Virus record (IMG/VR): IMGVR_UViG_2645727901_000008 | Strand: one strand, 5' to 3' | DNA from: a virus | Taxonomy: Duplodnaviria > Heunggongvirae > Uroviricota > Caudoviricetes | DNA: 64,000 bases | In this document: one piece after another, positions 1-64,000 of the stretch | How positions within the stretch are numbered: position 1 is the first letter of the stretch | Layout: every line of letters starts with the position of its first letter | Position numbers and translations under genes: made by a program | The notes under the pieces: model-generated | Database searches by the model: none | The model's input: the letters and a program-made list of their open reading frames with translations, nothing else | Told to the model about the DNA's origin: nothing

Positions 1-600
1 CTCGATGACACCAGCAAAGTCACCTGATACAAAGGAAGTGTTTTTGAGTACGTCATCAGCCAAAAATGCCTTCATCTCTGCATGTGGGAAGTAGGGCGCT
101 TTGTATTTGCCATACCCCACGTTGAACTCGCCATTTTGGTTGTACCGCGTTACGCCATTAAAACAGTGACGATTAAGGTACAAAAATGCGGCAGCATGAT
201 GTAGTTGGTCATACTTTCCTCTGTTAAATGCCTCACGCACTTCGAGGTAAGCGTCAGCGTTGTTGTAATTTTTGAAAAAACTATATGACAGCGTGACGAG
301 CGAATGTCCTTCTCGCTGCAATGTCTGATAGAAGTTAATCAGGTCACCGTTAATATCATTAAGCAGGTTGTGGCGAAATCCTGCATTCGTAAATACGGAA
401 CCGCCACCAACGAATGGTTCTATTAACCGCTTACCGTGTGGTAGATGCTCAAGCACTGTAGGCAATTCTGAGAATTTACCACCTACCCATTTGAATATCG
501 GACGCTCATATTCATCCGGAGTCCGAATGGTGCGCATATAGCTAATTTCAGCCATCGTATCCTGTTTTTCTATGGCTATGCTTGCTATAGATTTACTCAT
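1..600 (-). CDS. DNA N6-adenine methyltransferase, Dam family (partial; C-terminus beyond window start)
   Basis: ATG at 600 on minus strand. Translation [47 protein letters not shown]...EPFVGGGSVF has the Dam-type FxGxG region. Start overlaps stop of the upstream cytosine-MTase-like gene (ATGAGTAA). Confidence 0.7.
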   Translation of the reverse strand, partial: MSKSIASIAIEKQDTMAEISYMRTIRTPDEYERPIFKWVGGKFSELPTVLEHLPHGKRLIEPFVGGGSVFTNAGFRHNLLNDINGDLINFYQTLQREGHSLVTLSYSFFKNYNNADAYLEVREAFNRGKYDQLHHAAAFLYLNRHCFNGVTRYNQNGEFNVGYGKYKAPYFPHAEMKAFLADDVLKNTSFVSGDFAGVIE

Positions 601-1273
601 AGAGCACCCCCTTATTCGCTTCGAAAACTGCCTTTGCGAATCCATGTGGAGTAGCACTTCGAAAATTAGCCCTGTCAGGCCCTGGTGGCGCGGCATGGAT
701 TCTGTTATCTGGCTTGCCTAATGATTCGTCCATTAGGGCATCAGGCATGACAAAGCCCTGGCCGCTCCAGAGGCATGTTTTTTTTGTGTAGTTATCTTCC
801 TGACAATATGCAGTGAAGAAGTAAGGGTGAAAGATGTGATCTGGCTTACGCCAGAATGTCGATATTTTGCTGACCGGATTTTCAATCATGTACGGACAAC
901 CGATCATCTTTGCAATGTCATAACACTGCCAGACAACCTGCATTGCTTTGAACTGGAAAACCGGATCTTTATTAGCCTTGTCCGAAAACCAGCGCGCGCC
1001 GGAAACAGCCAGGTCAGTACACGGTGGGAACCCGGCCAGAAACACGATGCGCTGCAAATTCTTACGGAGAAAAGCGTATACTTCATCGCTATCGATGATC
1101 GCACTAATACGCGTCAGAACGGCACCTGATTGCATCCGCTCGTCACTGGTCGATAAGTGCTGTGGATCGACGATAGCGGCATCGACACCGTATTCCAGCC
1201 AGGGGGCAACCATTGCCCCCGTAAAATCACAAAGACTCACAACAAGCTGTCGGTTATTATCGTTCTGCTTCAC
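593..1273 (-). CDS. DNA (cytosine-5) methyltransferase-like protein, short form
   Basis: Motifs [11 protein letters not shown] (motif I-like), [13 protein letters not shown] (PC motif), YMIENPV (ENV motif). Probable GTG start at 1273; the ORF track extends it to ATG 1345 overlapping rdgC. Translationally coupled to the dam-like gene. Confidence 0.55.
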
Positions 1274-2162
1274 CGCCAATGGCCTCCACCAGCGCGTTAA
1301 ACAGTGCAGATAATTCGCCCGTAAAGAGCACGAAATCAGCATCAAATCGTTGTGCTACATCCTCCCGGTCGATATCGTCGTTCTGGTCATAGAGATCATC
1401 ACAGAATGTCAGGGCTTTGATACTCATATCATCGTTGACTCTGAACGACGCACGGTCCATCCAGTTAATTGCAACGGTCGTAGCTACTTTCCCCGCCTCA
1501 ATGTGAGACATAATCTCGTCGGACTGTAGATCAACTTTGTTGCAGCGAACGGCACCACCATTATCGAGCAGACCCTTTAATGTGGCGTCTTCACCTGCTG
1601 TAAATCCGGCAGGGAAGCCGCTTTTAAACCACTCGGTCATTGTAATTTCCAGCGGTTCGCGTGGTGTGAATGGAATGACAGGCAGGCTGCCGAGCGACTT
1701 TCGCAATAAAGCCAGCTGGTCCTCTGCCTTTTTGGCGCTGCTTGCCTCAACGAATACCAGATGGTTGCTGCGGTCGATCAGGATTTTGGCGAGTGATTTT
1801 CTCGTGAACGCGCGAGGCAAAAGTGAATGCAGGACTTCATCTTTAAGACTGTCTCTTTCCGTTTTCTTCAGCTTGCGGGCTTGCTCTTCTTCGAGTTTCA
1901 GGACTTTTTTCTGCAACTCTTCCTTGAGCACCTGCGAGGGGAGAATTTTTTCTTCTCGCTTATGCTGTATTAGCAGAAAACCCTGGTATTCATGGGTGAG
2001 GTTGTCACCAAGAACAGGTGTCCAACCGACTTTAGCTGTGTCCTGAGAACCGCAAGGAGTAAACACGAATTTGCTAAGAGCATCGGATACTTCTGCGGCA
2101 CTCCAGTTAACTTCACGTGAAAGACGATAGATGAAGATGTTTTTGAAAGCGACTGATCTCAT
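1257..2162 (-). CDS. rdgC: recombination-associated protein RdgC
   Basis: N-terminus [25 protein letters not shown]...[17 protein letters not shown] matches the RdgC family signature. ATG at 2162 with GGTGA RBS. Confidence 0.8.
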
Positions 2163-2169
2163 GTTTCAC

Positions 2170-2211
2170 CAATTGTGTTAGAAAATTCTATTCAATTATC
2201 TAACACAATTG
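2170..2211. promoter_or_regulatory. 13-bp perfect inverted repeat CAATTGTGTTAGA-N16-TCTAACACAATTG immediately upstream of the rdgC start; carries the recurrent TGTTAGA/TCTAACA motif
   Basis: Read directly from the sequence. The arms are reverse complements. Confidence 0.6.
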
Positions 2212-2221
2212 GATGTGTTTT

Positions 2222-2875
2222 CTATCCCTTCTTGAAATCAAAGTTGCTTGCGATGGCCTGGAAGGTGCCTCCAGCCTTGAAATCAATATTTTCGTCGGCT
2301 GTCACAGTAATGTTTTTGCCATTAACGCTGATGTTATCGGCTGATTTGACGTTAACACTCCCTCCCGCATTCACTACTACATCAGCCGGACCAATGATGT
2401 ATATCTGCCCTGATTCATTCATTCCAATCCTTGAGCCTGCTGCCGTATTCGCTATTTCATATCCACCGCCAGCCGTTCGCACTTCGAGCACATTGTTGCG
2501 GTGAATCACGAAATCTTTTGTCGCCGAAAATTGCGGGCGGGGAGGCGCTCCGTCTACTTCTGGTGGCGTCCAGCCGCTACCATTGCCTGACGCCTCCGGC
2601 GCGACGTTTGGTACTCCTCCAGGCGCATCCTGAGCTGCGCCAACTATCATTGGGCGTCTGGTATCAATTCGACCATTAACATCCAGATAAGGAAACTCTA
2701 CCCATACCAGGTCGCCTTTTACTGTAGGTACAAACGCGTTACCTATGGGTAACAGGTATTCTGCCCAGGGTAGATCGTCATCAGGAACGCCATTCCAGTC
2801 TGGTAAAACACGGACCTGAGCACGCATAAGCCCTGCCGGGTGCACAGTTCCAACAATTTGCGCTCTACGCTTCAT
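2222..2875 (-). CDS. phage baseplate central spike/hub protein (gpV/gp5-like OB-fold plus beta-helix)
   Basis: IVGTVHPAGLMRAQVRVLPDW...LPWAEYLLPIG...GDLVWVEF pattern typical of gpV-type spikes, followed by a Gly/Asn-rich repetitive C-terminus. ATGA overlap with the upstream gene. Confidence 0.5.
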   Translation of the reverse strand: MKRRAQIVGTVHPAGLMRAQVRVLPDWNGVPDDDLPWAEYLLPIGNAFVPTVKGDLVWVEFPYLDVNGRIDTRRPMIVGAAQDAPGGVPNVAPEASGNGSGWTPPEVDGAPPRPQFSATKDFVIHRNNVLEVRTAGGGYEIANTAAGSRIGMNESGQIYIIGPADVVVNAGGSVNVKSADNISVNGKNITVTADENIDFKAGGTFQAIASNFDFKKG

Positions 2876-3852
2876 TTGTTCGGCACTCCTAATATCATTC
2901 GTGTTGTGTAGCCTACGCGGTCTTCAAAGTGCGCAACATTTTTTACTATCAGCTTGCGGGGCATTGATTCATCAATGCGGTTTTCCTGGTCATAGCGGTA
3001 TACGATAATCTCTATTACCATTCCCGGTTTTATATCCGGATTGCCTGCGACTTCTATATCCATTTTGGGGACGAGAGACAGCTGCATATTGCGAAGAGTT
3101 TCCATATCAGAATCGGATATATAACGCACTGGGAGTGAGCTATCGCCATATTCGACGTAGCCATCGGTCATGGAATACCCAACAAAACGATATTGATTCT
3201 TTGCTGTTGTCGCATGTTCCTGTTGGAGTAGGCGCATTTTGGACAAAGTGTATTCTGCTTTAGGGTTATTCCCCTCGTAGGTAAATGATGGCGTTTGCTT
3301 CATCAGATCAGCCAGGGTGTAAAAGTTAAATTCCCCACGGCATACCCAACATAATGCACCTTTGTCTCGCGCTATCTGCGAGAGCATTTTTGACGGTTTG
3401 TCACCGGCATTCAGATGATATGTAACTGCGCGTTTTAGCACGCTGCTGGTAATTTTAAGCTTGCCGGAATATGCCTTGAATATAGCGTCTGGTGTTTTGT
3501 TGGTATGTAAATTTGTGCGCGGGGAGGGGATCTTAAACCTGCGCACGTCTTCACTGACAGCAATAACGGTAACAACATCACCAGCCAGCATTGCAGACGT
3601 AACAAAGAAGTCTGTTTTAAAAGTGCCTGCATTACCGTTTGGATCGCCCATTTCAGCCACCAGCGATGCACCGTATTTGGCTTTCCAGTCATCAATTACG
3701 GTGCCGGTAGCGTCATGAATTTCCAGTTTTAGCAAAGGGGCTTTGAGGCTGGTTTTTTCTACATATACTGCGGTAAAAATCCAGTCTCGTGGCACTTTGT
3801 TATCGTTAATGAGCACTGACTGTAGAAAATATTGTTGTAACTCCTGGGCCAC
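2872..3852 (-). CDS. hypothetical phage morphogenesis protein (baseplate cluster)
   Basis: 326-aa ORF. GTG start at 3852 with GGGGTGA RBS. Start and stop coupled to neighbouring genes. Confidence 0.45.
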   Translation of the reverse strand: MAQELQQYFLQSVLINDNKVPRDWIFTAVYVEKTSLKAPLLKLEIHDATGTVIDDWKAKYGASLVAEMGDPNGNAGTFKTDFFVTSAMLAGDVVTVIAVSEDVRRFKIPSPRTNLHTNKTPDAIFKAYSGKLKITSSVLKRAVTYHLNAGDKPSKMLSQIARDKGALCWVCRGEFNFYTLADLMKQTPSFTYEGNNPKAEYTLSKMRLLQQEHATTAKNQYRFVGYSMTDGYVEYGDSSLPVRYISDSDMETLRNMQLSLVPKMDIEVAGNPDIKPGMVIEIIVYRYDQENRIDESMPRKLIVKNVAHFEDRVGYTTRMILGVPNK

Positions 3853-3855
3853 TTA

Positions 3856-4623
3856 TCACCCCATAGATATCGAGGTTTCGGTAATAATACGTTTTGCGTC
3901 CAACTCCCATGCTGTGATCACGTCTGCAATCACACTTATCGGCGCTTGTGTGGCATAAATACGCTCTTCTCCAATTGGTGCCGAAACATCCGTAAATCCG
4001 ACTTCTTTGGCATCCTGTATCGAGCAAATCAGCGGGACCGGGACACGAACAAGGTGAGTGGTTGCTTCAAATTGTGTACCTGTCATCAGGCGAAGCCGTG
4101 CGCCCAGCGAATTACACATCAGACTCATGGTCGCTTTATCAGTTGACATTAACGTAACGTCATACGTCAGAATGGCCTGGGTGTATTCCAGTTCTGCTAA
4201 AGGCATTCCGGTATCCGGTTCGCAAAAACTGGCTACTTTTTTGCGGTCAATCTGCTGATCATCGTTGATATAATTGATATCCATAGTGCGTGAGATATTG
4301 ACCAGGGGGAGAGCATCCCGGTTAATGTTCTGGTTTTCAGGTTTTCTCCCTTGCCCGGCATTTGCGCGACGAACTGCTTTAAGAAACTCGATCGCATTGT
4401 CGAAACGGGCCACATAGACACGCTCTGCTGGTGGACGATTCAGGAATGACGCAAAGCGTTTTTCTTCCGGCGCGGGGGCCACCAGTAAGATATCAGAAAA
4501 GATATTGCTGATTAGCGTAGCAAACGCGTTATCCACGTTTTCAAAGCCCGTGGTCTGGAATTTCCCTGTGCGTGAGGTTTGCCATTCACCTGTTCGCGCC
4601 AGGAGGGTTTTATTTGAAGTCAT
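3856..4623 (-). CDS. hypothetical phage morphogenesis protein
   Basis: 255-aa ORF. ATG at 4623 overlapping the upstream stop (ATGA). Confidence 0.45.
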   Translation of the reverse strand: MTSNKTLLARTGEWQTSRTGKFQTTGFENVDNAFATLISNIFSDILLVAPAPEEKRFASFLNRPPAERVYVARFDNAIEFLKAVRRANAGQGRKPENQNINRDALPLVNISRTMDINYINDDQQIDRKKVASFCEPDTGMPLAELEYTQAILTYDVTLMSTDKATMSLMCNSLGARLRLMTGTQFEATTHLVRVPVPLICSIQDAKEVGFTDVSAPIGEERIYATQAPISVIADVITAWELDAKRIITETSISMG

Positions 4624-5411
4624 TCGATCACTCCGTTTTGAGTCGTATCAAAATTCCTGGCAGGTATGCAGTAGTAAAGCGAACCAACATGCTGTGTGCC
4701 GTAGCTAAAAATACGGTGCACGTACCACCAGCGGCGGGCTACGCCGTTTACCATCTCTTCATTCCATTCAAGAATTGATCCGACGGGGACGTTATTTGCT
4801 GCAATACGCAGAATCAGAACATCATCGGTTAAGCCATCCTGCTCACCGTCTGCGTCAATCGCATGGAAAGAGTCACGCCCGTCCGGGTTATCCAGCACAT
4901 AAACGATTTCAGGTTCCTGGTAAGTCAGTTCGCGCTGGTTGTTATCCAGTTCAGTGAATGACTCTTCTCCTGTTTCGTCGCTGACTACCCCATATGTGCC
5001 AACATCTGGTCGATATAAGAGAGCCTGAAACGCGTCTGGGCTGGATTCAATAATCAGCATCCAGTCTGCGCGGATTTGGTCGTTAAAGGCTTTATGCCCG
5101 TTATAGCGTGCTTTTAGCTGTGGAGTTGGTTCTCTGCCAGCCAGGGAAGGTGGAAGTATGGCTATATCTGATTCGGCAGCATCCGGAGTAAGGCCAGCGT
5201 TGCTATCAGCAAAATTATCATGGCTATCAGCTTTGGCGGCGGGTTGCTCTTCCAGAATGCTGAATGAATCCGAACCGGTATTGCCATGTTCCGGCGCGCC
5301 TCCTGCATTCGCTTCAATCGGCGCTGGCGTTTCTCTCTGCGTGCTGTCATGTTCTGACTCATTACTTGCCAGGTTTGCATCGTCAGCAAACCATTCGTCA
5401 AAACGGCCCAT
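4620..5411 (-). CDS. hypothetical protein, first gene of the baseplate-like operon
   Basis: ORF runs 4620..5453. Best RBS (GAGGA-N5-ATG) supports the internal start MGRFDEW at 5411. Confidence 0.4.
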   Translation of the reverse strand: MGRFDEWFADDANLASNESEHDSTQRETPAPIEANAGGAPEHGNTGSDSFSILEEQPAAKADSHDNFADSNAGLTPDAAESDIAILPPSLAGREPTPQLKARYNGHKAFNDQIRADWMLIIESSPDAFQALLYRPDVGTYGVVSDETGEESFTELDNNQRELTYQEPEIVYVLDNPDGRDSFHAIDADGEQDGLTDDVLILRIAANNVPVGSILEWNEEMVNGVARRWWYVHRIFSYGTQHVGSLYYCIPARNFDTTQNGVIE

Positions 5412-5482
5412 AAGCATCCTCAAAGGTCGATTTATCAGGTATCGAGGGTGCATTGTCTGGAGATTGTGATTTCAATTCATAT

Positions 5483-5532
5483 CCCAACATGGGACTAAAG
5501 TGCTTTACATTGTCCCATATTGGGACTACTAT
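5483..5532 (+). promoter_or_regulatory. higBA promoter (TTTACA-N16-TACTAT) overlapped by two palindromic operators, TCCCAACATGGGA and GTCCCATATTGGGAC
   Basis: Read from the sequence. The palindromes flank and overlap the -35/-10 elements, as expected for HigA autoregulation. Confidence 0.55.
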
Positions 5533-5556
5533 ACTTTCAGAGAGAAGGAATCTGTG

Positions 5557-5859
5557 ATGAAAATAATTTCGGTAAAAACACTAAGGGATTTCTGGGCGAA
5601 GAATCCCGATGCAGAACAGCCATTAAAGGCATGGGTTGATGAAGCAACAAAGGCTGACTGGAAAAATCCGGCTGAGATCAAAGAACAGTACCGGACAGCC
5701 AGCATCCTTAAAAACAGGCGCGTGGTGTTCAATATTAAGGGAAATGATTACAGGTTAATTGTCGCAATTGCTTATCAGCGAGGATGGATGTTCGTTAAGT
5801 TTATTGGAACACATAAGGAATACGATGCCATTGAAGCGGATACAATAGAACTGGAGTAA
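5557..5859 (+). CDS. higB: type II toxin HigB (RelE/ParE superfamily mRNA interferase)
   Basis: MKIISVKTLRDFWAKNPD...FNIKGNDYRLIVAIAYQRGWMFVKFIGTHKEYDAI shows HigB-family conservation, including the THKEYD motif. Toxin-first gene order. Confidence 0.8.
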   Translation: MKIISVKTLRDFWAKNPDAEQPLKAWVDEATKADWKNPAEIKEQYRTASILKNRRVVFNIKGNDYRLIVAIAYQRGWMFVKFIGTHKEYDAIEADTIELE

Positions 5860-5862
5860 ATC

Positions 5863-6222
5863 ATGAACATTAAACCTATCCGTACAGAACAAGATTATGA
5901 GGCCGCACTGCGTGCGGTCGAACCGATGTTCGATAACGAACCGGAAATGAACACACCGGAAGGCGATTTCTTTGAAGTAATGTGCCTGCTCATTGAAGAG
6001 TACGAGAAAAAGCATTACCCAATTGAGCCACCATCACCTATTGAAGCCATTAAATTCCGTATGGAACAGCAAGGGCTGACCGTGAAGGATCTGGAACCGG
6101 CGATTGGTAAGTCAAATCGAGTTTACGAAGTGCTTAATGGGACACGAAATTTGACGTTACCTATGATTCGTCGTTTACATGCCCAGTTTGGTATTCCACT
6201 GGAAAGTCTGGTTGGTGTTTAA
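5863..6222 (+). CDS. higA: antitoxin HigA (XRE-family HTH)
   Basis: 119-aa protein starting 4 nt after the higB stop. C-terminal HTH-like region LTVKDLEPAIGKSNRVYEVLNGTRNLT. Confidence 0.75.
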   Translation: MNIKPIRTEQDYEAALRAVEPMFDNEPEMNTPEGDFFEVMCLLIEEYEKKHYPIEPPSPIEAIKFRMEQQGLTVKDLEPAIGKSNRVYEVLNGTRNLTLPMIRRLHAQFGIPLESLVGV

Positions 6223-6284
6223 GTTTGGCGGTCTGGAGGACCGCTTTTTATCTAAAATAAAAATTAGAAGGTTTGATAGCTTGT

Positions 6285-7022
6285 ATGGGCAAAAATTCAT
6301 CAACAGAAAACACATCTACAATTGACTCAATCAAGGGCACAATGGATGAAGCCATAAAAGATAAATTATTTAATAAATTATTTGCATATGTGGTGGTTTC
6401 ATTTTTTGTCGTTAATTGGCAAGAAATACTAATTTTGTTTAAATCTAAATATGATATATACACAACACTGTCTATAGTATGGGTAGGGGATAAATATCAA
6501 ATCCCTTATTTTGGAACCTTCATTGTATCTCCGTTTTTAGCTCACTTTGTGATGCCGTTTATATATGGCACTATTGCGTCCATAGTGATGCCTTATATTA
6601 CTATGCGTATATCAAAACTCACTGGTAGAAATTATGCGCAAATAAGATACATTGACCATGAATTTGACTCAGAAGAGAAAGCAAGAGTAAAGGCGTTGCT
6701 GAGAAACCTAAAGAAAAAAGAGGAAGAGCTTTTAAAATTAGAGGAACAAATAGAAGGTCAACAAAAAATACTGAATACAATCGAAGAAAAGAAGAGAGAG
6801 ATTGAGAGTGCCAGAGTGGCTCTGTATCACGGTATAAAAGTAATTGTTGATATATATAAAGCAAAAGATAAAAGGATTTCCACCAAAGAAGATTTTGCCG
6901 ATTTATTAAAAGCAATTGAAGAAAGTGATTTTTATAAAGACACTGGGTTGTGGGGTATTAATAAATTAATAGATGACGTGGAGACAATATATGAGTCTCA
7001 ATCGACATCAAAGGACAAGTAA
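6285..7022 (+). CDS. AT-rich membrane protein with 2-3 N-terminal TM helices and a long C-terminal coiled coil (unknown function; possible abortive-infection/exclusion protein)
   Basis: Hydrophobic stretches FAYVVVSFFVVNW and FGTFIVSPFLAHFVMPFIYGTIASIVMPYI, then a K/E-rich heptad region. Locally low GC. ATG at 6285. Confidence 0.45.
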   Translation: MGKNSSTENTSTIDSIKGTMDEAIKDKLFNKLFAYVVVSFFVVNWQEILILFKSKYDIYTTLSIVWVGDKYQIPYFGTFIVSPFLAHFVMPFIYGTIASIVMPYITMRISKLTGRNYAQIRYIDHEFDSEEKARVKALLRNLKKKEEELLKLEEQIEGQQKILNTIEEKKREIESARVALYHGIKVIVDIYKAKDKRISTKEDFADLLKAIEESDFYKDTGLWGINKLIDDVETIYESQSTSKDK

Positions 7023-7026
7023 TATA

Positions 7027-7051
7027 AAAGGCGGGATAACCGCCTTTGTTG
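7027..7051. terminator. bidirectional rho-independent terminator between convergent genes
   Basis: AAAGGCGGgataaCCGCCTTT hairpin followed by TTGTT. Confidence 0.6.
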
Positions 7052-7055
7052 TAAA

Positions 7056-8252
7056 TTAAGAACCTTTCTTCACATACTCCATGAACATTTTTTCAGCTTG
7101 TGCAGGTGGTGTTCCTGCCATGACCAGCGCATCAATGAACGCCTGCTTCTTCAGTGCGAACTGATCGGCCAGGCGTTGCTGAAGCTCCTTGTTTTTCTGT
7201 TTCTCACGTTGCAACGCCGCTTCTTTTGCTGCCGCCCGTTTTTTCTGTGCGTCTGACAACTTTCTGGCCTTGGTCAGTTGGTCACGTAGCTTGTCAATCT
7301 TGCCGTTGTCCTTTGCCAGTTTTGTGCTTAAAGCGGCCTGGCGCTTCTGATAGAGCCTCCATTCGCGCTTGGCAGCGTCAACGTTTGTTTTACTGTTGCG
7401 ATTGCGATTAAACTCCCTCTCGTCTTCTTTTGAGAAGTGTTTGGTTGTACGGCGGCGATCGTCACCAAATGCAATTTGCGTTGCGGCCTTTTGTAACGCA
7501 CGAGCAATACTCATTTGCCAACTAGCGGACTGTAACCGCGTCATTGAGTGGATCACGTGTTTACAGGCGACGCCTTGTAGCTTAGGGTTACGAACTTTTG
7601 GATAGGCGTATTCTTTTGGCGGGGCCAGGGCAAAGTTACCCGCAGTAGCGATGTAACGATACCAGTATTGATGACGACCACAGTCACAATCGAAAGACAC
7701 CCGCCCGGCGCACAGTGATTTAGTGATTTTCAGAGCTGATTTATCGTCTTCTGCGATGTCATCGACCATCTGATCCCATTCTTCAAAGCGTATCCGGACG
7801 ATATGGTGCTGGTGGACGGATATATCCGATGCTTCTACGCGGATATGAATCACGTTGTGGCGAAGAGATACGGGTGTAGCTCTTTTGATACCAGATCCGT
7901 CATCCACGGCGTTATTTGCACGCTTAATATCGATTGCCTGGCTGGATGCCACCAGCTGGGCGTATGTGATGCCAGCCGTCTTGCTGTCATATTTTTCGCG
8001 TGTTTTACTCCGTAGCTTTTCGAAACCTTTCAGGTCGTCTCGCGTGAAGAACGTGCCGCCTTTTTTCTTCCCTAACTTGAGAATATCTTCGGCGGATTTG
8101 TTCCTCAGTCTACCTGGCGTCAGCGTCCGGTGAGCTTGTCGGCGCTTACGGGTTTGTTCTTTCCTGATAAGGTCGAATAAACGCGTGAAGTCCTTAGAGG
8201 ACAGGCCGTCAGTGATATAGCGCCCGTCCTGGTTTTTCAGGAAATCAGGCAT
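7056..8252 (-). CDS. SWIM zinc-finger domain protein with a basic coiled-coil C-terminus
   Basis: CxC...CxH pattern (FDCDCGRHQYW...GVACKHVIH). ATG at 8252 with GGAGA RBS. Confidence 0.5.
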   Translation of the reverse strand: MPDFLKNQDGRYITDGLSSKDFTRLFDLIRKEQTRKRRQAHRTLTPGRLRNKSAEDILKLGKKKGGTFFTRDDLKGFEKLRSKTREKYDSKTAGITYAQLVASSQAIDIKRANNAVDDGSGIKRATPVSLRHNVIHIRVEASDISVHQHHIVRIRFEEWDQMVDDIAEDDKSALKITKSLCAGRVSFDCDCGRHQYWYRYIATAGNFALAPPKEYAYPKVRNPKLQGVACKHVIHSMTRLQSASWQMSIARALQKAATQIAFGDDRRRTTKHFSKEDEREFNRNRNSKTNVDAAKREWRLYQKRQAALSTKLAKDNGKIDKLRDQLTKARKLSDAQKKRAAAKEAALQREKQKNKELQQRLADQFALKKQAFIDALVMAGTPPAQAEKMFMEYVKKGS

Positions 8253-8574
8253 TTTCTATCTCCGGTTCCGCGCTCGCGTAATCACGGATCTTGTTCCTCA
8301 GCCATGCCACATCAGGAAGAGTTAACGTGGTCCCGGCGGGCATTTCTTCCATTTCTGACTCATGGCCCACCAGCACCCGGAATACCCAGCGCAAATCTGC
8401 ATTGCCATACGCCCTGTAGGCTGCAAGGTCTGAACGATATACTTCATCAATCTTTATCGTGTACTGGAAATTATCAGAGTGATACTCCGATACCCGCTTA
8501 ATCATTTCCTGGTGAAACAGCGCACGAAAAATATCGTCTTCAATGTACCTATCGTCGAGTCTGCTATAGCCCAT
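8245..8574 (-). CDS. hypothetical protein
   Basis: 109-aa ORF. GAGAGG RBS 8 nt upstream of ATG 8574. Overlaps the downstream gene start by 8 nt. Confidence 0.45.
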   Translation of the reverse strand: MGYSRLDDRYIEDDIFRALFHQEMIKRVSEYHSDNFQYTIKIDEVYRSDLAAYRAYGNADLRWVFRVLVGHESEMEEMPAGTTLTLPDVAWLRNKIRDYASAEPEIENA

Positions 8575-8767
8575 AACAAAGCCTCTCAGTCATAACATGG
8601 GGGAAACTGTATGCAGGGTGTGAAATGCGAGAAACAGACAGGCCACCAGTTCAGGGGGATGTGGTTCATAAATCCCCTCACTGGTGACAAGTGACTTTCA
8701 TTAATCTTTATGCGGGGGCCAGCTTCATTTGCTGGCATTAGATTAAAAATTAAACGGAGTGAATGAC

Positions 8768-8902
8768 ATGGATGTTATTCTAGAATTGTTAAAGCTTATT
8801 GATCTGTTTATGAACGCCTCATTGACCACTCAAATACTGGCGTCAATATTTTTGTTACTCTTCTACCTGGTATTGAGGGAGTTAACAAAGCTACTAATGT
8901 GA
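8768..8902 (+). CDS. small hydrophobic protein (44 aa), possible type I toxin-like or membrane peptide
   Basis: MDVILELLKLIDLFMNASLTTQILASIFLLLFYLVLRELTKLLM. GGAG RBS 9 nt upstream. Preceded by a structured untranslated region. Confidence 0.3.
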   Translation: MDVILELLKLIDLFMNASLTTQILASIFLLLFYLVLRELTKLLM

Positions 8903-9556
8903 TCAAAGTATCACGGTATCTTCATCAACTTCTTTCCCAGCCAGTGACTTTGGCTGGGAGGTGCCTGCTTTAACTTTTTCATGCCCAATAATGGAAAGGA
9001 ACGAAGCGAGTATGCCTGTTTTTTGCTCTTTCTCGACTGTACCGGTCATCTGCTCTACATAATCTGCACTGGCAACGTTGTGGTATACGGTCGCGTAGCA
9101 ACACAGGATCATCAGAATATGCTCCGGCCTGATATCCTGCCAGTTCACCCTGTAGACTTCTTCTCCGTTACCGTTGTATTCGGTATCAACGATAGAGTCG
9201 GGGATTTCGAAAGCACCTTTGTTATTTTGCGGCAGGGATAATAGTTTCTGGAGTTTTAACTCTCTGTATCTTTCCATCCCGACGATGATTGCTGCTCTTC
9301 CATCGGCATGACGGGTCTTGAGAGTCACCTGACTTGCTCCGGTGCCAGCGGAGATCGTTGGCGTAATTTCGTCTACCAGTACCTTAAATTTGCTTTTCCG
9401 CAGGGCTGCTATAGCTGGAGGAATTTTTTGCTTTTGCTCCAATGCTGACGCGGGAAGGGGTTTTACTTCGTTAATAATGAGAGCACCGTCTTTCAGTATT
9501 GCAGTGAGCATTTGAGGCTTGCTGGTGGTCAGGCTGAATATTGCGATCTTTTCCAT
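8903..9556 (-). CDS. hypothetical protein
   Basis: ORF 8903..9598. Strong GGAGGA RBS supports the ATG at 9556 (MEKIAIFSL...). Confidence 0.5.
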   Translation of the reverse strand: MEKIAIFSLTTSKPQMLTAILKDGALIINEVKPLPASALEQKQKIPPAIAALRKSKFKVLVDEITPTISAGTGASQVTLKTRHADGRAAIIVGMERYRELKLQKLLSLPQNNKGAFEIPDSIVDTEYNGNGEEVYRVNWQDIRPEHILMILCCYATVYHNVASADYVEQMTGTVEKEQKTGILASFLSIIGHEKVKAGTSQPKSLAGKEVDEDTVIL

Positions 9557-9583
9557 TGTCCTTCCTCCACGGATGACGGATAC

Positions 9584-9607
9584 AAAAAAAGGCCGCACAT
9601 GGCGGCC
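9584..9607 (-). terminator. rho-independent terminator-like hairpin (GGCCGCCATGTGCGGCC plus TTTTTTTG on minus strand)
   Basis: Read from the sequence. Lies just 5' of the 8903..9556 gene, so its functional role is unclear. Confidence 0.4.
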
Positions 9608-9824
9608 TGCTTTGGCGTTATGACTCCCTACCGCGCTTCGGCTGAAAGTTAATCGTCAAAAGAACCTTCAACGGGAGCCGTTAGCGCGATGGATTATGTG
9701 CAGTTTGTGATTTCCAAAATAGTGTCAACCACTTTTTGTGGATTTTATTTTTTGACCGAAATTTGGCCTAAATCATGTTGATGTAGTTAATTGTTTTTAT
9801 AACATAAAACTTCATTTTGTTTAC

Positions 9825-10448
9825 ATGAAGGATGGTGTAGTGAAGTTAAGGGTTTTAGGGGCCGCGCTCGCGGCTATGTTGGGATGCGTATCTGCTAATA
9901 CTGCCAATGCAACTGCGTTACCTGCACAATTCAGGGCAGGGCAGCAGGTTATGAATAATGCTGGTGGGGATCATTCACAAGCGGCCATTATGGACTTTTG
10001 CAAGAGGGAGGGCATTCCATTACGGCCTGTTGGAACTCAGTTTATTGGTAAAACTGACTTTTGCGTTTTTGCATATACAGCATATCTGACGGACAAAGCT
10101 ATAACAAAAACAGGTTATTCAACCAAAGATACTCTTTCCAGATTAAGTCAGGGATGGCAGCAATTCGAAGTGTATCGCCAGCAAGGATTAGGTGAGTTAT
10201 TGCAACCACTTTTTATGCTTGCGTTGGTGCCCGAGGGGCAGCAATTTTTGGTTAAAAAGGGAATGCTTCGCCAAAGTGATATTGCCGGGTTCGATAGCAT
10301 GATGGCTTATGAGCGCAAACTAACCGAGCAGCGAAATAAAAAACCATCTGCTTCATGTGTGCAAAGTAAAACAGCAGAATACAGTGCAGTAGCCGGGCCT
10401 TTAGCCAAACAAATGGCAGAGCAATGGTGTAAAAAATACGGGCAATAA
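9825..10448 (+). CDS. putative lipoprotein or secreted protein
   Basis: N-terminal signal peptide KLRVLGAALAAMLGC with a lipobox-like LGC. Possible GTG start at 9840 after an AAGGATGG RBS. Confidence 0.45.
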   Translation: MKDGVVKLRVLGAALAAMLGCVSANTANATALPAQFRAGQQVMNNAGGDHSQAAIMDFCKREGIPLRPVGTQFIGKTDFCVFAYTAYLTDKAITKTGYSTKDTLSRLSQGWQQFEVYRQQGLGELLQPLFMLALVPEGQQFLVKKGMLRQSDIAGFDSMMAYERKLTEQRNKKPSASCVQSKTAEYSAVAGPLAKQMAEQWCKKYGQ

Positions 10449-10468
10449 GTTACGCAGCGGAGGCAGAA

Positions 10469-10861
10469 TTGAAAAGATTGACTATTGCTTTACTGGCGTC
10501 TTTCCCTTTGATCGCGAGCGCCGGAAATTTACAAGTTAAGTGCGGTCGGTTTGATATAAAAATCTATCCAGATGCCATATTTCTGAATGGGAATAAGGTT
10601 GATAACGTACACCGAAAAACTAAATCTGACGTAATGAGCTATGTGTTCCAGGAGTATGCGGAGATGGGGGGAACTTACACGCTGTACTCGCTGGATGTTC
10701 CTTCTCGCGGTGATATGACATTATCCCATCAATGGCAGAACGCCGATGGCGAAGCTCTGCGCGAAGTTAAAACAGAAAAATGCGGCACTTTCCATTCTTT
10801 TAAAGGGAAAGTGCCAAATGTTAAATCTGTGCTTGAAAAACAGCGCGCAGGTGATTTTTAA
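10469..10861 (+). CDS. secreted protein (signal peptide), unknown function
   Basis: TTG start after a GCGGAGG RBS. MKRLTIALLASFPLIASA signal sequence. Confidence 0.45.
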   Translation: MKRLTIALLASFPLIASAGNLQVKCGRFDIKIYPDAIFLNGNKVDNVHRKTKSDVMSYVFQEYAEMGGTYTLYSLDVPSRGDMTLSHQWQNADGEALREVKTEKCGTFHSFKGKVPNVKSVLEKQRAGDF

Positions 10862-10883
10862 ACTGCGTTAGCACTTTGAACAT

Positions 10884-10928
10884 GGCGACAACACATCTTG
10901 GTGGCTGCGTTGTCGCTGTATGTTTTTA
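10884..10928 (+). terminator. rho-independent terminator after the secreted-protein genes
   Basis: GGCGACAAC...GTTGTCGC hairpin followed by TGTATGTTTTTA. Confidence 0.5.
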
Positions 10929-10949
10929 TAATATAAAGCATTAAAGTTT

Positions 10950-11567
10950 TCATTTTTGTCGGATCTTTTCCAGCATATTTAATTCATTATCACTTTCTGC
11001 TGCTGAGACGGTTGGCCTCACATTTCCGAAATATTTCCTGTGAGACTCATGACTTATGTATTCACCGACAGTTTCATTCTTGAATATACGAATTTGACAT
11101 ATGCGAGATCCAACAATAAGTTCTACAGGGCTATTCCCATGATTAAATAACTCTAAAGATATACAGCCTCTGTACCCTGGTTGTATCATGGTATTTAATG
11201 AAAGACCAAGCCTTGTATAGCTGCTTCTGGACAATACATCAGCGTAGCAATCTGGTGGCAAACAAACATATTCTAATGTTGTTGCCAGTACCACTTGATT
11301 CGGGTAAACAATGAATCTATCCCCAAGATCTCTCCTTGTTTCCTGGAAAAATGTTCTGATTGGTTGATGAGTATCATTGTTTTTTGATGGAATTAACTCT
11401 ATTGACGGCTTCCTTGTCATAATAGACACTAAAAAATCGTAACCAAGTCTAAGGTCTATGGTGAAGTTCCCAATTTGGTTTTTATTTAGAAGAGGTTCAA
11501 TGAACAACGACTCAGGTTCTTCTGATTCATAATATTGCAGCAATTCAGCTTTGCTTAGGAGATTCAT
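10950..11567 (-). CDS. dCTP deaminase (Dcd/dUTPase-fold) family protein with catalytic residues conserved
   Basis: Alignable by eye to E. coli Dcd: IDLRLGYDF ~ [44 protein letters not shown] ~ [49 protein letters not shown] ~ GWSGCIVLEFYNSG (RSS and the catalytic Glu are retained). GGAGTG RBS supports the MNLLSK start at 11567, which overlaps the upstream stop (ATGA). Confidence 0.65.
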   Translation of the reverse strand: [205 protein letters not shown]

Positions 11568-12637
11568 TGTGCACTCCATTTTTCAAGAATCATTACGTTT
11601 CGAATCGATTTTTCAACCAAATCATTTATAGTTTTTTCTATGGCTTCTTGTGACAACCCAGACCATATACCCGTAGGTTTTTCCCATTCAGAGCATAAGT
11701 ACTGCCAGCTGCTGTTAATAAAAGCATGCATTTCATTGTGGTCGCGAATAACAAAAGGACGCACATTATCAAAAGCTGATTTCACATCAAGCAAAGGTGT
11801 CGGCAATGTCAAACAAGGAGAAATAATCTGCCCACCATTATGTAAGGCTGATATCACAGCATTGAACATGCCAACAACTGGATTTTCCACTTTGTTCAAA
11901 AAGTCGCTTACAATTTTAACTCTATCTTCTGTGGATGGGTGAGTATAGCTTGCAGGATGAGAGCCAGCTAATTTGTATAAGAAATCTACCCCACTTTTTC
12001 CAATAAATTGGGCACTAAATAGATCTGCAAAATATTCTCTGCAATGATTTATCCAAATAACATCAGGTAGATTACTCCATTCTGGTCCAGGAAGTGTGCC
12101 TTTGTCCTTGGAACGATAGTTAAGACAGGCAAGCTCAGAAATACCTTTGCTAATATCAACGAAATGTCCCAATTCGTGATATAAAGGTATAGAGCATAAT
12201 GGTCGTCTTCTGTACATTTCAGGTAATGAAATCTGAATTAATTCGACATCGAATTTGACATTTAAAACTTCGTCAAATAAAGAATACAAATTCTTGTTTA
12301 CAGACTTAAAATAAAACCCATGCATATCTGGAGATAGGGCTGTGGTTATAAGTGTTTTTTCACTTATCCATTTTTTACAGGCATCATTTAAGCAATAGAC
12401 AATCTCGTAGGGAATTTTCTTTGTAGTACTGCCAGTGAAAAAATTAACTGCATCGGTGATAAAAAAAGTACAATCCGCAATTATTTTATCAGCAACATTC
12501 ACATGGTTTTCATAGAGCTTATCCACCGCTTCTTGTAGAACAGCAAGATATTCATGCATGTCTTTAGAAAAATAGGGAGATTCTGATATCTCCCTTAGCT
12601 TATTTCGAACTAATGTAAGTTGTGTAAATGCAAGCAT
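11564..12637 (-). CDS. ImmA/IrrE-family (M78) zinc metallopeptidase-like protein with extra N- and C-terminal regions
   Basis: HExxH (LYHELGHFVD) followed about 27 aa later by HCREYFADLFSAQF, resembling the E..AN.FA..LL third-ligand motif of ImmA/IrrE. AT-rich. Coupled to both neighbours (TAATG and ATGA overlaps). Confidence 0.55.
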   Translation of the reverse strand: MLAFTQLTLVRNKLREISESPYFSKDMHEYLAVLQEAVDKLYENHVNVADKIIADCTFFITDAVNFFTGSTTKKIPYEIVYCLNDACKKWISEKTLITTALSPDMHGFYFKSVNKNLYSLFDEVLNVKFDVELIQISLPEMYRRRPLCSIPLYHELGHFVDISKGISELACLNYRSKDKGTLPGPEWSNLPDVIWINHCREYFADLFSAQFIGKSGVDFLYKLAGSHPASYTHPSTEDRVKIVSDFLNKVENPVVGMFNAVISALHNGGQIISPCLTLPTPLLDVKSAFDNVRPFVIRDHNEMHAFINSSWQYLCSEWEKPTGIWSGLSQEAIEKTINDLVEKSIRNVMILEKWSAQ

Positions 12638-12942
12638 TAAATGTACTCTAATACATTCCGGGCCATTACGGGTTCTAACATATCTTCGCTAGTTACTTTG
12701 GTTAGCACCTGGGCGAGCGCCTTAGTGTGGCGTATCTCTACCGCGAGCGAGATGGACTCTCTGTGAGAAGGAATCTGTAATTGATCACCTTTATCTACAC
12801 TTAAGTTTGAGGCTTCTCTGATCACCTCATAAACCCGTAACTTTAACTGCTGTGACACTTCTTGTTGAGATGCTATAAGCTGAAGTACAGTCTTGATCAA
12901 CTTCAAAGAATCAGAAGCTTGCTGAGGAACCGCATAGAGCAT
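12637..12942 (-). CDS. small alpha-helical protein (101 aa), first gene of the peptidase-deaminase operon
   Basis: Strong AAAGGAGGGG RBS before ATG 12942. Stop overlaps the next start. Confidence 0.5.
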   Translation of the reverse strand: MLYAVPQQASDSLKLIKTVLQLIASQQEVSQQLKLRVYEVIREASNLSVDKGDQLQIPSHRESISLAVEIRHTKALAQVLTKVTSEDMLEPVMARNVLEYI

Positions 12943-13079
12943 AACCCCTCCTTTCCCTTATCTATAACCGCTTTCTTTTTTCTGTGTATGTTAAAAGTAG
13001 AAGCGGTTTTTACCTTTTGTAATATATATAGTGTCTAAAACTAACTTTGGCACTATATATGGCATGATATCTATGTTTT

Positions 13080-13121
13080 AAAGACACAAAAGCTCTGTTA
13101 AAACAGAGCTTTTGTGTCTTT
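13080..13121. other. near-perfect 20-bp inverted repeat hairpin (AAAGACACAAAAGCTCTGTT / AACAGAGCTTTTGTGTCTTT) between P1-like backbone and the accessory operon
   Basis: Read from the sequence. Confidence 0.6.
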
Positions 13122-13267
13122 AACTTGATCATTTTCTCGCTGAAGTGTATGTCAGGCTTAGCTCATAATCAAGTTGCTTCCAAGCTAAAAATGAGCTAGC
13201 TCCCTGAAACACTAAGAGCGGGGTGTTTCATTTATTAGCGTTGGGCCTGACGGTGTGTAGGTGAATT

Positions 13268-13555
13268 TTAGCTCATTACTCGATAACGACGGGGAATGGA
13301 ATTCTCCATCAGGCCACGAATTACTCCCGCCTCACGTAGTTCCTCTGTCTCCCAGTATCTGTTTGTCACCAGATCGAGGCTGGCTATGACCTTGTGCCGG
13401 TCATTCGGCATAGCTAATTTTTCTGCTATAACCATCAGTGAAAACTCTTCATCCAGTAGAATTTGATAGCAGTTTTTTGATAGTTCCACTTCCCTTATGA
13501 GACTGAAACGTCGCTGGATTGTGGCAGTAGAGTAAGTGAAATCTATTTTCTTCAT
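13268..13555 (-). CDS. hypothetical protein
   Basis: 95-aa ORF. Confidence 0.4.
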   Translation of the reverse strand: MKKIDFTYSTATIQRRFSLIREVELSKNCYQILLDEEFSLMVIAEKLAMPNDRHKVIASLDLVTNRYWETEELREAGVIRGLMENSIPRRYRVMS

Positions 13556-13584
13556 CGTGCGGAGAATCCGATTATTTAGCAGTT

Positions 13585-13607
13585 AAAGCCCCGGACAGGC
13601 CGGGGCA
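13585..13607 (-). terminator. GC hairpin GCCCCGGACAGGCCGGGGC downstream of the Rha-family gene (part of the dispersed repeat)
   Basis: Read from the sequence. A near-identical hairpin lies at 51537..51555. Confidence 0.45.
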
Positions 13608-13614
13608 ACAGTAA

Positions 13615-14541
13615 TTAACTAACAATCCAGTCCATAGCAACCATATCCTCTGGCGCTAAATCAATAGCATGGATTTTCCCATCCCGGATAGTGCGCCAGT
13701 GCTTCCTTGATCCGCCTTCGGGCCATACCCATACACCTTCAGACCATGAGGCGCGACGGCATACCGTTGCATATCCACTTCTGATCTTCTCTCTGGCGGT
13801 ATGCAGTGACAGATTATCTTTTGGGATTTCCGGTAAAGGATGATGGATTGCCTGAAACAGCCCCATCTTGGGATGATACCAGCGTTTGTTGCGTGGTTCT
13901 GCCTCCGACATAACCTGCTTGAAGGCTTTCTGGAAGGGGGCCAGGGCCACAATGGAGCGTCGCGCAAGCAAACCATCTGGAGTTAAAAACTCATGCGTAT
14001 CGGTGGGAATCCGGAAAGCGTTAACCAGGTTGCGACATTTGGCTTCGGTCAGGCCACATTTCGCCGCCAGCTGGCGGTAGCCAATGTAGCCTTCCGGAAT
14101 ATTGCCTTTCTTTATTTGCTCGAGTGTTTCAGCGACCATCGATACTTGTGCTGATACCTCGGCTACCTGGGCATTTACGGCGTTGATCCGGCGTTCATGC
14201 TCAAGATGCATTTGCGCCATTTCAGCCAGGATTTCGGCTTTTGATTTTAACTGTACCCGGGCATTCTCCAGTTCGCGCCAGCGGTCCACCAGCCGGGCGG
14301 TGAATTCGGGAGAGAGCTGCGCGACGACGACAATACTATCGCGCTTGCCTTGCTCGCCTTCGAAGACGTAATAGCTCGCCGGGCGGCCTGCGGTGGGCTT
14401 TTCCTCAATTTGAGGAAAAGATATTACGCCCCGTTCCGCCAGGTGTTCAATGGTGCGTTTAACGTTATCAGGGCGCTTACCTACCAGTTCCGCGATCTCA
14501 ATGCTGGTCATTGTCGCTTTTTGAGAGATGGACAGATTCAT
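13615..14541 (-). CDS. Rha-family phage regulatory/antirepressor protein with a C-terminal extension (copy 1, fused form)
   Basis: MTSIEIAELVGKRPDNVKRTIE... is a typical Rha (Phage_pRha) N-terminus. The C-terminal ~60 aa match the separate 66-aa ORF at 51564..51764. Confidence 0.7.
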   Translation of the reverse strand: MNLSISQKATMTSIEIAELVGKRPDNVKRTIEHLAERGVISFPQIEEKPTAGRPASYYVFEGEQGKRDSIVVVAQLSPEFTARLVDRWRELENARVQLKSKAEILAEMAQMHLEHERRINAVNAQVAEVSAQVSMVAETLEQIKKGNIPEGYIGYRQLAAKCGLTEAKCRNLVNAFRIPTDTHEFLTPDGLLARRSIVALAPFQKAFKQVMSEAEPRNKRWYHPKMGLFQAIHHPLPEIPKDNLSLHTAREKIRSGYATVCRRASWSEGVWVWPEGGSRKHWRTIRDGKIHAIDLAPEDMVAMDWIVS

Positions 14542-14756
14542 CAGTGCGCCTCCACGCAGTTCATCGGCAGATTCCAGTAATTGAGGATCTCCATCGCATC
14601 AAGAGTGAAGCGAGCAGCAAAAATGCAGGGTTCTTCGGGAAGGTATGAGCGCGCCTCTGCTTCGGTAGCAGCCATGACGCAGATATACAGGTGTTTTTGG
14701 CAGGAATAGAAACGCCAGATAAATTCAGAATGAGTTGGGGTAGGGATAGTAGCCAT
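14541..14756 (-). CDS. small protein (71 aa) coupled upstream of the Rha gene (icd-like position)
   Basis: AGGAGG RBS 9 nt from ATG 14756. ATGA overlap with the Rha gene. Paralog at 52468..52692 (shared EFIWRF..QKH, AATE.EAR motifs). Confidence 0.55.
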   Translation of the reverse strand: MATIPTPTHSEFIWRFYSCQKHLYICVMAATEAEARSYLPEEPCIFAARFTLDAMEILNYWNLPMNCVEAH

Positions 14757-14940
14757 ATTGGCAGCCTCCTTTGACTAAGTTAAGGAGCTACCGCGTGAGG
14801 TTCCAATCTCAATGGCGGTAGCACTGACTGGGTTGGAACTACCGGCGTCAAAGGGAACCGGCCTGCCTTTCGGCAGCCCAGCCAGCACTACCATTGATCT
14901 CTGAGCTAAACGCTACGTATGGCTGTGCGATGGCATGACA

Positions 14941-14965
14941 CAAAAAAAGACGCTTTCGGCGTCTG
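14941..14965 (-). terminator. rho-independent terminator (AGACGCCGAAAGCGTCT plus TTTTTTT on minus strand) upstream of the small-protein/Rha operon
   Basis: Read from the sequence. Confidence 0.5.
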
Positions 14966-15557
14966 TGTCGCCTTTGACATTATCCGGGGTTCCAATCCCG
15001 GCACCCGTTTTTCTAAGGTGCCGTAGAAATATACCCCACGATAATGCCAGGGCGCAACAGTCAGTATTTTATGCTTTGGCGGATTTCTTCCGGGCTTGCT
15101 TGCAGGCGTAGGCCATTGCTTTAGCTTTCACTTCATCCAGCTTCCCGGTGATCGCTTCTTTTCCGAGAGTGACAAACCAGTCATAGCAACCGCCAGTGAT
15201 GTTCTGGATTTGAAAGTTGAGGTAGCGAACGGTCATTTTGACACCCCCAGCGCGAGTAAAGAATGCAGATTATCGCGTGAGTGGCGGACAACGAGTGATG
15301 GGAAAAGACAGTAGCTGTTCATAGTGTAGTGACTCCTTGCTTTCGGAGCCGCCATCGACTGTTCCACGGTCTGGTGGCGGCGCAATAAAGGCTGGAACAC
15401 CGTGAGTCAACGGGGGCTTTTCAGCCACCTATATTGCACCGCCATAGGTATAGCGGCGGCAATAATACGAAAAACTAAACAGTTTGTCTCAAAAAGTTGA
15501 CCGGTGTGCCAATCGGTAGTGAATGTACATCGGAGAAATTTACAATTCAACTTAAAA

Positions 15558-15572
15558 TGTTAGAAAACTAAT
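15558..15572. promoter_or_regulatory. recurrent motif TGTTAGAAAACTAAT (rc ATTAGTTTTCTAACA) at the ref 3' end / upstream of the small-RNA-icd-like-Rha region
   Basis: Member of the motif family described in findings. Confidence 0.45.
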
Positions 15573-16146
15573 TTATCAATTCAATCGCCATCTGATACAA
15601 CGTCATTTCATCGGCATTGTGCCGCATGAAATCTGCTTTTCCGCCTATTTTTCCGTCAGCATGAACAGGGACCAGCCAGGGATATTGTTCTCGGACCTCG
15701 GCTGGCGCTGCGTACTGGTGGTGCCATTTACACAAAGGGAGGACATATTTATGCGCGTTCTCTGCCGTTCTCCCGAAGATATGGTGCAGGGATACTACTG
15801 GGCTATGTTGTCCGTGAATATGGCAGGCAATGCAGGGGAGAGTACCGATAGCGGTCTGTATCCGGCGTTCATCAGCTGTGAGTGATCTGCCCTTCAGGCC
15901 GCGTGACGTGCGTGTTTTTTTGGGCGGAGCGGATACAGCTTTATCTTTTCTCCGCTGTTCATATTGCTTTGCTTTTTCAATTTTCTTTTGCCGATATTCA
16001 GGCGATGCGGCTTTTTCTCTCGCTCGCTGCTGCTGGCGTTGAGCTTGTTGAAGGCGCTTTGCCCTTTGTTCCTCTCGCCAGGCCGGGTCAGCCAATTTTT
16101 GCATGGCTTTTTGTCTCTGTTTCTCCCAATAGCTCTGTTTCTGCAT
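15568..16146 (-). CDS. ref: Ref-like HNH endonuclease (recombination enhancement function): basic N-terminus plus HNH core
   Basis: K/R/Q-rich N-terminal ~90 aa, then CIACHIHGQHSPVVSLHHIFGRTAENAHKYVLPLCKWHH, matching the P1 Ref architecture. Confidence 0.6.
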   Translation of the reverse strand: MQKQSYWEKQRQKAMQKLADPAWREEQRAKRLQQAQRQQQRAREKAASPEYRQKKIEKAKQYEQRRKDKAVSAPPKKTRTSRGLKGRSLTADERRIQTAIGTLPCIACHIHGQHSPVVSLHHIFGRTAENAHKYVLPLCKWHHQYAAPAEVREQYPWLVPVHADGKIGGKADFMRHNADEMTLYQMAIELIN

Positions 16147-16194
16147 GATGGCAGTCTCTTACTTTTCAATGATTTTTCTATGATTGATCAAAAC

Positions 16195-16224
16195 TGTTAG
16201 ATATTCAAAATTGATTTTCTAACA
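16195..16224. promoter_or_regulatory. imperfect inverted repeat TGTTAGATATTCAAAA/TTGATTTTCTAACA in the divergent ref / early-operon control region
   Basis: Read from the sequence. Confidence 0.5.
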
Positions 16225-16263
16225 CAAAACATTAATATCATTCCTGATAACTGTTTGGAGGAC

Positions 16264-16419
16264 ATGATGCTTATAGCTTTAAGTGCGATCCACCAGCCAT
16301 CTGTGAATGAAATTGGCCTGTTCTATGTGTTGTTTTTCGGGGCGTTGGCGCTACTTGAGCTTGGTATTGAGCTTTTCGCAGTGCTTATGTTTTGCGTCAC
16401 GATTTTGGGGAAATTTTGA
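16264..16419 (+). CDS. small hydrophobic protein (51 aa, 2 predicted TM segments)
   Basis: TGGAGGA RBS before ATG 16264. Stop overlaps the ATG of the next gene (TGATG). Confidence 0.4.
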   Translation: MMLIALSAIHQPSVNEIGLFYVLFFGALALLELGIELFAVLMFCVTILGKF

Positions 16420-17042
16420 TGGTGAAACGAGTTTTGAAAATTTACATCGCGGGGCCGATGACTGGTTATCCAGATTACAACCGTGCTGCGTTTAATGCGA
16501 AAGCGAGCGAGCTGATGGCTGAAGGGCATATCGTTCTGAATCCAGCTGTGTTACCTGGTGGCCTTTGTCAGAGTGAATACATGGATATTTGCCTGGCAAT
16601 GGTGCGTTCTGCTGATGCGATCTACTTGCTCAATCGATGGGAGGAATCGATTGGTGCTCGTGCAGAGCACGCGCTGGCTGAAAAGCTGGGGCTGACTGTA
16701 ATTTATGAATCACCAACCAACATTGAATGCCAGGTTGCTCCGCATATTTACCGGGAACTGGTCAATGCGTTACGTGATGTTGCTATTGAATGTCACGGCA
16801 CGGATCAGCTTCGCGCTCGCTTAAGCCAAACCCTTTCCAGTTACCTGTCTTTGGCTGAAGGATACAACCTCCGACAGCGAAGAATGGTCAAATTAATCAC
16901 TCTTTTATCGCAATCCCTTGCAAATGCTGAACCAACCAATCCGCTACCTGGTGACGCAATGAATTATCTGAAGTCATGCGGTGTTGTTTCTGAAGATGCA
17001 GTTCGTTTTGTGGAGTTTATGTCTCGGAGGATGTCGGCGTGA
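16419..17042 (+). CDS. DUF4406 / nucleoside 2-deoxyribosyltransferase-like protein
   Basis: MVKRVLKIYIAGPMTGYPDYNRAAFN...VLNPA is the DUF4406 signature. The C-terminal 80 aa are shared with the 25135..25758 protein. Confidence 0.55.
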   Translation: MVKRVLKIYIAGPMTGYPDYNRAAFNAKASELMAEGHIVLNPAVLPGGLCQSEYMDICLAMVRSADAIYLLNRWEESIGARAEHALAEKLGLTVIYESPTNIECQVAPHIYRELVNALRDVAIECHGTDQLRARLSQTLSSYLSLAEGYNLRQRRMVKLITLLSQSLANAEPTNPLPGDAMNYLKSCGVVSEDAVRFVEFMSRRMSA

Positions 17043-17356
17043 GCTGGCGGGGATGGGGAAGGGCAGAAATCATGATACTCCGCCAGTGCGCCGGAACTAT
17101 GACGGTAGAGAGTATTGGGAAGCTGATCGGTCGTACCGGTGATGCCGTCAGGACTAAAGCGCGGGAGCTGGGGATCAGCATGATTCTGAAAGGAGACTTT
17201 CATCCGTCAGCCAAATACCGGCAGAGCGATATAGAACTGGCACGGCAGCTTCATCAGTGTGGTGTTCCCCGCCGTGAGATCGCGGAAAAACTCGAAATGC
17301 CCCTGGGCATGATTAATCAGTACGTTTATTTCGAAAGGAGAGTACATGAAGTCTGA
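17039..17356 (+). CDS. putative HTH DNA-binding protein
   Basis: GTG start overlapping the upstream stop. Helix-turn-helix-like AGTMTVESIGKLIGRTGDAVRTKARELGI. Confidence 0.4.
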   Translation: MSWRGWGRAEIMILRQCAGTMTVESIGKLIGRTGDAVRTKARELGISMILKGDFHPSAKYRQSDIELARQLHQCGVPRREIAEKLEMPLGMINQYVYFERRVHEV

Positions 17357-17771
17357 AGGTTTAACGCCAGAGCAACTGGCGGAGCGTAACGCTCAGTATG
17401 TGACGGAAATTTCCCGTCTTGAGAAAGAGCGCGCGGCGCTGGCGGCGGAGAATGCAGGGCTAAAGGCGATATGTGATGACTGTCGCAGGTTCATCATGAA
17501 TGGTGTGCAGATGGGTTATATCAAGGTGCCAACAGCGGAAACAGATCCAGACCTTGAGACAATACGTATTGCTATATCACCACAAAAGCCCATTCCAGCC
17601 ACCGATGCTTTTCTGGCTGAAGTCCGGGCACAGGGATTGGAGATGTTTGCTCAGAAATGTAACTCAAAATCAGAACAGTCGATTGCATCTGATATACGCG
17701 ATAACTGGAAACTACTCGGTGAACATGCCACTGACTTTGCCGCAGAGCTTCGCAAGGGAGGGAAACAGTGA
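17346..17771 (+). CDS. hypothetical coiled-coil protein
   Basis: AGGAG RBS. 141-aa ORF. Confidence 0.45.
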   Translation: MKSEGLTPEQLAERNAQYVTEISRLEKERAALAAENAGLKAICDDCRRFIMNGVQMGYIKVPTAETDPDLETIRIAISPQKPIPATDAFLAEVRAQGLEMFAQKCNSKSEQSIASDIRDNWKLLGEHATDFAAELRKGGKQ

Positions 17772-18016
17772 GTAATTCAGCACGACTACAGCTTGGTTTT
17801 TCACCGCTATCAAAAACCATCGTGTTGGCAAAAATGCGTGACTTAGGGGATGGAACAAAACGTCGTGTTGGCAATGATCGCGGTCGTGATGTAACCAACG
17901 AGGCCGCTCAACTCGTCTGGCATCTGGTCATGGCAGAAGGCGGTGAAATTAATTGGGAGCTGGATGATGGTTCGCGCATGGTATTGAAGGCAGAAAAGCA
18001 GGAGCCACCACAGTGA
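17768..18016 (+). CDS. hypothetical protein
   Basis: GTG start overlapping the upstream TGA. Lies in a run of coupled small genes. Confidence 0.35.
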   Translation: MSNSARLQLGFSPLSKTIVLAKMRDLGDGTKRRVGNDRGRDVTNEAAQLVWHLVMAEGGEINWELDDGSRMVLKAEKQEPPQ

Positions 18017-18306
18017 ATATCGACACCACGATAACGATCGATACGGCCCTCAACACAGGTTTGGCCCTGCTCGGTTGGTTTTACATCATGTTCAGTGCGG
18101 GGAAGTGGGCGGCCTCTGTTTTTCTAAAGCAGTGGGGAAAGCGCCGCAAACAGGAGATACGCCAGAAAGCGTTAGAGGCGTTCTATGACGCCTTTGAACT
18201 TAGCCGCATTGAGCCTGGCACAACAGCCAGGGTAGCAACAAAAGATGACCTGATGATCGTGATGTTCCGACAGGAGAAAGCAAATGGCAGCAAAGCGAAT
18301 GACTAA
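18013..18306 (+). CDS. small membrane protein
   Basis: TM segment GLALLGWFYIMFSAGKWAASVF. GTG overlapping the upstream stop. Confidence 0.35.
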   Translation: MNIDTTITIDTALNTGLALLGWFYIMFSAGKWAASVFLKQWGKRRKQEIRQKALEAFYDAFELSRIEPGTTARVATKDDLMIVMFRQEKANGSKAND

Positions 18307-18508
18307 TCGCGAACTTGTTGATGCCGCGATTGAACTTGCTGGCGATTTTTATTCCATGATGGGGTACACGCATCGCCCAGGCTTCAAATATTGGGAGTCT
18401 CCGCACCCGCAAGAGCAACGGGTATTTCAAATGGCCTGTCGCGCTTTTGAAGTTATTCGCGGTTCTGATGTGATGGACGCGATTGCTGATTTGGAGGATG
18501 AAGAGTGA
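18284..18508 (+). CDS. hypothetical protein
   Basis: 74-aa ORF starting at an ATG. Confidence 0.35.
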   Translation: MAAKRMTNRELVDAAIELAGDFYSMMGYTHRPGFKYWESPHPQEQRVFQMACRAFEVIRGSDVMDAIADLEDEE

Positions 18509-18816
18509 ACACAATTAAAGAAATGCCGGTAGAACGTGATGAATATGGCTGCTGGACACATCCGGAGTATGAGAAGTTTTGCGCAGGTCGTGAATATATT
18601 TCCACTGAGGAATTTGACGCCTGGATGAAGGAAAATAATCTTCAGTGGACTATTCGCAGTATGGATGAAGATGATTTTGATCTGGACGCAGCTGGTCCCG
18701 ATATTGCCGCCTGGGAACCGGAGCGACCAGAAGGTGAAGGCTGGTTTGTTGGCTCTATTCATGACACTGAAGATGGTCCAGTTTGTATCTGGCTGCGGGA
18801 GAAGGTTGCCGCATGA
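18505..18816 (+). CDS. hypothetical protein
   Basis: GTG overlapping the upstream stop. Confidence 0.35.
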
Positions 18817-19505
18817 TCCAAGCTATGCATGAAGTGAATTTATATAGCCGTATTGATGGTTCTGGCTACAGAAACATATGGGTAGTTGGTGATCTGCATG
18901 GTTGCTACACCAGACTGATGTCCGAACTCCATCGTGTGGATTTTGACCCGGCGCAGGATTTACTGATATCGGTTGGCGACCTTATCGATCGCGGTACTGA
19001 AAATGTCGAATGTCTGGAACTATTACAGATGCCCTGGTTCAGGGCAGTAATGGGGAACCATGAGCGGTTGATGCTTGATGCGTTAAGTCCTGATGGCAAC
19101 GTGAATAACTGGCTAATGAATGGCGGACAATGGTTCTTCATGCTGGACACTGATCAGGAAATATTAGCCAAGGCGCTGGTGGAGCTGGTAAAGCGTCTGC
19201 CATATATCATTGAGTTGAACACCGGACATGAAACTATCGTTATAGCCCATGCCGACTATCCAGGTGGAGAGTACCAGTTCGGTAAGGATGTATCGCTTTT
19301 TGATGTTGTCTGGTCGCGCAGTCGCGTCGGTGATTCGATAGATGGCATTGGTGGAGAAATCACAGGCGCAGATCGCTTTATCTTTGGGCACACACCGGTA
19401 CGAAGACCAAAAGCATACTGGAATCAGCACTACATAGACACGGGCGCGGTTTTTTGTGGAAATCTGACGCTAATGCAGGTGAAGGGAGGGCAGCTTAAAG
19501 TCTGA
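18813..19505 (+). CDS. serine/threonine protein phosphatase (lambda-phosphatase/PrpA-like metallophosphoesterase)
   Basis: GDLHG, GDLIDRG and GNHE motifs present. ATG at 18813 overlapping the upstream stop. Confidence 0.75.
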
Positions 19506-19531
19506 TCAAATCATTTACGCACTCAAAATGC

Positions 19532-19560
19532 GTTAGAACATTGATTTTAGTTTTCTAACA
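19532..19560. promoter_or_regulatory. inverted motif pair GTTAGAAC...TTTTCTAACA upstream of the 19603 gene
   Basis: Read from the sequence. Confidence 0.45.
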
Positions 19561-19602
19561 TATTATTTTACCACTCGGAACAAAACAGAGTCGGTATGCA
19601 TT

Positions 19603-20598
19603 ATGAGTGCAATAATCACCCCATATGTCGTAAATGAAACTGGTGTGGCTGTCTTTCCGGTAGACAAGCCCACCAGCAACTACATCGGCGCAGGTCGCCG
19701 TTTCATTATCTCACCACTTCCGCGAGAACAGGCTGAAAACACTCCAGATGGCGTAGTGGATCTGAATTATTCGCTGGTTGCCAACCAGTCGCTGAAACCA
19801 TTTTTTCAAAGCGAGCGCGTATTTAACGCGTTAGGCGGTGAAGATTCGCTTGTTCATTGGGTAAGTTCCAATATCCACGATTGCCAGGCGCACGATAAGC
19901 GCGATTGCAGCCACCAGCTAACCACTCATTTCTATAACGGCTCTGCCGTTCGCCTGTGCTGGAAGCATGATGCGGAATACATGATGAAGGGGTACAGCAA
20001 GCTGGACGACCAGTTATCCCTGAATCGCGCCAACTGGGTTATGAACTGGGCTGCGAGCGAGTTAAAACTACCGCCAGAACGCGATCTGAGCATGGTTGAA
20101 CTCACTTTTTGGGCCATTCGCCGGAATCTGAAAGATGAGCTGCCAGATGAAGCCGGGCGCATTGCATTTTGTCAGCCAAAAACTGAAATCCCTACCGGTA
20201 CGCTGAAAGAATCAGATATCACCTGGGAGCACAGTACCCGCGAGCTGGTGGACATAACCGCAGAGCAGATCGTCAACCTGTCTGTAGATGAGGATTCCGG
20301 CCTGCTTTATATGCGCCGACCAAAAGCGGTCCTCGGTAAAAGCCCAGCTTATCTCCGGTTTGTGGTTTCTCGTCCGTGCATCGGATGCGGTGGCAAAGTT
20401 AACCACCCGTTCATGTACCGCGCCCGCTCGTTAAACGAACACGACCGCTGGGCTGTTCCTCTTTGTGATGACTGCGCCAGAAGCGCAGAACACGATGTCC
20501 GGGCATGGGAAAAAGCACATGGCATACGCCTTTATGTAGCCGCTAACCAGCTTTTCGACTTCGCCATCGAGCGCGGAGTGATCACGTTCAATAACTGA
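19603..20598 (+). CDS. hypothetical protein with a C-terminal Cys/His (HNH/DUF968-like) zinc-binding module
   Basis: CIGCGGKVNHPFMYRARSLNEHDRWAVPLCDDC resembles the Ref C-terminal arrangement. Confidence 0.45.
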   Translation: MSAIITPYVVNETGVAVFPVDKPTSNYIGAGRRFIISPLPREQAENTPDGVVDLNYSLVANQSLKPFFQSERVFNALGGEDSLVHWVSSNIHDCQAHDKRDCSHQLTTHFYNGSAVRLCWKHDAEYMMKGYSKLDDQLSLNRANWVMNWAASELKLPPERDLSMVELTFWAIRRNLKDELPDEAGRIAFCQPKTEIPTGTLKESDITWEHSTRELVDITAEQIVNLSVDEDSGLLYMRRPKAVLGKSPAYLRFVVSRPCIGCGGKVNHPFMYRARSLNEHDRWAVPLCDDCARSAEHDVRAWEKAHGIRLYVAANQLFDFAIERGVITFNN

Positions 20599-20611
20599 TG
20601 GGAACAACGCA

Positions 20612-20911
20612 ATGAGTCAAGGTAACGGTGGTGGAGCTGCAAAGTGCAGAATCTCCACTTGTTTGATTAATGGCAGAAAAATAGAACCGTGCGCGGCGCT
20701 GGCACAATCTCTGGAGCAGGATGCTGAATACACGACGCGAAAAGGCCTGCTGAAATACAAAGTCTATAACCATGAATTAATTCATTCACAGGACCTGATC
20801 ATGCTGCGGTCTGGTGAATTTTCTAAATCGCCTATTCGAGTTTCATTTTGCCCATTCTGTGGTGAAAGTCTGAAAACGTGGGAAGCGGAGGCAACCAGTG
20901 AGCAAAATTAA
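20612..20911 (+). CDS. small Cys-rich protein (paralog of 22404..22667)
   Basis: Shared motifs CRI..C.ING..IEPCA.LA and FCPFCGESLKTW with its paralog. Confidence 0.45.
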   Translation: MSQGNGGGAAKCRISTCLINGRKIEPCAALAQSLEQDAEYTTRKGLLKYKVYNHELIHSQDLIMLRSGEFSKSPIRVSFCPFCGESLKTWEAEATSEQN

Positions 20912-21356
20912 CTATCAAGAACTGCGCGAGGCGGCGGAACAGGCAACGCAAGATGAATGGGTAGCATATATTTTGCCGGGTCATAACGGCATTTATCCTG
21001 CGCGCACGTCTGAAGGTAGGCATTGCGGATACTTTATTGACTGGCCTGGCATTGATGGACAAAGGAATGCTGGTGCTAATGCCCGTTATATCGCGGCTAT
21101 CCCACCAAAAGTTGCACTGTCACTCCTAGGCGAAATTAAGCGCCTGGAGGACAAAAATATTGATGCCATGTGCCAAATTGCAGAGCTGGAGAGCAATCGC
21201 GCGGCGCTGGCGGCGGAGCATGGTATTCAGATTGCAATAAATGAACTGCTTGCTCTGGCCCCGCGTCTGGATAAACGAGCGATGGATGCACTCTCTGTGG
21301 CTGTGGAGCACCTGTGTAAACTGATTAAGAAGGAGGCAGTCAGTGAGCAAAATTAA
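20898..21356 (+). CDS. Ead/Ea22-like family protein (paralog 1)
   Basis: MSKINYQELREAAEQATQDEW is the characteristic Ea22-like N-terminus. GTG start. Confidence 0.55.
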   Translation: MSKINYQELREAAEQATQDEWVAYILPGHNGIYPARTSEGRHCGYFIDWPGIDGQRNAGANARYIAAIPPKVALSLLGEIKRLEDKNIDAMCQIAELESNRAALAAEHGIQIAINELLALAPRLDKRAMDALSVAVEHLCKLIKKEAVSEQN

Positions 21357-22023
21357 TTACCAGGCACTGCGTGAGGCGGCAGAAAAAGCACTACATGGTG
21401 AATGGGGTTACGAGGCAGGGGCAATCTGGAATACCTGTGATAGCGGCTATGTTCAGCACATGGCAGCGGTCGAGACTGGCGATGATGTTAGCGATGAAGA
21501 GCATATGAGCAATATGCGTTTTATCACGCTCGCCACGCCAACTGTTGTTCTTGGATTGCTTGATGAGCTTTCTGAAGCTAAAGCTGCCGAAGAGAATGAG
21601 TCCAGTTGTGCTAACAGCGTTATCGACATCGCTATCAACTGGCAGATGCGAGCCAAAGATGCAGAAGCCAAGCTGGAAGCCGCAGAGAAGCGCATTGCGG
21701 AACTGGAAACAAAAGCGAACCAGCAAACCAGAATAAGCGATAAGAATCTGACCAGGCTGATTGCCGATGCTGACAAAATGCTGGGTATGCGTTCGCCGGT
21801 TATAGACAGCGAGTGGTGGACGCTTTTACGGCAGTTCCTGATTGAACTTCAGGATCGCCGCAGAAACAGCATTTCTGAATCTGGAATCCGTGCTGAAACC
21901 CTGAATGATTTAATCCGACATATTGACAGAAACCTGGATATTGACGCGATGAAATCGCCGTTTGAACTGTCATCTGAAATTGTGGATTACGTTAATAGGC
22001 AACTGCACAAGGAGAATTCGTAA
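21343..22023 (+). CDS. Ead/Ea22-like family protein (paralog 2, longer, coiled-coil)
   Basis: MSKINYQALREAAEKALHGEW. Confidence 0.55.
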   Translation: MSKINYQALREAAEKALHGEWGYEAGAIWNTCDSGYVQHMAAVETGDDVSDEEHMSNMRFITLATPTVVLGLLDELSEAKAAEENESSCANSVIDIAINWQMRAKDAEAKLEAAEKRIAELETKANQQTRISDKNLTRLIADADKMLGMRSPVIDSEWWTLLRQFLIELQDRRRNSISESGIRAETLNDLIRHIDRNLDIDAMKSPFELSSEIVDYVNRQLHKENS

Positions 22024-22242
22024 TGCAGGTGGCATTTGTTGGCCTGTTACCGCATCCGATCCGCCTTTGGGCGGATATGTCACTCATAAAAACGCATTTT
22101 TTTACTACTGATGGCGGCATTCCGGCACCAAAGCGCCGTCATACCGGTATTGCAGCGGCACGACGAGCAGCAAAGAGACGCAGGAGAGCAAAGCGATGAA
22201 AAACCGTAAAGCAAATAAAGTGGCAAAACAGGAGGCGGCGCA

Positions 22243-22407
22243 GTGAACCAGCAAACCAGAATAAGCGATAAGAGCCTGACCAGACTGATTGCCGATGCGG
22301 ACAAGGTGCTGGAGCGGAACACACCCGTTGCCGATGAGGAATGGTGGCAGGATTTCCGGGCTGCAATGCTGGAACTTCAGGAACGTCGTCGGGAGGAGTT
22401 GAAGTGA
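22243..22407 (+). CDS. short ORF (54 aa) duplicating the C-terminal module of paralog 2
   Basis: Near-identical roughly 70-nt stretch to 21715..21785 (NQQTRISDK.LTRLIADAD). GGAGG RBS. GTGA coupling to the next gene. Confidence 0.35.
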   Translation: MNQQTRISDKSLTRLIADADKVLERNTPVADEEWWQDFRAAMLELQERRREELK

Positions 22408-22667
22408 GTGAATTAAAGTGTCGAATTAATGGCAATCAGATAGAACCGTGTGCGGTACTGGCAAAAGCACTCGAATATGGAAATCCAGCCTTTAAGAGTA
22501 AAGGCATATTTATCCCGGAACGCGTGAATATAAATACCGGCGAGCCAGGCTTAGACATTGCTCAAATTCACTCCGGCCAATATGTCGGTCGTGGTGTTGC
22601 CATGTGTTTTTGCCCGTTCTGTGGTGAAAGTCTGAAAACATGGAAAAAGGAGGCAACCAGTGAGTGA
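22404..22667 (+). CDS. small Cys-rich protein (paralog of 20612..20911)
   Basis: GGAGGAG RBS before GTG 22404. Motif FCPFCGESLKTW. Confidence 0.45.
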   Translation: MSELKCRINGNQIEPCAVLAKALEYGNPAFKSKGIFIPERVNINTGEPGLDIAQIHSGQYVGRGVAMCFCPFCGESLKTWKKEATSE

Positions 22668-23214
22668 AGTTAACTATCAGGCACTGCGTGAGGTGGCAGA
22701 GGCCGCGAAGGGGGATACGACGTGGCAGAACCTACAGGCTTTTCATGCTGCGGCAACGCTGGAGGTTGTGCAGGCGTTGCTGGATGAAAACGAAAGACTG
22801 TGTCGCGATCTGATAGCTCGTAATGGTGAGATTGAAGGGCTTCGGGAGTGGGCAGAAGAACTGGAGGCACGGGAAGTGGCTTTGCCAGTAGCGTCATGCA
22901 TTGTTGAAGATGGATGCATGTGTGTTGATGGGTTCAGTGAGTATGTAGGTCACTCGCTACCTGATGGAATGCATGAGCTTTATGCTGCCCCACCAGCGTC
23001 GGTAGTGCCGGAAGGACTAGTTAAAGCAGTGCGTTTCTATGAACAGGTAAAGTGTGAGAATCCGCCAGTCGAAACCGGAGCATGGAAAGACGCTATTGAC
23101 TGGGTGCTCAAAGAGGCTTGCCAGGCTGTAAACATTGGCATCAAAGGAGAGAGATATGGCAACTTTAACAAAAAAAGAACAAGCATGGTTGAACGAATTA
23201 CAGGACGTTCTTGA
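22660..23214 (+). CDS. Ead/Ea22-like family protein (paralog 3)
   Basis: MSEVNYQALREVAEAAKGDTTW. Confidence 0.5.
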   Translation: MSEVNYQALREVAEAAKGDTTWQNLQAFHAAATLEVVQALLDENERLCRDLIARNGEIEGLREWAEELEAREVALPVASCIVEDGCMCVDGFSEYVGHSLPDGMHELYAAPPASVVPEGLVKAVRFYEQVKCENPPVETGAWKDAIDWVLKEACQAVNIGIKGERYGNFNKKRTSMVERITGRS

Positions 23215-23419
23215 TCGCTGTCCGTCACCGAAAAAAATAGGCTTTTACACCATTGGCGATAAAAACATTTACCTGTATGACCTACGCCGCATGGATGTAA
23301 TCATGGAGGCTCTTGATAATCGTTCGTCGATGGATTGGTGTGCTGCTGTCCATGATATGAATGCCGGATTTGATGAAACGATTTTGTTCCCCTCATCAGT
23401 TGAAAGCACTGCGGGTTAA
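23156..23419 (+). CDS. hypothetical protein
   Basis: AAAGGAGAGAG RBS before ATG 23156. Confidence 0.4.
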   Translation: MATLTKKEQAWLNELQDVLDRCPSPKKIGFYTIGDKNIYLYDLRRMDVIMEALDNRSSMDWCAAVHDMNAGFDETILFPSSVESTAG

Positions 23420-23429
23420 GGAGTAACAC

Positions 23430-23813
23430 ATGACCACTATTACCAAAGAACGTATTGAATTGTTCATTAAAAATCCGCTTGAAAACGGACTTACCCGTGG
23501 CGAACAAATGGAACTGGCACGAATTGCACTGGCCTCGCTTGAGGCAGAGCCAGTTGGTGCATTCCACATTGCTGAACAGCAAGTTGACGGCACAAGTGAC
23601 TACATCAAGGATGGGGAGTGGCCTATTGATAATGGGACAATTGAAGTCTACGCCGCCCCGCCAGTACCGGTAGTACCTGCTGCATTACCTGAGAACGACG
23701 ATGAGGACGGGCAGGACATTGATTATCTTGAGCCATCTGAAGTTTACGCGCTTGGGCGAACAGCTGGCTGGAACGCCTGCCGTGCTGCCATGCTTAAGGG
23801 AGATAAATCATGA
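23430..23813 (+). CDS. hypothetical protein
   Basis: 127-aa ORF. Shares a YAAPP..VVP motif with paralog 3. Confidence 0.4.
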   Translation: MTTITKERIELFIKNPLENGLTRGEQMELARIALASLEAEPVGAFHIAEQQVDGTSDYIKDGEWPIDNGTIEVYAAPPVPVVPAALPENDDEDGQDIDYLEPSEVYALGRTAGWNACRAAMLKGDKS

Positions 23814-24181
23814 TTAATCGTACCAAGCTGGAGCACATCCTCGAATATGCCAGACAGCAGAAGCGCTTTGGTCAGCATTGCAAAATTCCGCCAGGAGATA
23901 TGGTTGAAATCGTGGAGATTGCCATGCGTAAGGCTGGCAACTATCCGGTAACTCCGGATAGTTGGATAAGCTGTAGTGATCGAATGCCTGAAAAGGGCCA
24001 GAACGTGCTTATTTCGGTGAATTTCGATAGCTCTCTGGTTGAACCGCTAATATGCTCCGCACGCTATACCGGAAGCACCTTTCGGCGCGGAGATGCAACG
24101 ATTAAGCCGGGTAATGGTATTGAGCAAGCAACTCACTGGATTCCGCTACCGGAACCGCCGCAGGAGGTTAACCGTGGCTAA
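23810..24181 (+). CDS. DUF551 domain protein
   Basis: WISCSDRMPEKGQ...THWIPLPEPP is the DUF551 signature, common in enterobacterial prophages. Confidence 0.55.
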   Translation: MINRTKLEHILEYARQQKRFGQHCKIPPGDMVEIVEIAMRKAGNYPVTPDSWISCSDRMPEKGQNVLISVNFDSSLVEPLICSARYTGSTFRRGDATIKPGNGIEQATHWIPLPEPPQEVNRG

Positions 24182-24455
24182 CCTGCAACTTGCCGTCAAA
24201 GGTGAATACTTCGATGCCATGATTCGCGGGGAGAAAACAGAAGAATATCGCCTGTGTAATGACTACTGGAATAAGCGAATTATGTTCCGGGAATATGACC
24301 GCCTGATTATCACAAAGGGATATCCGAAGCGCGACGATTCCAGTCGCAGAATAGACGTCCCGTATAACGGATATGAAATCAAGACAATCACACATCCGCA
24401 CTTCGGTGATAAACCGGTAAAGGTGTTCGCGATAAAAGTGAAGATTAATAGCTAA
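24174..24455 (+). CDS. ASCH/PUA-like domain protein (probable)
   Basis: GTG start. FDAMIRGEKTEEYRL resembles the ASCH core. Confidence 0.35.
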   Translation: MANLQLAVKGEYFDAMIRGEKTEEYRLCNDYWNKRIMFREYDRLIITKGYPKRDDSSRRIDVPYNGYEIKTITHPHFGDKPVKVFAIKVKINS

Positions 24456-24478
24456 ATTTCAATTAACACGGAGTAATT

Positions 24479-24772
24479 ATGTGGCGCGGTAATAATCATG
24501 GCGGAAGCCAGATGATACTTACCGAATATACGTTCGACCCCAAAACCTATAAATCACGTTCAGTATATTTGCTTCGGCACAATAGCCGCGTAAGGAATAC
24601 CGTGCTGGAGCAAAATCTGACCGTTGAAATGGATAATTTTGGGAACTTCAAGCCAACAATTGCGCTTGATGATTTTCCGCGTGGTTTAAGCGAAAGAGAA
24701 GCAATGCTGAAATTAGCAGAATGGCTACAAAGATTAAGCATTGCTATTGAAGATAACTGGTCTGAACCTTAA
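24479..24772 (+). CDS. hypothetical protein
   Basis: 97-aa ORF. Confidence 0.35.
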   Translation: MWRGNNHGGSQMILTEYTFDPKTYKSRSVYLLRHNSRVRNTVLEQNLTVEMDNFGNFKPTIALDDFPRGLSEREAMLKLAEWLQRLSIAIEDNWSEP

Positions 24773-24778
24773 ATTTAT

Positions 24779-25153
24779 ATGATGACACTAAAACATTTTC
24801 TTGACCGCCCATTATGGGCGGCAGCCGCAGGCTATGATTTTAATTATATGGATTGCATGTCTTATACTGCCAATGCATACGACCATTCGTTCAGCCTGCT
24901 GTTTAATTCTTTAAGAATATTGCCGGAAACAGAAGTTGGAGAGCTTCATTTATGGCTATTGGGTTTTATCGCGGCTGTCGTTGGTATTGCTGTATGGCCT
25001 TTTATTTTCTGGCTGGTGGCTGTTGTAGTGTGGTTTAAGTGCAAGACATACCGGAAAAAGTATTTCTTAGGTGATGGAATGACTGATATTGCCAAAATGA
25101 ACATTGAAAAATGGACTAAGGAATGTGAAAAGAAATGGCGCAAAAAGAAATGA
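24779..25153 (+). CDS. membrane protein
   Basis: TM segments LWLLGFIAAVVGIAVWPFIFWLVAVVVWF. Confidence 0.4.
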   Translation: MMTLKHFLDRPLWAAAAGYDFNYMDCMSYTANAYDHSFSLLFNSLRILPETEVGELHLWLLGFIAAVVGIAVWPFIFWLVAVVVWFKCKTYRKKYFLGDGMTDIAKMNIEKWTKECEKKWRKKK

Positions 25154-25758
25154 CCAGAATCACTGAAGAGCGTATATCAGAGATTATTTCCCGTATCGAA
25201 ATGTATGGTCACGGAGCTGGATATACGGCAGATGAAGTATTGGAAATAGCCCAGCAGATGCTGGCCTTGAGACAAAAAGAGCAACATGAAAGTAATACGT
25301 GTAGATTGAATTTTGAGCAGTGGCTGGAACAGCAACGCGGGAAAATCGATGTGGACTGTGGTTGTGTGTCCACTGAAACATTCATGCACTGGCTGCGGGT
25401 AGCTTACGAGGCTGGCAACTATCCGGATATTCCGGATAGTTCGGCGCAAGCACCAGGGAAGGGGGGGTTCCCCGGAGAGCGGATCCGAATTAAGCCGCAT
25501 GTTTACCGTGAACTGGTTAACCGCCTCCACGATACAGCGATCAAGTGTGCTGGCACCCAGCAATTACGGGAAAGAATTAGCCGCGTTTTGGGCGAAGTTA
25601 TTACACCAGATCGTCATAAACAAGCCGAGAAAAGCGGCCTGGAAAGGAGTCATCTTGAGGCGGCATTAAACATTAAACCGGGGCATACGCTAGGTGTCAT
25701 TGATGCCATGTTGGTTCATGAAATGGCTAAGGCGTTATTGCCACTGGAGGCTGATTAA
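25135..25758 (+). CDS. hypothetical protein sharing its C-terminal domain with the DUF4406 protein
   Basis: KPHVYRELVNRLHDTAIKCAGTQQLRERISRVLGEV aligns with HIYRELVNALRDVAIECHGTDQLRARLSQTL (16419..17042). Confidence 0.45.
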   Translation: MAQKEMTRITEERISEIISRIEMYGHGAGYTADEVLEIAQQMLALRQKEQHESNTCRLNFEQWLEQQRGKIDVDCGCVSTETFMHWLRVAYEAGNYPDIPDSSAQAPGKGGFPGERIRIKPHVYRELVNRLHDTAIKCAGTQQLRERISRVLGEVITPDRHKQAEKSGLERSHLEAALNIKPGHTLGVIDAMLVHEMAKALLPLEAD

Positions 25759-25794
25759 ATTCCGGATAAAGCTGATATCTGATCACCATGCTAA

Positions 25795-25825
25795 AATCCC
25801 CTCAATTCACAGAGGGGATTTTTGT
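25795..25825 (+). terminator. rho-independent terminator
   Basis: ATCCCCTCaattcacaGAGGGGAT followed by TTTTTG. Confidence 0.65.
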
Positions 25826-25827
25826 AT

Positions 25828-26094
25828 ATGTTGCGTAGATTTTTAGGTAAAAGCGTTATTGTCGGTGCGATGTTGGCTATGTCTGGGTGTGCTATGGTGC
25901 AATACAATGACGGAGAAAAGGTTAGCATCCAGTCAGATGGTTGGTATGGCCTGGATAGCCTGCAAAAAACAGCGGATAAAGCCTGCCAGCAATACGGAAA
26001 GTCTAAAGCCGTATATCAGCATAGCGCGAACGCTAACCCTCATCTTGCGCCCGGTTCGGGTGTTCAGAATACCATCTGGAAATGTGAGCCTTAA
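25828..26094 (+). CDS. small lipoprotein (probable)
   Basis: Signal sequence with MLAMSGC lipobox. Confidence 0.45.
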
Positions 26095-26096
26095 AC

Positions 26097-26345
26097 ATGA
26101 GCGACTGGAATATTGCAGCCAAAAGTCAGGAAGAACGGGATAAGGTTAACGTAGATCTGGCTGCCAGCGGTGTGGCGTACAAAGAGCGATTGAACATACC
26201 AGTCATAGCGGAACAGGTGGCCAGGGAACAACCTGAGCACTTGCGTGCATATTTCATGGAAAGACTACGTTATTACCGCGAGCAGAGCGTGAAACTACCA
26301 AAAGGAAGTGATCCGGTATATCAAAAGGCAGATCCACAAAAATAA
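26097..26345 (+). CDS. hot: Hot, homolog of DNA polymerase III theta subunit (HolE)
   Basis: [43 protein letters not shown] aligns with E. coli theta ([43 protein letters not shown]). Confidence 0.8.
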
Positions 26346-26420
26346 GCCTTTTCAATAAGCTATATCACCACCAGCTAAAAAATACATTCTGACTTGCATG
26401 AAATGCGCCCTTTAGCGATA

Positions 26421-26440
26421 TACTGTATATAAACACAGTA
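26421..26440 (+). promoter_or_regulatory. LexA (SOS) box TACTGTATATAAACACAGTA upstream of humD
   Basis: Perfect CTGT-N8-ACAG consensus. Confidence 0.75.
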
Positions 26441-26456
26441 TTTAGGAGGGCGTATA

Positions 26457-26849
26457 ATGGGATTCCCATCACCAGCAGCCGATTTTGCTGAAAGCAGAAT
26501 TTCGCTTGACGCACAATTCATCAAACGACCAACCGCAACATATTTCATGCGGGCCGCCTGCTCACATCTCCGTGAGGGGATTTTGCAAGGTGCAATGCTG
26601 GTGGTTGATTCATCTCTTCCACCACTGGATGGTTCTCTACTCATATGTGCCGTAGAGGGAGAATTTCGCGTAAAGCGATACCGCAAGCATCCTCGCCCAC
26701 ACCTTGAGGATCTGGAAAGCGGAAGACGTGAGTCACTGCCAGATGATGATGACAGCAGCTATTCCGGGAGTCAGGCCATATTCGGGGTAATCACATACAT
26801 CATTAACGATGCCAGGAGTGGGGAATTTGATGATTGCCCGGTGATTTAA
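26457..26849 (+). CDS. humD: HumD, UmuD-prime-like translesion-synthesis accessory protein
   Basis: MGFPSPAADFAESRISLD...ATYFMRAACSHLREGILQGAMLVVD follows the UmuD/HumD pattern. AGGAGG RBS. Confidence 0.8.
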   Translation: MGFPSPAADFAESRISLDAQFIKRPTATYFMRAACSHLREGILQGAMLVVDSSLPPLDGSLLICAVEGEFRVKRYRKHPRPHLEDLESGRRESLPDDDDSSYSGSQAIFGVITYIINDARSGEFDDCPVI

Positions 26850-26889
26850 GCTGCAAAGAGCTGGTGCTTTATGCTTGTGAAGTTTATAC

Positions 26890-26916
26890 TTGTGTACACA
26901 TAACGAGTACACGAGG
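26890..26916 (+). promoter_or_regulatory. phd-doc promoter/operator region with TGTGTACACA and GAGTACACGAG palindromic sites
   Basis: Palindromes lie directly upstream of the phd ATG, as in P1. Confidence 0.5.
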
Positions 26917-26921
26917 TGTTT

Positions 26922-27143
26922 ATGCAATCCATTAACTTCCGTACCGCGCGTGGCAACCTTTCTGAAGTGCTCAACAATGTTGAAGCCGGGGAAGAGGTTG
27001 AAATCACCCGCAGAGGCCGTGAGCCAGCAGTAATTGTCAGCAAGGCTACTTTCGAAGCCTACAAAAAAGCGGCGCTGGATGCTGAATTTGCATCCCTGTT
27101 TGACACCCTGGACTCCACCAACAAGGAACTGGTTAACCGATAA
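26922..27143 (+). CDS. phd: Phd antitoxin (prevents host death)
   Basis: [39 protein letters not shown]... matches P1 Phd essentially throughout. Confidence 0.9.
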
Positions 27144-27523
27144 TGAGGCATATATCACCGGAAGAACTTATTGCGCTTCATGATGCGAATATAAGCCGCT
27201 ACGGCGGCCTGCCGGGAATGTCAGATCCGGGTAGGGCAGAGGCCATTATCGGGAGAGTTCAGGCCAGAGTTGCCTACGACGAGATCACCGACCTTTTCGA
27301 AGTCTCCGCCACCTACCTGGTGGCTACGGCGAGAGGGCATATATTCAATGATGCCAATAAGCGTACCGCGCTAAACAGTGCGCTGCTATTTCTACGCCGT
27401 AACGGTATACAGGTATATGATTCTCCCGTGCTGGTGGAACTTGCGGTGGGGGCCGCAACTGGTGAAATCCCCGTATCTTCAGTAGCGGAAAAACTACGTG
27501 AATTATTTGGTTCCAATATTTGA
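27143..27523 (+). CDS. doc: Doc toxin (Fic-family kinase)
   Basis: [40 protein letters not shown]... matches the P1 Doc family. TAATG coupling to phd. Confidence 0.9.
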
Positions 27524-27526
27524 AAA

Positions 27527-27552
27527 GAAGCCCGCTCAACCAGGCGGGCTTC
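27527..27552. terminator. bidirectional terminator hairpin GAAGCCCGC...GCGGGCTTC between convergent doc and the 27607 gene
   Basis: Read from the sequence. Confidence 0.55.
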
Positions 27553-27606
27553 CTACTATCACTCAATGATTTTTTCTGCTGTCAGCCAGCTAATTCGGTG
27601 ATGTTT

Positions 27607-28413
27607 TTAGGCGTCAGCATCAGCATCCTCCGCTACCTCTGCTTCCACATCAGCCACGGCTTCATCGGACGGTTCTTCTTTGGCCTGATCTGCAATCGCC
27701 GCACGGCATTTCGCCCTGGCTGTAGCGATTGCTTCAGCTCGCACATCATCAGGAATCGTTGACGTGATATACATATCCACTTCTTCGGCGCGGAACACTG
27801 TTTGGTCCAGATATTCGCGTAGCATCCAGGTAAATTCGAAATCACACGCGATAATCTCTGCGCTACCTTCTGCACCATTTGAGAAATGAATAAATGCCTG
27901 TTTAGCCAAACCGATAACACGACATGCGGTTGCCAAAACAGCGACAACTAGGTTTACATTTTCACACGCTACGGGCTGATTAACGCCGGAGATTACTCCA
28001 TTTAACTGTCGGTTATATGGAAGGTAGTTTGAGATGCGTTCTACGCGCCATGTGCCAGTCAGGCTGCCATTTTTAAATATAATTGGTGTAACGGATAGCC
28101 CAAGCTCGCGTATAAGTCGTTGCGCTATAGCAGGATCATTAAACAGGTCTAATGCTATACATTCGAAAGACTGCGCAAGGGCAAACAGTTCTTCCAGAGA
28201 GTAGTCTTTGCCCCTGGCGGTGATGTAACGACGAACGCCGCTGTCTGCATCACTCCATATAGCTACGCCATGCTCTTCATTCAGCACTTCATTAAAGCCG
28301 AGATACGTCATGATAGTGCGTTCAATCGTGTCAAACGGCAGTGACATGTCGGCGTTAACAGCCACCAGCAGGCCATTACGCAAGCGGTATTGAATTGTTT
28401 TGGTGCTTTCCAT
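27607..28413 (-). CDS. hypothetical protein with an acidic Ala/Asp/Glu-rich C-terminus
   Basis: GGAG RBS 9 nt from ATG 28413. Confidence 0.45.
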   Translation of the reverse strand: MESTKTIQYRLRNGLLVAVNADMSLPFDTIERTIMTYLGFNEVLNEEHGVAIWSDADSGVRRYITARGKDYSLEELFALAQSFECIALDLFNDPAIAQRLIRELGLSVTPIIFKNGSLTGTWRVERISNYLPYNRQLNGVISGVNQPVACENVNLVVAVLATACRVIGLAKQAFIHFSNGAEGSAEIIACDFEFTWMLREYLDQTVFRAEEVDMYITSTIPDDVRAEAIATARAKCRAAIADQAKEEPSDEAVADVEAEVAEDADADA

Positions 28414-28419
28414 GTCAAA

Positions 28420-29097
28420 TCACTCCACTACAAACCAGTCACATGCCAGTAAGTCGCCTACAGAAGGAACCCACGGAACAACTACACCTTGTGCATTTTT
28501 TAAGGCGAAATAAGCACCATACGGAACGAGGTCGCCGGGGAAATATCCCTTAATGGGTTCCATTCGTGCCGGGTACTGTCCTTCAGGAACCAGCCAGCAG
28601 AATTGGTTTTCGCCGTTCCACCCGCGTCGAGCAACTTTCTTGCCATCCTTCAGCCACATCAGCGCGTCAGAAAAGTCGGCTGCTTCAAGGTCGATTTCTT
28701 CTTGCTGGGTGGTGATGCCACCAGCAGAAATAGTTACGCTCCCGGTAAGATTAATCATCACGCCGTTGTCATCCGTAATGATGACCGTGGTTCCATTTTT
28801 GGCGGCGTCGTTAACCAGGCCATAGCGTTCCTCAAATGGTTTCTCCGGGGCATAGAACAAATAACCGTTTTCATAAACGATCAGATACCCGCCAGTTTTT
28901 GGTCGGTGTTTTTGTAAAAACATTGCGTCAACACAAACTGTTGCCCCTTTTGGCTCAACGAGTTCGATGCAGCCCCAAAGTGGGGCATCAGTTACTCCGA
29001 AAATAACAACATTTTTGATTTTCGATGCACTAACGTTTTTGTGAGCTTTGTATTTGGGAAGGAACTTAAAAAGCTCTTTCGTTGCCATGTTATTCAT
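28420..29097 (-). CDS. two-domain protein with a C-terminal DUF2829 (Tad2-like, Thoeris anti-defence family) domain
   Basis: C-terminus ALMWLKDGKKVARRGWNGENQFCWLVPEG...PWVPSVGDLLACDWFVVE has the DUF2829 signature (A..G.K..R.GW.G......PW..S..D.LA.DW.VV). Confidence 0.5.
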   Translation of the reverse strand: MNNMATKELFKFLPKYKAHKNVSASKIKNVVIFGVTDAPLWGCIELVEPKGATVCVDAMFLQKHRPKTGGYLIVYENGYLFYAPEKPFEERYGLVNDAAKNGTTVIITDDNGVMINLTGSVTISAGGITTQQEEIDLEAADFSDALMWLKDGKKVARRGWNGENQFCWLVPEGQYPARMEPIKGYFPGDLVPYGAYFALKNAQGVVVPWVPSVGDLLACDWFVVE

Positions 29098-29111
29098 AGT
29101 CTTTTCTCTGC

Positions 29112-29606
29112 TTATAACTTTTCGTACTGAAGCGGTGAACGCTTAATTTCAAAGTGGCCTTCCGATGTGCTACCAAAGCCACCAGCACCACGTTCCGTTT
29201 CGTTGAGTTCCTCAACCTCGACTAGTGAGACTTGTTCAACACGCTCAAAAATGCCTTGCATGACAGCCATTCCTGGCTTGAGACAAACGCCTTCCCCGCC
29301 GGGATCAGTAATCAGTTTTGCCATGATTTCACCGCGATAATCGGAGTCGATAATTCCTACGCAGTTAGCCAGGCGAGTATGTTTTTTGCAGCCCAATCCG
29401 GATCGCGGATAGAGTTTCAGACACCAGCCGGGCGGGATCTCCATAGCCAGTCCGGTATACACCCACCAGCTTGAGGAAATTGCACCATTGCTATCGACGC
29501 ATGTTTTTATTTCAACAGCCTCAAAATCCATCGCCGCCGATCCGGAGGTGGCATAAGCTGGAAGTTTTGCTGCCGGATGTAGGCGTTTCACTTTTACGTA
29601 AATCAT
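29112..29606 (-). CDS. dut: dUTP diphosphatase (trimeric Dut)
   Basis: Dut motifs AAMDF, PRSGLG, GIIDSDYRGEI and the C-terminal GGFGSTS motif V. Confidence 0.8.
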   Translation of the reverse strand: MIYVKVKRLHPAAKLPAYATSGSAAMDFEAVEIKTCVDSNGAISSSWWVYTGLAMEIPPGWCLKLYPRSGLGCKKHTRLANCVGIIDSDYRGEIMAKLITDPGGEGVCLKPGMAVMQGIFERVEQVSLVEVEELNETERGAGGFGSTSEGHFEIKRSPLQYEKL

Positions 29607-30079
29607 TGTTTTTTAGCTCTCTGCGTGAAGGTGTAAACCCGACGTTTGATATGTGGAACGGTAGGAACAGGAAGACAGGAACTTTCAATAACCCCTTGCT
29701 CCTCCAGCGATCGCACCGCCCGCAAGAACTGCGACGTGTCGCCGCCAAACTGGCGGGCATAGGTGCTGCCGTTAAGAAGTATTTGAGCTATTACCCGAGC
29801 TTTTGTCTGGCTGTCACGATATGCGAATAGCCGCACGGCCTCTTCTGGCGCAATCGCTAACTGATAGCCTTTACCGGCACGGTGTCGAATGAATCCATGC
29901 GCCAGTAGGTTTTTGAGTTCGTTACGAGTGCGAACAGATCCGTAATCCAGGAAGTGCGGATTAATAACGACTGGCTTAAACCATTCCGTAGGTGCTTTAG
30001 CTAATAGAGCTAACAGCTTTCCGGACAATTCTGGATAGGAAGACGGGTAACAATTCAGAGATGGGTAATAAGTTTTCAC
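29603..30079 (-). CDS. hypothetical protein
   Basis: GTG start overlapping the upstream stop. 158 aa. Confidence 0.4.
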   Translation of the reverse strand: MKTYYPSLNCYPSSYPELSGKLLALLAKAPTEWFKPVVINPHFLDYGSVRTRNELKNLLAHGFIRHRAGKGYQLAIAPEEAVRLFAYRDSQTKARVIAQILLNGSTYARQFGGDTSQFLRAVRSLEEQGVIESSCLPVPTVPHIKRRVYTFTQRAKKQ

Positions 30080-30420
30080 CGACGCCCCCTTGCAGGATAT
30101 CGACCTGCATCAGTATCCGGTGCGATAAAGCCGGTAGTGGGGCGAGTGAAAGCGAGATTAATCTTCTCGACCATAGTGCGATAATTTTCCTGATAGTGGG
30201 CCAGGAGTTTTTCGGCGGCAATGATGGTTACTTTCCGGACGTAGCTTTCTGCTTCCTCCAGATTTCGCCAGTTTTTTTCGAGGGTAAACACAGGGACGGC
30301 CTCAAGCCCGGTCATGATGCCGAATACAACGACAGCATGACTGTTCTTAACACCAGCAGCGAAGGTTACGGTGTAACCATCCACCTTAAAGCGTCTTGAT
30401 TCCGTGATTTGACTCTGCAA
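30076..30420 (-). CDS. hypothetical protein, first gene downstream of the cre homolog
   Basis: TTG start with GGAGGG RBS. A motif site lies immediately upstream. Confidence 0.4.
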   Translation of the reverse strand: MQSQITESRRFKVDGYTVTFAAGVKNSHAVVVFGIMTGLEAVPVFTLEKNWRNLEEAESYVRKVTIIAAEKLLAHYQENYRTMVEKINLAFTRPTTGFIAPDTDAGRYPARGRR

Positions 30421-30478
30421 AGCACCCTCCGAAATAGGCGAGGGTACTTTACAGCAAAGATAACAATCTAAAAAGATG

Positions 30479-30493
30479 TGTTAGAAATTTAAT
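30479..30493. promoter_or_regulatory. recurrent motif TGTTAGAAATTTAAT between the cre-like stop and the 30420 gene
   Basis: Motif family member. Confidence 0.45.
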
Positions 30494-31522
30494 TTATGAA
30501 TCCATCAGGCGGCTATTAGCCCCCACAGACACGCCGCCACGGCGCAGATACCGCATAAGTGTTTCCGGTTTCTTCCAGGTTCCTTCCTGCATGATCTCCA
30601 CCATAGACACCTGCTTTTCAGCCATATCGATAGCGGCCCCGACACGAGCACTATGCCCGGTCCACGTCCGGTATCTCCCTTTGTTTGGCGTGGCATCTCT
30701 TTTATTCAGCAACACCCAGGCGTCGCTGAATATTTTCTCCATTGCAGGTGCAGTAAGGGGAGTTGTCGTAATCCTGGCCTTATTGCTACGGTGTATCGGC
30801 GGGAACAGCACCGCGTCAGGATGTTCACGAAGCCCGGAAACATCCAGCCAGTCATTCAGCACTGCGGTAGTGCGACGGGAAAGCACCTTATCAAGCCCGG
30901 CGGCGGTCGTTATTGTCTTCGTGTGTGAAATATGTAGCGTGACAGTGTCACCTGTTTGGTCCAGATCTCCTACACGAATACGCGAGATTTCAGACATTCG
31001 CATCAGCGTATTGTATGCAACGAAGAGGAAAGCCCGGTTACGCAGGTCCACCAGCCGTTCTGACCTGGACAACAGGACGTCGAGCAGTTTCAGATCGTCC
31101 CACCGCAGCGGTATAGCCTGGCCTGTTCGTTCGCCTTTTTCCGTTGCCGCTTCGCGCCGGATGCGCCGCATAGCCAGAGAAACACTTTTATCATCCGAAA
31201 GTGGCGGAAGGCCACAATGCGAAAGCAGCATGTTAAGCATGGCGTAGTGCTTATCAATGGTGGTCGAAGCCAGATCAGCATCATGCAGCTGAAGAAAATA
31301 CTCGCGGGCCATCTCTGGTGAGATCGGGAACCAAGCGAGCTGGCGAGCGTGGCACCATCGCGCCCAGGAGTGAAACACTAACCGGAGATCGCGCAAAGTA
31401 TTCGGCGCGTAAGCCCCCTGGTCATTCATGAACCGCATAAAGTTTTCTGCGGCCTCCTGGTACTCTTTGCCAATGTTGCGCAGAAAACCACCGGAGCTGC
31501 CAGAGATAATTAATTCACTCAT
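30494..31522 (-). CDS. cre: Cre-family tyrosine site-specific recombinase (P1 Cre homolog)
   Basis: Alignable to P1 Cre along the whole length: VSLAMRRIRRE vs VSLVMRRIRKE; AFLFVAYNTLMRMSEISRIRVGDL vs AFLGIAYNTLLRIAEIARIRVKDI; WTGHSARVGAAIDMA vs WSGHSARVGAARDMA; IMQEGTW vs IMQAGGW. The catalytic R..H..R..Y context is retained. Confidence 0.85.
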   Translation of the reverse strand: MSELIISGSSGGFLRNIGKEYQEAAENFMRFMNDQGAYAPNTLRDLRLVFHSWARWCHARQLAWFPISPEMAREYFLQLHDADLASTTIDKHYAMLNMLLSHCGLPPLSDDKSVSLAMRRIRREAATEKGERTGQAIPLRWDDLKLLDVLLSRSERLVDLRNRAFLFVAYNTLMRMSEISRIRVGDLDQTGDTVTLHISHTKTITTAAGLDKVLSRRTTAVLNDWLDVSGLREHPDAVLFPPIHRSNKARITTTPLTAPAMEKIFSDAWVLLNKRDATPNKGRYRTWTGHSARVGAAIDMAEKQVSMVEIMQEGTWKKPETLMRYLRRGGVSVGANSRLMDS

Positions 31523-31672
31523 GAAACTATTTAACCTCTATATACAGATGACGCTACGCAAAAATATAAAAATGACAGGGTAGCTATAAGTTAATTTTCA
31601 AAATTCAAGCCTTTGATTCGAGGCACGTATTTTTAGTGATGTCAACACTGATCATCTACCCATGATTATAGT

Positions 31673-31706
31673 CTAACTTTAAATAATGCCAATTATCTAA
31701 AGTTAG
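31673..31706. other. lox-like recombination site: CTAACTTTAAATA-ATGCCAAT-TATCTAAAGTTAG (13-bp arms, 12/13 symmetric, 8-bp asymmetric spacer)
   Basis: Sits 150 bp upstream of the cre-like start. Arms share TAACTT...ATA with loxP arms (ATAACTTCGTATA). Confidence 0.6.
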
Positions 31707-31878
31707 AAACTTAGGAATTTTTTTCCTTTCCCCGTAGATGGGCAATGCATTGCTGGCGTGGGCTTTAAGTTATGCCTGGCAGTTTTTAAGCAGAATTTTC
31801 TAAATTGGATGACAAAAAAATGCATCTTGATCCTTTACTCACCCTGTTATTCGGCATAGATTTGTCATAGTAATTTTA

Positions 31879-31893
31879 TGTTAGAAAACTAAA
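31879..31893. promoter_or_regulatory. recurrent motif TGTTAGAAAACTAAA immediately upstream of the RBS of the 31907 gene
   Basis: Motif family member. Confidence 0.45.
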
Positions 31894-31906
31894 TCGAGTA
31901 GGAATA

Positions 31907-32944
31907 ATGAGTAAGAAGTCGATCGAGAAAGAGTACAAACGGTTCCTGCAAACCGCTGAACGGTGGAAAGAGCTGGTGGTCGCAAACTCTGTTTTCCATG
32001 ATACCAGTTATGCCGGCGAGGAATTCCGCCACGTTGCACTAACACATGATCAGAATGTACTAGAAGAAGCTGAAAAGTGCCTCACAGAATGGAAAGCCTT
32101 TGTTGACTTGTGCCGTAACGCTGACGGCAAAGCGTCCAACATTGTTGAGTCTGTATATTCTCCGATCCCATTCATTATTGAGGACACAAATCAAAGCACG
32201 CATATTGTTGTGCAAAGCGCGACCACCACCCGCTCATTTACGCGCGAAAATCTGCTCAAAAAATATGATGCAATTATAAAGAAAAGCCTGAAAAACAAGA
32301 TATTTTCGCAGATTGTTGGTGCACTTGAAGAAGAGCGCCGTTTTTTCGCATCAGAACCTGAAGGGGAAGTTTACCGGGCGCGCAAAGATGGATACACAGA
32401 TGTAGTGCTTACAACAAACATTGAAGGCAGCAATGCTCTGTCACGATTCAGGGTAGGCGCACACGGAGCCTTAGTGTTCGCAAAACTTCCGAACACCACA
32501 GTGCCCGTTGTTAATAATGTCGGCGAACGTCGCAGCATTACTATTTATTCTGGGGTTGAGTCGATACCTTGCGGCCTGCTTGGTGACTTTAGCCTCTATC
32601 GCGTTCGCGATCTGGAGAAACACCAACCAAGCTATGTTGCGAAGTCATATATCTTGCGAAACATCGACATCCGCAATGAGAGCTTAAAGAACAAATCAGC
32701 CAAAATGCTTGAGGAAGCCGATCCGGCTATTCGCCATATCATTGAGCGTAAAATACAGACAGCACGCGAAGCGATGGCGAGACTGAATAAAATGGATCTG
32801 GAGTTGTTAGACGTAATGATGACATCCGGAGATGACCTGACAGGCATAAAACTGACAGACGCGCGGAAAAGATACGGTAAAACCATAGAAGAACGTTACG
32901 GGTTCACTTTCTCCCAAACACAGCACGCCGCTAAACTCTGGTAA
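31907..32944 (+). CDS. hypothetical protein at the position of the P1 immunity (c1) gene, between the lox site and pacB; candidate regulator
   Basis: 345-aa ORF with GAGTAGGA RBS. No similarity to P1 C1 detectable by eye, so the call is positional only. Confidence 0.4.
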   Translation: MSKKSIEKEYKRFLQTAERWKELVVANSVFHDTSYAGEEFRHVALTHDQNVLEEAEKCLTEWKAFVDLCRNADGKASNIVESVYSPIPFIIEDTNQSTHIVVQSATTTRSFTRENLLKKYDAIIKKSLKNKIFSQIVGALEEERRFFASEPEGEVYRARKDGYTDVVLTTNIEGSNALSRFRVGAHGALVFAKLPNTTVPVVNNVGERRSITIYSGVESIPCGLLGDFSLYRVRDLEKHQPSYVAKSYILRNIDIRNESLKNKSAKMLEEADPAIRHIIERKIQTAREAMARLNKMDLELLDVMMTSGDDLTGIKLTDARKRYGKTIEERYGFTFSQTQHAAKLW

Positions 32945-32948
32945 TCAC

Positions 32949-32970
32949 AAGCCCCGCATTGCCGGGGCTT
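32949..32970. terminator. bidirectional terminator AAGCCCCGcattgCCGGGGCTT between convergent genes
   Basis: Read from the sequence. Confidence 0.6.
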
Positions 32971-34478
32971 TATATATCCAGATCTGGCATTTCCACATCT
33001 GCAAGAACCTGATCGCGGAAGGTAGCCATTTCAGCGCCGATATCTTCATTAGCAGGAACATAGTCCACCAGCATTGTAAAGCAGTAGGTATCCCATCGGT
33101 CAGGTGATTTGATGTTCAGCTTTTGCCGCATGTGCTCCTTGCGCATCATCGCCATCTTCCCTTCTTCATTAAGTAAAAAGGGGATTTTTGACGCTTGCTC
33201 TGCCGTTTTAGGGTCACTGTCTATTCGCATACGACCTGACTTTATGGCATCACGAGCCATAATATTTGCGTAGGCACGTTGGTTAACAAAACGCTCCTTG
33301 TCTTTGTTCGAAAACATGGGTTTCCCCCACCGAATACGTACCGGATTAGCCCCACGGCGCACCAGCTGCGCACAGGTATCTGAACCAAAACCGTCTGCGT
33401 CAACCGCGATTGTAATATTCGGGTATTTATCCGGCGTGCATTCGTTGTATATAAAGTCAGCAAAAGCCAGCGGGTCCATAGTCCCTGGCATTTCCATTAT
33501 CTTAAAGTTAACAACGCGCCGCTTATTCCTGTGACCTGACACCTTGCAGATGTTAAGGACCGACTTGTCTCGCCCGTTCCCAACGTCAGCTGTCGCTACC
33601 CACCCCCAATTTTTCTCCAACAACACCTTGCGCCGCGCAGCGCGATCGCATTCATCACGACCAAGCAAATAGCCGTTAATCTCCCGAGGGAACTGACCAA
33701 GCACCTTAACCATATACTCAATAGAATCGCGCCCGCCATATTCCAGGAGTTTCTGCCTGATGAATTGTGGTGTGACGAACGGTGATTCTTCTGAGTTAAG
33801 AACAATTGCTGTCCAGATCCCTTTCGGGTTGTCTGGGGTTTTAGCTTGAGAATGGTGCGAATCGTAGAAATAACCACTTGGCCTTGTTGGCTGGGATAGC
33901 ATCAACATTCGGTTATCTTCTTCAGTAAGAGCACCGGTCATTACGCCGATCGCCTTATCAGATATACCAGATGCTTCATCCAGAATTAGAAGCAAATGTG
34001 CCGCGTGTTCCCCCGCCAGCGCTTCTTCGTTGCCGAGTCGATAACCTTTGCAGAGAACTTCCCAAATCCCCTTACGGGAGCGCTCATAAAACATGGTGTC
34101 AGAGAGGACAAAATAGGTCTGCAACCACCCATGACGCTTAACTGCATTCGCCCAATACTGTTTAACGTATTTGAATACGCCTGTTTTTACCTGGCCTATC
34201 TTGTTAGCAACAATGATGACACGGGCATCGGGGAACAGGATCATAAAAATCAACAGCAACATCGCGGTAAGGGACGACTTCCCCGTTCCGTGTCCGGACG
34301 TGACGGTAGTCCTACTCCCCGTTTCCTGCACTGACTGAATGATCTGCTGCTGCTGGTGGGAGGGGAACATCCCAAAAATATCGACAACAGCCTGGGTAAA
34401 GTTGTAGCGGTATTTGATTACCATATCGCGCCAGCGTGGATCGCTGGTGACGCATTTAATCTTGCGCCCGCCAGCCAT
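32970..34478 (-). CDS. pacB: terminase large subunit (PacB-like)
   Basis: Walker A GHGTGKSS and the ILDEASGI Walker-B-like motif. 502 aa. TAATG coupling to the upstream gene. Confidence 0.75.
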   Translation of the reverse strand: MAGGRKIKCVTSDPRWRDMVIKYRYNFTQAVVDIFGMFPSHQQQQIIQSVQETGSRTTVTSGHGTGKSSLTAMLLLIFMILFPDARVIIVANKIGQVKTGVFKYVKQYWANAVKRHGWLQTYFVLSDTMFYERSRKGIWEVLCKGYRLGNEEALAGEHAAHLLLILDEASGISDKAIGVMTGALTEEDNRMLMLSQPTRPSGYFYDSHHSQAKTPDNPKGIWTAIVLNSEESPFVTPQFIRQKLLEYGGRDSIEYMVKVLGQFPREINGYLLGRDECDRAARRKVLLEKNWGWVATADVGNGRDKSVLNICKVSGHRNKRRVVNFKIMEMPGTMDPLAFADFIYNECTPDKYPNITIAVDADGFGSDTCAQLVRRGANPVRIRWGKPMFSNKDKERFVNQRAYANIMARDAIKSGRMRIDSDPKTAEQASKIPFLLNEEGKMAMMRKEHMRQKLNIKSPDRWDTYCFTMLVDYVPANEDIGAEMATFRDQVLADVEMPDLDI

Positions 34479-35842
34479 TAATCATCCTCCGGCGGTTCTA
34501 TCGCGATATCATCATCTCCGGCGTCATACCCTGCATCAGATACATCATAATCACCGTAAATTTCAGCCGTTGCCGAAGGGTCAATATCCAGCTCTTCGTC
34601 GTTGGCCTCGAATTCTCCAGCTTTACGCTCGCCATTGCGGTCGTAATCTCCGCACCCCAATTCTTCAACAATGGTTGCCACATCCGCCCGGCGCTCTGCC
34701 AGCCATTGCGGATGGTTAGCCTGAAGCGTTGCAAACTCCCTTGCCTCTTTGTCCAGCTGTTCATCATCAACATCATTGACGTCAGAAACAGGTGGTTCGA
34801 GAAGAGTGATAGCTTTCGCCGCGCGCGCCGCGAGGATAGCCGGGACGCTGACCCCCTGGCGCTCGATGTATTCAGCAACACCGATATCATCCAGTTCCTC
34901 GCGCTCACGCATACGTATAGCGGCGGCGATAACTCTGGCTGCGCGTGCGTCAGCGCCAATGCGATATTCAATCTCTTTGCCACGCTGTTCGGCCTGTAGG
35001 CGTGCTAATTCGAGTTTTTCTCTGGCCTCAGCCTCTTTGAATGCTTGCTGGCGAGCGCTCTGACGAAGCTTTTCATCCCCCTGTCGCAGCTTTTGTTCGG
35101 ACTGATATATAGCTGCCAACCTACTGATAAAATCATTCATGTAGTAGGCCGCGTCACTGATTAGACCGAGAAGACGCTGCCCAGGGTGCATTCCTTCTGG
35201 CTCTTTATCGCCCAAGGCGTCTATTTCCGCCTGTAGGCGTTCGGCCTCCTGATCAACAATGCTTTGATACTGAAGTGCGCGCTCTTGCGCCATTTGAATT
35301 GCTAACCGCAGGTGTTCTTCTGCGCCGTTCTTCATCATATCGCGAGCCACATTCGTAGTGGGCAATGTGGCACGCTGCACAGCACCGTCAGGGATCATTG
35401 CAGAAGATCCCTCAATTTTTGGGGCGCTTTTATCTTCTTCGGGGATCATTTTCGCCATTTTTTCGCGCAATGATCTCCTGACAGATTCTTTTATCTCATT
35501 GTTATTATTTGCATTATTTTCATGATCCGAAGTTTTCTTTCTCGGCATACTTCGGAAAGAACCTGCGCCCTGCGAATTGTCAATTTCTGTAAATTTTGTT
35601 TTTTCTGCACCCTCTTCCAGCTTTTTTGTTGCTCTTCCCGCCCGTTTTTTTTCAGGTGATTTGGTGCTTTTTTTTGTTGTCTTTACCTGCGACCGCACCT
35701 CATTTTTTTTCATATTGAGATGCTTTCTGGCTGTATTGAAGCTAAGGCCATGCTCCTCACAGTATTCCTTTACAGTGATCCCTTTTTCTTCACGCAACGC
35801 TATAAAGCGGGCGCGGTGCTCCTCCCAATTAACCAGACTCAT
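34478..35842 (-). CDS. pacA: terminase small/pac-recognition subunit (PacA-like)
   Basis: Position immediately upstream of the terminase large subunit. N-terminal HTH-like region. Contains an internal GATC cluster (candidate pac). Confidence 0.55.
   Translation of the reverse strand: MSLVNWEEHRARFIALREEKGITVKEYCEEHGLSFNTARKHLNMKKNEVRSQVKTTKKSTKSPEKKRAGRATKKLEEGAEKTKFTEIDNSQGAGSFRSMPRKKTSDHENNANNNNEIKESVRRSLREKMAKMIPEEDKSAPKIEGSSAMIPDGAVQRATLPTTNVARDMMKNGAEEHLRLAIQMAQERALQYQSIVDQEAERLQAEIDALGDKEPEGMHPGQRLLGLISDAAYYMNDFISRLAAIYQSEQKLRQGDEKLRQSARQQAFKEAEAREKLELARLQAEQRGKEIEYRIGADARAARVIAAAIRMREREELDDIGVAEYIERQGVSVPAILAARAAKAITLLEPPVSDVNDVDDEQLDKEAREFATLQANHPQWLAERRADVATIVEELGCGDYDRNGERKAGEFEANDEELDIDPSATAEIYGDYDVSDAGYDAGDDDIAIEPPEDD
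35390..35530. other. candidate pac site: 5 GATC (Dam) sites within about 135 bp inside the 5' third of pacA
   Basis: GATC at 35393, 35406, 35454, 35472 and 35524. Local density is far above the background expectation. Confidence 0.4.
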
Positions 35843-36231
35843 AAAGCAACACCACGCTTTTTAACGGCGGCATTCCACAGCTTATTCGCCATGTCCACCA
35901 GCTCTCGTTGCTCTTTTCGCGCCTGTTCGACTGATTTCCTGCTACAGTTTTTAACCAGTAAGCTACCGTATTCAGGCGTGCGCCCGCGCACCTTGAACTG
36001 ATATCCGTTCAGACCATGTAGCCAATATTTTCGTGGATACACACGATCATCCAGCTCACAGATTGCCCTGCTTGAACGAACAAAATGACGAATGATGTTA
36101 GTTACACTTACTCGTGAAACATGGAGATGAGGGTATTTTTCTTTGGCGAGAGTGGTAATTTCAGTGACTGTCAGATAGCAGTCAGCCCTGATCATGATAT
36201 CCGCAATTTCTGCGCTGCTGATTTGTTCCAT
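35839..36231 (-). CDS. small basic protein in the position of P1 Lpa (late promoter activator), upstream of pacA
   Basis: 130 aa. ATGA coupling to pacA. A motif site lies upstream. Confidence 0.35.
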   Translation of the reverse strand: MEQISSAEIADIMIRADCYLTVTEITTLAKEKYPHLHVSRVSVTNIIRHFVRSSRAICELDDRVYPRKYWLHGLNGYQFKVRGRTPEYGSLLVKNCSRKSVEQARKEQRELVDMANKLWNAAVKKRGVAL

Positions 36232-36308
36232 TAATCCCCCGGGCAGGAAATGACCGAGGGGATGATAATGAGAATGTTAAAACTGTATAGACTGGTAAAA
36301 AGATGATT

Positions 36309-36327
36309 ATATTAGAAAATTAATATT
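36309..36327. promoter_or_regulatory. motif variant ATATTAGAAAATTAATATT upstream of the lpa-like gene
   Basis: Motif family member (variant core TTCTAATA). Confidence 0.35.
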
Positions 36328-36339
36328 AAATACCTAACG

Positions 36340-36732
36340 CTACCAGCGAGACAAACGAACAACATGTTTCACTTTTGCGATCCACTTTCCGCGATAACTA
36401 TTGATTACGGCCTGTGCCAGCTTCAAATTGGCTTCAAAATCAGCCTTACTACCATCAGACTCCACCAGCATTCCTCCATCTATTTCTGGTAAACATAGAT
36501 AATCCTGCTCAACCTGCAGCGGCATTGATGGCTCTCTGAATGGCGTTACTTGCTCTGCTTTCCAGCGAAATCTAACCCTCATCCCCCTGGTGGTCATTAC
36601 TAGATAGCCTGTTATAGTGCTTTTATGGCCCACATCAGTACGCGTGGCATTGCATGACACGATCTTACAGTTAGCGATAGACCACTCCATATTGGTGGCC
36701 TGTTGAGTGCTTAATTTGGTAGTCCCGTACAT
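36340..36732 (-). CDS. hypothetical protein
   Basis: 130 aa. ATGA coupling. Confidence 0.4.
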   Translation of the reverse strand: MYGTTKLSTQQATNMEWSIANCKIVSCNATRTDVGHKSTITGYLVMTTRGMRVRFRWKAEQVTPFREPSMPLQVEQDYLCLPEIDGGMLVESDGSKADFEANLKLAQAVINSYRGKWIAKVKHVVRLSRW

Positions 36733-37307
36733 CAGAAAGCCTCCCAGTCAGTCGCGATAATATCCACACCAGTTGCAAACCAGTCTGTCTGCGCCTGTAA
36801 ATCACCATTCATCATTACCAGGCGAGGCATCACCATCACATCGCACCCTTCCACAATATCGAATGCCTCTTCCGGCAAGAATTCGAAGAGCTTTTCTTTG
36901 CTGCCAATGCTGCCACGGAACATCGATATATAGCTCCCTTTAGGCCATGATGTCCGCCGGGCATCAAGCCCTTTCATCATCCAGTAAAAAGCCGAGGAAA
37001 AAGGGATATTCTTTTTGCCAATGATTACATTATTCGCTTCTGTGTACTTCAGGAACTTAACTAACCTTACCATTGACTCGGATAACGCAACGTATGGCTC
37101 ATGATTGATTGCTGACACGCTTACACCGTGCAATCCAACGCTTACCACTGTCATATCGCCGCTTTGTGCGGTTTCGATATTGACGCCTTTGCGAACTAAT
37201 GAGGCGTAAAGTTCCTCTCGCTTTTGGGTCCAGCGTTCACGCTTCCCTATGAAGTCACTCAAAATGAGATCTTCTTCTGCATATGCGTTATCGTTCGCCA
37301 TTAACAT
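36732..37307 (-). CDS. hypothetical protein
   Basis: AGGAG RBS 6 nt from ATG 37307. Confidence 0.45.
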   Translation of the reverse strand: MLMANDNAYAEEDLILSDFIGKRERWTQKREELYASLVRKGVNIETAQSGDMTVVSVGLHGVSVSAINHEPYVALSESMVRLVKFLKYTEANNVIIGKKNIPFSSAFYWMMKGLDARRTSWPKGSYISMFRGSIGSKEKLFEFLPEEAFDIVEGCDVMVMPRLVMMNGDLQAQTDWFATGVDIIATDWEAF

Positions 37308-37762
37308 AACGTCTCCTTTTTTACACGCGCGACTATCCCCCGGAAGTACCGGTAGTGATGTCGTAACTTCGTATTAATTAAGGGGTACAGCCTGAGCGGC
37401 TATATGATGAATTGAAAGGAGTTGTGGCGGTGGTGCCTCCACCTGCCAGGTTAGCCACTCCCGGCGACGTCACTTATCAGAACGTAGTGAATGAAAATGG
37501 CTTCGTCACGAGCGCATAGCCGCAATTACCACAACGGAAACGGCGCTCACGCTAATTAAACGCCTTTTCCTGTTGTGCGCCGTACTCTTCCGGCTGTCAC
37601 ACCGAATCGCCAGGATGGTGAGTCCTCGGTCCGACGATATGAACGGGGCTTGCACATTCCGGCTACCTGGTTTGTTGCCTGAGCTAGGGGAAAAGGTAAC
37701 CCCTTTAACGTCACCAGACCGCTAACGACGCATGTGCCATACGCCGTGTTACAACCAAATAT

Positions 37763-37838
37763 GGTGGCCCCTACCGGACTTGAACCGGTGACCGTGCGAT
37801 TATGAGTCGCCAGCTCTAACCACTGAGCTAAAGGGCCA
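37763..37838 (-). tRNA. tRNA with anticodon CAT, ileX-like (probable tRNA-Ile2 lysidine type, alternatively Met)
   Basis: GGCCCTTTAGCTCAGTGGTTAGAGCTGGCGACTCATAATCGCACGGTCACCGGTTCAAGTCCGGTAGGGGCCACCA. Cloverleaf with a 7-bp acceptor stem. Very similar to E. coli ileX. Confidence 0.8.
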
Positions 37839-37847
37839 ATTAGTGTT

Positions 37848-37961
37848 TTATTTTCGACGCCTGAGATTCTTCGCGACTTGTTCTACGCCGTATACGATCA
37901 CAAGTAGAAACAGCAAAAACCATCCAGGGTTCTTATCGATATACGTCCAAAAATCCATCAT
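37848..37961 (-). CDS. small membrane protein (37 aa), third gene of the TerB-like operon
   Basis: MMDFWTYIDKNPGWFLLFLLVIVYGVEQ... ATGA coupling with the upstream small gene. Confidence 0.35.
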   Translation of the reverse strand: MMDFWTYIDKNPGWFLLFLLVIVYGVEQVAKNLRRRK

Positions 37962-38122
37962 GAGTTCCTGAACGCACCTTCAATAATCGGCAATAGCAAT
38001 ACCACAGCTACTGAAACTAATGCCCCATCAGCCAACACCGACATCACTTTGCTGGTGAAATCCACCAGTACGGACAAAACGAGAAAGCCAATGGCGCCCG
38101 CAATACGCGCCTTGCCAATCAT
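37959..38122 (-). CDS. small membrane protein (54 aa) coupled to the TerB-like gene
   Basis: MIGKARIAGAIGFLVLSVLVDF... TAATG overlap with the TerB-like stop. Confidence 0.4.
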
Positions 38123-38556
38123 TACAGATAATCTTCCACACGAAGGCCAAGACGGCGACCAACCTCTTCCAGAACCTTATGCTCCGCAGGTTCGATTTCA
38201 CCATCTGCTTCAGCGATCGTGAGCATGTTCACGAAGACTTCTTCCGCTTCTTTGGGATCGTTTTTGATATCTTCAATTTCGCGGAGGATATTCATGCGAC
38301 CAACACGGAAACCAGCTTCCAGTTGCTCAGTAAAACGGGTGATTGTTGCGGTAATTTCGTTGCCAAAATGACTTAAGCGAGGATTAGAGCGGACAAGCTG
38401 ATCAAGTTTCGCTGTTTCTTCCTTTTCGATTTCACCATCTGCGGCAGACACCAGCAAACAGCCACCGATGATGGCCTCCATCAGATCGCGATTCTCAACC
38501 CTTTTCAGCTCTACTTTTGCTGAAGCGACTTTCTTACCGAAAAATTTACCGAACAT
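38122..38556 (-). CDS. TerB-like tellurite-resistance-family protein (TciA-like)
   Basis: Two TerB-type repeats (AADGEIEKEE... and EADGEIEPAEHKVLEEV). GAGGGA RBS supports the MFGKFFGKK start at 38556. Confidence 0.65.
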   Translation of the reverse strand: MFGKFFGKKVASAKVELKRVENRDLMEAIIGGCLLVSAADGEIEKEETAKLDQLVRSNPRLSHFGNEITATITRFTEQLEAGFRVGRMNILREIEDIKNDPKEAEEVFVNMLTIAEADGEIEPAEHKVLEEVGRRLGLRVEDYL

Positions 38557-38823
38557 TGGTTTTCCCTCAATAAACATGACGTATTTATTAGGTTGCGGTG
38601 CCTGGTGCCTCCAGGTGACGTTAACCAGTTAACAATTAACGCCGGGATTTTTGTCTTCACAATTAAGGAGGATTGTTTTAACTGTTCCGCGTGCGCTTAG
38701 CCGCATTCACCGCAATGGTAAGAGCACTTGGCTGGCTGGGCGGCGATGACGCCTGTACGCATTTGGTGAACCGGTTCTGCTTCCGGCATTCGCTTAATTA
38801 GCCAAATACTCTTAACGTTGCAC

Positions 38824-38910
38824 TGGCGGAGAGTAATGGAATCGAACCATCATCGCTTGCGCAATGGGACGGTTTTCAAGACCGCTTGAGCACCATGCTC
38901 CCTACTCTCC
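38824..38910 (-). tRNA. tRNA-Ser (anticodon TGA), type II with long variable arm
   Basis: GGAGAGT...CGGTCTTGAAAACCG anticodon arm. Variable-arm stem CATTGC/GCGATG with GCAA loop. T-arm ATGGTTCGATTCCAT. 3' CCA encoded. 87 nt. Confidence 0.65.
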
Positions 38911-39282
38911 CGTTATTGTGGCGACCGGTGCTGATCTCCGGCTTGCGGTTATTTCAGACTCTCACGGGCGTTTAATTGCCCCGCCGAACAGCTCTTTTCC
39001 GCAATAGCTGCAATGTCTTTCGCGCATCAGCCTGCGCATTCACCACAATGTTGAGAACACTGGTTGTCACGCTGCAACGCAACATTTATTCGTAGATTGG
39101 GATATGACCCCGTTACGCCAGTGTTCTCAACGTTGTAGTGCCGGTTACGGTTCCGGCCAGGCCTCTTCCTCAACGGGTTGTTCTCCATACGGACTACCGT
39201 TTATTGGTCGTTCCTGCGGTTTATGTTGTGAAGCCAGATGCTTATCTTCTGGTTGCTTCAAAGAGCTGCACTTCATCACAAC

Positions 39283-39360
39283 GGTAAGGGTACTTCGTAG
39301 GGATTCGAACCCTCTGCCAAGCACGGCGATCTCCGACGTCGCAAAATACCCTTACCTGTT
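39283..39360 (-). other. tRNA-like fragment (T-arm-like GGGTTCGAATCCC flanked by a 10-bp inverted repeat GGTAAGGGTA/TACCCTTACC); not foldable as a canonical tRNA
   Basis: Manual cloverleaf attempts fail: there are 6 extra nt between the T stem and the acceptor. Confidence 0.3.
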
Positions 39361-39364
39361 GCGT

Positions 39365-39440
39365 TGGTGCCGATTAACGGGATCGAACCGCTGACCATTC
39401 GCTTACAAAGCGACTGCTCTACCAACTGAGCTAAACCGGC
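39365..39440 (-). tRNA. tRNA-Thr (anticodon TGT)
   Basis: GCCGGTTTAGCTCAGTTGGTAGAGCAGTCGCTTTGTAAGCGAATGGTCAGCGGTTCGATCCCGTTAATCGGCACCA. Confidence 0.8.
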
Positions 39441-39444
39441 AATT

Positions 39445-39531
39445 TGGTGGGGAGTGATGGAGTCGAACCACCCGAGTCGCAATGACAGTAGATTTACAGT
39501 CTACCCCGCTACCCCTACGGACTAACTCCCC
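39445..39531 (-). tRNA. tRNA-Tyr (anticodon GTA), type II
   Basis: Anticodon arm GTAGACTGTAAATCTAC. Long variable arm. Acceptor GGGGAGT/ACTCCCC. CCA encoded. Confidence 0.75.
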
Positions 39532-39536
39532 TAAAG

Positions 39537-39613
39537 TGGCGATGGTGGGTGGATTCGAACCACCGACCGACAGCTTAGAAGGCTGCTGCTCTATCCTACT
39601 GAGCTACACCATC
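39537..39613 (-). tRNA. tRNA-Arg (anticodon TCT, reads the rare AGA codon)
   Basis: GATGGTGTAGCTCAGTAGGATAGAGCAGCAGCCTTCTAAGCTGTCGGTCGGTGGTTCGAATCCACCCACCATCGCCA. Confidence 0.8.
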
Positions 39614-39619
39614 ACTTGC

Positions 39620-40680
39620 CGGGTACGTCTCCGGCGAGGGCTTCCACCTCCGTATGCTTTTCGGCGCACCGCGCCCTGGCTGCAATTCAGTAACAGGGGA
39701 TGCATAACCCTGGCTTCCAGCGTGATTAGCGCCTTCAGCATGACGGGATATACCCGTAACCAACAAACTTTCCCATATACCATCAAACAATGGCTGTTAC
39801 GCGGGAGGGACGTAACAGGTAAGGGCGCTGACCAGAAAGACCTGACCCTTCTCATTCATCTGGTTAATCACACCAGCGCCCTTGCCTGTTATGTCTCCCC
39901 GTTCCCTAATACACAGACGGGGACACTCTGCGGTCGATTTTTTGACGGGGGACGACTCATACCCCGTGGCGTCTGGCTTCTTAGGCCGCTACCATCATCA
40001 GATCATCGTTTGCATTTACTTTAATGGTCGGTTTCTAAACCGCCGCAAAGCCGCTAACCATGACGAAAACCCTAAAAAAGCCCACCCGAAGATGGGCAAA
40101 TACGCTACATCTCACACAAGAAAGAAGCCGACTGCCTGAGCTGGATTCACTTTCAAATGCCCGCAGAAAGGGAACACAAGTCGGCTTCTTTCTTGATGCG
40201 GCACTCTCTCCGCCCGTCACCGTTCTGTCTCGGTTGTCGCGTTTGCCACGCCAGCCGTAACGAGGTTTAAAGTCTTTGCACGTTTCCATCACTCGACTGC
40301 CGTCTGTGGCTGTTCGTTGCAGCGGGGGTGCCTCCCCCTGGGGATATCCCCGGCCTTACCCCATTCTTTCAAGACACAATGCAAGGCCGCATCCGCATAG
40401 GTGCATTACCGCAACATTAAGGAGACTTAGGGCAAAAGGTAATCGCCACAAAAAAAATCCCTATGCCTCCTTAATGTTGAGGATGTGCATTGATGATGAT
40501 TCGATGCGGCGAGTCCCGTTACTCTCTGCCGGACCATCATCAATGAACATCTTAAAAAGACCTTCCGTGGCTCAACATGTCTTGTCGTTTACTCCGTAAA
40601 GTGCTCTCTCTGAAACCACTTTACGCACTAAACCTGCTGAACTTTGGCTTGCTCGGTGCCAAAGCGAGTCCCTGTATGTA
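39620..40680 (-). other. roughly 1-kb GC-rich noncoding region with multiple long inverted repeats (candidate structured RNA(s) co-transcribed with the tRNA array)
   Basis: No convincing ORF on either strand. Perfect 16-bp IR AAGAAAGAAGCCGACT (40118..40133) / AGTCGGCTTCTTTCTT (40179..40194). 12-bp IR AACATTAAGGAG / CTCCTTAATGTT (40412..40477). 23-bp imperfect IR GGACGTAACAGGTAAGGGCGCTG / CAGCGCCCTTGCCTGTTATGTCTCC. Confidence 0.35.
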
Positions 40681-40682
40681 TG

Positions 40683-40697
40683 TAATTTTCTAACACT
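40683..40697. promoter_or_regulatory. motif TAATTTTCTAACACT
   Basis: Motif family member. Confidence 0.4.
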
Positions 40698-40836
40698 TTA
40701 ATTTGTTATTTGCTGGTGGGCGAACAACAACCAATAAGTGACTATCAAGCCCAGCAAGCGAAATGTGGCAACGCTCCACCAGCAAGGAAAATTCTAAGTT
40801 AAGTTACTCTCACAATCAATACGTTCGTTTAGTGAA

Positions 40837-40852
40837 ATTAGATTTCTAACAT
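40837..40852. promoter_or_regulatory. motif ATTAGATTTCTAACAT just 3' of the 40854 gene
   Basis: Motif family member. Confidence 0.45.
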
Positions 40853-40853
40853 T

Positions 40854-42074
40854 TTATTTCCCATAAAGATCTTCTACGCCCCCATTCTTCTTGTCCCATT
40901 CGTTAGCCCACACCCGGCAGGCATCAATAATTTCTTGACGACGGTCGCCCTGCATAAAGGGGATGCTTTCATGAAAACTACTTGGGATACAGGCCACGCT
41001 GAATACGGTATCAAACGCAGTCTGTTTGATAGCTTCCAACGTCTCTGGGCGCATTTTCAATTCATCGATCGGCGCATCCTTAGAGTCCATAATCCGGCGA
41101 TGCAGGCGCGGGAAATCAGTCTCCAGGTACGCCATAATTTTATCTGCCAGGCATTCGTCTATATCGGTATTCCAGTCCGTTTCGAAGCCGGGCAGGCGAT
41201 AGTAAAGCGGCGTTCCCCATACTGATGGGATCACATCCATCGTCAGCAGGCGGTTGGTTCTAATTTGTTGATGGTAATTAGCCGTCAACAGAGCTTCACC
41301 ACGCTGACCAGTCTCCGCAACCAGACCATGCGGGTACTCATGGATATAGGCAATAGCATCCACCCCGTCATACATGAGCGGGAATGTCTCTGGCCTTTGT
41401 CCCATACCACAAGCGCGGTTCAGATCATGACCAAGCTGTGAGCACTCTCGTTTCAGCGTTTCAATAATGTTCTGCGCTGTTGCTAACTTTTTACGCAGTG
41501 TGACGCCTTCGCCTTGATACTTAATGCATTGCTGATTCAGCTCTGTTAAACGCTCTTTTAGTTCCCGACGCTCTCTTTTCAGCGCACGGTTATCCTTCTC
41601 CGCAACATCCAGTCGTTTTGACAGACTGGCTGGATAGTCTTTTTTGTAACGACTCAAATCGGCTTCTGCGGATTTGCGCAGTGTGTTTGCCTGTTCAAGA
41701 CGCGCTTCCAGATTACCGATCTCACTACGCATATTCGCGGCAAATTGATTAACAGCATTGCCAAGACTTTCAACTGTCGCTGATACGCCTGTGACTTGTG
41801 AAAAACGGATCAAGCCATCATTAACGGCTTGTTGATATCCCTCAAACTGATCCACCAGCTTGTTGTAATCAACCGTCCCTTCCTCAAGTAGCTGGTTGAT
41901 CTCCGCGACCAGGTTATCAGTAGTGGCAATGACGCTCTCATGTAACCGTCTGGACAGGTCATCCCCCGGATTCCGCTTTTGAATAAGGGCGATCTGTGTC
42001 CGCAGCGTTTCAATCGCGGCTGAGATGATTTCCAGATTAGAAGTATCAGTTTGTTGACTCATTGCAGTTCCCAT
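40854..42074 (-). CDS. hypothetical protein with an N-terminal long coiled coil plus a C-terminal globular domain
   Basis: ORF 40854..42146. First in-frame ATG at 42074 (MGTAMSQQ...). Confidence 0.45.
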   Translation of the reverse strand: MGTAMSQQTDTSNLEIISAAIETLRTQIALIQKRNPGDDLSRRLHESVIATTDNLVAEINQLLEEGTVDYNKLVDQFEGYQQAVNDGLIRFSQVTGVSATVESLGNAVNQFAANMRSEIGNLEARLEQANTLRKSAEADLSRYKKDYPASLSKRLDVAEKDNRALKRERRELKERLTELNQQCIKYQGEGVTLRKKLATAQNIIETLKRECSQLGHDLNRACGMGQRPETFPLMYDGVDAIAYIHEYPHGLVAETGQRGEALLTANYHQQIRTNRLLTMDVIPSVWGTPLYYRLPGFETDWNTDIDECLADKIMAYLETDFPRLHRRIMDSKDAPIDELKMRPETLEAIKQTAFDTVFSVACIPSSFHESIPFMQGDRRQEIIDACRVWANEWDKKNGGVEDLYGK

Positions 42075-42087
42075 TGTTTTTTGCAAG

Positions 42088-42103
42088 ATTAGTTTTCTAA
42101 CAT
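42088..42103. promoter_or_regulatory. motif ATTAGTTTTCTAACAT about 14 nt upstream of the 42074 start codon
   Basis: Motif family member. Confidence 0.45.
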
Positions 42104-42177
42104 ATTTTATTAGTATGAGAACAAGAGCGAAAGATGTGATAAACAAAAAACCCGCTAATCGGCGGGTTTTTGAGCGG

Positions 42178-42492
42178 TTATTGTGTCATTGCCTGGTAGA
42201 TAAAATACACGATGCATACCGGTACGATAGCCCATTGCAGCAATGAAAGCAGCCTCATGGCTGTCATGGGAGTAACTCCATCTACGTATTCCTTCTCTGA
42301 CATTTTCCCTAACCAACTAACCGACAAAAGGGTCGAGTTCTCCCCCATTTCCAGCTCCCTGAGGGCTTCCCGGATTAAAGGCGCTGTTACCACCTTGCGG
42401 GCAGTGTTGAGCGTAATGCTCCGCGTCCTCCCGGCGTCATCGGCAAACGCCAGGTTCACATGATATTTTTTGCTCAATGTACAAACTCCCAA
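42178..42492 (-). CDS. hypothetical protein with a C-terminal TM helix
   Basis: Non-ATG start in the ORF track. Low confidence. Confidence 0.3.
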   Translation of the reverse strand: MGVCTLSKKYHVNLAFADDAGRTRSITLNTARKVVTAPLIREALRELEMGENSTLLSVSWLGKMSEKEYVDGVTPMTAMRLLSLLQWAIVPVCIVYFIYQAMTQ

Positions 42493-42674
42493 TCATTGGC
42501 TTTCGCGCTTTCCGGGGTAATGCATACCTTGTCGCCGGTAACTATGTTTCGGGCTTCTAATGCCCCATCATCCATCTTTTTAAGCTCTATACAGAAAGAA
42601 TGAGGCCATGAGCAGCGACGAGCAACAACGTTAGCACCAGCAGGGATAAGTTCAGCCACGTTAAGTAAACGCAA
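42474..42674 (-). CDS. hypothetical small protein
   Basis: 66-aa ORF. Start uncertain. Confidence 0.25.
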   Translation of the reverse strand: MRLLNVAELIPAGANVVARRCSWPHSFCIELKKMDDGALEARNIVTGDKVCITPESAKANDWEFVH

Positions 42675-42688
42675 AACGATTTCTCCGT

Positions 42689-43132
42689 TTAATCAAGACA
42701 AACATATTCCGTGATAGCTTTTATGGCTTCATCGGCACTGCGCGCCTCAAAGCAGTAATAGCCTGCTTCCGTGAGGCGAGTCATCCAGACGAGCTGTTCG
42801 GGAGTCAGACGGTTTCTCCCGTGCTTCATCTCAATGCGCATTCCGTGATACCCACCACGAGCAAGGTCAATAGAAAGGTCCGGATAGCCCTTCTTCTGAC
42901 CTTCTGCCACCATCTTAATGGCTGTCCTTTTGCCTCTCAGGCCGCCGTTCGGTGTTGAGTGTGTGTGCTCATACACGTATCGCATGTTGCGATACAGCCA
43001 ATCCAGAACGCGAACCTGTTCGTAATGTTCGTAATTCCGTTTTAATAAGTCAGGATTTCTTTCTAACTCTCTCAGTGCAGCAGCGTGCGGGGATATTTCA
43101 GAATACGCACTATGATGCCTGCGTCTTCGCAT
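42689..43132 (-). CDS. VRR-NUC domain nuclease (PD-(D/E)xK superfamily)
   Basis: C-terminal region GYPDLSIDLARGGYHGMRIEMKHG...EQLVWMTRL is the VRR-NUC signature. Confidence 0.55.
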   Translation of the reverse strand: MRRRRHHSAYSEISPHAAALRELERNPDLLKRNYEHYEQVRVLDWLYRNMRYVYEHTHSTPNGGLRGKRTAIKMVAEGQKKGYPDLSIDLARGGYHGMRIEMKHGRNRLTPEQLVWMTRLTEAGYYCFEARSADEAIKAITEYVCLD

Positions 43133-43147
43133 CAAATTTCTAACACA
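43133..43147. promoter_or_regulatory. motif TCAAATTTCTAACAC abutting the VRR-NUC gene start
   Basis: Motif family member. Confidence 0.4.
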
Positions 43148-43320
43148 AACTTACTGAATTCATGAACACGATAATAACAAGAGCGTTAGTTTTATCAAAC
43201 CGAGGGGAATACTACTGAAGAGATAGGCGGATGCAACAGGTCGGACTTGTTTTTAGAGTAAATGGTGATGCGGGTCAACAAGCCGGGTAAATTGTATGTC
43301 ATTTACCCAACTTGTTATTT

Positions 43321-43581
43321 TTAATGGTTTATTTTATCAGGTTCGTTAATTTCCGTAACCGCCTTGTCGATAGCAATCATCCATCCTTCATAGGATAAAT
43401 CATCAACAAGTCCCACCAGCTTATCGTCAGTGTGCGGAAAATAAATCCATCCCCATTTCGAAGGGTTTCCTATATGCCGCAGGGTAAATACCCGCTTATA
43501 ACGGTGGTATTCAAGGGCGTATCCCTTCCCTTGTGAGTACGCTTTTAAGTCGTCGATCGTAAACCTACGATTCTTCCGCAT
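43321..43581 (-). CDS. hypothetical protein
   Basis: 86 aa. Confidence 0.4.
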   Translation of the reverse strand: MRKNRRFTIDDLKAYSQGKGYALEYHRYKRVFTLRHIGNPSKWGWIYFPHTDDKLVGLVDDLSYEGWMIAIDKAVTEINEPDKINH

Positions 43582-43583
43582 GG

Positions 43584-44018
43584 CTACCCCACGATTCGAT
43601 ATTTCTCTATAGACTCGTCGTAACTTGTGTATACGTATGGCTCTGTATCATCAGCATAAGGCGCGACTTCCAGAGCATGAACGGGATTGTATACCGCGTC
43701 ATTTTCCAGGCGATCGCTCGAATACAGATGCCCGGCTAAAACCGTAAGCGCCGGGCGACTCATTTTGTAGATTTCTGCCACATCACTATCTACAACTTGT
43801 CCAAATGATATGTCGCCACGCTCCAGCAATAACGTTTTAAGCGCAGGCCACCACGGCCCATAAAGATGATAAAGCTGTGGATCTCTTTTCAGCCTTTCCG
43901 CCATGCCATCCAGATATGCATCCAGAAACGCCTCTTCACTCCTGCCATTGAGCGCCTGCGGCAAAATGTCCTCAAGGTAGGATTCCGTCGGTTTTACAGT
44001 GTCAATTAATGTCGTCAT
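43584..44018 (-). CDS. hypothetical protein
   Basis: 144 aa. Immediately downstream of the darB-like gene. Confidence 0.4.
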   Translation of the reverse strand: MTTLIDTVKPTESYLEDILPQALNGRSEEAFLDAYLDGMAERLKRDPQLYHLYGPWWPALKTLLLERGDISFGQVVDSDVAEIYKMSRPALTVLAGHLYSSDRLENDAVYNPVHALEVAPYADDTEPYVYTSYDESIEKYRIVG

Positions 44019-44054
44019 TCAAATTCGGCCCCGGTTGGGGCCGCTCCTTATCTG

Positions 44055-47000
44055 TTAGGCCGCATCGGCGATTATTTTACGCAATTCATCTACCGAGTAA
44101 CGCGTAGATACCATCCATGCAGGACGGTCAAAGTTCACATCAGCAACCGGGTTTGCTTCAAAATTCCAGAAACGCCCGCCAATCTTCTTAATCGCGTCTT
44201 TGGCGTTCCGTATTGTCGAGGAACCAGGTTGGTCGGCAATGAGATAAACCGCACCGACGTCCTCGCTGACACTCCACCAGCGCCCGCGAACACGCGCCTT
44301 AGCGCGAATCGGCTTATCATTAACCACAATGATATAGTCATCATTCGCCGCTTCATCAGCTCTGGCTTCAGCCACTGCCGCCTGCTCTTCTCTTTTGCTT
44401 TCAGCCTGTTCAAGCCTTTCCGCGATCTCTGATTCGGTGGCCCCGCCGTTTTTCAGCGATACATAGTCTTGCCACGTTGCTGATTTGAGCGCATCCGGCA
44501 ACTCATTCACATAGTCACCGTCTTTCAACTCACGGGCGCGGCGGGTAGCCATTTCTACCAGGCGATTAACAGAAACAGCATCAGCAAAATCGTCCTTACT
44601 AATGTGTTTTTCATCAAATGCATTGATGACAGCCCCCACCTTAATCCACTGCGCTGCTGGCGAATCCAGAGGATTATCGGCCTGAACAATGGCTAATTTC
44701 GCTCCATCGACACCATTATTAGCCAGCTGCTCCAATGCCGACCAGCCATCGGCATCGCTGAGTGATTTATATTGCTCAAACAATGCATCGCGCCAGGCCA
44801 CCAGCGCAGCTCGTGTTTTCTCAATTTTCGCCGTAATTTTCGCGGCCTTCACCTGATTAAACATCCGTTCAATGTCATCAGTGTTGCTAAAGGCTTTCAT
44901 CCTGCCCTGGAATAAACGGTATGCCACCACGGTCTTCCAGAAAGATTCCAGCCCTTCTCCGGACGGTTTACGGAACAGGCTAAGAATATCTTCAGAAGTA
45001 ACTTTATTAAGTGAGCGACCGGACAAACCACGCCCTGCCATCCAGTTTTCAAACTCCTGGGAAACATCATCCATCGTGGCCTGTGACCCCCATGCCTGCA
45101 TTCCCTGGATGTAATCATATCCATACAATGCCTGGAGGAATCCCTCGCCGTCCACGACATTCAGCGGGTTATCACTGGCTTGTATTTTTGCCACTTCACG
45201 CTTCAGCGCCTCATCGTTGCCATCAGGGTAAATCCACCGCTCAGGCGCTATATCCGATGCTCGCCCGATTTTTTGACCTATTACGCCATCATAAGCCGAT
45301 GACAGTGCAATCTGACCATCATCGGTGCGATAAGCCCAGTATTTAATAGCTGAACCACCGCCCCATACTCTACTAGGCTTCCCGGCAGTGACATTCATTA
45401 CCCCATTGCGAATAGCATCATAGAACTGATCGCGCGTAAGTGTTGTTGATAGCTGGTGGCATTGAACACCACGTGCAGCTGTTTCACGCGATTCTGCAAC
45501 TCCCTCTTCAAAGGTTACCGATTCAATTATCAGGTTAAAGGGCAAAAATAATGCCGTCCCCGGAGAACGAGAGTAACGACTAGCCACATCCAGCCAGGAT
45601 ATGCGGCACGTACACCCGCCCCTTTCCGCATCAATGGCGGTAACACGAACAATTGCTGTCGTATTGTGATTCTCATCGATGATCGCGCGATAATGGCTGC
45701 CCTTGTGCAACAAGATATTTTTCTCAGTGCGTACATACTCCTGTGGGTTCTGCAATACATCGGCATCAAGCTCCAGAACCCCGGCTTTAATCGCACGTTC
45801 CAGATCACCACGAGAACGTTTCATAACGGTGTCAGCGTCTTTAGCTCTGGTGATCGCAAAGCGTAGCTCCCGCACACGTTTTCTGTAGTCTCGCAACTGT
45901 TCCAGAACATATTTCTGCCCGTTCCTGTTCGTCCCCGCTTTAATCAGGTCGTCAAGATTGCGCTGGTAATGCTCTACCTGCTCCATCGCGCTTTTCAGTT
46001 CTGTCTCCATCATGCCGATATCTTTCCCGGCAGCATTCGCCGCTTTCAGGTAGTTATCGAGAGCATTATTGGCTTCGCGTAGGGCTTTCAGTTTCAGACG
46101 TTCTTCACGCTCTTGCGCCTGACGACTCATGATTGCACGGCGTTCTTCCGGATTTGCCGCCAGCATAATGGCGCGTTCATCTGCGTCATCCGCATCACCA
46201 TTGGCGATCTCTGACATGTCGGAGGTCATCACCATATTGATCCAGTCCTTCTTACGTTTCAGCGTATCCAGACGGAAGTCATCAAATGTGCCTTTGCCAC
46301 AATAGTAGTGAACATTGACCTTTTCTTGTGGTGAGCCTACCCGAGCGCCGCGCCCATTACGTTGGTCGATACTGGCAGGAGTCCAGGGTAGTGTCAGATG
46401 GTGGATATCGGTTGTCCCGATGTGCAAGTTAATACCTACTTCAGCCTTCTTGTTACAGATTATGATGCGCGTGCGACCTTCGTTATAGTCGGCGGCAATA
46501 CCTTCCATGCCCTCAAGGCCAGCATCATTTTTAGCTGAGAGATAATCCTCATATTGGGCAAGTTTGCTGTAGTAGGTTTCCCATGCACCTTCTTTGTATT
46601 CACCGTTTTTATTTGGCGTAGGTTCAGTCGGCTTATTCACCTTCTTCAGCTTGACGCCGCCAGCCTGGCTAACTGTCGTCGCATTGATAATGCCTATCTC
46701 CTGCTCCGGCATTTGCAGTGCACTGGCAATAATACGGCGCAGCTTCTGGTGCTGGGCTTTTTCATCAATGAAGACGATTTGTTTACCGTTCTTCAGACCT
46801 TCACGAAGGTTTTCGATCAGCGCGGCATACTTCGGCGGGATGGGGTGTGATACCTGCTGCATATCAATACCGGCAGCCGCAATGGCCTTCAGTATTTCAG
46901 CTTCCAGTTCAATGCCAGCACGTATTTCAACATGCGACGGATGTTCGCTAAAGGTGGTCTTCACTACCTTGCTGGCACGCGTACTGACCAGCCCACCAGC

Positions 47001-50000
47001 GCCATCTTCTTCGGCCTCGTCTACATCATCTGCCACTTTACCGCCAGCTACTTTTGGCAGGGCATCAGCAATAGCTTTTACCTTGTCTGCAAGCTCAACG
47101 GGGAACTGGAATGTAATCGCACTGGCATACAGATCAGGATCTATAGCAACCTTATCCATGTCGCGGATGATGGAGAAGATGAAATCATCCGGTTTTTCGT
47201 TTGTGATATGCCCGTTTTCATCGACCGTCAGCGCATCTTTACTACTTAACTCCTGTGCACGCTTACGAAGTTCTTCGTAAATGGCCTCTTGCTCTCCTGT
47301 CATCGGGATCTGCAAGGTATTCTCGACAATATCAGGGATTTTTACCGTCGCCCCGACGTCCGCAGCAGTCTTCAGAGTAGTCCAGCGATGGAAAATACCA
47401 CGCAGACCATCCAGGTTCTGGAAGCCCACCAGTCCCTGCTTCTCTTCCACCTCACCGGAAATTTTCTGAACCTGAACTGTGGCTGTTTTACCGAACACGC
47501 GAACGAAATCATCCGGCGTAACAATACCCATGCGCATCCACTCTTCCTGCGGAATGACAGTAGACAGCATGTTGAAAGCATCAATCGGGCTGTTCACCAG
47601 CGGTGTTGCCGTCAGCATAACCACACCACGCCCGTTGTTGCGTTTCATCATGTACGCAGCTTTTACAGCCATGTCGCGGGCCATTTTGGATACTGCCGGG
47701 TTAGGCAAATATGCCAGTTGCCCCGCTTCGCGCCCGGCGCTAAAGGAGTTGCGGTAGTTATGCCCTTCGTCGGCAATTACGCTATCGAAGTTCATATCCT
47801 CAAAGTACGGGATATTCTGCTTCTTCGTTGTACCGGTATTTGCGGCCTGGTCCTTAATCTTGTTCTTCTTCTGCGCGTCACGGTGTTTGCCAGATGCCAG
47901 GTCAAGACGCCCCATTTCCACAGCATTAAAGACCGCTTGCTGTGAGTTTTCCTCAATGGTTTCTTCTCGTAGCGGGATAGACGCGAATTGCTCTTTTGTC
48001 ATGATGACCGTTCGCCAATTTGACGACGGGATCATGTTCATGCGCTGAACGATAACGGCGCTGGCGGACTCTTTCACAACATTTCTGGTAAGAGCCTGCC
48101 CGTTACTGTCGAGGCGTGGTTCGCCATTTTCATCAAGCACCGGCGCGGTCAGAATATTTCCGCTGTCATCACGAACTTCATCCAAACCGATAAACATCAT
48201 ATTGGCGAAGGCATCAGAACTGTAGAAACTCTGTGCCTCGTGATACCAGTTCTGATAAACCGCCTTCGGAACAACAATACACGTGCGTTTAGTGCGACCT
48301 GTTTCGAAGTTATACGCCTCAAGCGCAAGCGCGGTCGTGGTTTTACCCAGCCCGGTGCCAAATCCCATGATGCCGCGCCCATCTTCTGATAAGCGACGAA
48401 CTTCTTCATTCTGATAAGTCAGAGGAATGCGCTTCCCACTAATCCCCTCCAGGCCAAGCGGTGCGTCAGAATGCGTAAACGGGATGAAGCCATTAAATGC
48501 GTCGTTATAGTCGCGGGCTATCTGATCAGCCTGCGGGTGAGTGCGTAACCAGTCGTTGAAGCTAATTTCCAGTTGAGCAATCTTATCCAGGTACTCGTTA
48601 GCGTTCTGCCCACGCGGTTTAATGCCGTTCAGGTAGTTTTCTAACTGGTTCAGGAAGCCGTCTTTATTGTTGGCCTTCTTGAACTCATTCCCGTTTTTGC
48701 CGTTTACGGTTCGTAGTTGATAGCCAGTAAATACCCCGTCCTTACCTTCGTAATCGTCCGGAGATACCAGAATGCCGTCCTCAACCTTAAGGTCGGGTTC
48801 TGTATACTTAAACTCGTCATAGCCCTGCTCTGCCAGGAACTCTTTTATCAAGCGGCGATCCAGCCAGCGGGCGTTCAGATTAACGGTGACTTTATTTAGT
48901 GGCGTGAAAATGCGTTTCTCTTCGATTTTCGCCAACTGACGCTCAAAGTTCGCTTTCTGCTCACCTGTTGACGCATCACGCCAGCCCACCAGCAATGCTG
49001 TTTTGGTTGCAATATCGCCGCTGGTGGCGCGGTCCATCGGCAGCAGGCAGCCATACCCATCAATAGCGATATCATCAAATTTCGCCAGGTATTCCAGAGC
49101 AGCATCGTCGTCTCCTGGCAGTTCGCCAGCAAACGCCTCACGAAAATCGTCCAGTGTGATTGGATTAAGTGCCACGTCACTGAAAAGGTGGGTTACAACT
49201 TGTTCCGGGCGTGTAAAGTCAATACCGGCAGCACCATCCGTTACATCAAGTCGTCCAGCAAGGAGGTCAGAAGCAGAGCCGTCCTGTTTCACGTTGCCAG
49301 TGAAAGTCATCCAGTTTTTAGCGCCAGCTTCAGCAATCCCATTCAGCTTAATCGCGTGCGGCGGACCATACTTCGCAATTTCGGCTTCCGCCAGGCGCGC
49401 GGCATCAGCAAGTACATCATCAACATTTTCCCCCAGATTACGCTTATCAAGCGCCTTGTTGATCAACTGCCCTATCAGTGCGCCGCGCATAACGCGTTCT
49501 CTGTCTTTTTCTCTCTGCTTGCCAGCAAAGCGAATCATTGCCGCTACTTCATCACTGATAACCGATGGATAGTCGGACGCGATCGCCGATATCTGGTCCC
49601 ATGACAACGCCAGAATGCCATTTGTTGACTGAAACGCGATCTGCAGATCACCAAACGTCGTAACACCATATCGATTTACATCAAGCGCGGAGGATTTGGT
49701 TGTCGCGTCCTTGACCCATTTCAGACCATCAAACTCATGCCAGATGCCGCCTACAAGGCGTTTATCGCCCACTTTCGCGCCCTGCCATGCCTGAGTAGTT
49801 ACGCCAAGCAAATCCCAATTAATGCGGCTTTCAAAGCGGCGCGATAGAGCGGTTTTCATCGACTCATTGGATACACGACCGTCCTTTTTCACCACCAGGG
49901 TATTGCGGAAGCTGGTACGCTCCATATCGCCGTAAACAAATCGCTTCCCTTCGGTTGTAAACCATTTTCCTTTGAGGAAGGTATCCCAAAGGACGTTTGC

Positions 50001-50894
50001 CGATTTGAGCGTTGCATCATCCGTGTCGGGGATCATCTCCAGGAAGGTTTCCGGGTGTTTACGCAATACCCATACGTCCACCACGGTATCTGTACCGGAT
50101 TCGCTGAACGTACCAGAAGGCATACGATGTGCGCCCAAAAATTCCGCTTTACGGCTGACTTTATCGCGCAATTTTTTGTATTTCGTACCATCGGTCATGC
50201 CATTCGGCACCACCAATACAATTAGTCCACCAGGTTTAACCTTGTCGATCGTGCGCAACACAAAGTAATTGCCAACGTTCTTCTCGTTTGCATATGCCGG
50301 ATCAAGCCCGGCAACGCCGGAACGCCCTTCACCAAACGGTACGTTACCAACAGCGTGGTCATACATTGCGTCTTTCGCCGCCAGCGCCTCAAACGCCCCG
50401 ATATTCACATCGTCTTCCGGGTGCAAAAGCTGGTTTATTCGACCGGAAATCGGAGACAGTTCGGCGCTGGTCATTATCATGCCCTGCCGTTTTGTCTCCT
50501 GGAAAATACCTGTGCCCGCTGATGGTTCCAGTACGTGCCCACCATCAATACCGTAGTCAGCAAACAGATCCCATATACCTTCAGCCATAAACTGTGGCGT
50601 GTAGTATTCGTATTGGCTGCCCTCACCATCTGTCAGGCCGCCTTCACCGGTATACCCGGCAAGAATCTGACGTTGTTCGTCAGTTAATTTCGCCCCATCG
50701 AAGCCGGGCGGAAGGGAATTAAGAAGATTTACTGCGGCATTGTTTGCTGCCCGGCGTGTTTTCTGAATACTGACGCCATCGGCTTTCCTGACGCCAAAGG
50801 TCGCAACAGCACGTAATTTATGCAACCGACTAACAATTTCAATCAGTTCGCCTAAGCTGGAGGCTTCACTGATTGAATGAAGTAGTTTGTCCAA
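44055..50894 (-). CDS. darB: DarB-like giant antirestriction protein (N6-adenine methyltransferase domain plus SF2 helicase domain)
   Basis: 2279 aa. MTase motif I VLEPSAGTGIF and motif IV GNVPFGEG. Helicase Walker A GFGTGLGKTT, DEGH box and a C-terminal helicase lobe. TTG start with GAGGGGGA RBS. Confidence 0.75.
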   Translation of the reverse strand: MDKLLHSISEASSLGELIEIVSRLHKLRAVATFGVRKADGVSIQKTRRAANNAAVNLLNSLPPGFDGAKLTDEQRQILAGYTGEGGLTDGEGSQYEYYTPQFMAEGIWDLFADYGIDGGHVLEPSAGTGIFQETKRQGMIMTSAELSPISGRINQLLHPEDDVNIGAFEALAAKDAMYDHAVGNVPFGEGRSGVAGLDPAYANEKNVGNYFVLRTIDKVKPGGLIVLVVPNGMTDGTKYKKLRDKVSRKAEFLGAHRMPSGTFSESGTDTVVDVWVLRKHPETFLEMIPDTDDATLKSANVLWDTFLKGKWFTTEGKRFVYGDMERTSFRNTLVVKKDGRVSNESMKTALSRRFESRINWDLLGVTTQAWQGAKVGDKRLVGGIWHEFDGLKWVKDATTKSSALDVNRYGVTTFGDLQIAFQSTNGILALSWDQISAIASDYPSVISDEVAAMIRFAGKQREKDRERVMRGALIGQLINKALDKRNLGENVDDVLADAARLAEAEIAKYGPPHAIKLNGIAEAGAKNWMTFTGNVKQDGSASDLLAGRLDVTDGAAGIDFTRPEQVVTHLFSDVALNPITLDDFREAFAGELPGDDDAALEYLAKFDDIAIDGYGCLLPMDRATSGDIATKTALLVGWRDASTGEQKANFERQLAKIEEKRIFTPLNKVTVNLNARWLDRRLIKEFLAEQGYDEFKYTEPDLKVEDGILVSPDDYEGKDGVFTGYQLRTVNGKNGNEFKKANNKDGFLNQLENYLNGIKPRGQNANEYLDKIAQLEISFNDWLRTHPQADQIARDYNDAFNGFIPFTHSDAPLGLEGISGKRIPLTYQNEEVRRLSEDGRGIMGFGTGLGKTTTALALEAYNFETGRTKRTCIVVPKAVYQNWYHEAQSFYSSDAFANMMFIGLDEVRDDSGNILTAPVLDENGEPRLDSNGQALTRNVVKESASAVIVQRMNMIPSSNWRTVIMTKEQFASIPLREETIEENSQQAVFNAVEMGRLDLASGKHRDAQKKNKIKDQAANTGTTKKQNIPYFEDMNFDSVIADEGHNYRNSFSAGREAGQLAYLPNPAVSKMARDMAVKAAYMMKRNNGRGVVMLTATPLVNSPIDAFNMLSTVIPQEEWMRMGIVTPDDFVRVFGKTATVQVQKISGEVEEKQGLVGFQNLDGLRGIFHRWTTLKTAADVGATVKIPDIVENTLQIPMTGEQEAIYEELRKRAQELSSKDALTVDENGHITNEKPDDFIFSIIRDMDKVAIDPDLYASAITFQFPVELADKVKAIADALPKVAGGKVADDVDEAEEDGAGGLVSTRASKVVKTTFSEHPSHVEIRAGIELEAEILKAIAAAGIDMQQVSHPIPPKYAALIENLREGLKNGKQIVFIDEKAQHQKLRRIIASALQMPEQEIGIINATTVSQAGGVKLKKVNKPTEPTPNKNGEYKEGAWETYYSKLAQYEDYLSAKNDAGLEGMEGIAADYNEGRTRIIICNKKAEVGINLHIGTTDIHHLTLPWTPASIDQRNGRGARVGSPQEKVNVHYYCGKGTFDDFRLDTLKRKKDWINMVMTSDMSEIANGDADDADERAIMLAANPEERRAIMSRQAQEREERLKLKALREANNALDNYLKAANAAGKDIGMMETELKSAMEQVEHYQRNLDDLIKAGTNRNGQKYVLEQLRDYRKRVRELRFAITRAKDADTVMKRSRGDLERAIKAGVLELDADVLQNPQEYVRTEKNILLHKGSHYRAIIDENHNTTAIVRVTAIDAERGGCTCRISWLDVASRYSRSPGTALFLPFNLIIESVTFEEGVAESRETAARGVQCHQLSTTLTRDQFYDAIRNGVMNVTAGKPSRVWGGGSAIKYWAYRTDDGQIALSSAYDGVIGQKIGRASDIAPERWIYPDGNDEALKREVAKIQASDNPLNVVDGEGFLQALYGYDYIQGMQAWGSQATMDDVSQEFENWMAGRGLSGRSLNKVTSEDILSLFRKPSGEGLESFWKTVVAYRLFQGRMKAFSNTDDIERMFNQVKAAKITAKIEKTRAALVAWRDALFEQYKSLSDADGWSALEQLANNGVDGAKLAIVQADNPLDSPAAQWIKVGAVINAFDEKHISKDDFADAVSVNRLVEMATRRARELKDGDYVNELPDALKSATWQDYVSLKNGGATESEIAERLEQAESKREEQAAVAEARADEAANDDYIIVVNDKPIRAKARVRGRWWSVSEDVGAVYLIADQPGSSTIRNAKDAIKKIGGRFWNFEANPVADVNFDRPAWMVSTRYSVDELRKIIADAA

Positions 50895-51045
50895 AGGATT
50901 TCCCCCTCTAAACCGTAAAAAATTCCGCTATGCGGTACGGTTGAGAGGGTATGGAGAATGTTATTTTCAGGGGGACGATACTACCGTCAAAATCACATAC
51001 TCCCCATAGTTTGCCTACTTATTAACCCATGACCGGGAGAAAAAT

Positions 51046-51531
51046 ATGGCAAACATTGAACCTCGCTGGCTAATTGAAGCCCGTAAGCACATTGGCCTGA
51101 CTGAAATAAAAGGCGCTAAACACAACCCTGAAATCGTTCAGTTCTGGCGCGACATCAAGCGCGGCGGAATTAAAGACGATGAAACGCCGTGGTGCGCAGC
51201 ATTTGTCGGTGCAATGCTGGAACGTGTAGGCATCCGCTCAACAAGATTTGAGTCGGCAAAATCCTATCTGGATTGGGGCGAGAAATTAGATACACCGGCA
51301 TACGGATGTATCGTTGTATTTACCCGCGTAGGCGGTGGGCACGTAGGCTTCGTTGTCGGACGCCGTGCCAATGGCGATCTGCTTGTCCTGGGTGGGAACC
51401 AGGGGGATGCTGTTAATATTCGCGCATTCCCAACATCAAGAGTGTCTGGCTATCGCTGGCCTGCTGGCGAACCACGCAATACCGCTCTGTTACCAGTCGG
51501 AGACGCAGCAACCTCAACTAATGAGGCATGA
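51046..51531 (+). CDS. NlpC/P60-like (TIGR02594-type) cell-wall hydrolase domain protein
   Basis: Cys/His pair context TPWCAAFVGAM ... GGGHVGFVVG. Confidence 0.45.
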   Translation: MANIEPRWLIEARKHIGLTEIKGAKHNPEIVQFWRDIKRGGIKDDETPWCAAFVGAMLERVGIRSTRFESAKSYLDWGEKLDTPAYGCIVVFTRVGGGHVGFVVGRRANGDLLVLGGNQGDAVNIRAFPTSRVSGYRWPAGEPRNTALLPVGDAATSTNEA

Positions 51532-51556
51532 AAAAAGCCCCGGCCAGGCCGGGGCA
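51531..51556 (-). terminator. rho-independent terminator (GCCCCGGCCAGGCCGGGGC plus TTTTTT on minus strand) after the split Rha module
   Basis: Read from the sequence. Paralogous to the hairpin at 13587..13605. Confidence 0.6.
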
Positions 51557-51563
51557 TCACGCT

Positions 51564-51764
51564 TCAATTCACGATCCAATCATTACCGACTATATCAGCC
51601 GTCGATAAATCAACTTCCCGGATCTGGAGTCCATTAATACAAAACCATCCGGTAGTAGAGTAATTATCAGGCCAGGCCCATACACCAACACTCCATGCTT
51701 TACGGCGGCACACTTCAGCCTGTCCTTCCCTGATTTTTTTTACCGCCTGCATGATGTCCATCAC
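51564..51764 (-). CDS. small protein equivalent to the C-terminal extension of the fused Rha protein (copy 2, split form)
   Basis: EVCRRKAWSVGVWAWP...DIVGNDWIVN matches the C-terminus of the 13615..14541 product. Own strong RBS GGGGAGGTGA. Confidence 0.55.
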   Translation of the reverse strand: MMDIMQAVKKIREGQAEVCRRKAWSVGVWAWPDNYSTTGWFCINGLQIREVDLSTADIVGNDWIVN

Positions 51765-52468
51765 TCACCTCCCCAACCGATCACCTGGAATTGCCCCATT
51801 TTGGGGTGATACCAGCGTTTTCCTCGGTGTTCAGCCTCCGACATCATCCGGTTAAAAGCATTCATGAAGGGAGATAAGGCCACGATGGAACGACGCGACA
51901 ATACCCCCTCTGGAGTTAAAAACTCATGTGTATCGGTGGGGATCCGGTAAGCGTTAACCAGGTTGCGACATTTGGCTTCGGTCAGGCCGCATTTTGCCGC
52001 CAGCTGGCGGTAGCCAATGTAACCTTCCGGCATGTTGCCCTTCTTGATTTGCTCGACGGTTTCTACCACCTGGCTAACCTTTGACTCAACAACATGAAGC
52101 CGCTTTTGCTGCTGAACTGCATTTGCAGCCATTGCGGCGATCATCTCTATTTCGGTCAACGGCTGGCGTGCTTGTTCTTCCAGTTCGCGCCAGCGGTCCA
52201 CCAGCCGGGCGGTGAATTCGGGAGAGAGCTGCGCGACGACGATAATGCTATCGCGCTTGCCTTGCTCGCCTTCGAAGACGTAAGCCTCAACACTACGTCG
52301 TAGTCCTAAGTTATTGATTTTTTCGAAAACCTCAATTTGAGGACGAACAATAACGCCACCTTTGTCTAATGTCTCAATAGTGCGTTTCACATTGTCATGA
52401 CGTTTTCCCACCAGCTCCGCGATCTCAATGCTGGTCATTGATGGCTTTTCGAGAATGCAGATATCCAT
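51761..52468 (-). CDS. Rha-family phage regulatory/antirepressor protein (copy 2)
   Basis: MTSIEIAELVGKRHDNVKRTIE... Long stretches about 90% identical at nucleotide level to copy 1. Confidence 0.7.
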   Translation of the reverse strand: MDICILEKPSMTSIEIAELVGKRHDNVKRTIETLDKGGVIVRPQIEVFEKINNLGLRRSVEAYVFEGEQGKRDSIIVVAQLSPEFTARLVDRWRELEEQARQPLTEIEMIAAMAANAVQQQKRLHVVESKVSQVVETVEQIKKGNMPEGYIGYRQLAAKCGLTEAKCRNLVNAYRIPTDTHEFLTPEGVLSRRSIVALSPFMNAFNRMMSEAEHRGKRWYHPKMGQFQVIGWGGE

Positions 52469-52692
52469 CAGTGAGCCTCCGCAATGCCGGGATTGGTAAT
52501 ATTGCGATACCAGGGATTGGTGTTTGGTTGTGGGGAAGTGGAGAAACGACCAGTGAGAACGCCATACTGATCAGGGATCAGAGAACGGGCTTCTTTTTCA
52601 GTTGCGGCAATTGCGAAGTGATCGCAGTGTTTTTGCAGGGAGTGAAAACGCCAGATGAATTCTGGACGTGAGCAAGGATTGGCATTAACCAT
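52468..52692 (-). CDS. small protein (74 aa), paralog of 14541..14756
   Basis: PEFIWRFHSLQKH...AIAATEKEARS shared motifs. ATGA coupling. Confidence 0.5.
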   Translation of the reverse strand: MVNANPCSRPEFIWRFHSLQKHCDHFAIAATEKEARSLIPDQYGVLTGRFSTSPQPNTNPWYRNITNPGIAEAH

Positions 52693-53036
52693 AGTTACGG
52701 CCTCACTAACAGGTTTAACAACCTGCTACCCGCTGCTAAACAGGTGGCAGGACGTGACGGGGTTAGCAGACTGGCGTTAGTGAAACCAGCAGGCCGAAGC
52801 CTCCCCATCACGCCCCACCATAATTTGGGCGTAACGCGGTTTTACGGACACAAAAATACCGCAATATCGGATATCTGCGGTTGTCCGCACTAACATTCAG
52901 GCTGCTAAACCCGGTCGCAGAATTTGCTACGACGACATGAATATAAGCCTGAAAACATGGAAGATCAACTAAAAATTTCAGCAATAGATGACTTCAGTCG
53001 ATGATGCAGATCATACATTCCGATTTAGAAACGGCA

Positions 53037-53052
53037 AATTAATTTTCTAACA
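53037..53052. promoter_or_regulatory. motif AATTAATTTTCTAACA
   Basis: Motif family member. Confidence 0.45.
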
Positions 53053-53106
53053 CAAAATGTCGAGCGAGCATTTTCCGATCATTGGGATGTTTTGTAGACG
53101 CACAGG

Positions 53107-54069
53107 TCACCCCCTAAAGCCAGCCGGGATTGACCAATCCTCACGGTCAAATTCAGACCGATAGCCACGCTGTTTCATCAGGTCAAAGGCTTCACCAATG
53201 GTTGCACACCCCTGGGAGCCAGAATAATCCATTGAGAAATCCAGGGCACTGGATTGTTTAGGCTTATTCACTGCGGTAGCGGCACTACGTATCCATGCAA
53301 ATTTTTTTGCCAGCTTTTCAGCGGTACGATACAGAGCCTGCCGTTTTGTGTGCCCCTCGTCTGAACGACGCTTTGCAGCTCTCGCTTTTGCCGCCGCCAG
53401 GCAGTGGTTGGTCTGTTCTTCCCTGATTACTGTTTTTTTATCCAGCACCCCGTTATCCGTTTGAGAACTATCTGCTGGTGAAGCCTTTGGCTGAACCGCG
53501 CATGATCTTTCTCTTCTTTTGGCTATAGAGTGACTCTTATTTTCTATTGGCTGTTCATTTTGAACATGGGGGGACTTGTTCAATTTGAACAGGGGGTTCC
53601 CAGTTTCAAAAAAATAACGAACCTTTGAAATCAACTGCTTAACCAGTTTTGTGGCGTTGGCAAATTTGATGCCCTGCTTACCCCCTATCTCCATTGCTAC
53701 ATGAATGAAGTGGAGAAATTGTGTCGTAAACCGATATACGTTACACACCTGGGCATTGTTATTCGCTACCTGATGTTGCTTAACAAGCATTCCGCACTTC
53801 GTCGCTTCAGCAAATGCCCGGCGTACAGTAGAAATACTGCGTCCTGTAATCTCGGACATATCAGCATATGAGCGACGGATCATGTATTCATCGGTAGACC
53901 CTGCCAGGTTGGCGAACTCGGCAATAATGGCGCTATGTGAAGGGGAAAGAAGACCGCTATGACGAGCAAAAAAACTCAACTGATGACCTTTGATTTTTTT
54001 GTGGTATTCAGTGTTGTTTTTATACTCAGAAGTGTTGAAAGTTACTGAAACTGAATTTAAAATATTCAT
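53107..54069 (-). CDS. putative DNA-binding protein with a central HTH (possible replication-initiator/regulator)
   Basis: HTH-like MSEITGRSISTVRRAFAEATKCGMLVKQ. Basic C-terminal region. Stand-alone transcription unit between two terminators. Confidence 0.35.
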   Translation of the reverse strand: MNILNSVSVTFNTSEYKNNTEYHKKIKGHQLSFFARHSGLLSPSHSAIIAEFANLAGSTDEYMIRRSYADMSEITGRSISTVRRAFAEATKCGMLVKQHQVANNNAQVCNVYRFTTQFLHFIHVAMEIGGKQGIKFANATKLVKQLISKVRYFFETGNPLFKLNKSPHVQNEQPIENKSHSIAKRRERSCAVQPKASPADSSQTDNGVLDKKTVIREEQTNHCLAAAKARAAKRRSDEGHTKRQALYRTAEKLAKKFAWIRSAATAVNKPKQSSALDFSMDYSGSQGCATIGEAFDLMKQRGYRSEFDREDWSIPAGFRG

Positions 54070-54129
54070 CAGATAGTTCCGTGCAAAAATCTATCTACCG
54101 TATAAATCTATGCCAGTGGATTTATACAC

Positions 54130-54168
54130 CAAAAAGCCGCTTCTCAGCGGCTTTTGCTTTTTTTGGCA
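54130..54168. terminator. bidirectional terminator GCCGCTTCTCAGCGGC flanked by A-run and T-run
   Basis: Read from the sequence. Confidence 0.6.
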
Positions 54169-54242
54169 GTCGCTACCGGAGCAGTGACCGCGATCCTACT
54201 CAATCACATCGGACAGGATCAACAGTGTATATAAATACACTA

Positions 54243-54257
54243 TGTTAGAAATTTAAT
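54243..54257. promoter_or_regulatory. motif TGTTAGAAATTTAAT
   Basis: Motif family member. Confidence 0.45.
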
Positions 54258-54269
54258 TTCATGCAGCGG

Positions 54270-55268
54270 TTATCCCCGTCGCGAAACGAAGAGTAATGGG
54301 GTAGTATTTTTGCTCTCCTTCGGCGATAACTCCGGCTCTTTCTTGCCTGATATCGGCAAGCCATAAGTCGCATTTGCCCCCAGAGATTCAAGCATCGCAG
54401 CCACTATGCGAGCATCATCTTCAGACTGCATACGGCAGAGCGCCCGACGCTGTTCTGCGCTGATAAAAACAGGCAGCTCCTGGATAGCATCACGCAAAAT
54501 CCTACGGCATTTCTTCGCATCTTCGCCCTGGCTTTCCATCATTGCGGCCTGGTTGCGTAATTCGTCGCGAAGTTGCATATTTTCCACTTCAAGGAGCATC
54601 AATTCTGACTCAAGGGCTTCACGCTGTGCTGACTCGAAAATAGCCTGCTGATTCTTCATTGCTGAAAAGTGGTGAACAAGATCCGTAGCCGCGTTATCGG
54701 TAAAACCTTGTTCGATAAGTGCCGCATGAATAGCCGCGTCGCGCTCTTCTGCTGATTCCAGCATCAGACTTTTCTTGTCGAGGCTGATATAGTTAGGCAC
54801 AGTTACGTAATCAAAGCCGTGGAAAGACTTTACCAGGGATACCGATGAATCTGGACCAGATGTAGCCCACGACCAACCACCAGCACCAGAGTTAATCATG
54901 CCCTGAACAATACGCCCGGTGTCTGTATCCAGTATTTCCTGCGTATGAGTAACAATGCCGTTGTCGTCAATCGAAATGTCGATAGTCCTGTTTGACGGCA
55001 CGTTCTCCAATACAACAGGCTTCCCATCTACCATCACAACAGAGACTTCCGGCAAGTTCAGGCTTTTCGTTTTGTTATAGTGCATCGCCCGGCGACCATG
55101 ACCGTAATAACCATACATCTCACCCAGCGCGATACGCTCTTTTGTTTCTGGCGAGTTGAATGTGTCTCGTACCGACTGAATGACGTAATTTCGGTTGTTC
55201 TGCGGTGTGTGTTTGCGGATTTTCTCTACCAGGGAGAAGCGATCCGTAACAGTATTCAGTGATTGCAT
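54270..55268 (-). CDS. putative prohead protease/scaffold protein (Pro-like position after portal)
   Basis: 332 aa with GGAGGG RBS. C-terminal coiled-coil and acidic region. Call is positional. Confidence 0.35.
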   Translation of the reverse strand: MQSLNTVTDRFSLVEKIRKHTPQNNRNYVIQSVRDTFNSPETKERIALGEMYGYYGHGRRAMHYNKTKSLNLPEVSVVMVDGKPVVLENVPSNRTIDISIDDNGIVTHTQEILDTDTGRIVQGMINSGAGGWSWATSGPDSSVSLVKSFHGFDYVTVPNYISLDKKSLMLESAEERDAAIHAALIEQGFTDNAATDLVHHFSAMKNQQAIFESAQREALESELMLLEVENMQLRDELRNQAAMMESQGEDAKKCRRILRDAIQELPVFISAEQRRALCRMQSEDDARIVAAMLESLGANATYGLPISGKKEPELSPKESKNTTPLLFVSRRG

Positions 55269-55281
55269 TATTTCCCTCCGG

Positions 55282-56964
55282 TTAATTGCTCATCACAAAT
55301 TTTGCAAAGTTTATTAACTGTTCTGGCGTCCAGTTTTCCGGATCGTCACCGGACGACAACGGCGCGGATTCGTACATACCATGCTCGTTGTTTTGCTCTG
55401 ATTCATTCGCCTTAAACTCTTTGATCATGGTGTTGAGAGTGTCATCGTCGATGTGCAACTGCTCAGTGAACAGATAACGCATAAACGCGTCGCTACCAGC
55501 CAGTTTCGGGTTGTTCTGGATCTGGTCCATAATTTGGGAGATGACAGCAACAAAGTTGGCGCGTGCATCCAGTTCTCGGTTTTCCTCTTCCTGGATAGCA
55601 GTGTTCATTGAGTTGAATTGCACGTCATAAGGGCGGTTTGTTTCGGTGTAAACCTTGCCGTATTTATAAGCGAGGTGAATGTCCAGAAGCCGATAAATAG
55701 TTCGCTGGGCGGCCTGTCTGATCCAGTTCGCACGCAATGCAGCCTGGATAGCAGTTTGCTGCCAGCCGCCTTCTCCAAGCCCTCCGCTCATCTGATCAGC
55801 CCAGCCAAGCATTGTTGCGTCAATGCCGAGGCTTGCAGCAAGCTGCCGGAGGTGAAACATAACGTCTTCGATACCACTGATATCTGCGGGTATGGATTGC
55901 GTATCAATGGTGATGCCGTTCTTCCCGTCTCCCATAACAGGTATCAGATGGTTAAGCACAGTCGGAATAGCGTTGGCATTAATCGACCTTTGCGCCACCA
56001 GGTCACTATGACGCTTCAATGCCTGGCTGACGCCACGCGTATAGTTCGCCGCATTAACCGGGTCCAGTGTGTTCGTCGTAAGAGCAATCAGGCGGTCAAT
56101 TTTGGCTGCATTATTTCGCGTTGATTTCAGCGCGGCGAGCGAAGCACATAAATTAAGGTAAGGTTCATAGCTGTATTCCAGGAATGAAGTTCCGTAATTC
56201 TGCGTCTCCATTAACGGCTTATCAGCCTGATCACTTAACAGTGAATACCCTTTTGTACCGTAGCTAACCGGAATAACCTTATGCTGCGGCGTCCAATACG
56301 GGTTTTTCATGGAAACAAGATTCCACGGTTCGGTTATTACCCTGCGCAAACTATGCGTATCCAGAATGTAATCACCACTAAAACCGACCAGCTGGCTACC
56401 GCGATAAAATTCCTGGACGAAGTGTGGAAGAGTGTAATAACTGGATTCAATGCCAGTTATCCCTCTGCCCTGTTCAGCATAAGGTCGGACATAAGACACC
56501 CCAAAGATCGCCATAATCATGGCCCATGAAGGAAGTCCGTCATTAATCATTGCCCCCAAATCAGCTGTTAACTCTTCACACCTACTTACCGCCTCGGCAT
56601 CGGAACCATCTTTTGGCGAAAGCATGAATGCCAGCCCGGTTTTCTTTGAAGGCGCAAGCGCATGTGCAATATGAATGTTTAAAGCCGTTGAGATAGTCGG
56701 GCTTTTAGCCATCGTTTCCAGGATGTTGTACTTTTGCAGGCGCTCGCCGGGCAGTTCAGCGGATAAAGAAATTGAATCTGCTGCACTCGTCATGCCATCG
56801 CTGTTGCTACCCAGGATGCCTGGACGTAAAGCGGACAGGCCGGAACGAGCAACGACACTATGCCCGCTCGTAAAAACGACCGGATCGGCGGGCGTAACAT
56901 CACCACCGTTGAAGGCTTTCTTCAATGCCGACAGAAAGCCTTTGTTTTTGTCTTTCGTTGCCAT
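55282..56964 (-). CDS. putative portal protein (Prt-like)
   Basis: 560-aa protein upstream of the protease-like gene in the head morphogenesis cluster. Confidence 0.4.
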   Translation of the reverse strand: MATKDKNKGFLSALKKAFNGGDVTPADPVVFTSGHSVVARSGLSALRPGILGSNSDGMTSAADSISLSAELPGERLQKYNILETMAKSPTISTALNIHIAHALAPSKKTGLAFMLSPKDGSDAEAVSRCEELTADLGAMINDGLPSWAMIMAIFGVSYVRPYAEQGRGITGIESSYYTLPHFVQEFYRGSQLVGFSGDYILDTHSLRRVITEPWNLVSMKNPYWTPQHKVIPVSYGTKGYSLLSDQADKPLMETQNYGTSFLEYSYEPYLNLCASLAALKSTRNNAAKIDRLIALTTNTLDPVNAANYTRGVSQALKRHSDLVAQRSINANAIPTVLNHLIPVMGDGKNGITIDTQSIPADISGIEDVMFHLRQLAASLGIDATMLGWADQMSGGLGEGGWQQTAIQAALRANWIRQAAQRTIYRLLDIHLAYKYGKVYTETNRPYDVQFNSMNTAIQEEENRELDARANFVAVISQIMDQIQNNPKLAGSDAFMRYLFTEQLHIDDDTLNTMIKEFKANESEQNNEHGMYESAPLSSGDDPENWTPEQLINFAKFVMSN

Positions 56965-57048
56965 GAATCACCGCGAATTGTTTCCAGTTTCGCGGCAGCA
57001 TAATCAGTATGTGATTTGATAGGAGAGTTTTATTGGTGCTGTTAATGA

Positions 57049-57381
57049 TTACTTACACGCTTCCCTGCCCACATAGTCAGCGATGGAACCACTTACAATC
57101 CCCCCCATTTTGGGATCAGGTTTTGAATTTTTCATCTGTTCAAGCGTCTCCCCAGAACCAAGATACTTCACTTCATTTGTCATGCAATTATATATTCTCT
57201 TCGAATATGCTGTCCCAGATGGGCCTTCCCTTTTTGTAATGATAGTTTTATATTCACCTTCACGACCAATATCCAGCACTGTATAAGTAGCTTTTGGATC
57301 AGAAGGGATTTTTATCTTATAGGGCGCAGCACAAACTGATGCAGAAGCTAATAAAGCACAAACCAGGATTATATTTCTCAT
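57049..57381 (-). CDS. small secreted protein (signal peptide), AT-rich
   Basis: MRNIILVCALLASASVCAAPY signal sequence. GGAG RBS. Confidence 0.45.
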   Translation of the reverse strand: MRNIILVCALLASASVCAAPYKIKIPSDPKATYTVLDIGREGEYKTIITKREGPSGTAYSKRIYNCMTNEVKYLGSGETLEQMKNSKPDPKMGGIVSGSIADYVGREACK

Positions 57382-57425
57382 AACTATACTCCATGTTATA
57401 AATTATCAAAGCTAAGTAAGTAAAA

Positions 57426-57983
57426 CTAATCTGGATCAACAATAAGTTGTGAAACCTTCGCTGCAAGTCTTATATAGCGTTCAGCTTCATTTCTGGTGAT
57501 TTCAAAATCCAGAAAGTGCGCGGCTTCATTTCTTAGCGAGCGAAGCCGTTTTAACAGCAAAGCAGCGGAATCTTCAAGTTTTCCTTCTTGAATCAACCAG
57601 TCAATGAATAGTTCTGGATTCCGTTTCGGCTTTAACCCTCCCTGTATAAAACCAGAGCGCCCGGCAGCCTCCTCTACCATCAACCATGACTCCATAATAG
57701 CAGCTCTAGGTGAAAAATCAGCAATTCTCTCTAATTGTGCGATTTTATTTATATATTCAGAGTTATTATTACCATTGTTAATATTTTTATTCCCAACTGA
57801 TGCATCTGTTGCTAATACTTCTGCTGCGGTTAGTCCCGCATTAAACTCAGCTTCAGCTGCTCCAATCTTGAATCTACTCAGACGTACTATTAACTCCTTA
57901 ATATCAACCCCATACTTATTAACAAACCACACAAACACCAATGGCCATGCAAGAGCTGAAACCAAATCTGTAAATGATGACAT
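57426..57983 (-). CDS. N-terminal TM-anchored protein with a DUF4145-like C-terminal helical domain; AT-rich cargo gene
   Basis: TM LVSALAWPLVFVWFV. C-terminus LLKRLRSLRNEAAHFLDFEITRNEAERYIRLAAKV resembles the DUF4145 R-N-x-x-A-H core. GAGGA RBS. Confidence 0.4.
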   Translation of the reverse strand: MSSFTDLVSALAWPLVFVWFVNKYGVDIKELIVRLSRFKIGAAEAEFNAGLTAAEVLATDASVGNKNINNGNNNSEYINKIAQLERIADFSPRAAIMESWLMVEEAAGRSGFIQGGLKPKRNPELFIDWLIQEGKLEDSAALLLKRLRSLRNEAAHFLDFEITRNEAERYIRLAAKVSQLIVDPD

Positions 57984-58108
57984 CGGTTATCCTCATTCAT
58001 TATATTCTCAGCTAGTTTACATATTATTAAACAGGAACAAAAATGAATTATGCGCCCATCTTCAGATATGTTATGAACGCACAGAAAGAGCATTAAGTTA
58101 CATTGATG

Positions 58109-59485
58109 TTACCCAACAGAGGTTGACTCAAACATAGAAAAAATTAACCCTTTACCTTCGCCAAACTCAGTCTCAATTTCATCAGAAACGGCAGATAAAA
58201 TGCTACGCAGATCGACATCTCCGCCGCCGAACATATCGCCTAACGCTTGTTGTTGGTGAATAAGTTCATCGTTAATTTTTTGCGCCAGTTTCTTGAAAGC
58301 GGCCCCCATTCGCTTAGCGCTTCGGTTGTTGGCAACAATAAACAGAGCAAGCGCTTCTGCTTCCGGAGTGCTATCTCCAAACAATCCACGCTGTGCGATC
58401 ACCTCTTCTACTGCCTGACCGTTATCTTTTGCTTCACGAACAAGGTTAATTGCTTCCTGGAGTGCTGCTATCGCCTGTGTATCCAGGCCATTAACCTGCT
58501 CTATACCGTCCACTAAGCCTGTTACTGCGTCATGGTGAGCGTCGCCAGACAGCGACTGCATTTGCGCAAAATCGCTGGCTGCCGTATTTAATGCGGTCAG
58601 GATATTACGCATTTCCGGATCTGGCTCTTCCGACACTAGCCGAACAAGCCTTTCATCCTTGTACGCTTTGGCAAAAATTGCATTCTGGATGCGATCGATA
58701 AGCTGTTTCGTGGGACGCCCATCGGCAGTAAGCAAGCCTGCCGTCGCTGTATCGCCAATTTCGCGCAAAAACGCACGAATAAACGCATCATTGGACCGCG
58801 CCAGCAGATTTCCATCATCTGAAGGATTAAATAGCGCCATGACGCTCTCAGTGAGAAATTGCGCATCCGCATACGCTTTTTCACTTGCTGCCATCTCTTG
58901 CAGATCGCTAATGTTTGAATCGCGGGCAAATTGAGCGCGGTCTACATCTGTGAGTCTTTCTCGCACTAGTACGGGCATAGACATTTGCGAAATTTCGTCA
59001 GGATTCAGACCAAACTCTTTCGCATGGTCGATCAGGTACTGGCGATACTCATCCGCCTGTCCTTGCTCATAGGCACGCCAGATACCCATACTCCTTCCGT
59101 TGCCGGATTCAACAACGTTGTCCGGACCAACTATCGGCGCTCCGTGGCTGCTCATACCGGAATCCGTTAATTGTGCCGGGCGTAAATTGGAGGCAATACG
59201 GTTAACCTGGAGTTTGCTGGATAGCCGGGTACGATCTCGTGGTTGGAGTTCTTCCGGGAAGGCCGGGTTAATCATACCGTCAAGGTTGTTCGAAATGATC
59301 AGACTGCTGGCATCAACGACCTTAAAAGCCGTCTTTACCTCTGCACCTTTGCTGGTGACTACGTAGCTACTTCGCCCCAGGCGTGTTTCTTTCCTCTCTA
59401 ATGAAGAAACCAGAGCAATGACGCTGTTAATATCTGCGGCCTCGGAAAGCGCAGAAGTAACTGATTTGTTCAAAATACACTCCAA
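58109..59485 (-). CDS. putative internal head protein of the Dar antirestriction/head cluster (DdrB-like position)
   Basis: ORF starts with TTG in the track. GGAGTG RBS favours a TTG at 59473. No early ATG. Confidence 0.35.
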   Translation of the reverse strand: MECILNKSVTSALSEAADINSVIALVSSLERKETRLGRSSYVVTSKGAEVKTAFKVVDASSLIISNNLDGMINPAFPEELQPRDRTRLSSKLQVNRIASNLRPAQLTDSGMSSHGAPIVGPDNVVESGNGRSMGIWRAYEQGQADEYRQYLIDHAKEFGLNPDEISQMSMPVLVRERLTDVDRAQFARDSNISDLQEMAASEKAYADAQFLTESVMALFNPSDDGNLLARSNDAFIRAFLREIGDTATAGLLTADGRPTKQLIDRIQNAIFAKAYKDERLVRLVSEEPDPEMRNILTALNTAASDFAQMQSLSGDAHHDAVTGLVDGIEQVNGLDTQAIAALQEAINLVREAKDNGQAVEEVIAQRGLFGDSTPEAEALALFIVANNRSAKRMGAAFKKLAQKINDELIHQQQALGDMFGGGDVDLRSILSAVSDEIETEFGEGKGLIFSMFESTSVG

Positions 59486-59567
59486 CTATAGAGAAAGCTG
59501 TGAGTGTAAAAAGAGTGTGATTTATGTGAGAACAGAGAAGTGAAAGGGGCATTTCGCCCCCTTTTGA

Positions 59568-59936
59568 TTACCCGGCATAACCGTTGGCTTTCACCCAGCT
59601 TATGGTCTGTTCTTTAGCCTGCTCCAACGTAAGGAACTCGCCAACATAGTTTGAGATCCCACGCAGCGCATCAATAAATTCCATTTGTGTGGACTTTGTG
59701 AACACACCGCCCAGGAAGTCAGTCACTATCTTAGGGACTTCATCTACAACAGGATCAGTCTGTTGTTGCGGTTCCGCTGCCGGTTGCGCGGCAGTCCCCA
59801 GGCCCAATTTCAGCATCACATCAACAATCTGCTTACCAATGGTGACGCGTTGCAATACTGGCGCAGTTTTCTGCGCCTGCATTAGATCTGATAGCTCTTT
59901 ACCTAATTTCAGGCGGTCTAAAACAGAGATGGTCAT
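59568..59936 (-). CDS. small head-associated protein (DdrA-like position)
   Basis: 122 aa. TAATG coupling to the upstream gene. Confidence 0.4.
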   Translation of the reverse strand: MTISVLDRLKLGKELSDLMQAQKTAPVLQRVTIGKQIVDVMLKLGLGTAAQPAAEPQQQTDPVVDEVPKIVTDFLGGVFTKSTQMEFIDALRGISNYVGEFLTLEQAKEQTISWVKANGYAG

Positions 59937-61861
59937 TAAGCACCTCCCTGCTGAATTTCAGCCAGAATGTTGATCAGGTAGTCAACTGCTGCACCCACAG
60001 TGGCTTCGTTCTCGTCGTATCGACCTGCACTGATTAGAGCATTTGCTGCTTCCTGTACATGATCAAGTTCAGTACTGATGACCGTCAGATCGCGGGGTGT
60101 AAACTGCTCCGGAACGGATTTCAGGTACTCCAGCGCTTTATCTGCCTCCTGATCAGCTTCACTTGCTGATTCACCAGCTTCTTCTGGCTCCGGCTCCTGT
60201 TCTGTTGCTGGTTGTGGTTGTGATTCCGGATCAACCACATGCTCTGTTTTTACTTCGATTGAATGATTTTGAAGGGCGTTATACACGTCCATAATGAAAA
60301 GGTTCTCCCCATCACCAAGTGGATACGCCACGTTTGGAAACGCTTTGCGGAAAAGAATTTTCACTTGCGCCTTGAATGTTTTCAGGTCACTGCCAAACAG
60401 GTCTACATAGCCATCAATATGTTTCGACATGCTGGACACAACCAATTGGCCTGCAAAATCTTTCAGCTCATCTTCATCAGGAAGATAGAGCAACTCGTAC
60501 TGGCTGACTTCTTCATCTGTCAGTTTACGGTCATACGTAATGATACCGTGACGAGCATATTCGTAATACTGATCAGCCTGGTCAGGACGATCAATCACGG
60601 CTTTATTTCCATCCGGCACAGCACCAACACCAGCCGGGCGAGATTGAAGTGCATAGTGGTATTTACCTACATCCTGGCTCTCTTGTTGTGATACTGGGTT
60701 CGTCTCGGGGTCTGTCTGTGGTGGTTCGGAGTCTTCCTGCTGGCCTGGTAACACATCAACTTTATATTTATCTGCGTTATGCTCTCGGTAGGCTTTAAGT
60801 AATTTGGTTGCAGCATCTGCCAAACTGCCTCCTTTGACAGCACTGGCATCAATACTGAATTTACCTTCAGGTGCTACTATCGTAACGAAATTGTCACTGC
60901 CGGACGTGACATAATTAACTTCAGCGCCATTATCCAGCACTGTTTTTCCGTCAATGGCAAGATTATGTTTTACATGTCGCAGCTGGTCACTAAACGCTCG
61001 CTCTTTCGTTTTTTCACCTTTAGCAGACAACAATTTATCGCGTTTTGCTTGTAATTCCTCGTTGATGGCTTTCTGGGCATCAAGTTTTTTTTGCATCTCC
61101 GTAAGAGCAGCACGCTTTTCAGTCAGCCCACGTTGCGCAACTTCCACCTGATCAATCATTATTGACCGTTCTTCTGCCAGTTTATCTGCTTCATTGAGAT
61201 AACTCTCAATATCTGCCTTCATTTTGTCCTGGCGCTCTTTTGCTTTCTTAAATTTTTCGCTGTTACGCTCAATCAAATTAGATAGCGCCTGGCATACCTG
61301 GCTTAAAGAAACATCTCTCCCACCAATCGGGGCGACAACGTGAGTTACGTTACGTTTATTAAGTAAAAACTGAAATGCAACAAGCTCGTCGTTACTCTTT
61401 ATTTTTGCCCCGTCAGATGTTGGAGAGTGGAAAATTATGCTTGTACTCTGCCCGTCAGTAAGCGGTATCTGCGCGGTCAAAACAGGGATATTAGCTACCC
61501 GACGTACACGACCGATAATCGCACCACCAATACAATTACGTCCATTTTCATCGGCCCCGGCTTCATCAGTCCCTGCCATAATATTCGTACCATTCAGGCC
61601 ACGATTCAGCGCACGGACGAAAGCTCGCATTGTTTGAGCTAACCGAATTCTGGTTGTAGTTATGGACTCAAACATAGCTTCGTCAGACACAACCAGAATT
61701 TCATTGCCCATATAGGCAAGCTCAATATCTTCTAAGGTCGCCGCCTCAAAAATCAGGTCATCTTCGCTTAATTCTTCTGAAGACCAGCGACTTGGCATAT
61801 AGCCGGGGATCGTATCAGCAAAAGTAGACTGAATATTAATTCGTAAAGGATTGTTAATCAT
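59936..61861 (-). CDS. large internal head protein (DarA-like position and size)
   Basis: ORF 59936..61900. GGAGGA-N5-ATG supports the start at 61861. Central coiled coil. Acidic Glu/Asp-rich C-terminal region. Confidence 0.4.
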   Translation of the reverse strand: MINNPLRINIQSTFADTIPGYMPSRWSSEELSEDDLIFEAATLEDIELAYMGNEILVVSDEAMFESITTTRIRLAQTMRAFVRALNRGLNGTNIMAGTDEAGADENGRNCIGGAIIGRVRRVANIPVLTAQIPLTDGQSTSIIFHSPTSDGAKIKSNDELVAFQFLLNKRNVTHVVAPIGGRDVSLSQVCQALSNLIERNSEKFKKAKERQDKMKADIESYLNEADKLAEERSIMIDQVEVAQRGLTEKRAALTEMQKKLDAQKAINEELQAKRDKLLSAKGEKTKERAFSDQLRHVKHNLAIDGKTVLDNGAEVNYVTSGSDNFVTIVAPEGKFSIDASAVKGGSLADAATKLLKAYREHNADKYKVDVLPGQQEDSEPPQTDPETNPVSQQESQDVGKYHYALQSRPAGVGAVPDGNKAVIDRPDQADQYYEYARHGIITYDRKLTDEEVSQYELLYLPDEDELKDFAGQLVVSSMSKHIDGYVDLFGSDLKTFKAQVKILFRKAFPNVAYPLGDGENLFIMDVYNALQNHSIEVKTEHVVDPESQPQPATEQEPEPEEAGESASEADQEADKALEYLKSVPEQFTPRDLTVISTELDHVQEAANALISAGRYDENEATVGAAVDYLINILAEIQQGGA

Positions 61862-62474
61862 GCTCATCCTCCAGGCGCGCGATTTCTTCTTTAAGAGCAC
61901 GTGTCTTAGCTACTTCCTGAGACAAGGCAGCTTTAACGTTACCCGTATCTTGCATTACTTTGTCTGACTTGCTCTGGAGTTTAGACAGTTTGTCGTTAGC
62001 ATTAGCGATATCTTCACGGAGTGCATCACGTGATTCTTTCGCTTCAGCTAATTTCTGAGCGTTAGATTTAACTCCCTGCCGCTTCTTATTTCCGTCATCA
62101 ATATTTTTTGCTGCACGAGCAAGTTTTCGAGCTAATGACTTCTGGAAAGAAGTTGCTCCGCGATTAAATAAAGCCGCAAGAGATTGCCCCAAAGCCGACA
62201 TTGTTTTTACTGGCTTGAACGGTACTGTTTTACCATTCAGTTTGATCCCAGATATATCACCGGTATCGTTAACCTGAACTTCCATTGTCTGTTCATCAAT
62301 ACCAATAAGGGTAAACGTGCGCGTCATGATCCCATCTTTCTTCCTGCCATTACTTGCAGGGATCACCCTCGCTATCTTGTAACCACCTTTGCTGATTTCT
62401 TTGACGAGTTTTGCCAGCCCCTTTTCGTTTAACTCATCATAATTAAGAAGAACATAATTATTCTTATTTGACAT
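61854..62474 (-). CDS. head-size-determination-like protein (Hdf-like position)
   Basis: AGGAG RBS supports the MSNKNNY start at 62474. Lys-rich C-terminal coiled coil. Confidence 0.35.
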   Translation of the reverse strand: MSNKNNYVLLNYDELNEKGLAKLVKEISKGGYKIARVIPASNGRKKDGIMTRTFTLIGIDEQTMEVQVNDTGDISGIKLNGKTVPFKPVKTMSALGQSLAALFNRGATSFQKSLARKLARAAKNIDDGNKKRQGVKSNAQKLAEAKESRDALREDIANANDKLSKLQSKSDKVMQDTGNVKAALSQEVAKTRALKEEIARLEDEHD

Positions 62475-62910
62475 CCCAGTCTCCTTCACGCTTTTCGATC
62501 GTAAACTGGCGCTCTATGCAGTCATTGATAGGGAAAATGCGATAAAGCGGATTCAGTCGACAGTTACCGTTAGTCAATGTGACTTTCAGATCCCACTTCG
62601 TTGGCTCAAGATATTTCGTATCGATGAGCAAATACTCTTCTCTCTCACCGCGTTTTGAGGCGTCAACTGGTCGCGTTTTCCCTGAAATAACCACAGATGG
62701 ATTTTTCAGGTCTTGCAACCAATATTCGATTTGAGCATTGCTGACCCAGCTTCGCTTAACACGTAGCGAAACAGGAAATGCTATAGCGGATTCTTTCACT
62801 ACAGCGTCACCAATACTCAAAATCTCAACACTCTTGCGACGAAAAATGAAACGGTCAATGATGGCAACAAATGCCATGATAAAAATGAAATAATTTCCAA
62901 AGTTACCCAT
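62464..62910 (-). CDS. LydB-like protein (antiholin position)
   Basis: 148 aa with N-terminal TM. TAATG coupling to the holin-like gene. Confidence 0.35.
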   Translation of the reverse strand: MGNFGNYFIFIMAFVAIIDRFIFRRKSVEILSIGDAVVKESAIAFPVSLRVKRSWVSNAQIEYWLQDLKNPSVVISGKTRPVDASKRGEREEYLLIDTKYLEPTKWDLKVTLTNGNCRLNPLYRIFPINDCIERQFTIEKREGDWDVK

Positions 62911-63236
62911 TATTTCTCTCCACCTTTTCCCCCATTCGCTATTACGCTTAAGAGATTCAAGACGTTACTAGCTCTGGACTTCAAGCCCTGTAAAATTTCA
63001 CTACCGTTGTTACTGGCAATCAGAACAACGCAGAAAATGATACCTTCAGGCCATTCTTGGCTAACCGCCACCCCATACCCCGCAAGCCCGGCTGTTACCG
63101 CAGTAAACAATTCACTCGCAAGATTGAGCAGGGACGCAGAAATGCGCCCGTCTCTAACTCCGAGAAGGAATACGCCGGTTCCACTTAGTAGGGATGTTAT
63201 GACTACTACAGCCAGATTTTCATAATCTGCAAACAT
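62910..63236 (-). CDS. holin-like membrane protein (LydA-like)
   Basis: 108 aa with three hydrophobic segments and a charged C-terminal tail. Confidence 0.45.
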   Translation of the reverse strand: MFADYENLAVVVITSLLSGTGVFLLGVRDGRISASLLNLASELFTAVTAGLAGYGVAVSQEWPEGIIFCVVLIASNNGSEILQGLKSRASNVLNLLSVIANGGKGGEK

Positions 63237-63314
63237 ACCCCTCCAGAAATAACATCTAATGCGCCACTAACTTAGTCAGTTTGTTATTTCCTTACAGGAC
63301 ATCTTCTAGAATCT

Positions 63315-63337
63315 CCCCCCTTAACATACAAGGGGGG
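63315..63337 (+). promoter_or_regulatory. stable hairpin CCCCCCTT...AAGGGGGG sequestering the cin ribosome-binding site
   Basis: 8-bp G/C stem directly upstream of ATG 63342. Confidence 0.4.
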
Positions 63338-63341
63338 ACAT

Positions 63342-63902
63342 ATGCTTATTGGATACATTCGCGTATCAACTAATGACCAAAACACCGCTTTACAACGAAA
63401 CGCCCTTGAAAGCGCAGGATGTGAGCTAATTTTTGAGGATAAGGCGAGCGGCAAAAAGGCTGAACGCCCAGGGTTAAAAAAGGTTCTGCGTATTCTTTCC
63501 AGAGGTGACACCCTGGTCGTATGGAAGTTAGATCGTCTTGGGCGCAGCATGCGTCACTTGGTTGTGCTGGTGGAAGAGCTGCGTGACAGAGGCATTAACT
63601 TCCGGAGTCTCACTGACTCCATCGACACCAGTACACCAATGGGGCGCTTTTTCTTTCACGTAATGGGGGCGCTGGCAGAAATGGAACGTGAGCTTATCAT
63701 TGAACGTACACGCGCTGGACTTGATGCAGCTCGCGCAGAAGGTCGTATAGGTGGGCGTCGGCCTAAATACCAAGAAGAAACATGGCAGCAAATGCGGCGA
63801 TTGCTGGAGAAGGGCATCCCTCGTAAGCAAGTTGCAATCATCTATGATGTGGCTGTTTCCACGCTTTATAAGAAGTTTCCGGCATCATCATTTCAATCCT
63901 AA
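63342..63902 (+). CDS. cin: Cin DNA invertase (serine recombinase, Hin/Gin/Cin family)
   Basis: MLIGYIRVSTNDQNTALQRNAL...TLVVWKLDRLGRSMRHL...FRSLTDSIDTSTPMGRFFFHVMGALAEMERELIIERT is near-identical in pattern to P1 Cin. Confidence 0.9.
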   Translation: MLIGYIRVSTNDQNTALQRNALESAGCELIFEDKASGKKAERPGLKKVLRILSRGDTLVVWKLDRLGRSMRHLVVLVEELRDRGINFRSLTDSIDTSTPMGRFFFHVMGALAEMERELIIERTRAGLDAARAEGRIGGRRPKYQEETWQQMRRLLEKGIPRKQVAIIYDVAVSTLYKKFPASSFQS

Positions 63903-63922
63903 ACCTTGGTTTAAGAGAACTC
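63897..63922. other. cix inversion crossover site overlapping the cin stop (rc TTCTCTTAAACCAAGGTTTAGGA)
   Basis: Matches the hix/gix/cix consensus TTCTCTTAAACCAAGGTTT.... The invertible segment would lie beyond the window end. Confidence 0.7.
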
Positions 63923-64000
63923 GGTACCAGCGGTGAAAAGATCCCCCTGTTGAGTACGGCTAACACATGGAGTGCGCGCCAGACTTTCAACGGCGGGATC

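Follow-up and report, generated by a model that had tools for sequence, protein, structure and literature searches.

The window analysed here is a 64,000-nucleotide stretch of a virus of the Caudoviricetes (IMG/VR record IMGVR_UViG_2645727901_000008). A gap of 1.24 kb (39614-40853) without a credible gene separates a pmgS-like CDS (40854-42146) from an array of five tRNA genes called by ARAGORN (Arg-UCU at 39537-39613, then Tyr, Thr, Ser and Met). The CDS and all five tRNA genes are on the minus strand, in agreement with an earlier description made from the letters of the DNA (the sequence-only reading), which had placed the gap directly upstream of the tRNA genes and on their strand. The genes directly 3' of the gap, tRNA-Arg(UCU), tRNA-Tyr(GUA) and tRNA-Thr(UGU) (39365-39613, minus strand), are presumably co-transcribed with the gap RNA. 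The locus is part of a D6/P1-type phage-plasmid, and the gap corresponds to the leader of the C1-controlled ban operon of P1; in the P1 record, the corresponding stretch is annotated within the ban transcription unit and not as an origin.

The absence of genes from the gap was borne out. Six mechanical ORFs gave zero matches in Pfam and one in PHROG, phrog_27020 (function unknown). The matching ORF lies on the plus strand and crosses two tRNA genes; phrog_27020 is a family of antisense ORF calls that are probably spurious. The largest mechanical ORF (40276-40599) is broken in close relatives by a 1-nt or 3-nt difference in the length of a T run. The gap had also been called GC-rich, which holds mildly for most of it (50-57% GC versus 47-53% in the flanks) but not for 40600-40850, which is AT-rich (41-43% GC).

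Inverted repeats and the D6-specific leader

All three inverted repeats named in the sequence-only reading are present. The first, given as a perfect 16-bp repeat, is in fact a perfect 17-bp repeat (40117-40133/40179-40195); the second, given as 12 bp with a 41-nt loop, sits at the core of an imperfect repeat that extends further (40388-40432/40459-40503); and the third, given as an imperfect 23-bp repeat, spans 27 nt with 85% complementarity (39804-39830/39874-39900). The first two lie in a hairpin-rich leader (about 40098-40678, minus strand) that is confined to the D6 lineage and absent from P1: homology to P1 ends at 40100, and the full length is carried by 106 plasmids. This leader is nearly invariant among six D6-type replicons, none of its 188 predicted pairs shows a two-sided change, and the six relatives are too similar for its predicted hairpins to be tested. 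Searches of the leader for complementarity to tmRNA and for distant homologues found neither.

Upstream of the leader, just past the stop codon of the pmgS-like CDS, lies the motif AAATTAGATTTCTAACA (40835-40851, plus strand), a putative operator of D6-type C1. Its element TTTCTAACA has 12 exact occurrences in the window, in the common context AAATTAnnTTTCTAACA; with one mismatch allowed, there are 17 matches against 5.1 expected, a number reached by none of 100 shuffles. The equivalent position in P1 holds operator Op72 and promoter P1ban, and we infer that the motif acts as a C1 operator. The motif search gave a second, weaker operator-like site with TTTCTAACA at 40679-40695 (plus strand). 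The operator-like motif at 40835-40851 is upstream of a sigma-70 promoter-like site, TTGATT-17-TAGAAT (40791-40819, minus strand), which is by its position a candidate equivalent of P1ban. It is the sole promoter-like match in 39500-40950, where 1.4 are expected by chance.

At the other end of the leader, a GC-rich hairpin, GCCCAUCUUCGGGUGGGC, followed by U6 (40074-40097, minus strand), looks like an intrinsic terminator or attenuator. The hairpin is kept in P1 and D6 and forms the 3' end of what is annotated in P1 as a 'dicF-like region'. That label was rejected: the Rfam DicF model finds no match in 37000-42000 (E ≤ 1), in 39614-40130 (E ≤ 10) or in the P1 region (E ≤ 5). Since the terminator-like hairpin and U6 lie directly upstream of the antisense arm in the P1- and D6-type copies, expression of the arm in these copies needs read-through or processing.

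A widespread, unannotated RNA family

The part of the gap common to P1 (40071-39614, minus strand) is one member of an RNA family that has no annotation, and the folding of the minus-strand RNA of 39614-40075 beats 100 of 100 shuffles (z = -3.45). Searches found the family in GenBank in at least 256 phages of groups that are not related, in at least 120 IMG/VR contigs and in 561 of 5426 complete E. coli genomes (about 10%), where it is likewise unannotated. At 90% identity its copies fall into 52 clusters, from phage families without close relationship, and the carriers are phages of Enterobacterales, comprising P1-like, N4-like and Ackermannviridae phages and several siphovirus groups; T4-like phages match the window through their tRNA genes only. 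The conserved core comprises at least 40071-39896 and probably continues through 39614.

A tRNA gene follows within 1.4 kb in 49 of the 104 distinct copies from other phages, on the same strand in every one of the 49; the other 55 have no tRNA gene within that distance. Copies from lytic siphoviruses sit directly behind a sigma-70 promoter, TTGACA-17-TAGATT, which ends about 13 nt before the arm, so that the arm would form the 5' end of the RNA.

An arm antisense to host tmRNA

The first 46 nt of the core (40026-40071, minus strand) are an antisense copy of nt 57-105 of host tmRNA, as seen from both pairing and alignment. The target takes in PK1, A86, two bases (the first and second) of the resume codon, and tag codons 2-5. 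Pairing is predicted in seven blocks: GGUUUUCGUC opposite nt 96-105 (tag codons 3-5), GUU with nt 93-95 (codon 2), GCGGCU with nt 86-91 (A86 to C91, including the first two resume-codon bases), UUGCGGC with nt 74-80, UUUA with nt 68-71, GA with nt 65-66 and CCGACC with nt 57-62 (PK1). For the window arm and ssrA, 38 base pairs are predicted at -48.6 kcal/mol, among them ten perfect pairs with GACGAAAACU. RNAduplex places every type tested in one register, ssrA nt 41-105. Over 53 cluster representatives, the arm-tmRNA duplex averages -44.5 kcal/mol versus -24.5 kcal/mol for dinucleotide shuffles (z = -5.3), whereas the arm against the RNA's own template reaches -22.5 kcal/mol, which is about the shuffle level. 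In alignment, the arm matches the reverse complement of ssrA (z = +8.1) and not its sense strand (z = -0.3). No further stretch stands out against ssrA in the rest of 40853-39614, including the strands of the long helix.

Two other assignments of this region were rejected. The 5' region could be read as homologous, in sense, to PK1 and the 5' end of tmRNA (GGAUUCGAC compared with GGUUUUCGUC, and UUUGCG...GAAAC), but the sense and antisense scores given above decide against it, and a global sense alignment of the 487-nt element with ssrA is not significant (score 25 versus 23.5 for shuffles). Likewise, an upstream 'PK1-like' hairpin is paired in 70.7% and covariation is absent; the stretch is instead antisense to host PK1.

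The target is nearly invariant across 117 Enterobacterales ssrA genes, and the arm blocks are invariant or change in wobble-compatible ways, as in GCGACU, GCGGCU and GCGAUU opposite AGUCGC. At the two variable target sites the phage variants appear to follow the host, as judged from the few phages with known hosts. Enterobacter phage MII_001, which carries CGGACC and UUUUAAG, favours the Enterobacter-type tmRNA by 2.5 kcal/mol, while phages of E. coli, Salmonella and most of those of Klebsiella favour the E. coli type by 4-5 kcal/mol; in the Erwinia phage, an A faces the tmRNA U that is specific to Erwinia. The preference for the E. coli type is only about 1.5 kcal/mol in the N4-like phages ECBP1, KP8 and Pylas; N4-like phages carry CGAACC, which gives a G-G mismatch with E. 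coli-type tmRNA.

A linker and a tmRNA-type tag template

The arm is followed by an A-rich linker of 12 nt, AUUAAAGUAAAU (40014-40025, minus strand), with an invariant U(-5)A(-4) before a resume-like codon. UAAAU followed by GCA is unchanged across 53 sequences and agrees with the U85/A86 rule of tmRNA. In E. coli tmRNA, the frame is set by the 11 nt from PK1 to the resume codon, AAAAAAUAGUC, and A86 at -4 is indispensable (PMC2481249); the phage linker, constant in length, mimics this spacing. As a precedent, tmRNA still rescues ribosomes when its PK1 or its tag sequence is changed (PMC2481249).

The frame that starts at this codon (39981-40013, minus strand) reads GCA AAC GAU GAU CUG AUG AUG GUA GCG GCC UAA and encodes ANDDLMMVAA and a stop, without a start codon or a Shine-Dalgarno sequence. 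Ten codons and a stop are kept in 134 of 134 copies, which encode 20 distinct peptides. Entropy by codon position is 6.3, 4.2 and 9.0 (third > first > second), with synonymous Ala and Asp codons; that is, the frame varies like coding sequence. The constant frame length could partly be enforced by the helix-5-like hairpin that overlaps it. The phage RNA has the features of a tmRNA mRNA-like domain: a resume codon with its U/A determinant, a short frame ending in hydrophobic residues and Ala-Ala, and a stop codon.

Covarying structure downstream of the template

The stop codon lies in the loop of a helix-5-like hairpin (39967-39994, minus strand), the outer helix of which is 99.7% paired, with two-sided changes at all four of its pairs. 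Two pseudoknots follow. In pseudoknot a (39933-39966, minus strand), stem 1 is CGGGG/CCCCG and the loop GUCG pairs with a downstream CGAC. Stem 1 varies between phages as UGAGG/CCUCA (28 sequences), CGGGG/CCCCG (25) and CAAGG/CCUUG (24), one helix being 99.3% paired, and stem 2 as CCGA/UCGG (46), GUCG/CGAC (22), CCAA/UUGG (3) and CCAG/CUGG (3). In pseudoknot b (39896-39931, minus strand), stem 1 is GCAGA/UCUGU and the loop UCCCCG pairs with a downstream CGGGGA. The variants of its stem 1 are CGCAC/GUGUG (49), CGCAGA/UCUGUG (13), CGCAU/AUGUG (7) and CAUGGA/UCCGUG (3); those of stem 2 are GCCCG/UGGGC (36), UCCCCG/CGGGGA (21), GCCCUGA/UCAGGGC (6), AUCCG/UGGAU (3), GGCGGGAG/CUCCCGCC and others, with a mean duplex of 5.7 bp versus 3.6 bp when shuffled. 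Counted over this hairpin and the first stems of the two pseudoknots, two-sided changes occur at 13 pairs, and none of 500 shuffles reaches the observed values. Stem 2 of both pseudoknots likewise covaries; these pairings were tabulated sequence by sequence, as MAFFT mis-registered the P1-type and siphovirus-type pseudoknots. Among the conserved pairs are many G-U wobbles, which can form only in the minus-strand transcript; at one pair, 77 of 88 sequences have G-U.

Beyond the pseudoknots, the third inverted repeat forms a long helix (39804-39900, minus strand); the 43-nt insert that it closes is highly variable between phages. Most family members have the helix, which outlasts wholesale sequence change, as in L059 (AACUGUAACGACGCU/AGCGUCGUUACAGUU) and L011 (AAUGUUGAAAGCAUUU/AAGUGCUUUCAACCAU) and may be a processing stem of the RNase III type. 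A hairpin read directly from the sequence, CUGUUACG-UCCCUCC-CGUAACAG (39794-39818, minus strand), has a 5' arm that overlaps the 3' strand of the long helix, and the two pairings are therefore alternatives. The 3' domain extends up to the first tRNA (39614-39760, minus strand) and is near-invariant among the window, D6 and P1. It contains the hairpin GCCGG-AGACGUAC-CCGGC, which is seen again in other phages, with related hairpins in the homologous loci L004, L009, L010, L012 and L013. An 11-mer of the 3' domain, GUGGAAGCCCU, is identical to part of ssrA; by a rough estimate this is about chance level and a weak lead.

Comparison with tmRNA models and other RNA families

An Rfam scan, which had been proposed as a check on the structured-RNA reading of the gap, gave a sub-threshold match to tmRNA_permuted as the only result besides tRNAs and chance miRNA-type matches, which fall on the long helix. 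The tmRNA_permuted match covers the tag stretch of the window at 23.6 bits (E = 0.007; gathering score 47). Twelve homologues score 22.8-33.7 bits with the same model, again below 47, and beta_tmRNA gives 10.6-21.8 bits against a threshold of 84; each homologue tested matches one of the two models, and does so via the tag-template part only. At permissive thresholds, Rfam scans of the window, of P1 and of the twelve homologues gave nothing beyond tRNAs, these sub-threshold tmRNA matches and the miRNA-type ones; neither GOLLD nor ROOL had a match.

A tRNA-like domain was not detected by any of these means. ARAGORN calls no tmRNA in the window, in 14 homologous loci or in the 104 distinct contexts; with the tRNA and tmRNA models of Rfam, the true tRNAs are recovered and the template gives a weak match, but no tRNA-like domain comes up; and an acceptor stem with G3-U70 was not found by ARAGORN or by reading of the flanks. 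T-arm-like hairpins do occur in the inserts of some homologues (GAAGAG-UUCGACU-CUCUUC in L011, GCGG-UUCGAUU-CCGC in L007 and AGAGG-UUUGAUU-CCUCU in L010). A permuted tmRNA built from them was rejected as a feature of the family, as their position and order are inconsistent, no G3-U70 stem was found and they are absent from the insert of the window.

Interpretation and alternatives

The sequence-only reading had suggested a stable structured RNA co-transcribed with the tRNAs. This stands in so far as the region does not encode protein, the covariation of its helices is on the strand of the tRNAs and 49 of the 104 copies have a tRNA gene downstream; the identity of the RNA was missed. In our reading, which we consider probable, the gap is the leader of a tRNA/ban operon and its core is a trans-acting RNA derived from tmRNA, with an antisense arm and a tag template of its own.

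We tentatively propose that this RNA swaps the template of host tmRNA, docking through some 40-50 bp, silencing the host template, setting its own resume codon and tag frame in the corresponding place and so assembling in trans a hybrid tmRNA that places a phage-chosen tag on rescued products. The operon would be expressed early and under repressor control, the region lying in P1 inside the C1/Op72-controlled ban operon. Judging from the predicted duplex, the arm would pair with host tmRNA in vivo and unfold PK1, covering the frame-setting A86, the first two resume-codon bases and tag codons 2-5. Twelve nucleotides downstream of the arm, the phage RNA would present an unmasked replica of the covered part: U(-5)A(-4), GCA, the ten-codon frame and the helix-5-like stop hairpin, with the two pseudoknots after it. 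Host tmRNA-SmpB, favoured as the supplier because the phage RNA is without its own tRNA-like domain, would contribute alanylation and ribosome entry, and the docked phage RNA would contribute the template. The phage tag would then be translated on the hybrid, with rescued ribosomes appending it in place of ANDENYALAA. The benefit may be that ribosome rescue is kept and the fate of tagged proteins is changed during infection. An imperfect duplex of about 50 bp next to P2 may not suit the ribosome, which speaks against a template swap. RNase III may also just cleave the hybrid, as would be expected of plain inhibition.

The main rival, which we regard as unlikely, is such a pure inhibitor: the arm would block the tmRNA template or trigger cleavage, for example by RNase III, and tagging would be shut down in infection. 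The complementarity evidence applies to it identically. Long imperfect intermolecular duplexes are typical RNase III substrates. Antisense oligonucleotides against tmRNA suffice to suppress trans-translation in vitro (PMC3384345), and the mini-tmRNA of mycobacteriophage DS6A is a precedent for phage-borne tmRNA inhibitors (PMC4131195). On this explanation, the template and pseudoknots would be untranslated and serve as a scaffold, as a decoy for SmpB, S1 or RNase R, or as a stabiliser. It leaves unexplained, however, why an exact frame of ten codons and a stop, with coding-type variation, is kept in all 134 copies, why U(-5)A(-4) is invariant and the linker constant at 12 nt, and why the RNA's own template is non-complementary to its own arm.

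An autonomous phage tmRNA, perhaps two-piece or permuted, with a cryptic tRNA-like domain in the long-helix insert or the adjacent tRNA region, is very unlikely. The template, stop-codon hairpin and pseudoknots are tmRNA-like, the permuted-tmRNA model matches weakly, T-arm-like inserts occur in L011, L007 and L010, and some phages, namely mycobacteriophages and Bacillus phage G, do encode a tmRNA (PMC4131195). Nevertheless, ARAGORN and Rfam show no tmRNA call or tRNA-like domain, and the T-arm-like hairpins are sporadic as well as inconsistently placed. Moreover, the siphovirus promoter leaves no space for a 5' acceptor strand, and the 5' region is antisense to tmRNA rather than its sense homologue.

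It is likewise very unlikely that the RNA is a passive leader or processing scaffold, that is, a decaying captured ssrA fragment that is co-transcribed and horizontally spread with no effect on trans-translation. The same-strand tRNA genes downstream of 49 copies and the long helices flanking the unit, which are typical of processing stems, would fit this explanation, but decay would not preserve the frame, the covarying pseudoknots and an arm complementary to host tmRNA, with host-matched substitutions, across 52 clusters, and 55 copies are without a tRNA gene within 1.4 kb. Finally, the sequence-only reading had also suggested a structured DNA element such as an origin. A DNA element of this kind, be it a replication origin or a packaging or recombination site acting through its many inverted repeats in a gene-free region, can for practical purposes be discarded, as the abundant G-U wobbles hold for only one of the strands, a DNA element has no counterpart to the pseudoknots or to the strand-specific, coding-type frame, the lytic-phage copies sit directly behind promoters and the P1 annotation is that of a transcription unit.

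Relation to known systems and significance

Trans-translation by tmRNA-SmpB is the main bacterial system of ribosome rescue and protein tagging and a drug target, and it has long been tied to phage growth (lambda-immP22, Mu). The RNA family described here resembles bacterial tmRNA (SsrA, RF00023; two-piece and permuted forms RF01849, RF01850 and RF04321) in its U(-5)A(-4)-GCA, in the stop codon placed in a helix-5-like hairpin, in tags that begin with AND or ANE and end with hydrophobic residues and AA or VA, and in the H-type pseudoknots after the template. Unlike bacterial tmRNA, it is without a tRNA-like domain, carries an antisense copy of nt 57-105 in place of PK1, scores 23.6 bits where 47 are required and would need to act through another tmRNA.

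Phage-borne derivatives of tmRNA are represented by the full tmRNAs of Bxz1-like phages and Bacillus phage G and by the mini-tmRNA of DS6A. To our knowledge, phage interference has so far taken the form of an own tmRNA or of a fragment with the tRNA-like domain only. The DS6A molecule consists of little besides a tRNA-like domain, and tmRNA is strongly inhibited by a molecule of similar make-up (PMC4131195); mini-tmRNAs of this type are thought to interfere with host trans-translation (PMC4131195; PMC11915505). DS6A thus keeps the tRNA-like domain without a template, whereas the present family shows the reverse, with a template and an arm but no tRNA-like domain, and it differs from DS6A, Bxz1-like phages and phage G in hosts and phage groups. 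Synthetic anti-SsrA oligonucleotides, which suppress trans-translation in cell-free translation (PMC3384345), are likewise complementary to tmRNA, but they are artificial, short DNA without a replacement template; the phage arm is a natural RNA of about 46 nt, pairing in seven blocks and fused to a surrogate template.

With the trans-acting antisense RNAs of phages and prophages, such as P1 c4, DicF and the anti-sRNAs AgvB and AsxR, the family has in common that a phage RNA pairs with an RNA encoded elsewhere, with the siphovirus arm at the 5' end of the RNA. Unlike in these, the pairing partner is no mRNA or sRNA but a stable non-coding RNA from the host's translation machinery, and the duplex is far longer than a typical seed. 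Like the T4 species 1 and 2 RNAs, GOLLD and ROOL, it is a non-coding RNA in a phage tRNA region, presumably freed from a common precursor; we know of none among those with an anti-tmRNA arm or with a template of the tmRNA type. In the literature that our search found, no natural phage RNA directed against tmRNA was described.

If the reading is true, these RNAs would add a new class to the factors of host take-over and would be the first natural regulator to act on tmRNA by base-pairing and possibly the first tmRNA assembled in trans from host and viral parts. Phage P1, among the best-developed phage systems, already carries the element. Regions of this kind are now left blank or are labelled as a spurious 'hypothetical protein', for example phrog_27020. 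Their siting beside the tRNA genes of phages suggests that the two form a single module for dealing with ribosome stalling in infection, and the complementarity together with the tag template suggests that phages reprogram or block the ribosome-rescue tagging of their hosts.

Genomic context and distribution of the element

By its sequence, the window belongs to the P1 family of phage-plasmids and is of the D6 type: positions 39000–41000 are 93% identical to phage D6, and 39614–40853 are 99.4% identical to one E. coli plasmid. The gene-free gap lies between an upstream pmgS-like gene (40854–42146) and five tRNA genes, Arg-UCU (39537–39613) and then Tyr, Thr, Ser and Met, all on the minus strand. 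According to the P1 record, its counterpart there forms the ban operon leader, and the operon runs from the P1ban promoter with the C1 operator Op72 through a 'dicF-like region', trnA, trnT, tciABC and trnI to ban. The sequence-only reading had described the gap as ORF-free, GC-rich and packed with inverted repeats. No ORF is believable, as none of those in the gap matches Pfam and the largest is broken where close relatives differ in the length of a T run; all three listed repeats are present, whereas GC content is raised only slightly. RNA of 39614–40075 is more stably folded than its shuffled versions (z = −3.45). A PHROG search of the gap ORFs gave a single match, phrog_27020 (68 aa, function unknown), at 39740–39944 on the plus strand (E = 6e-42), within an ORF (39482–40024) that crosses two tRNA genes. 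This family appears to have been built from gene calls on the strand opposite the RNA, and so in P1-like genomes is probably an artefact of annotation.

Homology to P1 is limited to 39614–40100 of the gap; the remainder, 40100–40853, is specific to the D6 lineage and is carried by 106 plasmids. The part common to the window and P1 (40071–39614, minus strand) contains the RNA element, of which about 200 nt (40071–39871) match unannotated DNA of many unrelated phages at 68–87% identity (at least 256 records), including Ackermannviridae, N4-like Schitoviridae, several siphovirus groups and one lambdoid Enterobacter phage. In these phages the element occupies gaps without genes, in the same orientation as the adjoining genes and tRNAs. 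Scanning IMG/VR added more than 120 further contigs, and the element is present, unannotated in RefSeq, in 561 of 5426 complete E. coli genomes. In the lambdoid Enterobacter phage MII_001 (L011, 1080–1420) it directly follows the Q antiterminator gene, at the late-leader site that tRNA genes occupy in other lambdoid prophages, and is overlapped by three small annotated 'hypothetical proteins'.

An arm antisense to the host tmRNA

Conserved segments of the element were screened for pairing with E. coli ssrA, the gene of the host tmRNA. The 5' domain pairs with ssrA nucleotides 41–105 in one common register in all ten types examined; in the window, 40071–40026 (the arm, minus strand) forms 38 predicted pairs with nucleotides 57–105. 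Arm GGUUUUCGUC faces GACGAAAACU at tag codons 3–5, GUU faces AAC at codon 2, and GCGGCU faces AGUCGC from A86, the frame-setting nucleotide, to C91, while UUGCGGC, UUUA, GA and CCGACC face GCCGCAA, UAAA, UC and GGUUGG, respectively, in the first pseudoknot (PK1). Averaged over 53 representatives, the duplex energy is −44.5 kcal/mol, compared with −24.5 for dinucleotide shuffles (z = −5.3); the RNA's own template reaches −22.5 kcal/mol in the same calculation. The arm aligns with the reverse complement of ssrA (z = +8.1) but not with its sense strand (z = −0.3), and is therefore an antisense copy rather than a diverged PK1. Outside the arm, no other ssrA match was found in 40853–39614.

The arm target is almost invariant among 117 Enterobacterales ssrA genes, which accounts for the invariance of the arm motifs across unrelated phages. 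Two sites in the target vary, reading GGUUGG or GGUUUG and GUAAAAAG or GUUAAAAG. Phages of E. coli, Salmonella and most Klebsiella favour the E. coli-type target by 4–5 kcal/mol, the N4-like ECBP1, KP8 and Pylas by merely about 1.5 kcal/mol, and MII_001, with CGGACC and UUUUAAG, favours the Enterobacter-type target by 2.5 kcal/mol; an Erwinia phage carries A opposite an Erwinia-specific U. Among the few phages with known hosts, this is suggestive of variants that follow their hosts at the two sites.

A tmRNA-type tag template and its downstream structure

In 14 aligned homologues the arm is followed by an invariant UAAAU GCA AAC GA and then a short frame, which in the window is GCA AAC GAU GAU CUG AUG AUG GUA GCG GCC UAA and encodes ANDDLMMVAA, compared with ANDENYALAA for the E. 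coli tmRNA tag. All 134 copies have exactly ten codons and a stop, specifying 20 different peptides, and variability is greatest at third codon positions (9.0), followed by first (6.3) and second (4.2). The codons of the two final alanines vary as well (GCG, GCA or GCU; GCC, GCG or GCU). No start codon opens the frame; what precedes it is the U(−5)A(−4) context by which tmRNA sets its frame (PMC2481249). Rfam permuted-tmRNA models match the template in every homologue tested, always below threshold.

No tmRNA was detected by ARAGORN in the window, 14 loci or 104 distinct contexts, nor was a tRNA-like domain found by Rfam. T-arm-like hairpins in the inserts of some relatives were rejected as a family feature, being inconsistently placed and absent from the window. 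Siphovirus copies lie behind a TTGACA-17-TAGATT promoter whose end is about 13 nt from the conserved 5' motif, too close for an acceptor strand to fit in between.

A covariance model of the 53 representatives detects the element precisely once at each locus (window, 39885–40055; 115 bits). Pair counts on its alignment back a stop-codon hairpin and stem 1 of two pseudoknots: 88.5% of all cells are paired, 13 pairs show both-sided changes, and none of 500 shuffles reached the observed values. Per-sequence tables show covariation of stem 2 in both pseudoknots (CCGA/UCGG, GUCG/CGAC, CCAG/CUGG and CCAA/UUGG in one; GCCCG/UGGGC, UCCCCG/CGGGGA, GCCCUGA/UCAGGGC and AUCCG/UGGAU in the other). The 23-bp repeat of the sequence-only reading is a long helix 3' of the second pseudoknot, kept in most family members even with entirely different sequence and enclosing a highly variable insert. 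Long-helix modules sharing conserved sequence (CACAACAGGUAAGAGCAUUG ... CAGUGCUCUUUCCGUUGUG) recur both upstream and downstream of the element at four homologous loci (L007 847–950; L011 ~1120–1215; L010 ~1365–1490; L014 1355–1465 and 1573–1660). Their inserts are hypervariable and at times tRNA-like, with T-loop UUCGAUU or UUCGACU, and the modules may represent tRNA genes in decay or cassettes for processing.

Remainder of the gap and its neighbourhood

The 3' domain (39614–39760) is near-invariant across the window, D6 and P1. Its 11-mer GUGGAAGCCCU (~39655–39645, minus strand) is sense-identical to an E. coli ssrA stretch downstream of the tag (GCGUGGAAGCCCUGCC); by rough estimate this identity is at chance level, but because it lies on the side of the template where it would be expected, further parts of the element may derive from tmRNA. 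A terminator- or attenuator-like hairpin with U6 (40074–40097) corresponds to the end of the P1 'dicF-like region', for which the DicF model gives no match. The chain of long hairpins at 40098–40678 is nearly invariant among D6-type replicons, with neither distant homologues nor tmRNA complementarity detected. An AT-rich stretch (40679–40851) holds the sole promoter-like site and two copies of AAATTAnnTTTCTAACA, which occurs 12 times in the window (2184, 15566, 16216, 19552, 30487, 31887, 40687, 40843, 42094, 43137, 53044 and 54251) and is over-represented (17 sites with at most one mismatch, 5.1 expected). The first half of the motif is similar to the reverse-complemented P1 C1 operator, and the motif is probably the D6-type C1 repressor operator.

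The tRNA-Arg(UCU) gene (39537–39613, minus strand) occupies the position of tRNA-Asn(GUU) in D6 and P1 (L001 3421–3496 and L002 4419–4494). The acceptor, D and T arms are almost identical and the difference lies mainly in the anticodon arm, so that it looks like an anticodon-arm replacement on a conserved scaffold. An extra tRNA-Tyr separates it from tRNA-Thr. The best model for tRNA-Ser(UGA) (38824–38910, minus strand) is tRNA-Sec, at 43.5 bits (threshold 47); this is an unusual long-arm tRNA, and according to the D6 record its amino acid was left unassigned by tRNAscan. Between a TerB/TciA-like gene and tRNA-Ser, 38594–38714 (minus strand) matches the Rfam model of the gammaproteobacterial sRNA STnc100 below threshold (38.9 bits, gathering score 47, E = 5e-6), and a weaker match to it lies in phage ECBP1 (L003 2702–2785).

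Discussion

Published surveys list phage tmRNAs for mycobacteriophages and Bacillus phage G only, and the DS6A form in them is a tRNA-like domain alone (PMC4131195; PMC11915505). Full-text literature searches found no description of a natural anti-tmRNA RNA. Being absent from these surveys, from RefSeq annotation and from the literature searched, the element is rated as a new kind; its anatomy is well supported, and its mode of action we infer.

The main alternative is a plain antisense inhibitor of host tmRNA, and synthetic anti-tmRNA oligonucleotides demonstrate that trans-translation can be blocked by pairing of this kind (PMC3384345). Under the reading that we prefer, a docked surrogate template, the arm would unfold PK1 and cover host A86, the first two bases of the resume codon and the early tag codons. 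The phage RNA would offer a second, uncovered set of these signals 12 nt past the last arm block, the host spacing from PK1 to the resume codon being 11–12 nt. The phage template departs from that of the host at exactly the positions read by the arm, so the arm leaves its own template unmasked. Coding-like frame variation, together with the lack of both start signals and a tRNA-like domain in this RNA, points to a phage RNA that would serve as a docked surrogate template, using the tRNA-like half of the host tmRNA.

What the first reader, a model, noticed from the sequence alone, without database searches (positions are those of the whole stretch)
57049..57983. AT-rich two-gene insertion inside the head/portal-Dar cluster: secreted small protein plus a TM-anchored DUF4145-like protein
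The surrounding genes (portal-like 55282..56964, Dar-like 58109..61861) have backbone composition. These two genes are markedly AT-rich and carry their own strong RBSs. One has a signal peptide. The other combines an N-terminal TM helix with a C-terminal helical domain resembling DUF4145 (RNEAAH core). That domain is frequently appended to abortive-infection and restriction-related proteins. Phage-plasmids often carry defence cargo at such hotspots.
Basis: partly seen in the sequence, partly recalled or inferred. Interest (0 to 1): 0.55.

Follow-up and report, generated by a model that had tools for sequence, protein, structure and literature searches.

The report
Accessory two-gene cassette in phage D6
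A 1.1-kb foreign, AT-rich cassette found in only a minority of D6-type phage-plasmids carries a membrane-anchored HEPN (DUF4145) RNase-like gene and an unrelated small exported protein; both look like anti-competitor cargo from known kinds of protein, so this is a sound but fairly ordinary finding.

Summary
The window is a phage D6-like P1-type phage-plasmid (99% identical to D6). Window 57018..58127 (1110 bp, GC 38.6% against 47.5%) is a clean indel. About 100 related plasmids have 51 bp there, with ddrB abutting the portal gene. D6, 14 PLSDB plasmids and 9 of 5426 complete E. coli genomes carry the insert at 99% identity or more.

The 110-aa protein (orf23) is Sec-exported, has an invariant Cys pair and has a Protein E/PseM-like fold. 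Its homologs sit directly upstream of tape-measure genes or downstream of CI-like repressors in other prophages. The two genes never co-occur elsewhere (0 of 91 loci).

Most likely these are two independent anti-competitor genes: an abortive-infection RNase and a periplasmic exclusion-type protein. Function is inferred, not shown. This is a new member of a known kind.

The parts
57018..58127 (.). Inserted cassette (1110 bp, GC 38.6%) between the 3' end of ddrB and the portal gene. It replaces 51 bp of the empty site, including the last ~12 codons of ddrB.
   Evidence: blastn breakpoints against L002 and L003; about 100 plasmids have the identical empty span of 1092 bp. DdrB C-terminus ...MFENSTALNNCSTEN* becomes ...MFESTSVG*. 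GC statistics; no terminal direct or inverted repeats at the junctions.
57426..57983 (-). orf24: 185-aa membrane-anchored HEPN (DUF4145) protein. Layout is hydrophobic helix, then a long juxtamembrane helix, a variable Asn-rich linker, and the HEPN domain.
57918..57974 (-). Predicted N-terminal transmembrane helix (residues ~4-22) with the near-invariant W13-P14 signature. Predicted topology is N-out, C-in.
   Evidence: KD 1.63 and a positive charge bias after the helix. W13 and P14 conserved in at least 90% of 49 sequences. PMC3710099 section 15 describes this WP helix fused to DUF4145.
57438..57758 (-). HEPN/DUF4145 domain (residues ~76-182) carrying the invariant SPRAA..E.W..E block (residues 91-104).
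57516..57533 (-). R151-N-E-A-A-H156, the HEPN Rx4H putative catalytic motif.
   Evidence: Read. R151 invariant, N152 and H156 conserved in at least 90%. The motif definition comes from PMC3710099 and PMC13017515.
57049..57381 (-). orf23: 110-aa Sec-exported small protein. It has a beta-sheet plus C-terminal helix, an invariant C66/C109 pair and no Pfam family.
   Evidence: (pLDDT 91.7).
57325..57381 (-). Signal peptide of orf23 (residues 1-19, probable SPase I cleavage after V-C-A). No conserved lipobox.
   Evidence: KD 1.85. N-termini are variable and hydrophobic, and C17 is not conserved; pLDDT 61-66 for residues 1-20 against ~98 for the rest.
57984..58108 (-). AT-rich 125-bp spacer upstream of orf24. 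It holds the SD GAGGA (57990-57994), a perfect TATAAT (57999-58004) with a weak -35, and a second sigma-70-like site (58074..58047). It may contain the cassette's own promoter. This is unverified.
   Evidence: No P1-type Lpa late-promoter box (AAGTNACTT-N4-TANNNT) on the minus strand here.
58109..59485 (-). ddrB (ddrB-ParB domain). Upstream backbone gene whose 3' end was remodelled by the insertion.
   Evidence: PF18763 E=1.9e-42..
55282..56964 (-). prt portal gene. Downstream backbone gene that must be transcribed through the cassette or from within it.
   Evidence: no terminator-like site in 56800-58300.

Best explanation
Window 57018..58127 is a horizontally acquired accessory cassette. It is fixed in one sublineage of phage D6-type P1-like phage-plasmids. 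It sits at the variable junction between the dar (antirestriction/head) operon and the portal gene. It carries two unrelated cargo genes that were joined only here.

(1) orf24 encodes a single-pass inner-membrane protein with a short N-out tail and a cytoplasmic C-terminus. Its cytoplasmic domain is a DUF4145-type HEPN domain with an intact Rx4H site. I infer that it is a stand-alone abortive-infection or competitor-exclusion effector. In this model it is held inactive at the membrane and is activated by an infection-linked cue, either a membrane or envelope perturbation or a phage protein. Activation probably works through HEPN dimerisation. The enzyme then cleaves RNA (tRNA, rRNA or mRNA) and stops translation.

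(2) orf23 encodes a Sec-exported, disulfide-bonded periplasmic protein with a Protein E/PseM-like fold. It is a recurrent temperate-phage moron. I infer that it acts in the envelope, most likely as a superinfection-exclusion type factor against incoming phage.

Shown here: the insertion, the architectures, the family memberships, the folds and the genomic contexts. Inferred: RNase activity, the trigger, defence, expression in lysogens and the role of orf23.
For: Insertion.
- A clean 1110-bp versus 51-bp indel.
- Present in D6 and 14 of 120 PLSDB plasmids, and empty in about 100.
- Present in 9 of 5426 E. coli genomes, always on plasmids of 89-96 kb.
- GC3 of 0.31-0.32 against ~0.5 in the flanks.
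- Other cargo occupies the same junction elsewhere.

orf24.
- Family alignment shows invariant R151 and near-invariant N152, H156, W13 and P14.
- 40 of 49 members hit PF13643 and 20 hit HEPN_Swt1.
- AF2 pLDDT is 80.8.
- The architecture matches the WP-TM + DUF4145 group of Anantharaman 2013.
- DUF4145/HEPN proteins are experimentally proven defence RNases: RAZR, BxaP, Ishtar and HepS.
- Papers citing Fillol-Salom 2022 mention a PICI-encoded 'HEPN-TM' system.
- Homologs lie in cargo positions. One is between the primase and the capsid module of Klebsiella/Raoultella satellite islands. One is beside an integrase in a Salmonella island. One is at a Serratia prophage end after an HNH gene.
- There is no conserved partner gene in 84 loci, and integrases and transposases are the commonest neighbours.
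- The family is large and uniform: 614 clusters at E<=1e-30, all about 180-210 aa.

orf23.
- 479 homolog clusters, nearly all about 110 aa, none with a Pfam family.
- A confident model.
- BFVD hits include a phage 'Surface-adhesin protein E'.
- The gene sits 44 nt upstream of the tape-measure gene in 8 Enterobacterales prophage loci, and directly after a CI-like repressor in Pseudomonas prophages.
Against: - No experiment exists for either protein. The PADLOC library has no model matching orf24 or its family.
- This sequence's own DUF4145 score is below Pfam's gathering cutoff.
- The hydrophobic helix is short (~17 residues, KD 1.63), and its topology is only predicted.
- The cassette lies co-oriented inside a late operon and has no convincing sigma-70 promoter: five promoter-like sites were found against 4.2 expected by chance. 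Expression in lysogens, which prophage-borne defence needs, is therefore unproven.
- A constitutively made RNase would also need a way to spare D6 itself.
Confidence: 0.55

Rival explanations
1. The two genes form one two-compartment system. The periplasmic orf23 protein senses an incoming phage or envelope damage and signals through the membrane helix of orf24 to switch on the cytoplasmic HEPN RNase.
For: - The genes are adjacent, co-oriented and 44 nt apart, with the same GC and GC3.
- They were acquired together and are always found together in D6-type plasmids.
- Anantharaman 2013 proposed that WP-helix HEPN proteins respond to cell-surface stimuli.
Against: - 0 of 91 other loci with an orf24 homolog have an orf23 homolog within 6 kb, and 0 of 10 orf23 loci have an orf24 homolog.
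- orf24 relatives have no conserved neighbour.
- orf23 relatives have their own fixed contexts, before the tape measure or after the repressor.
- Only ~3-5 residues of orf24 would be exposed to the periplasm, which leaves little to bind.
Confidence: 0.07
2. orf24 serves the phage-plasmid itself rather than defence. It could be a late-expressed host-RNA-degrading or lysis-timing factor tied to the neighbouring holin/antiholin operon. Alternatively it could be a toxin that stabilises the plasmid prophage.
For: - The cassette is embedded, co-oriented and without terminators, in the lydA-lydB-hdf-darA-ddrA-ddrB-prt-pro late cluster. It should therefore be transcribed late in D6's own lytic cycle.
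- HEPN toxins occur in toxin-antitoxin modules.
Against: - About 88% of D6-like plasmids lack it and are presumably viable.
- No antitoxin-like partner is present: there is no MNT gene, and the downstream gene product is exported.
- Relatives sit in satellite and island cargo slots and not in lysis cassettes.
Confidence: 0.15
3. The HEPN domain of orf24 is non-catalytic. It would be a membrane-tethered regulator or scaffold, as in the MtlR/YggD-type HEPN-like proteins.
Against: R151 is invariant, and N152 and H156 are conserved in at least 90% of sequences across distant phyla. The top structural hit and the Pfam matches are to bona fide HEPN families, including Swt1, RiboL-PSP, HepT and Csm6.
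Confidence: 0.08
4. orf23 is not an exclusion factor. It would be a host-interaction or cell-wall factor: either a Protein E-like adhesin or serum-resistance moron, or a PseM-like peptidoglycan-acting protein.
Against: - There is no Pfam Adhesin_E match for orf23, and only 1 of 41 relatives matches, at E=0.085.
- There is no lipobox for surface anchoring.
- orf23 lacks the C-terminal helices that form the PseM dimer and active site (110 aa against 186 aa).
- Identity is 7-10%.
Confidence: 0.2
5. The cassette is inert passenger DNA with no current function.
For: It is rare (9 of 5426 E. coli genomes), shows no phenotype so far and has no recognisable promoter.
Against: Both ORFs are annotated as intact genes in every listed carrier. 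Both belong to large families with strongly conserved motifs. Both have good ribosome-binding sites.
Confidence: 0.05

Closest known systems
WP-signature transmembrane helix + DUF4145 HEPN proteins (Anantharaman et al. 2013, Biol Direct 8:15; PMC3710099)
   Same: The architecture is identical: a single N-terminal hydrophobic helix with conserved Trp-Pro, followed by a cytoplasmic DUF4145-type HEPN domain with Rx4H. I regard orf24 as a member of this group.
   Different: That group was defined only computationally and was proposed to act in 'stimulus-dependent RNA degradation'. No member has been tested as far as the held literature shows. I did not compare orf24 directly with their Vibrio cholerae example.
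RAZR / PD-T7-4 (zinc-finger + DUF4145 HEPN abortive-infection RNase; PMC13017515)
   Same: It is a single-protein system whose DUF4145 domain is a HEPN RNase. The catalytic Arg and His are required. It acts by abortive infection through RNA cleavage.
   Different: RAZR has an N-terminal Cys4 zinc ribbon and is activated by assembling around phage ring proteins. orf24 has no cysteine at all and has a membrane helix instead. No PADLOC model matches it.
HepS (Gifsy-1 prophage single HEPN abortive-infection protein; PMC13043305) and Tha (S. aureus prophage HEPN; PMC11087260)
   Different: HepS and Tha are soluble and are triggered by tail proteins. There is no membrane anchor, and sequence similarity is not significant (E=0.2).
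PICI-encoded 'HEPN-TM' defence system (Fillol-Salom et al. 2022, Cell 185:3248; known to me only through citing papers)
   Same: It combines a HEPN domain with a transmembrane element, is carried by phage-inducible chromosomal islands and is reported to give anti-phage defence. orf24 homologs of 54-55% identity sit in the accessory slot of Klebsiella/Raoultella satellite islands.
   Different: From memory it may be a two-gene system, with the HEPN protein and the TM protein separate. Identity with orf24's family is therefore untested.
Haemophilus influenzae Protein E (PDB 3zh5) and P. aeruginosa PseM/TdeM (PDB 9m3l; PMC12494544), for orf23
   Different: Identity is only 7-10%. Protein E is a lipoprotein adhesin. 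PseM is a 186-aa dimeric muramidase toxin with extra C-terminal helices. orf23 has neither a lipobox nor those helices, and no Pfam match.
Phage morons and superinfection-exclusion genes placed in tail or immunity regions (e.g. HK97 gp15 before the tape-measure gene, lambda rexAB after cI; recalled, not checked here)
   Same: orf23 homologs occupy the same two slots: immediately upstream of the tape-measure gene and immediately downstream of the CI-like repressor.
   Different: There is no sequence or fold relation to those proteins. HK97 gp15 is an inner-membrane protein, whereas orf23 is predicted to be soluble in the periplasm. The analogy is positional only.

Membership tests
HEPN superfamily / Pfam DUF4145 (PF13643) | Significant match to the PF13643 profile | tested here: inconclusive
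   orf24 itself scores E=7e-4 and 20.0 bits, below the gathering score of 23.1. However, 40 of 49 aligned family members match PF13643 (best E=3.3e-7), 20 match HEPN_Swt1 and 9 match HEPN_RiboL-PSP. NCBI annotates D6 orf24 as a DUF4145 domain-containing protein.
HEPN superfamily / Pfam DUF4145 (PF13643) | Conserved Rx4-6H motif | tested here: met
   R151-N-E-A-A-H156. R151 is invariant, and N152 and H156 are conserved in at least 90% of 49 sequences.
HEPN superfamily / Pfam DUF4145 (PF13643) | All-alpha HEPN fold | tested here: met
HEPN superfamily / Pfam DUF4145 (PF13643) | RNase activity | not testable with these tools
   Needs biochemistry.
WP-TM + DUF4145 HEPN group (Anantharaman 2013) | Single N-terminal TM helix with strictly conserved Trp-Pro | tested here: met
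   Residues 3-21 have KD 1.63. W13 and P14 are conserved in at least 90%. The group is described. Membrane insertion itself was not tested.
WP-TM + DUF4145 HEPN group (Anantharaman 2013) | HEPN domain C-terminal to the helix and cytoplasmic | tested here: inconclusive
   The domain order is met. The cytoplasmic location is inferred only from the positive-inside charge bias (5 K/R against 2 D/E after the helix).
RAZR / PD-T7-4 | N-terminal Cys4 zinc-ribbon domain | tested here: not met
   orf24 contains no cysteine (sequence). There is no PADLOC hit at E<=1.
HEPN-MNT type II toxin-antitoxin | Adjacent minimal nucleotidyltransferase (antitoxin) gene | tested here: not met
   The neighbours are ddrB and the exported orf23. 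No conserved neighbour appears in 84 loci.
PICI 'HEPN-TM' system (Fillol-Salom 2022; DefenseFinder FS_HEPN_TM) | Match to that system's protein models and gene composition | not testable with these tools
   The paper is not held, and the models are not in the available libraries. Only positional support exists: homologs lie in satellite-island accessory slots.
Adhesin_E / Protein E (PF16747), for orf23 | Profile match and lipoprotein signal | tested here: not met
DUF2511 (label given by one source to a relative of orf23) | Profile match to DUF2511 | tested here: not met
   None of 41 members matched DUF2511 at E<=1. The label appears on a single UniRef entry.
Sec-exported protein (orf23) | N-terminal n/h/c signal peptide with a small -3/-1 residue cleavage site, and a mature domain with paired cysteines | tested here: met
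   M-R-N, then a 13-residue hydrophobic core, then V-C-A|A. The pattern holds across the family, and C66 and C109 are invariant. No dedicated signal-peptide predictor was available.

The most novel reading that the evidence does not exclude
The WP-helix HEPN protein is a new class of single-protein immune sensor that reads the state of the inner membrane itself, for example phage genome injection, pinholin or holin action, or depolarisation. It would convert that signal directly into RNA cleavage. In D6 it would be paired with a periplasmic factor, giving the lysogen a two-layer barrier (envelope exclusion plus abortive infection) from a 1.1-kb cassette lodged inside a late structural operon.
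Probability: 0.12. Interest if true: 0.65.

Novelty: new member of a known kind. Interest (0 to 1): 0.33.

Why it matters
If orf24 is an active defence RNase, three things follow.
- It would give an experimentally tractable member, in a classical E. coli phage, of a large family: 614 clusters at 50% identity across many phyla. That family has been predicted since 2013 to couple membrane signals to RNA degradation and has not been characterised in the literature I could read.
- It would show that P1/D6-type phage-plasmids carry anti-competitor cargo inside their late morphogenesis operon.
- It would raise the question of how the carrier phage avoids self-intoxication, as solved differently by HepS and Tha.

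The orf23 family has 479 clusters and no Pfam entry. It recurs next to tape-measure genes and repressors, and is a candidate new periplasmic exclusion factor.

None of this changes current concepts. It extends known ones.

Tried and rejected
- P1-type late promoter upstream of orf24. I first thought AACTAGCT-N5-TATAAT resembled the Lpa box. The annotated P1 late promoters (LPpro, LPlyz, LPdar) show the box is AAGTNACTT-N4-TANNNT. No such site lies on the minus strand near the cassette.
- lydA/lydB equivalence. I suspected the two genes might replace the P1 holin/antiholin pair. D6 has lydA and lydB upstream of hdf, so this is rejected.
- Mobile-element signatures. There are no terminal direct or inverted repeats and no target duplication at the junctions.
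- 'Diverged copies' in the Salmonella sp. Sa1423 plasmids (91-94% identity). These records are riddled with fragmented ORFs, so the divergence is probably assembly error. I did not use them.
- Profile hit of the orf23 family to PDB 6xi1 (E=2e-9). It is a 19-residue motif repeated four times, with each copy insignificant and no fold support. I treated it as spurious.
- The RasGEF hit (2ije) for the orf24 profile (E=0.065) was ignored as chance.
- DUF2511 and Adhesin_E membership for orf23 are not supported by profiles.
- PADLOC and NCBIfam gave nothing useful.
- PHROGs returned only self-families of unknown function.
- The afdb50 fold library was unavailable.
- The Cell 2022 HEPN-TM paper and the P1 genome paper were not held.
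Full report
**Identity of the window and check of the observation**

The region 56900-58200 is 99.2% identical to Escherichia phage D6, a P1-like phage-plasmid. It is 99.2-99.7% identical to a dozen ~90-kb E. coli and Salmonella plasmids. In D6 the two ORFs are orf23 (110 aa, 'hypothetical') and orf24 (185 aa, named 'DUF4145 domain-containing protein' by NCBI).

The local gene order on the minus strand is lydA-lydB-hdf-darA-ddrA-ddrB-[orf24-orf23]-prt-pro.

The ORFs are at the stated coordinates. Their composition differs from the backbone:
- Gene GC is 0.40 and GC3 is 0.31-0.32, against 0.49 and ~0.5 in prt, pro, ddrB and ddrA.
- The insert has GC 0.386 against a window mean of 0.475, and 4% of same-size windows are as low.

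Both starts have good Shine-Dalgarno sequences.

**It is an insertion**

I compared the window with related plasmids that lack the genes (L002 = AP027688, L003 = CP027309). Homology runs up to window 57017 and resumes at 58128. The 1110 bp between these points replaces 51 bp.

The replaced stretch includes the last ~12 codons of ddrB. DdrB therefore ends ...MFESTSVG* instead of ...MFENSTALNNCSTEN*. There are no flanking repeats and no recombinase gene, so the mechanism of insertion is unknown.

The insert's distribution is as follows:
- Of 120 PLSDB plasmids matching the flanks, 14 carry the full insert. About 100 show the identical empty spacing.
- Two further 'diverged' copies are in error-ridden assemblies.
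- Among 5426 complete E. coli genomes, 9 carry the insert. It is always on plasmids of 89-96 kb and never on a chromosome.

A few relatives have other content at the same junction:
- IS200/IS605 tnpA-tnpB.
- A long ddrB plus an XRE-family gene and two small genes, in two plasmids.
- A transposase, an HTH regulator and a DUF3944 gene replacing ddrB.

So the junction is variable and 'hotspot' is defensible. This particular cassette looks like one recent acquisition, since all copies are at least 99% identical.

**orf24**

The protein has a hydrophobic N-terminal segment (residues 3-21, mean KD 1.63) followed by a positively charged stretch. AlphaFold2 with a 49-sequence alignment gives pLDDT 80.8. 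The model has one long helix (2-60), a disordered Asn-rich linker, and a five-helix C-terminal domain.

Pfam gives DUF4145 at E=7e-4, just under threshold, and HEPN_RiboL-PSP at E=0.009. Across the family, 40 of 49 members hit DUF4145, 20 hit HEPN_Swt1 and 9 hit RiboL-PSP.

The alignment shows these conserved positions:
- S91-P-R-A-A, E98, W100, E104, R151, A154 and Y170 are invariant.
- W13, P14, N152 and H156 are conserved in at least 90% of sequences.

R151-N-E-A-A-H156 is the HEPN Rx4H motif.

This matches the first of the membrane-associated HEPN groups of Anantharaman et al. 2013. [quoted passage not shown] They predict the domain to be cytoplasmic and to mediate stimulus-dependent RNA degradation.

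The family is large and uniform. There are 614 clusters at 50% identity with E<=1e-30, and the 150 best listed are almost all 180-210 aa and aligned end to end. It spans Proteobacteria, Acidobacteria, Planctomycetes, Verrucomicrobia, Gemmatimonadetes and some Firmicutes.

**Context of orf24 relatives**

- In Salmonella Typhimurium the 58%-identical homolog lies beside an integrase at the edge of an island.
- In Serratia it lies at a prophage end, 17 nt after an HNH_2 gene and near an integrase.
- In Raoultella and Klebsiella the 54-55% homologs sit between the D5-type primase and the protease-capsid module of int-alpA satellite islands of PICI or cf-PICI type. That is the accessory slot of these elements.

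I clustered all ORFs within 3.5 kb across 84 loci and found no conserved partner. The commonest neighbours are integrases (7 loci) and transposases. The gene therefore behaves as a mobile, stand-alone module.

**Precedents**

DUF4145/HEPN proteins are proven defence effectors:
- RAZR/PD-T7-4 is an abortive-infection RNase whose Arg and His are essential.
- BxaP.
- Ishtar, which acts against plasmids.
- HepS, a single HEPN protein on a prophage that cleaves tRNA anticodon loops.
- Tha.

Two papers cite a PICI-encoded 'HEPN-TM' defence system from Fillol-Salom et al. 2022. I could not read that paper, so I cannot say whether it is the same family.

PADLOC v2 has no matching model. orf24 lacks RAZR's zinc ribbon, because it has no cysteine at all.

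**orf23**

The N-terminus is a typical Sec signal: M-R-N, a 13-residue hydrophobic core, then V-C-A|A. The family N-termini vary while the mature part is conserved. C66 and C109 are invariant and there is no conserved lipobox.

The family has 479 clusters, nearly all of about 110 aa, none with a Pfam domain.

The model is very confident: pLDDT 91.7 overall and ~98 in the mature domain. It consists of an antiparallel sheet plus helices.

The best fold matches are:
- In BFVD, three phage proteins with TM 0.54-0.61, one of them named Surface-adhesin protein E.

These are resemblances of fold only, at 7-10% identity.

The contexts are more telling:
- In eight Enterobacterales siphophage prophage loci the gene sits 44 nt upstream of the tape-measure gene. 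It follows a variable block of small genes that comes after the tail chaperone.
- In Pseudomonas prophages it lies immediately downstream of the CI-like repressor.

From my own knowledge, which I did not check here, those are the slots of HK97 gp15 and lambda rexAB. Both slots hold lysogen-expressed exclusion genes. An exported protein cannot be a virion part, so a lysogenic-conversion or exclusion role in the envelope is the most economical reading. Confidence in this is low.

**Are the two genes a system?**

No orf23 homolog lies within 6 kb of any of 91 other orf24-family loci. No orf24 homolog lies near any of 10 orf23-family loci. Only a few residues of orf24 would face the periplasm. I conclude they are independent cargo joined in this cassette. 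Their similar GC and GC3 suggest they came from one AT-rich donor. The nearest homologs of each are only ~60-68% identical, so the donor is not in the databases.

**Expression**

No terminator-like site occurs in 56800-58300. No P1-type late promoter box lies upstream of prt or orf24. prt is therefore probably read through the cassette as part of the late operon, which means both genes are likely made late in D6's own lytic cycle.

The 125-bp AT-rich spacer upstream of orf24 has a perfect TATAAT (57999-58004) with a weak -35, and a second 9/12 sigma-70-like site. However, promoter-like sites in the region are no more frequent than in shuffles. Expression in lysogens is unproven, and this is the main gap in the defence interpretation.

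**Verdict**

Shown: the cassette is accessory, foreign DNA. orf24 is a member of the known WP-helix/DUF4145 HEPN family with an intact catalytic motif. orf23 is a member of an uncharacterised family of exported phage-moron proteins.

Inferred: defence or exclusion functions are plausible by homology and by position, but they are untested.

The novelty class is a new member of a known kind. Interest is modest (0.33). The value lies mainly in offering a tractable E. coli example of a widespread, uncharacterised membrane-tethered HEPN family.

Noticed in passing
window 5500-6222 (+), in the AT-rich patch ~5350-6400: The ORF at 5500-5859 matches HigB_toxin (PF09907, E=5e-34). The adjacent ORF at 5863-6222 has an HTH_3 domain. 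Together they look like a HigBA-type toxin-antitoxin pair in another low-GC (~0.36) island of the phage-plasmid.
   Followed up: partly
window 10950-12637 (-), in the AT-rich patch ~10300-12200: A 209-aa dCTP deaminase-like protein (PF22769, E=1e-30) lies directly downstream of a 357-aa ORF with no Pfam match. This is another low-GC block that may be nucleotide-metabolism or defence cargo.
   Followed up: partly
window 56971-56995: A perfect 7-bp stem (CCGCGAA / TTCGCGG) with an 11-nt loop lies 7-30 nt upstream of the portal start codon. It is also present in plasmids without the cassette, so it belongs to the backbone. It may be a translational or transcriptional control element for prt.
   Followed up: no
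window 58109-58150 (3' end of ddrB): The insertion rewrote the DdrB C-terminus...MFESTSVG* against ...MFENSTALNNCSTEN* in empty-site plasmids. The protein is about 7 residues shorter. Any effect on Dar antirestriction function is unknown.
   Followed up: partly
L113 (CP057742), L114/L115 (CP117014, CP034790), L116 (CP099353): The same ddrB-prt junction holds other content in a few relatives. One has IS200/IS605 tnpA-tnpB. Two have a long P1-like ddrB plus an XRE-family gene and two small ORFs. One has a transposase, an HTH regulator and a DUF3944 gene replacing ddrB.
   Followed up: partly
L019-L024, L117, L118 (prophage loci); L015-L018 (Pseudomonas prophages): The orf23 family has a strikingly fixed position. 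It sits 44 nt upstream of the tape-measure gene, after a variable block of small genes, in Enterobacterales siphophage prophages. In Pseudomonas prophages it sits right after the CI-like repressor.
   Followed up: partly
L008, L025, L026 (Serratia, Pantoea alvi, Salmonella arizonae): The closest non-D6 relatives of orf24 (58-59% identity) share a conserved 175-aa downstream ORF with no Pfam match. In Serratia an HNH_2 endonuclease gene lies 17 nt upstream. This may be a small operon variant of the family.
   Followed up: partly
L105, L106 (Salmonella sp. Sa1423 plasmids MK356558, MK356557): These records show the cassette at only 91-94% identity. Their annotation is shattered into tiny ORFs, which suggests uncorrected sequencing errors and not real divergence.
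   Followed up: no
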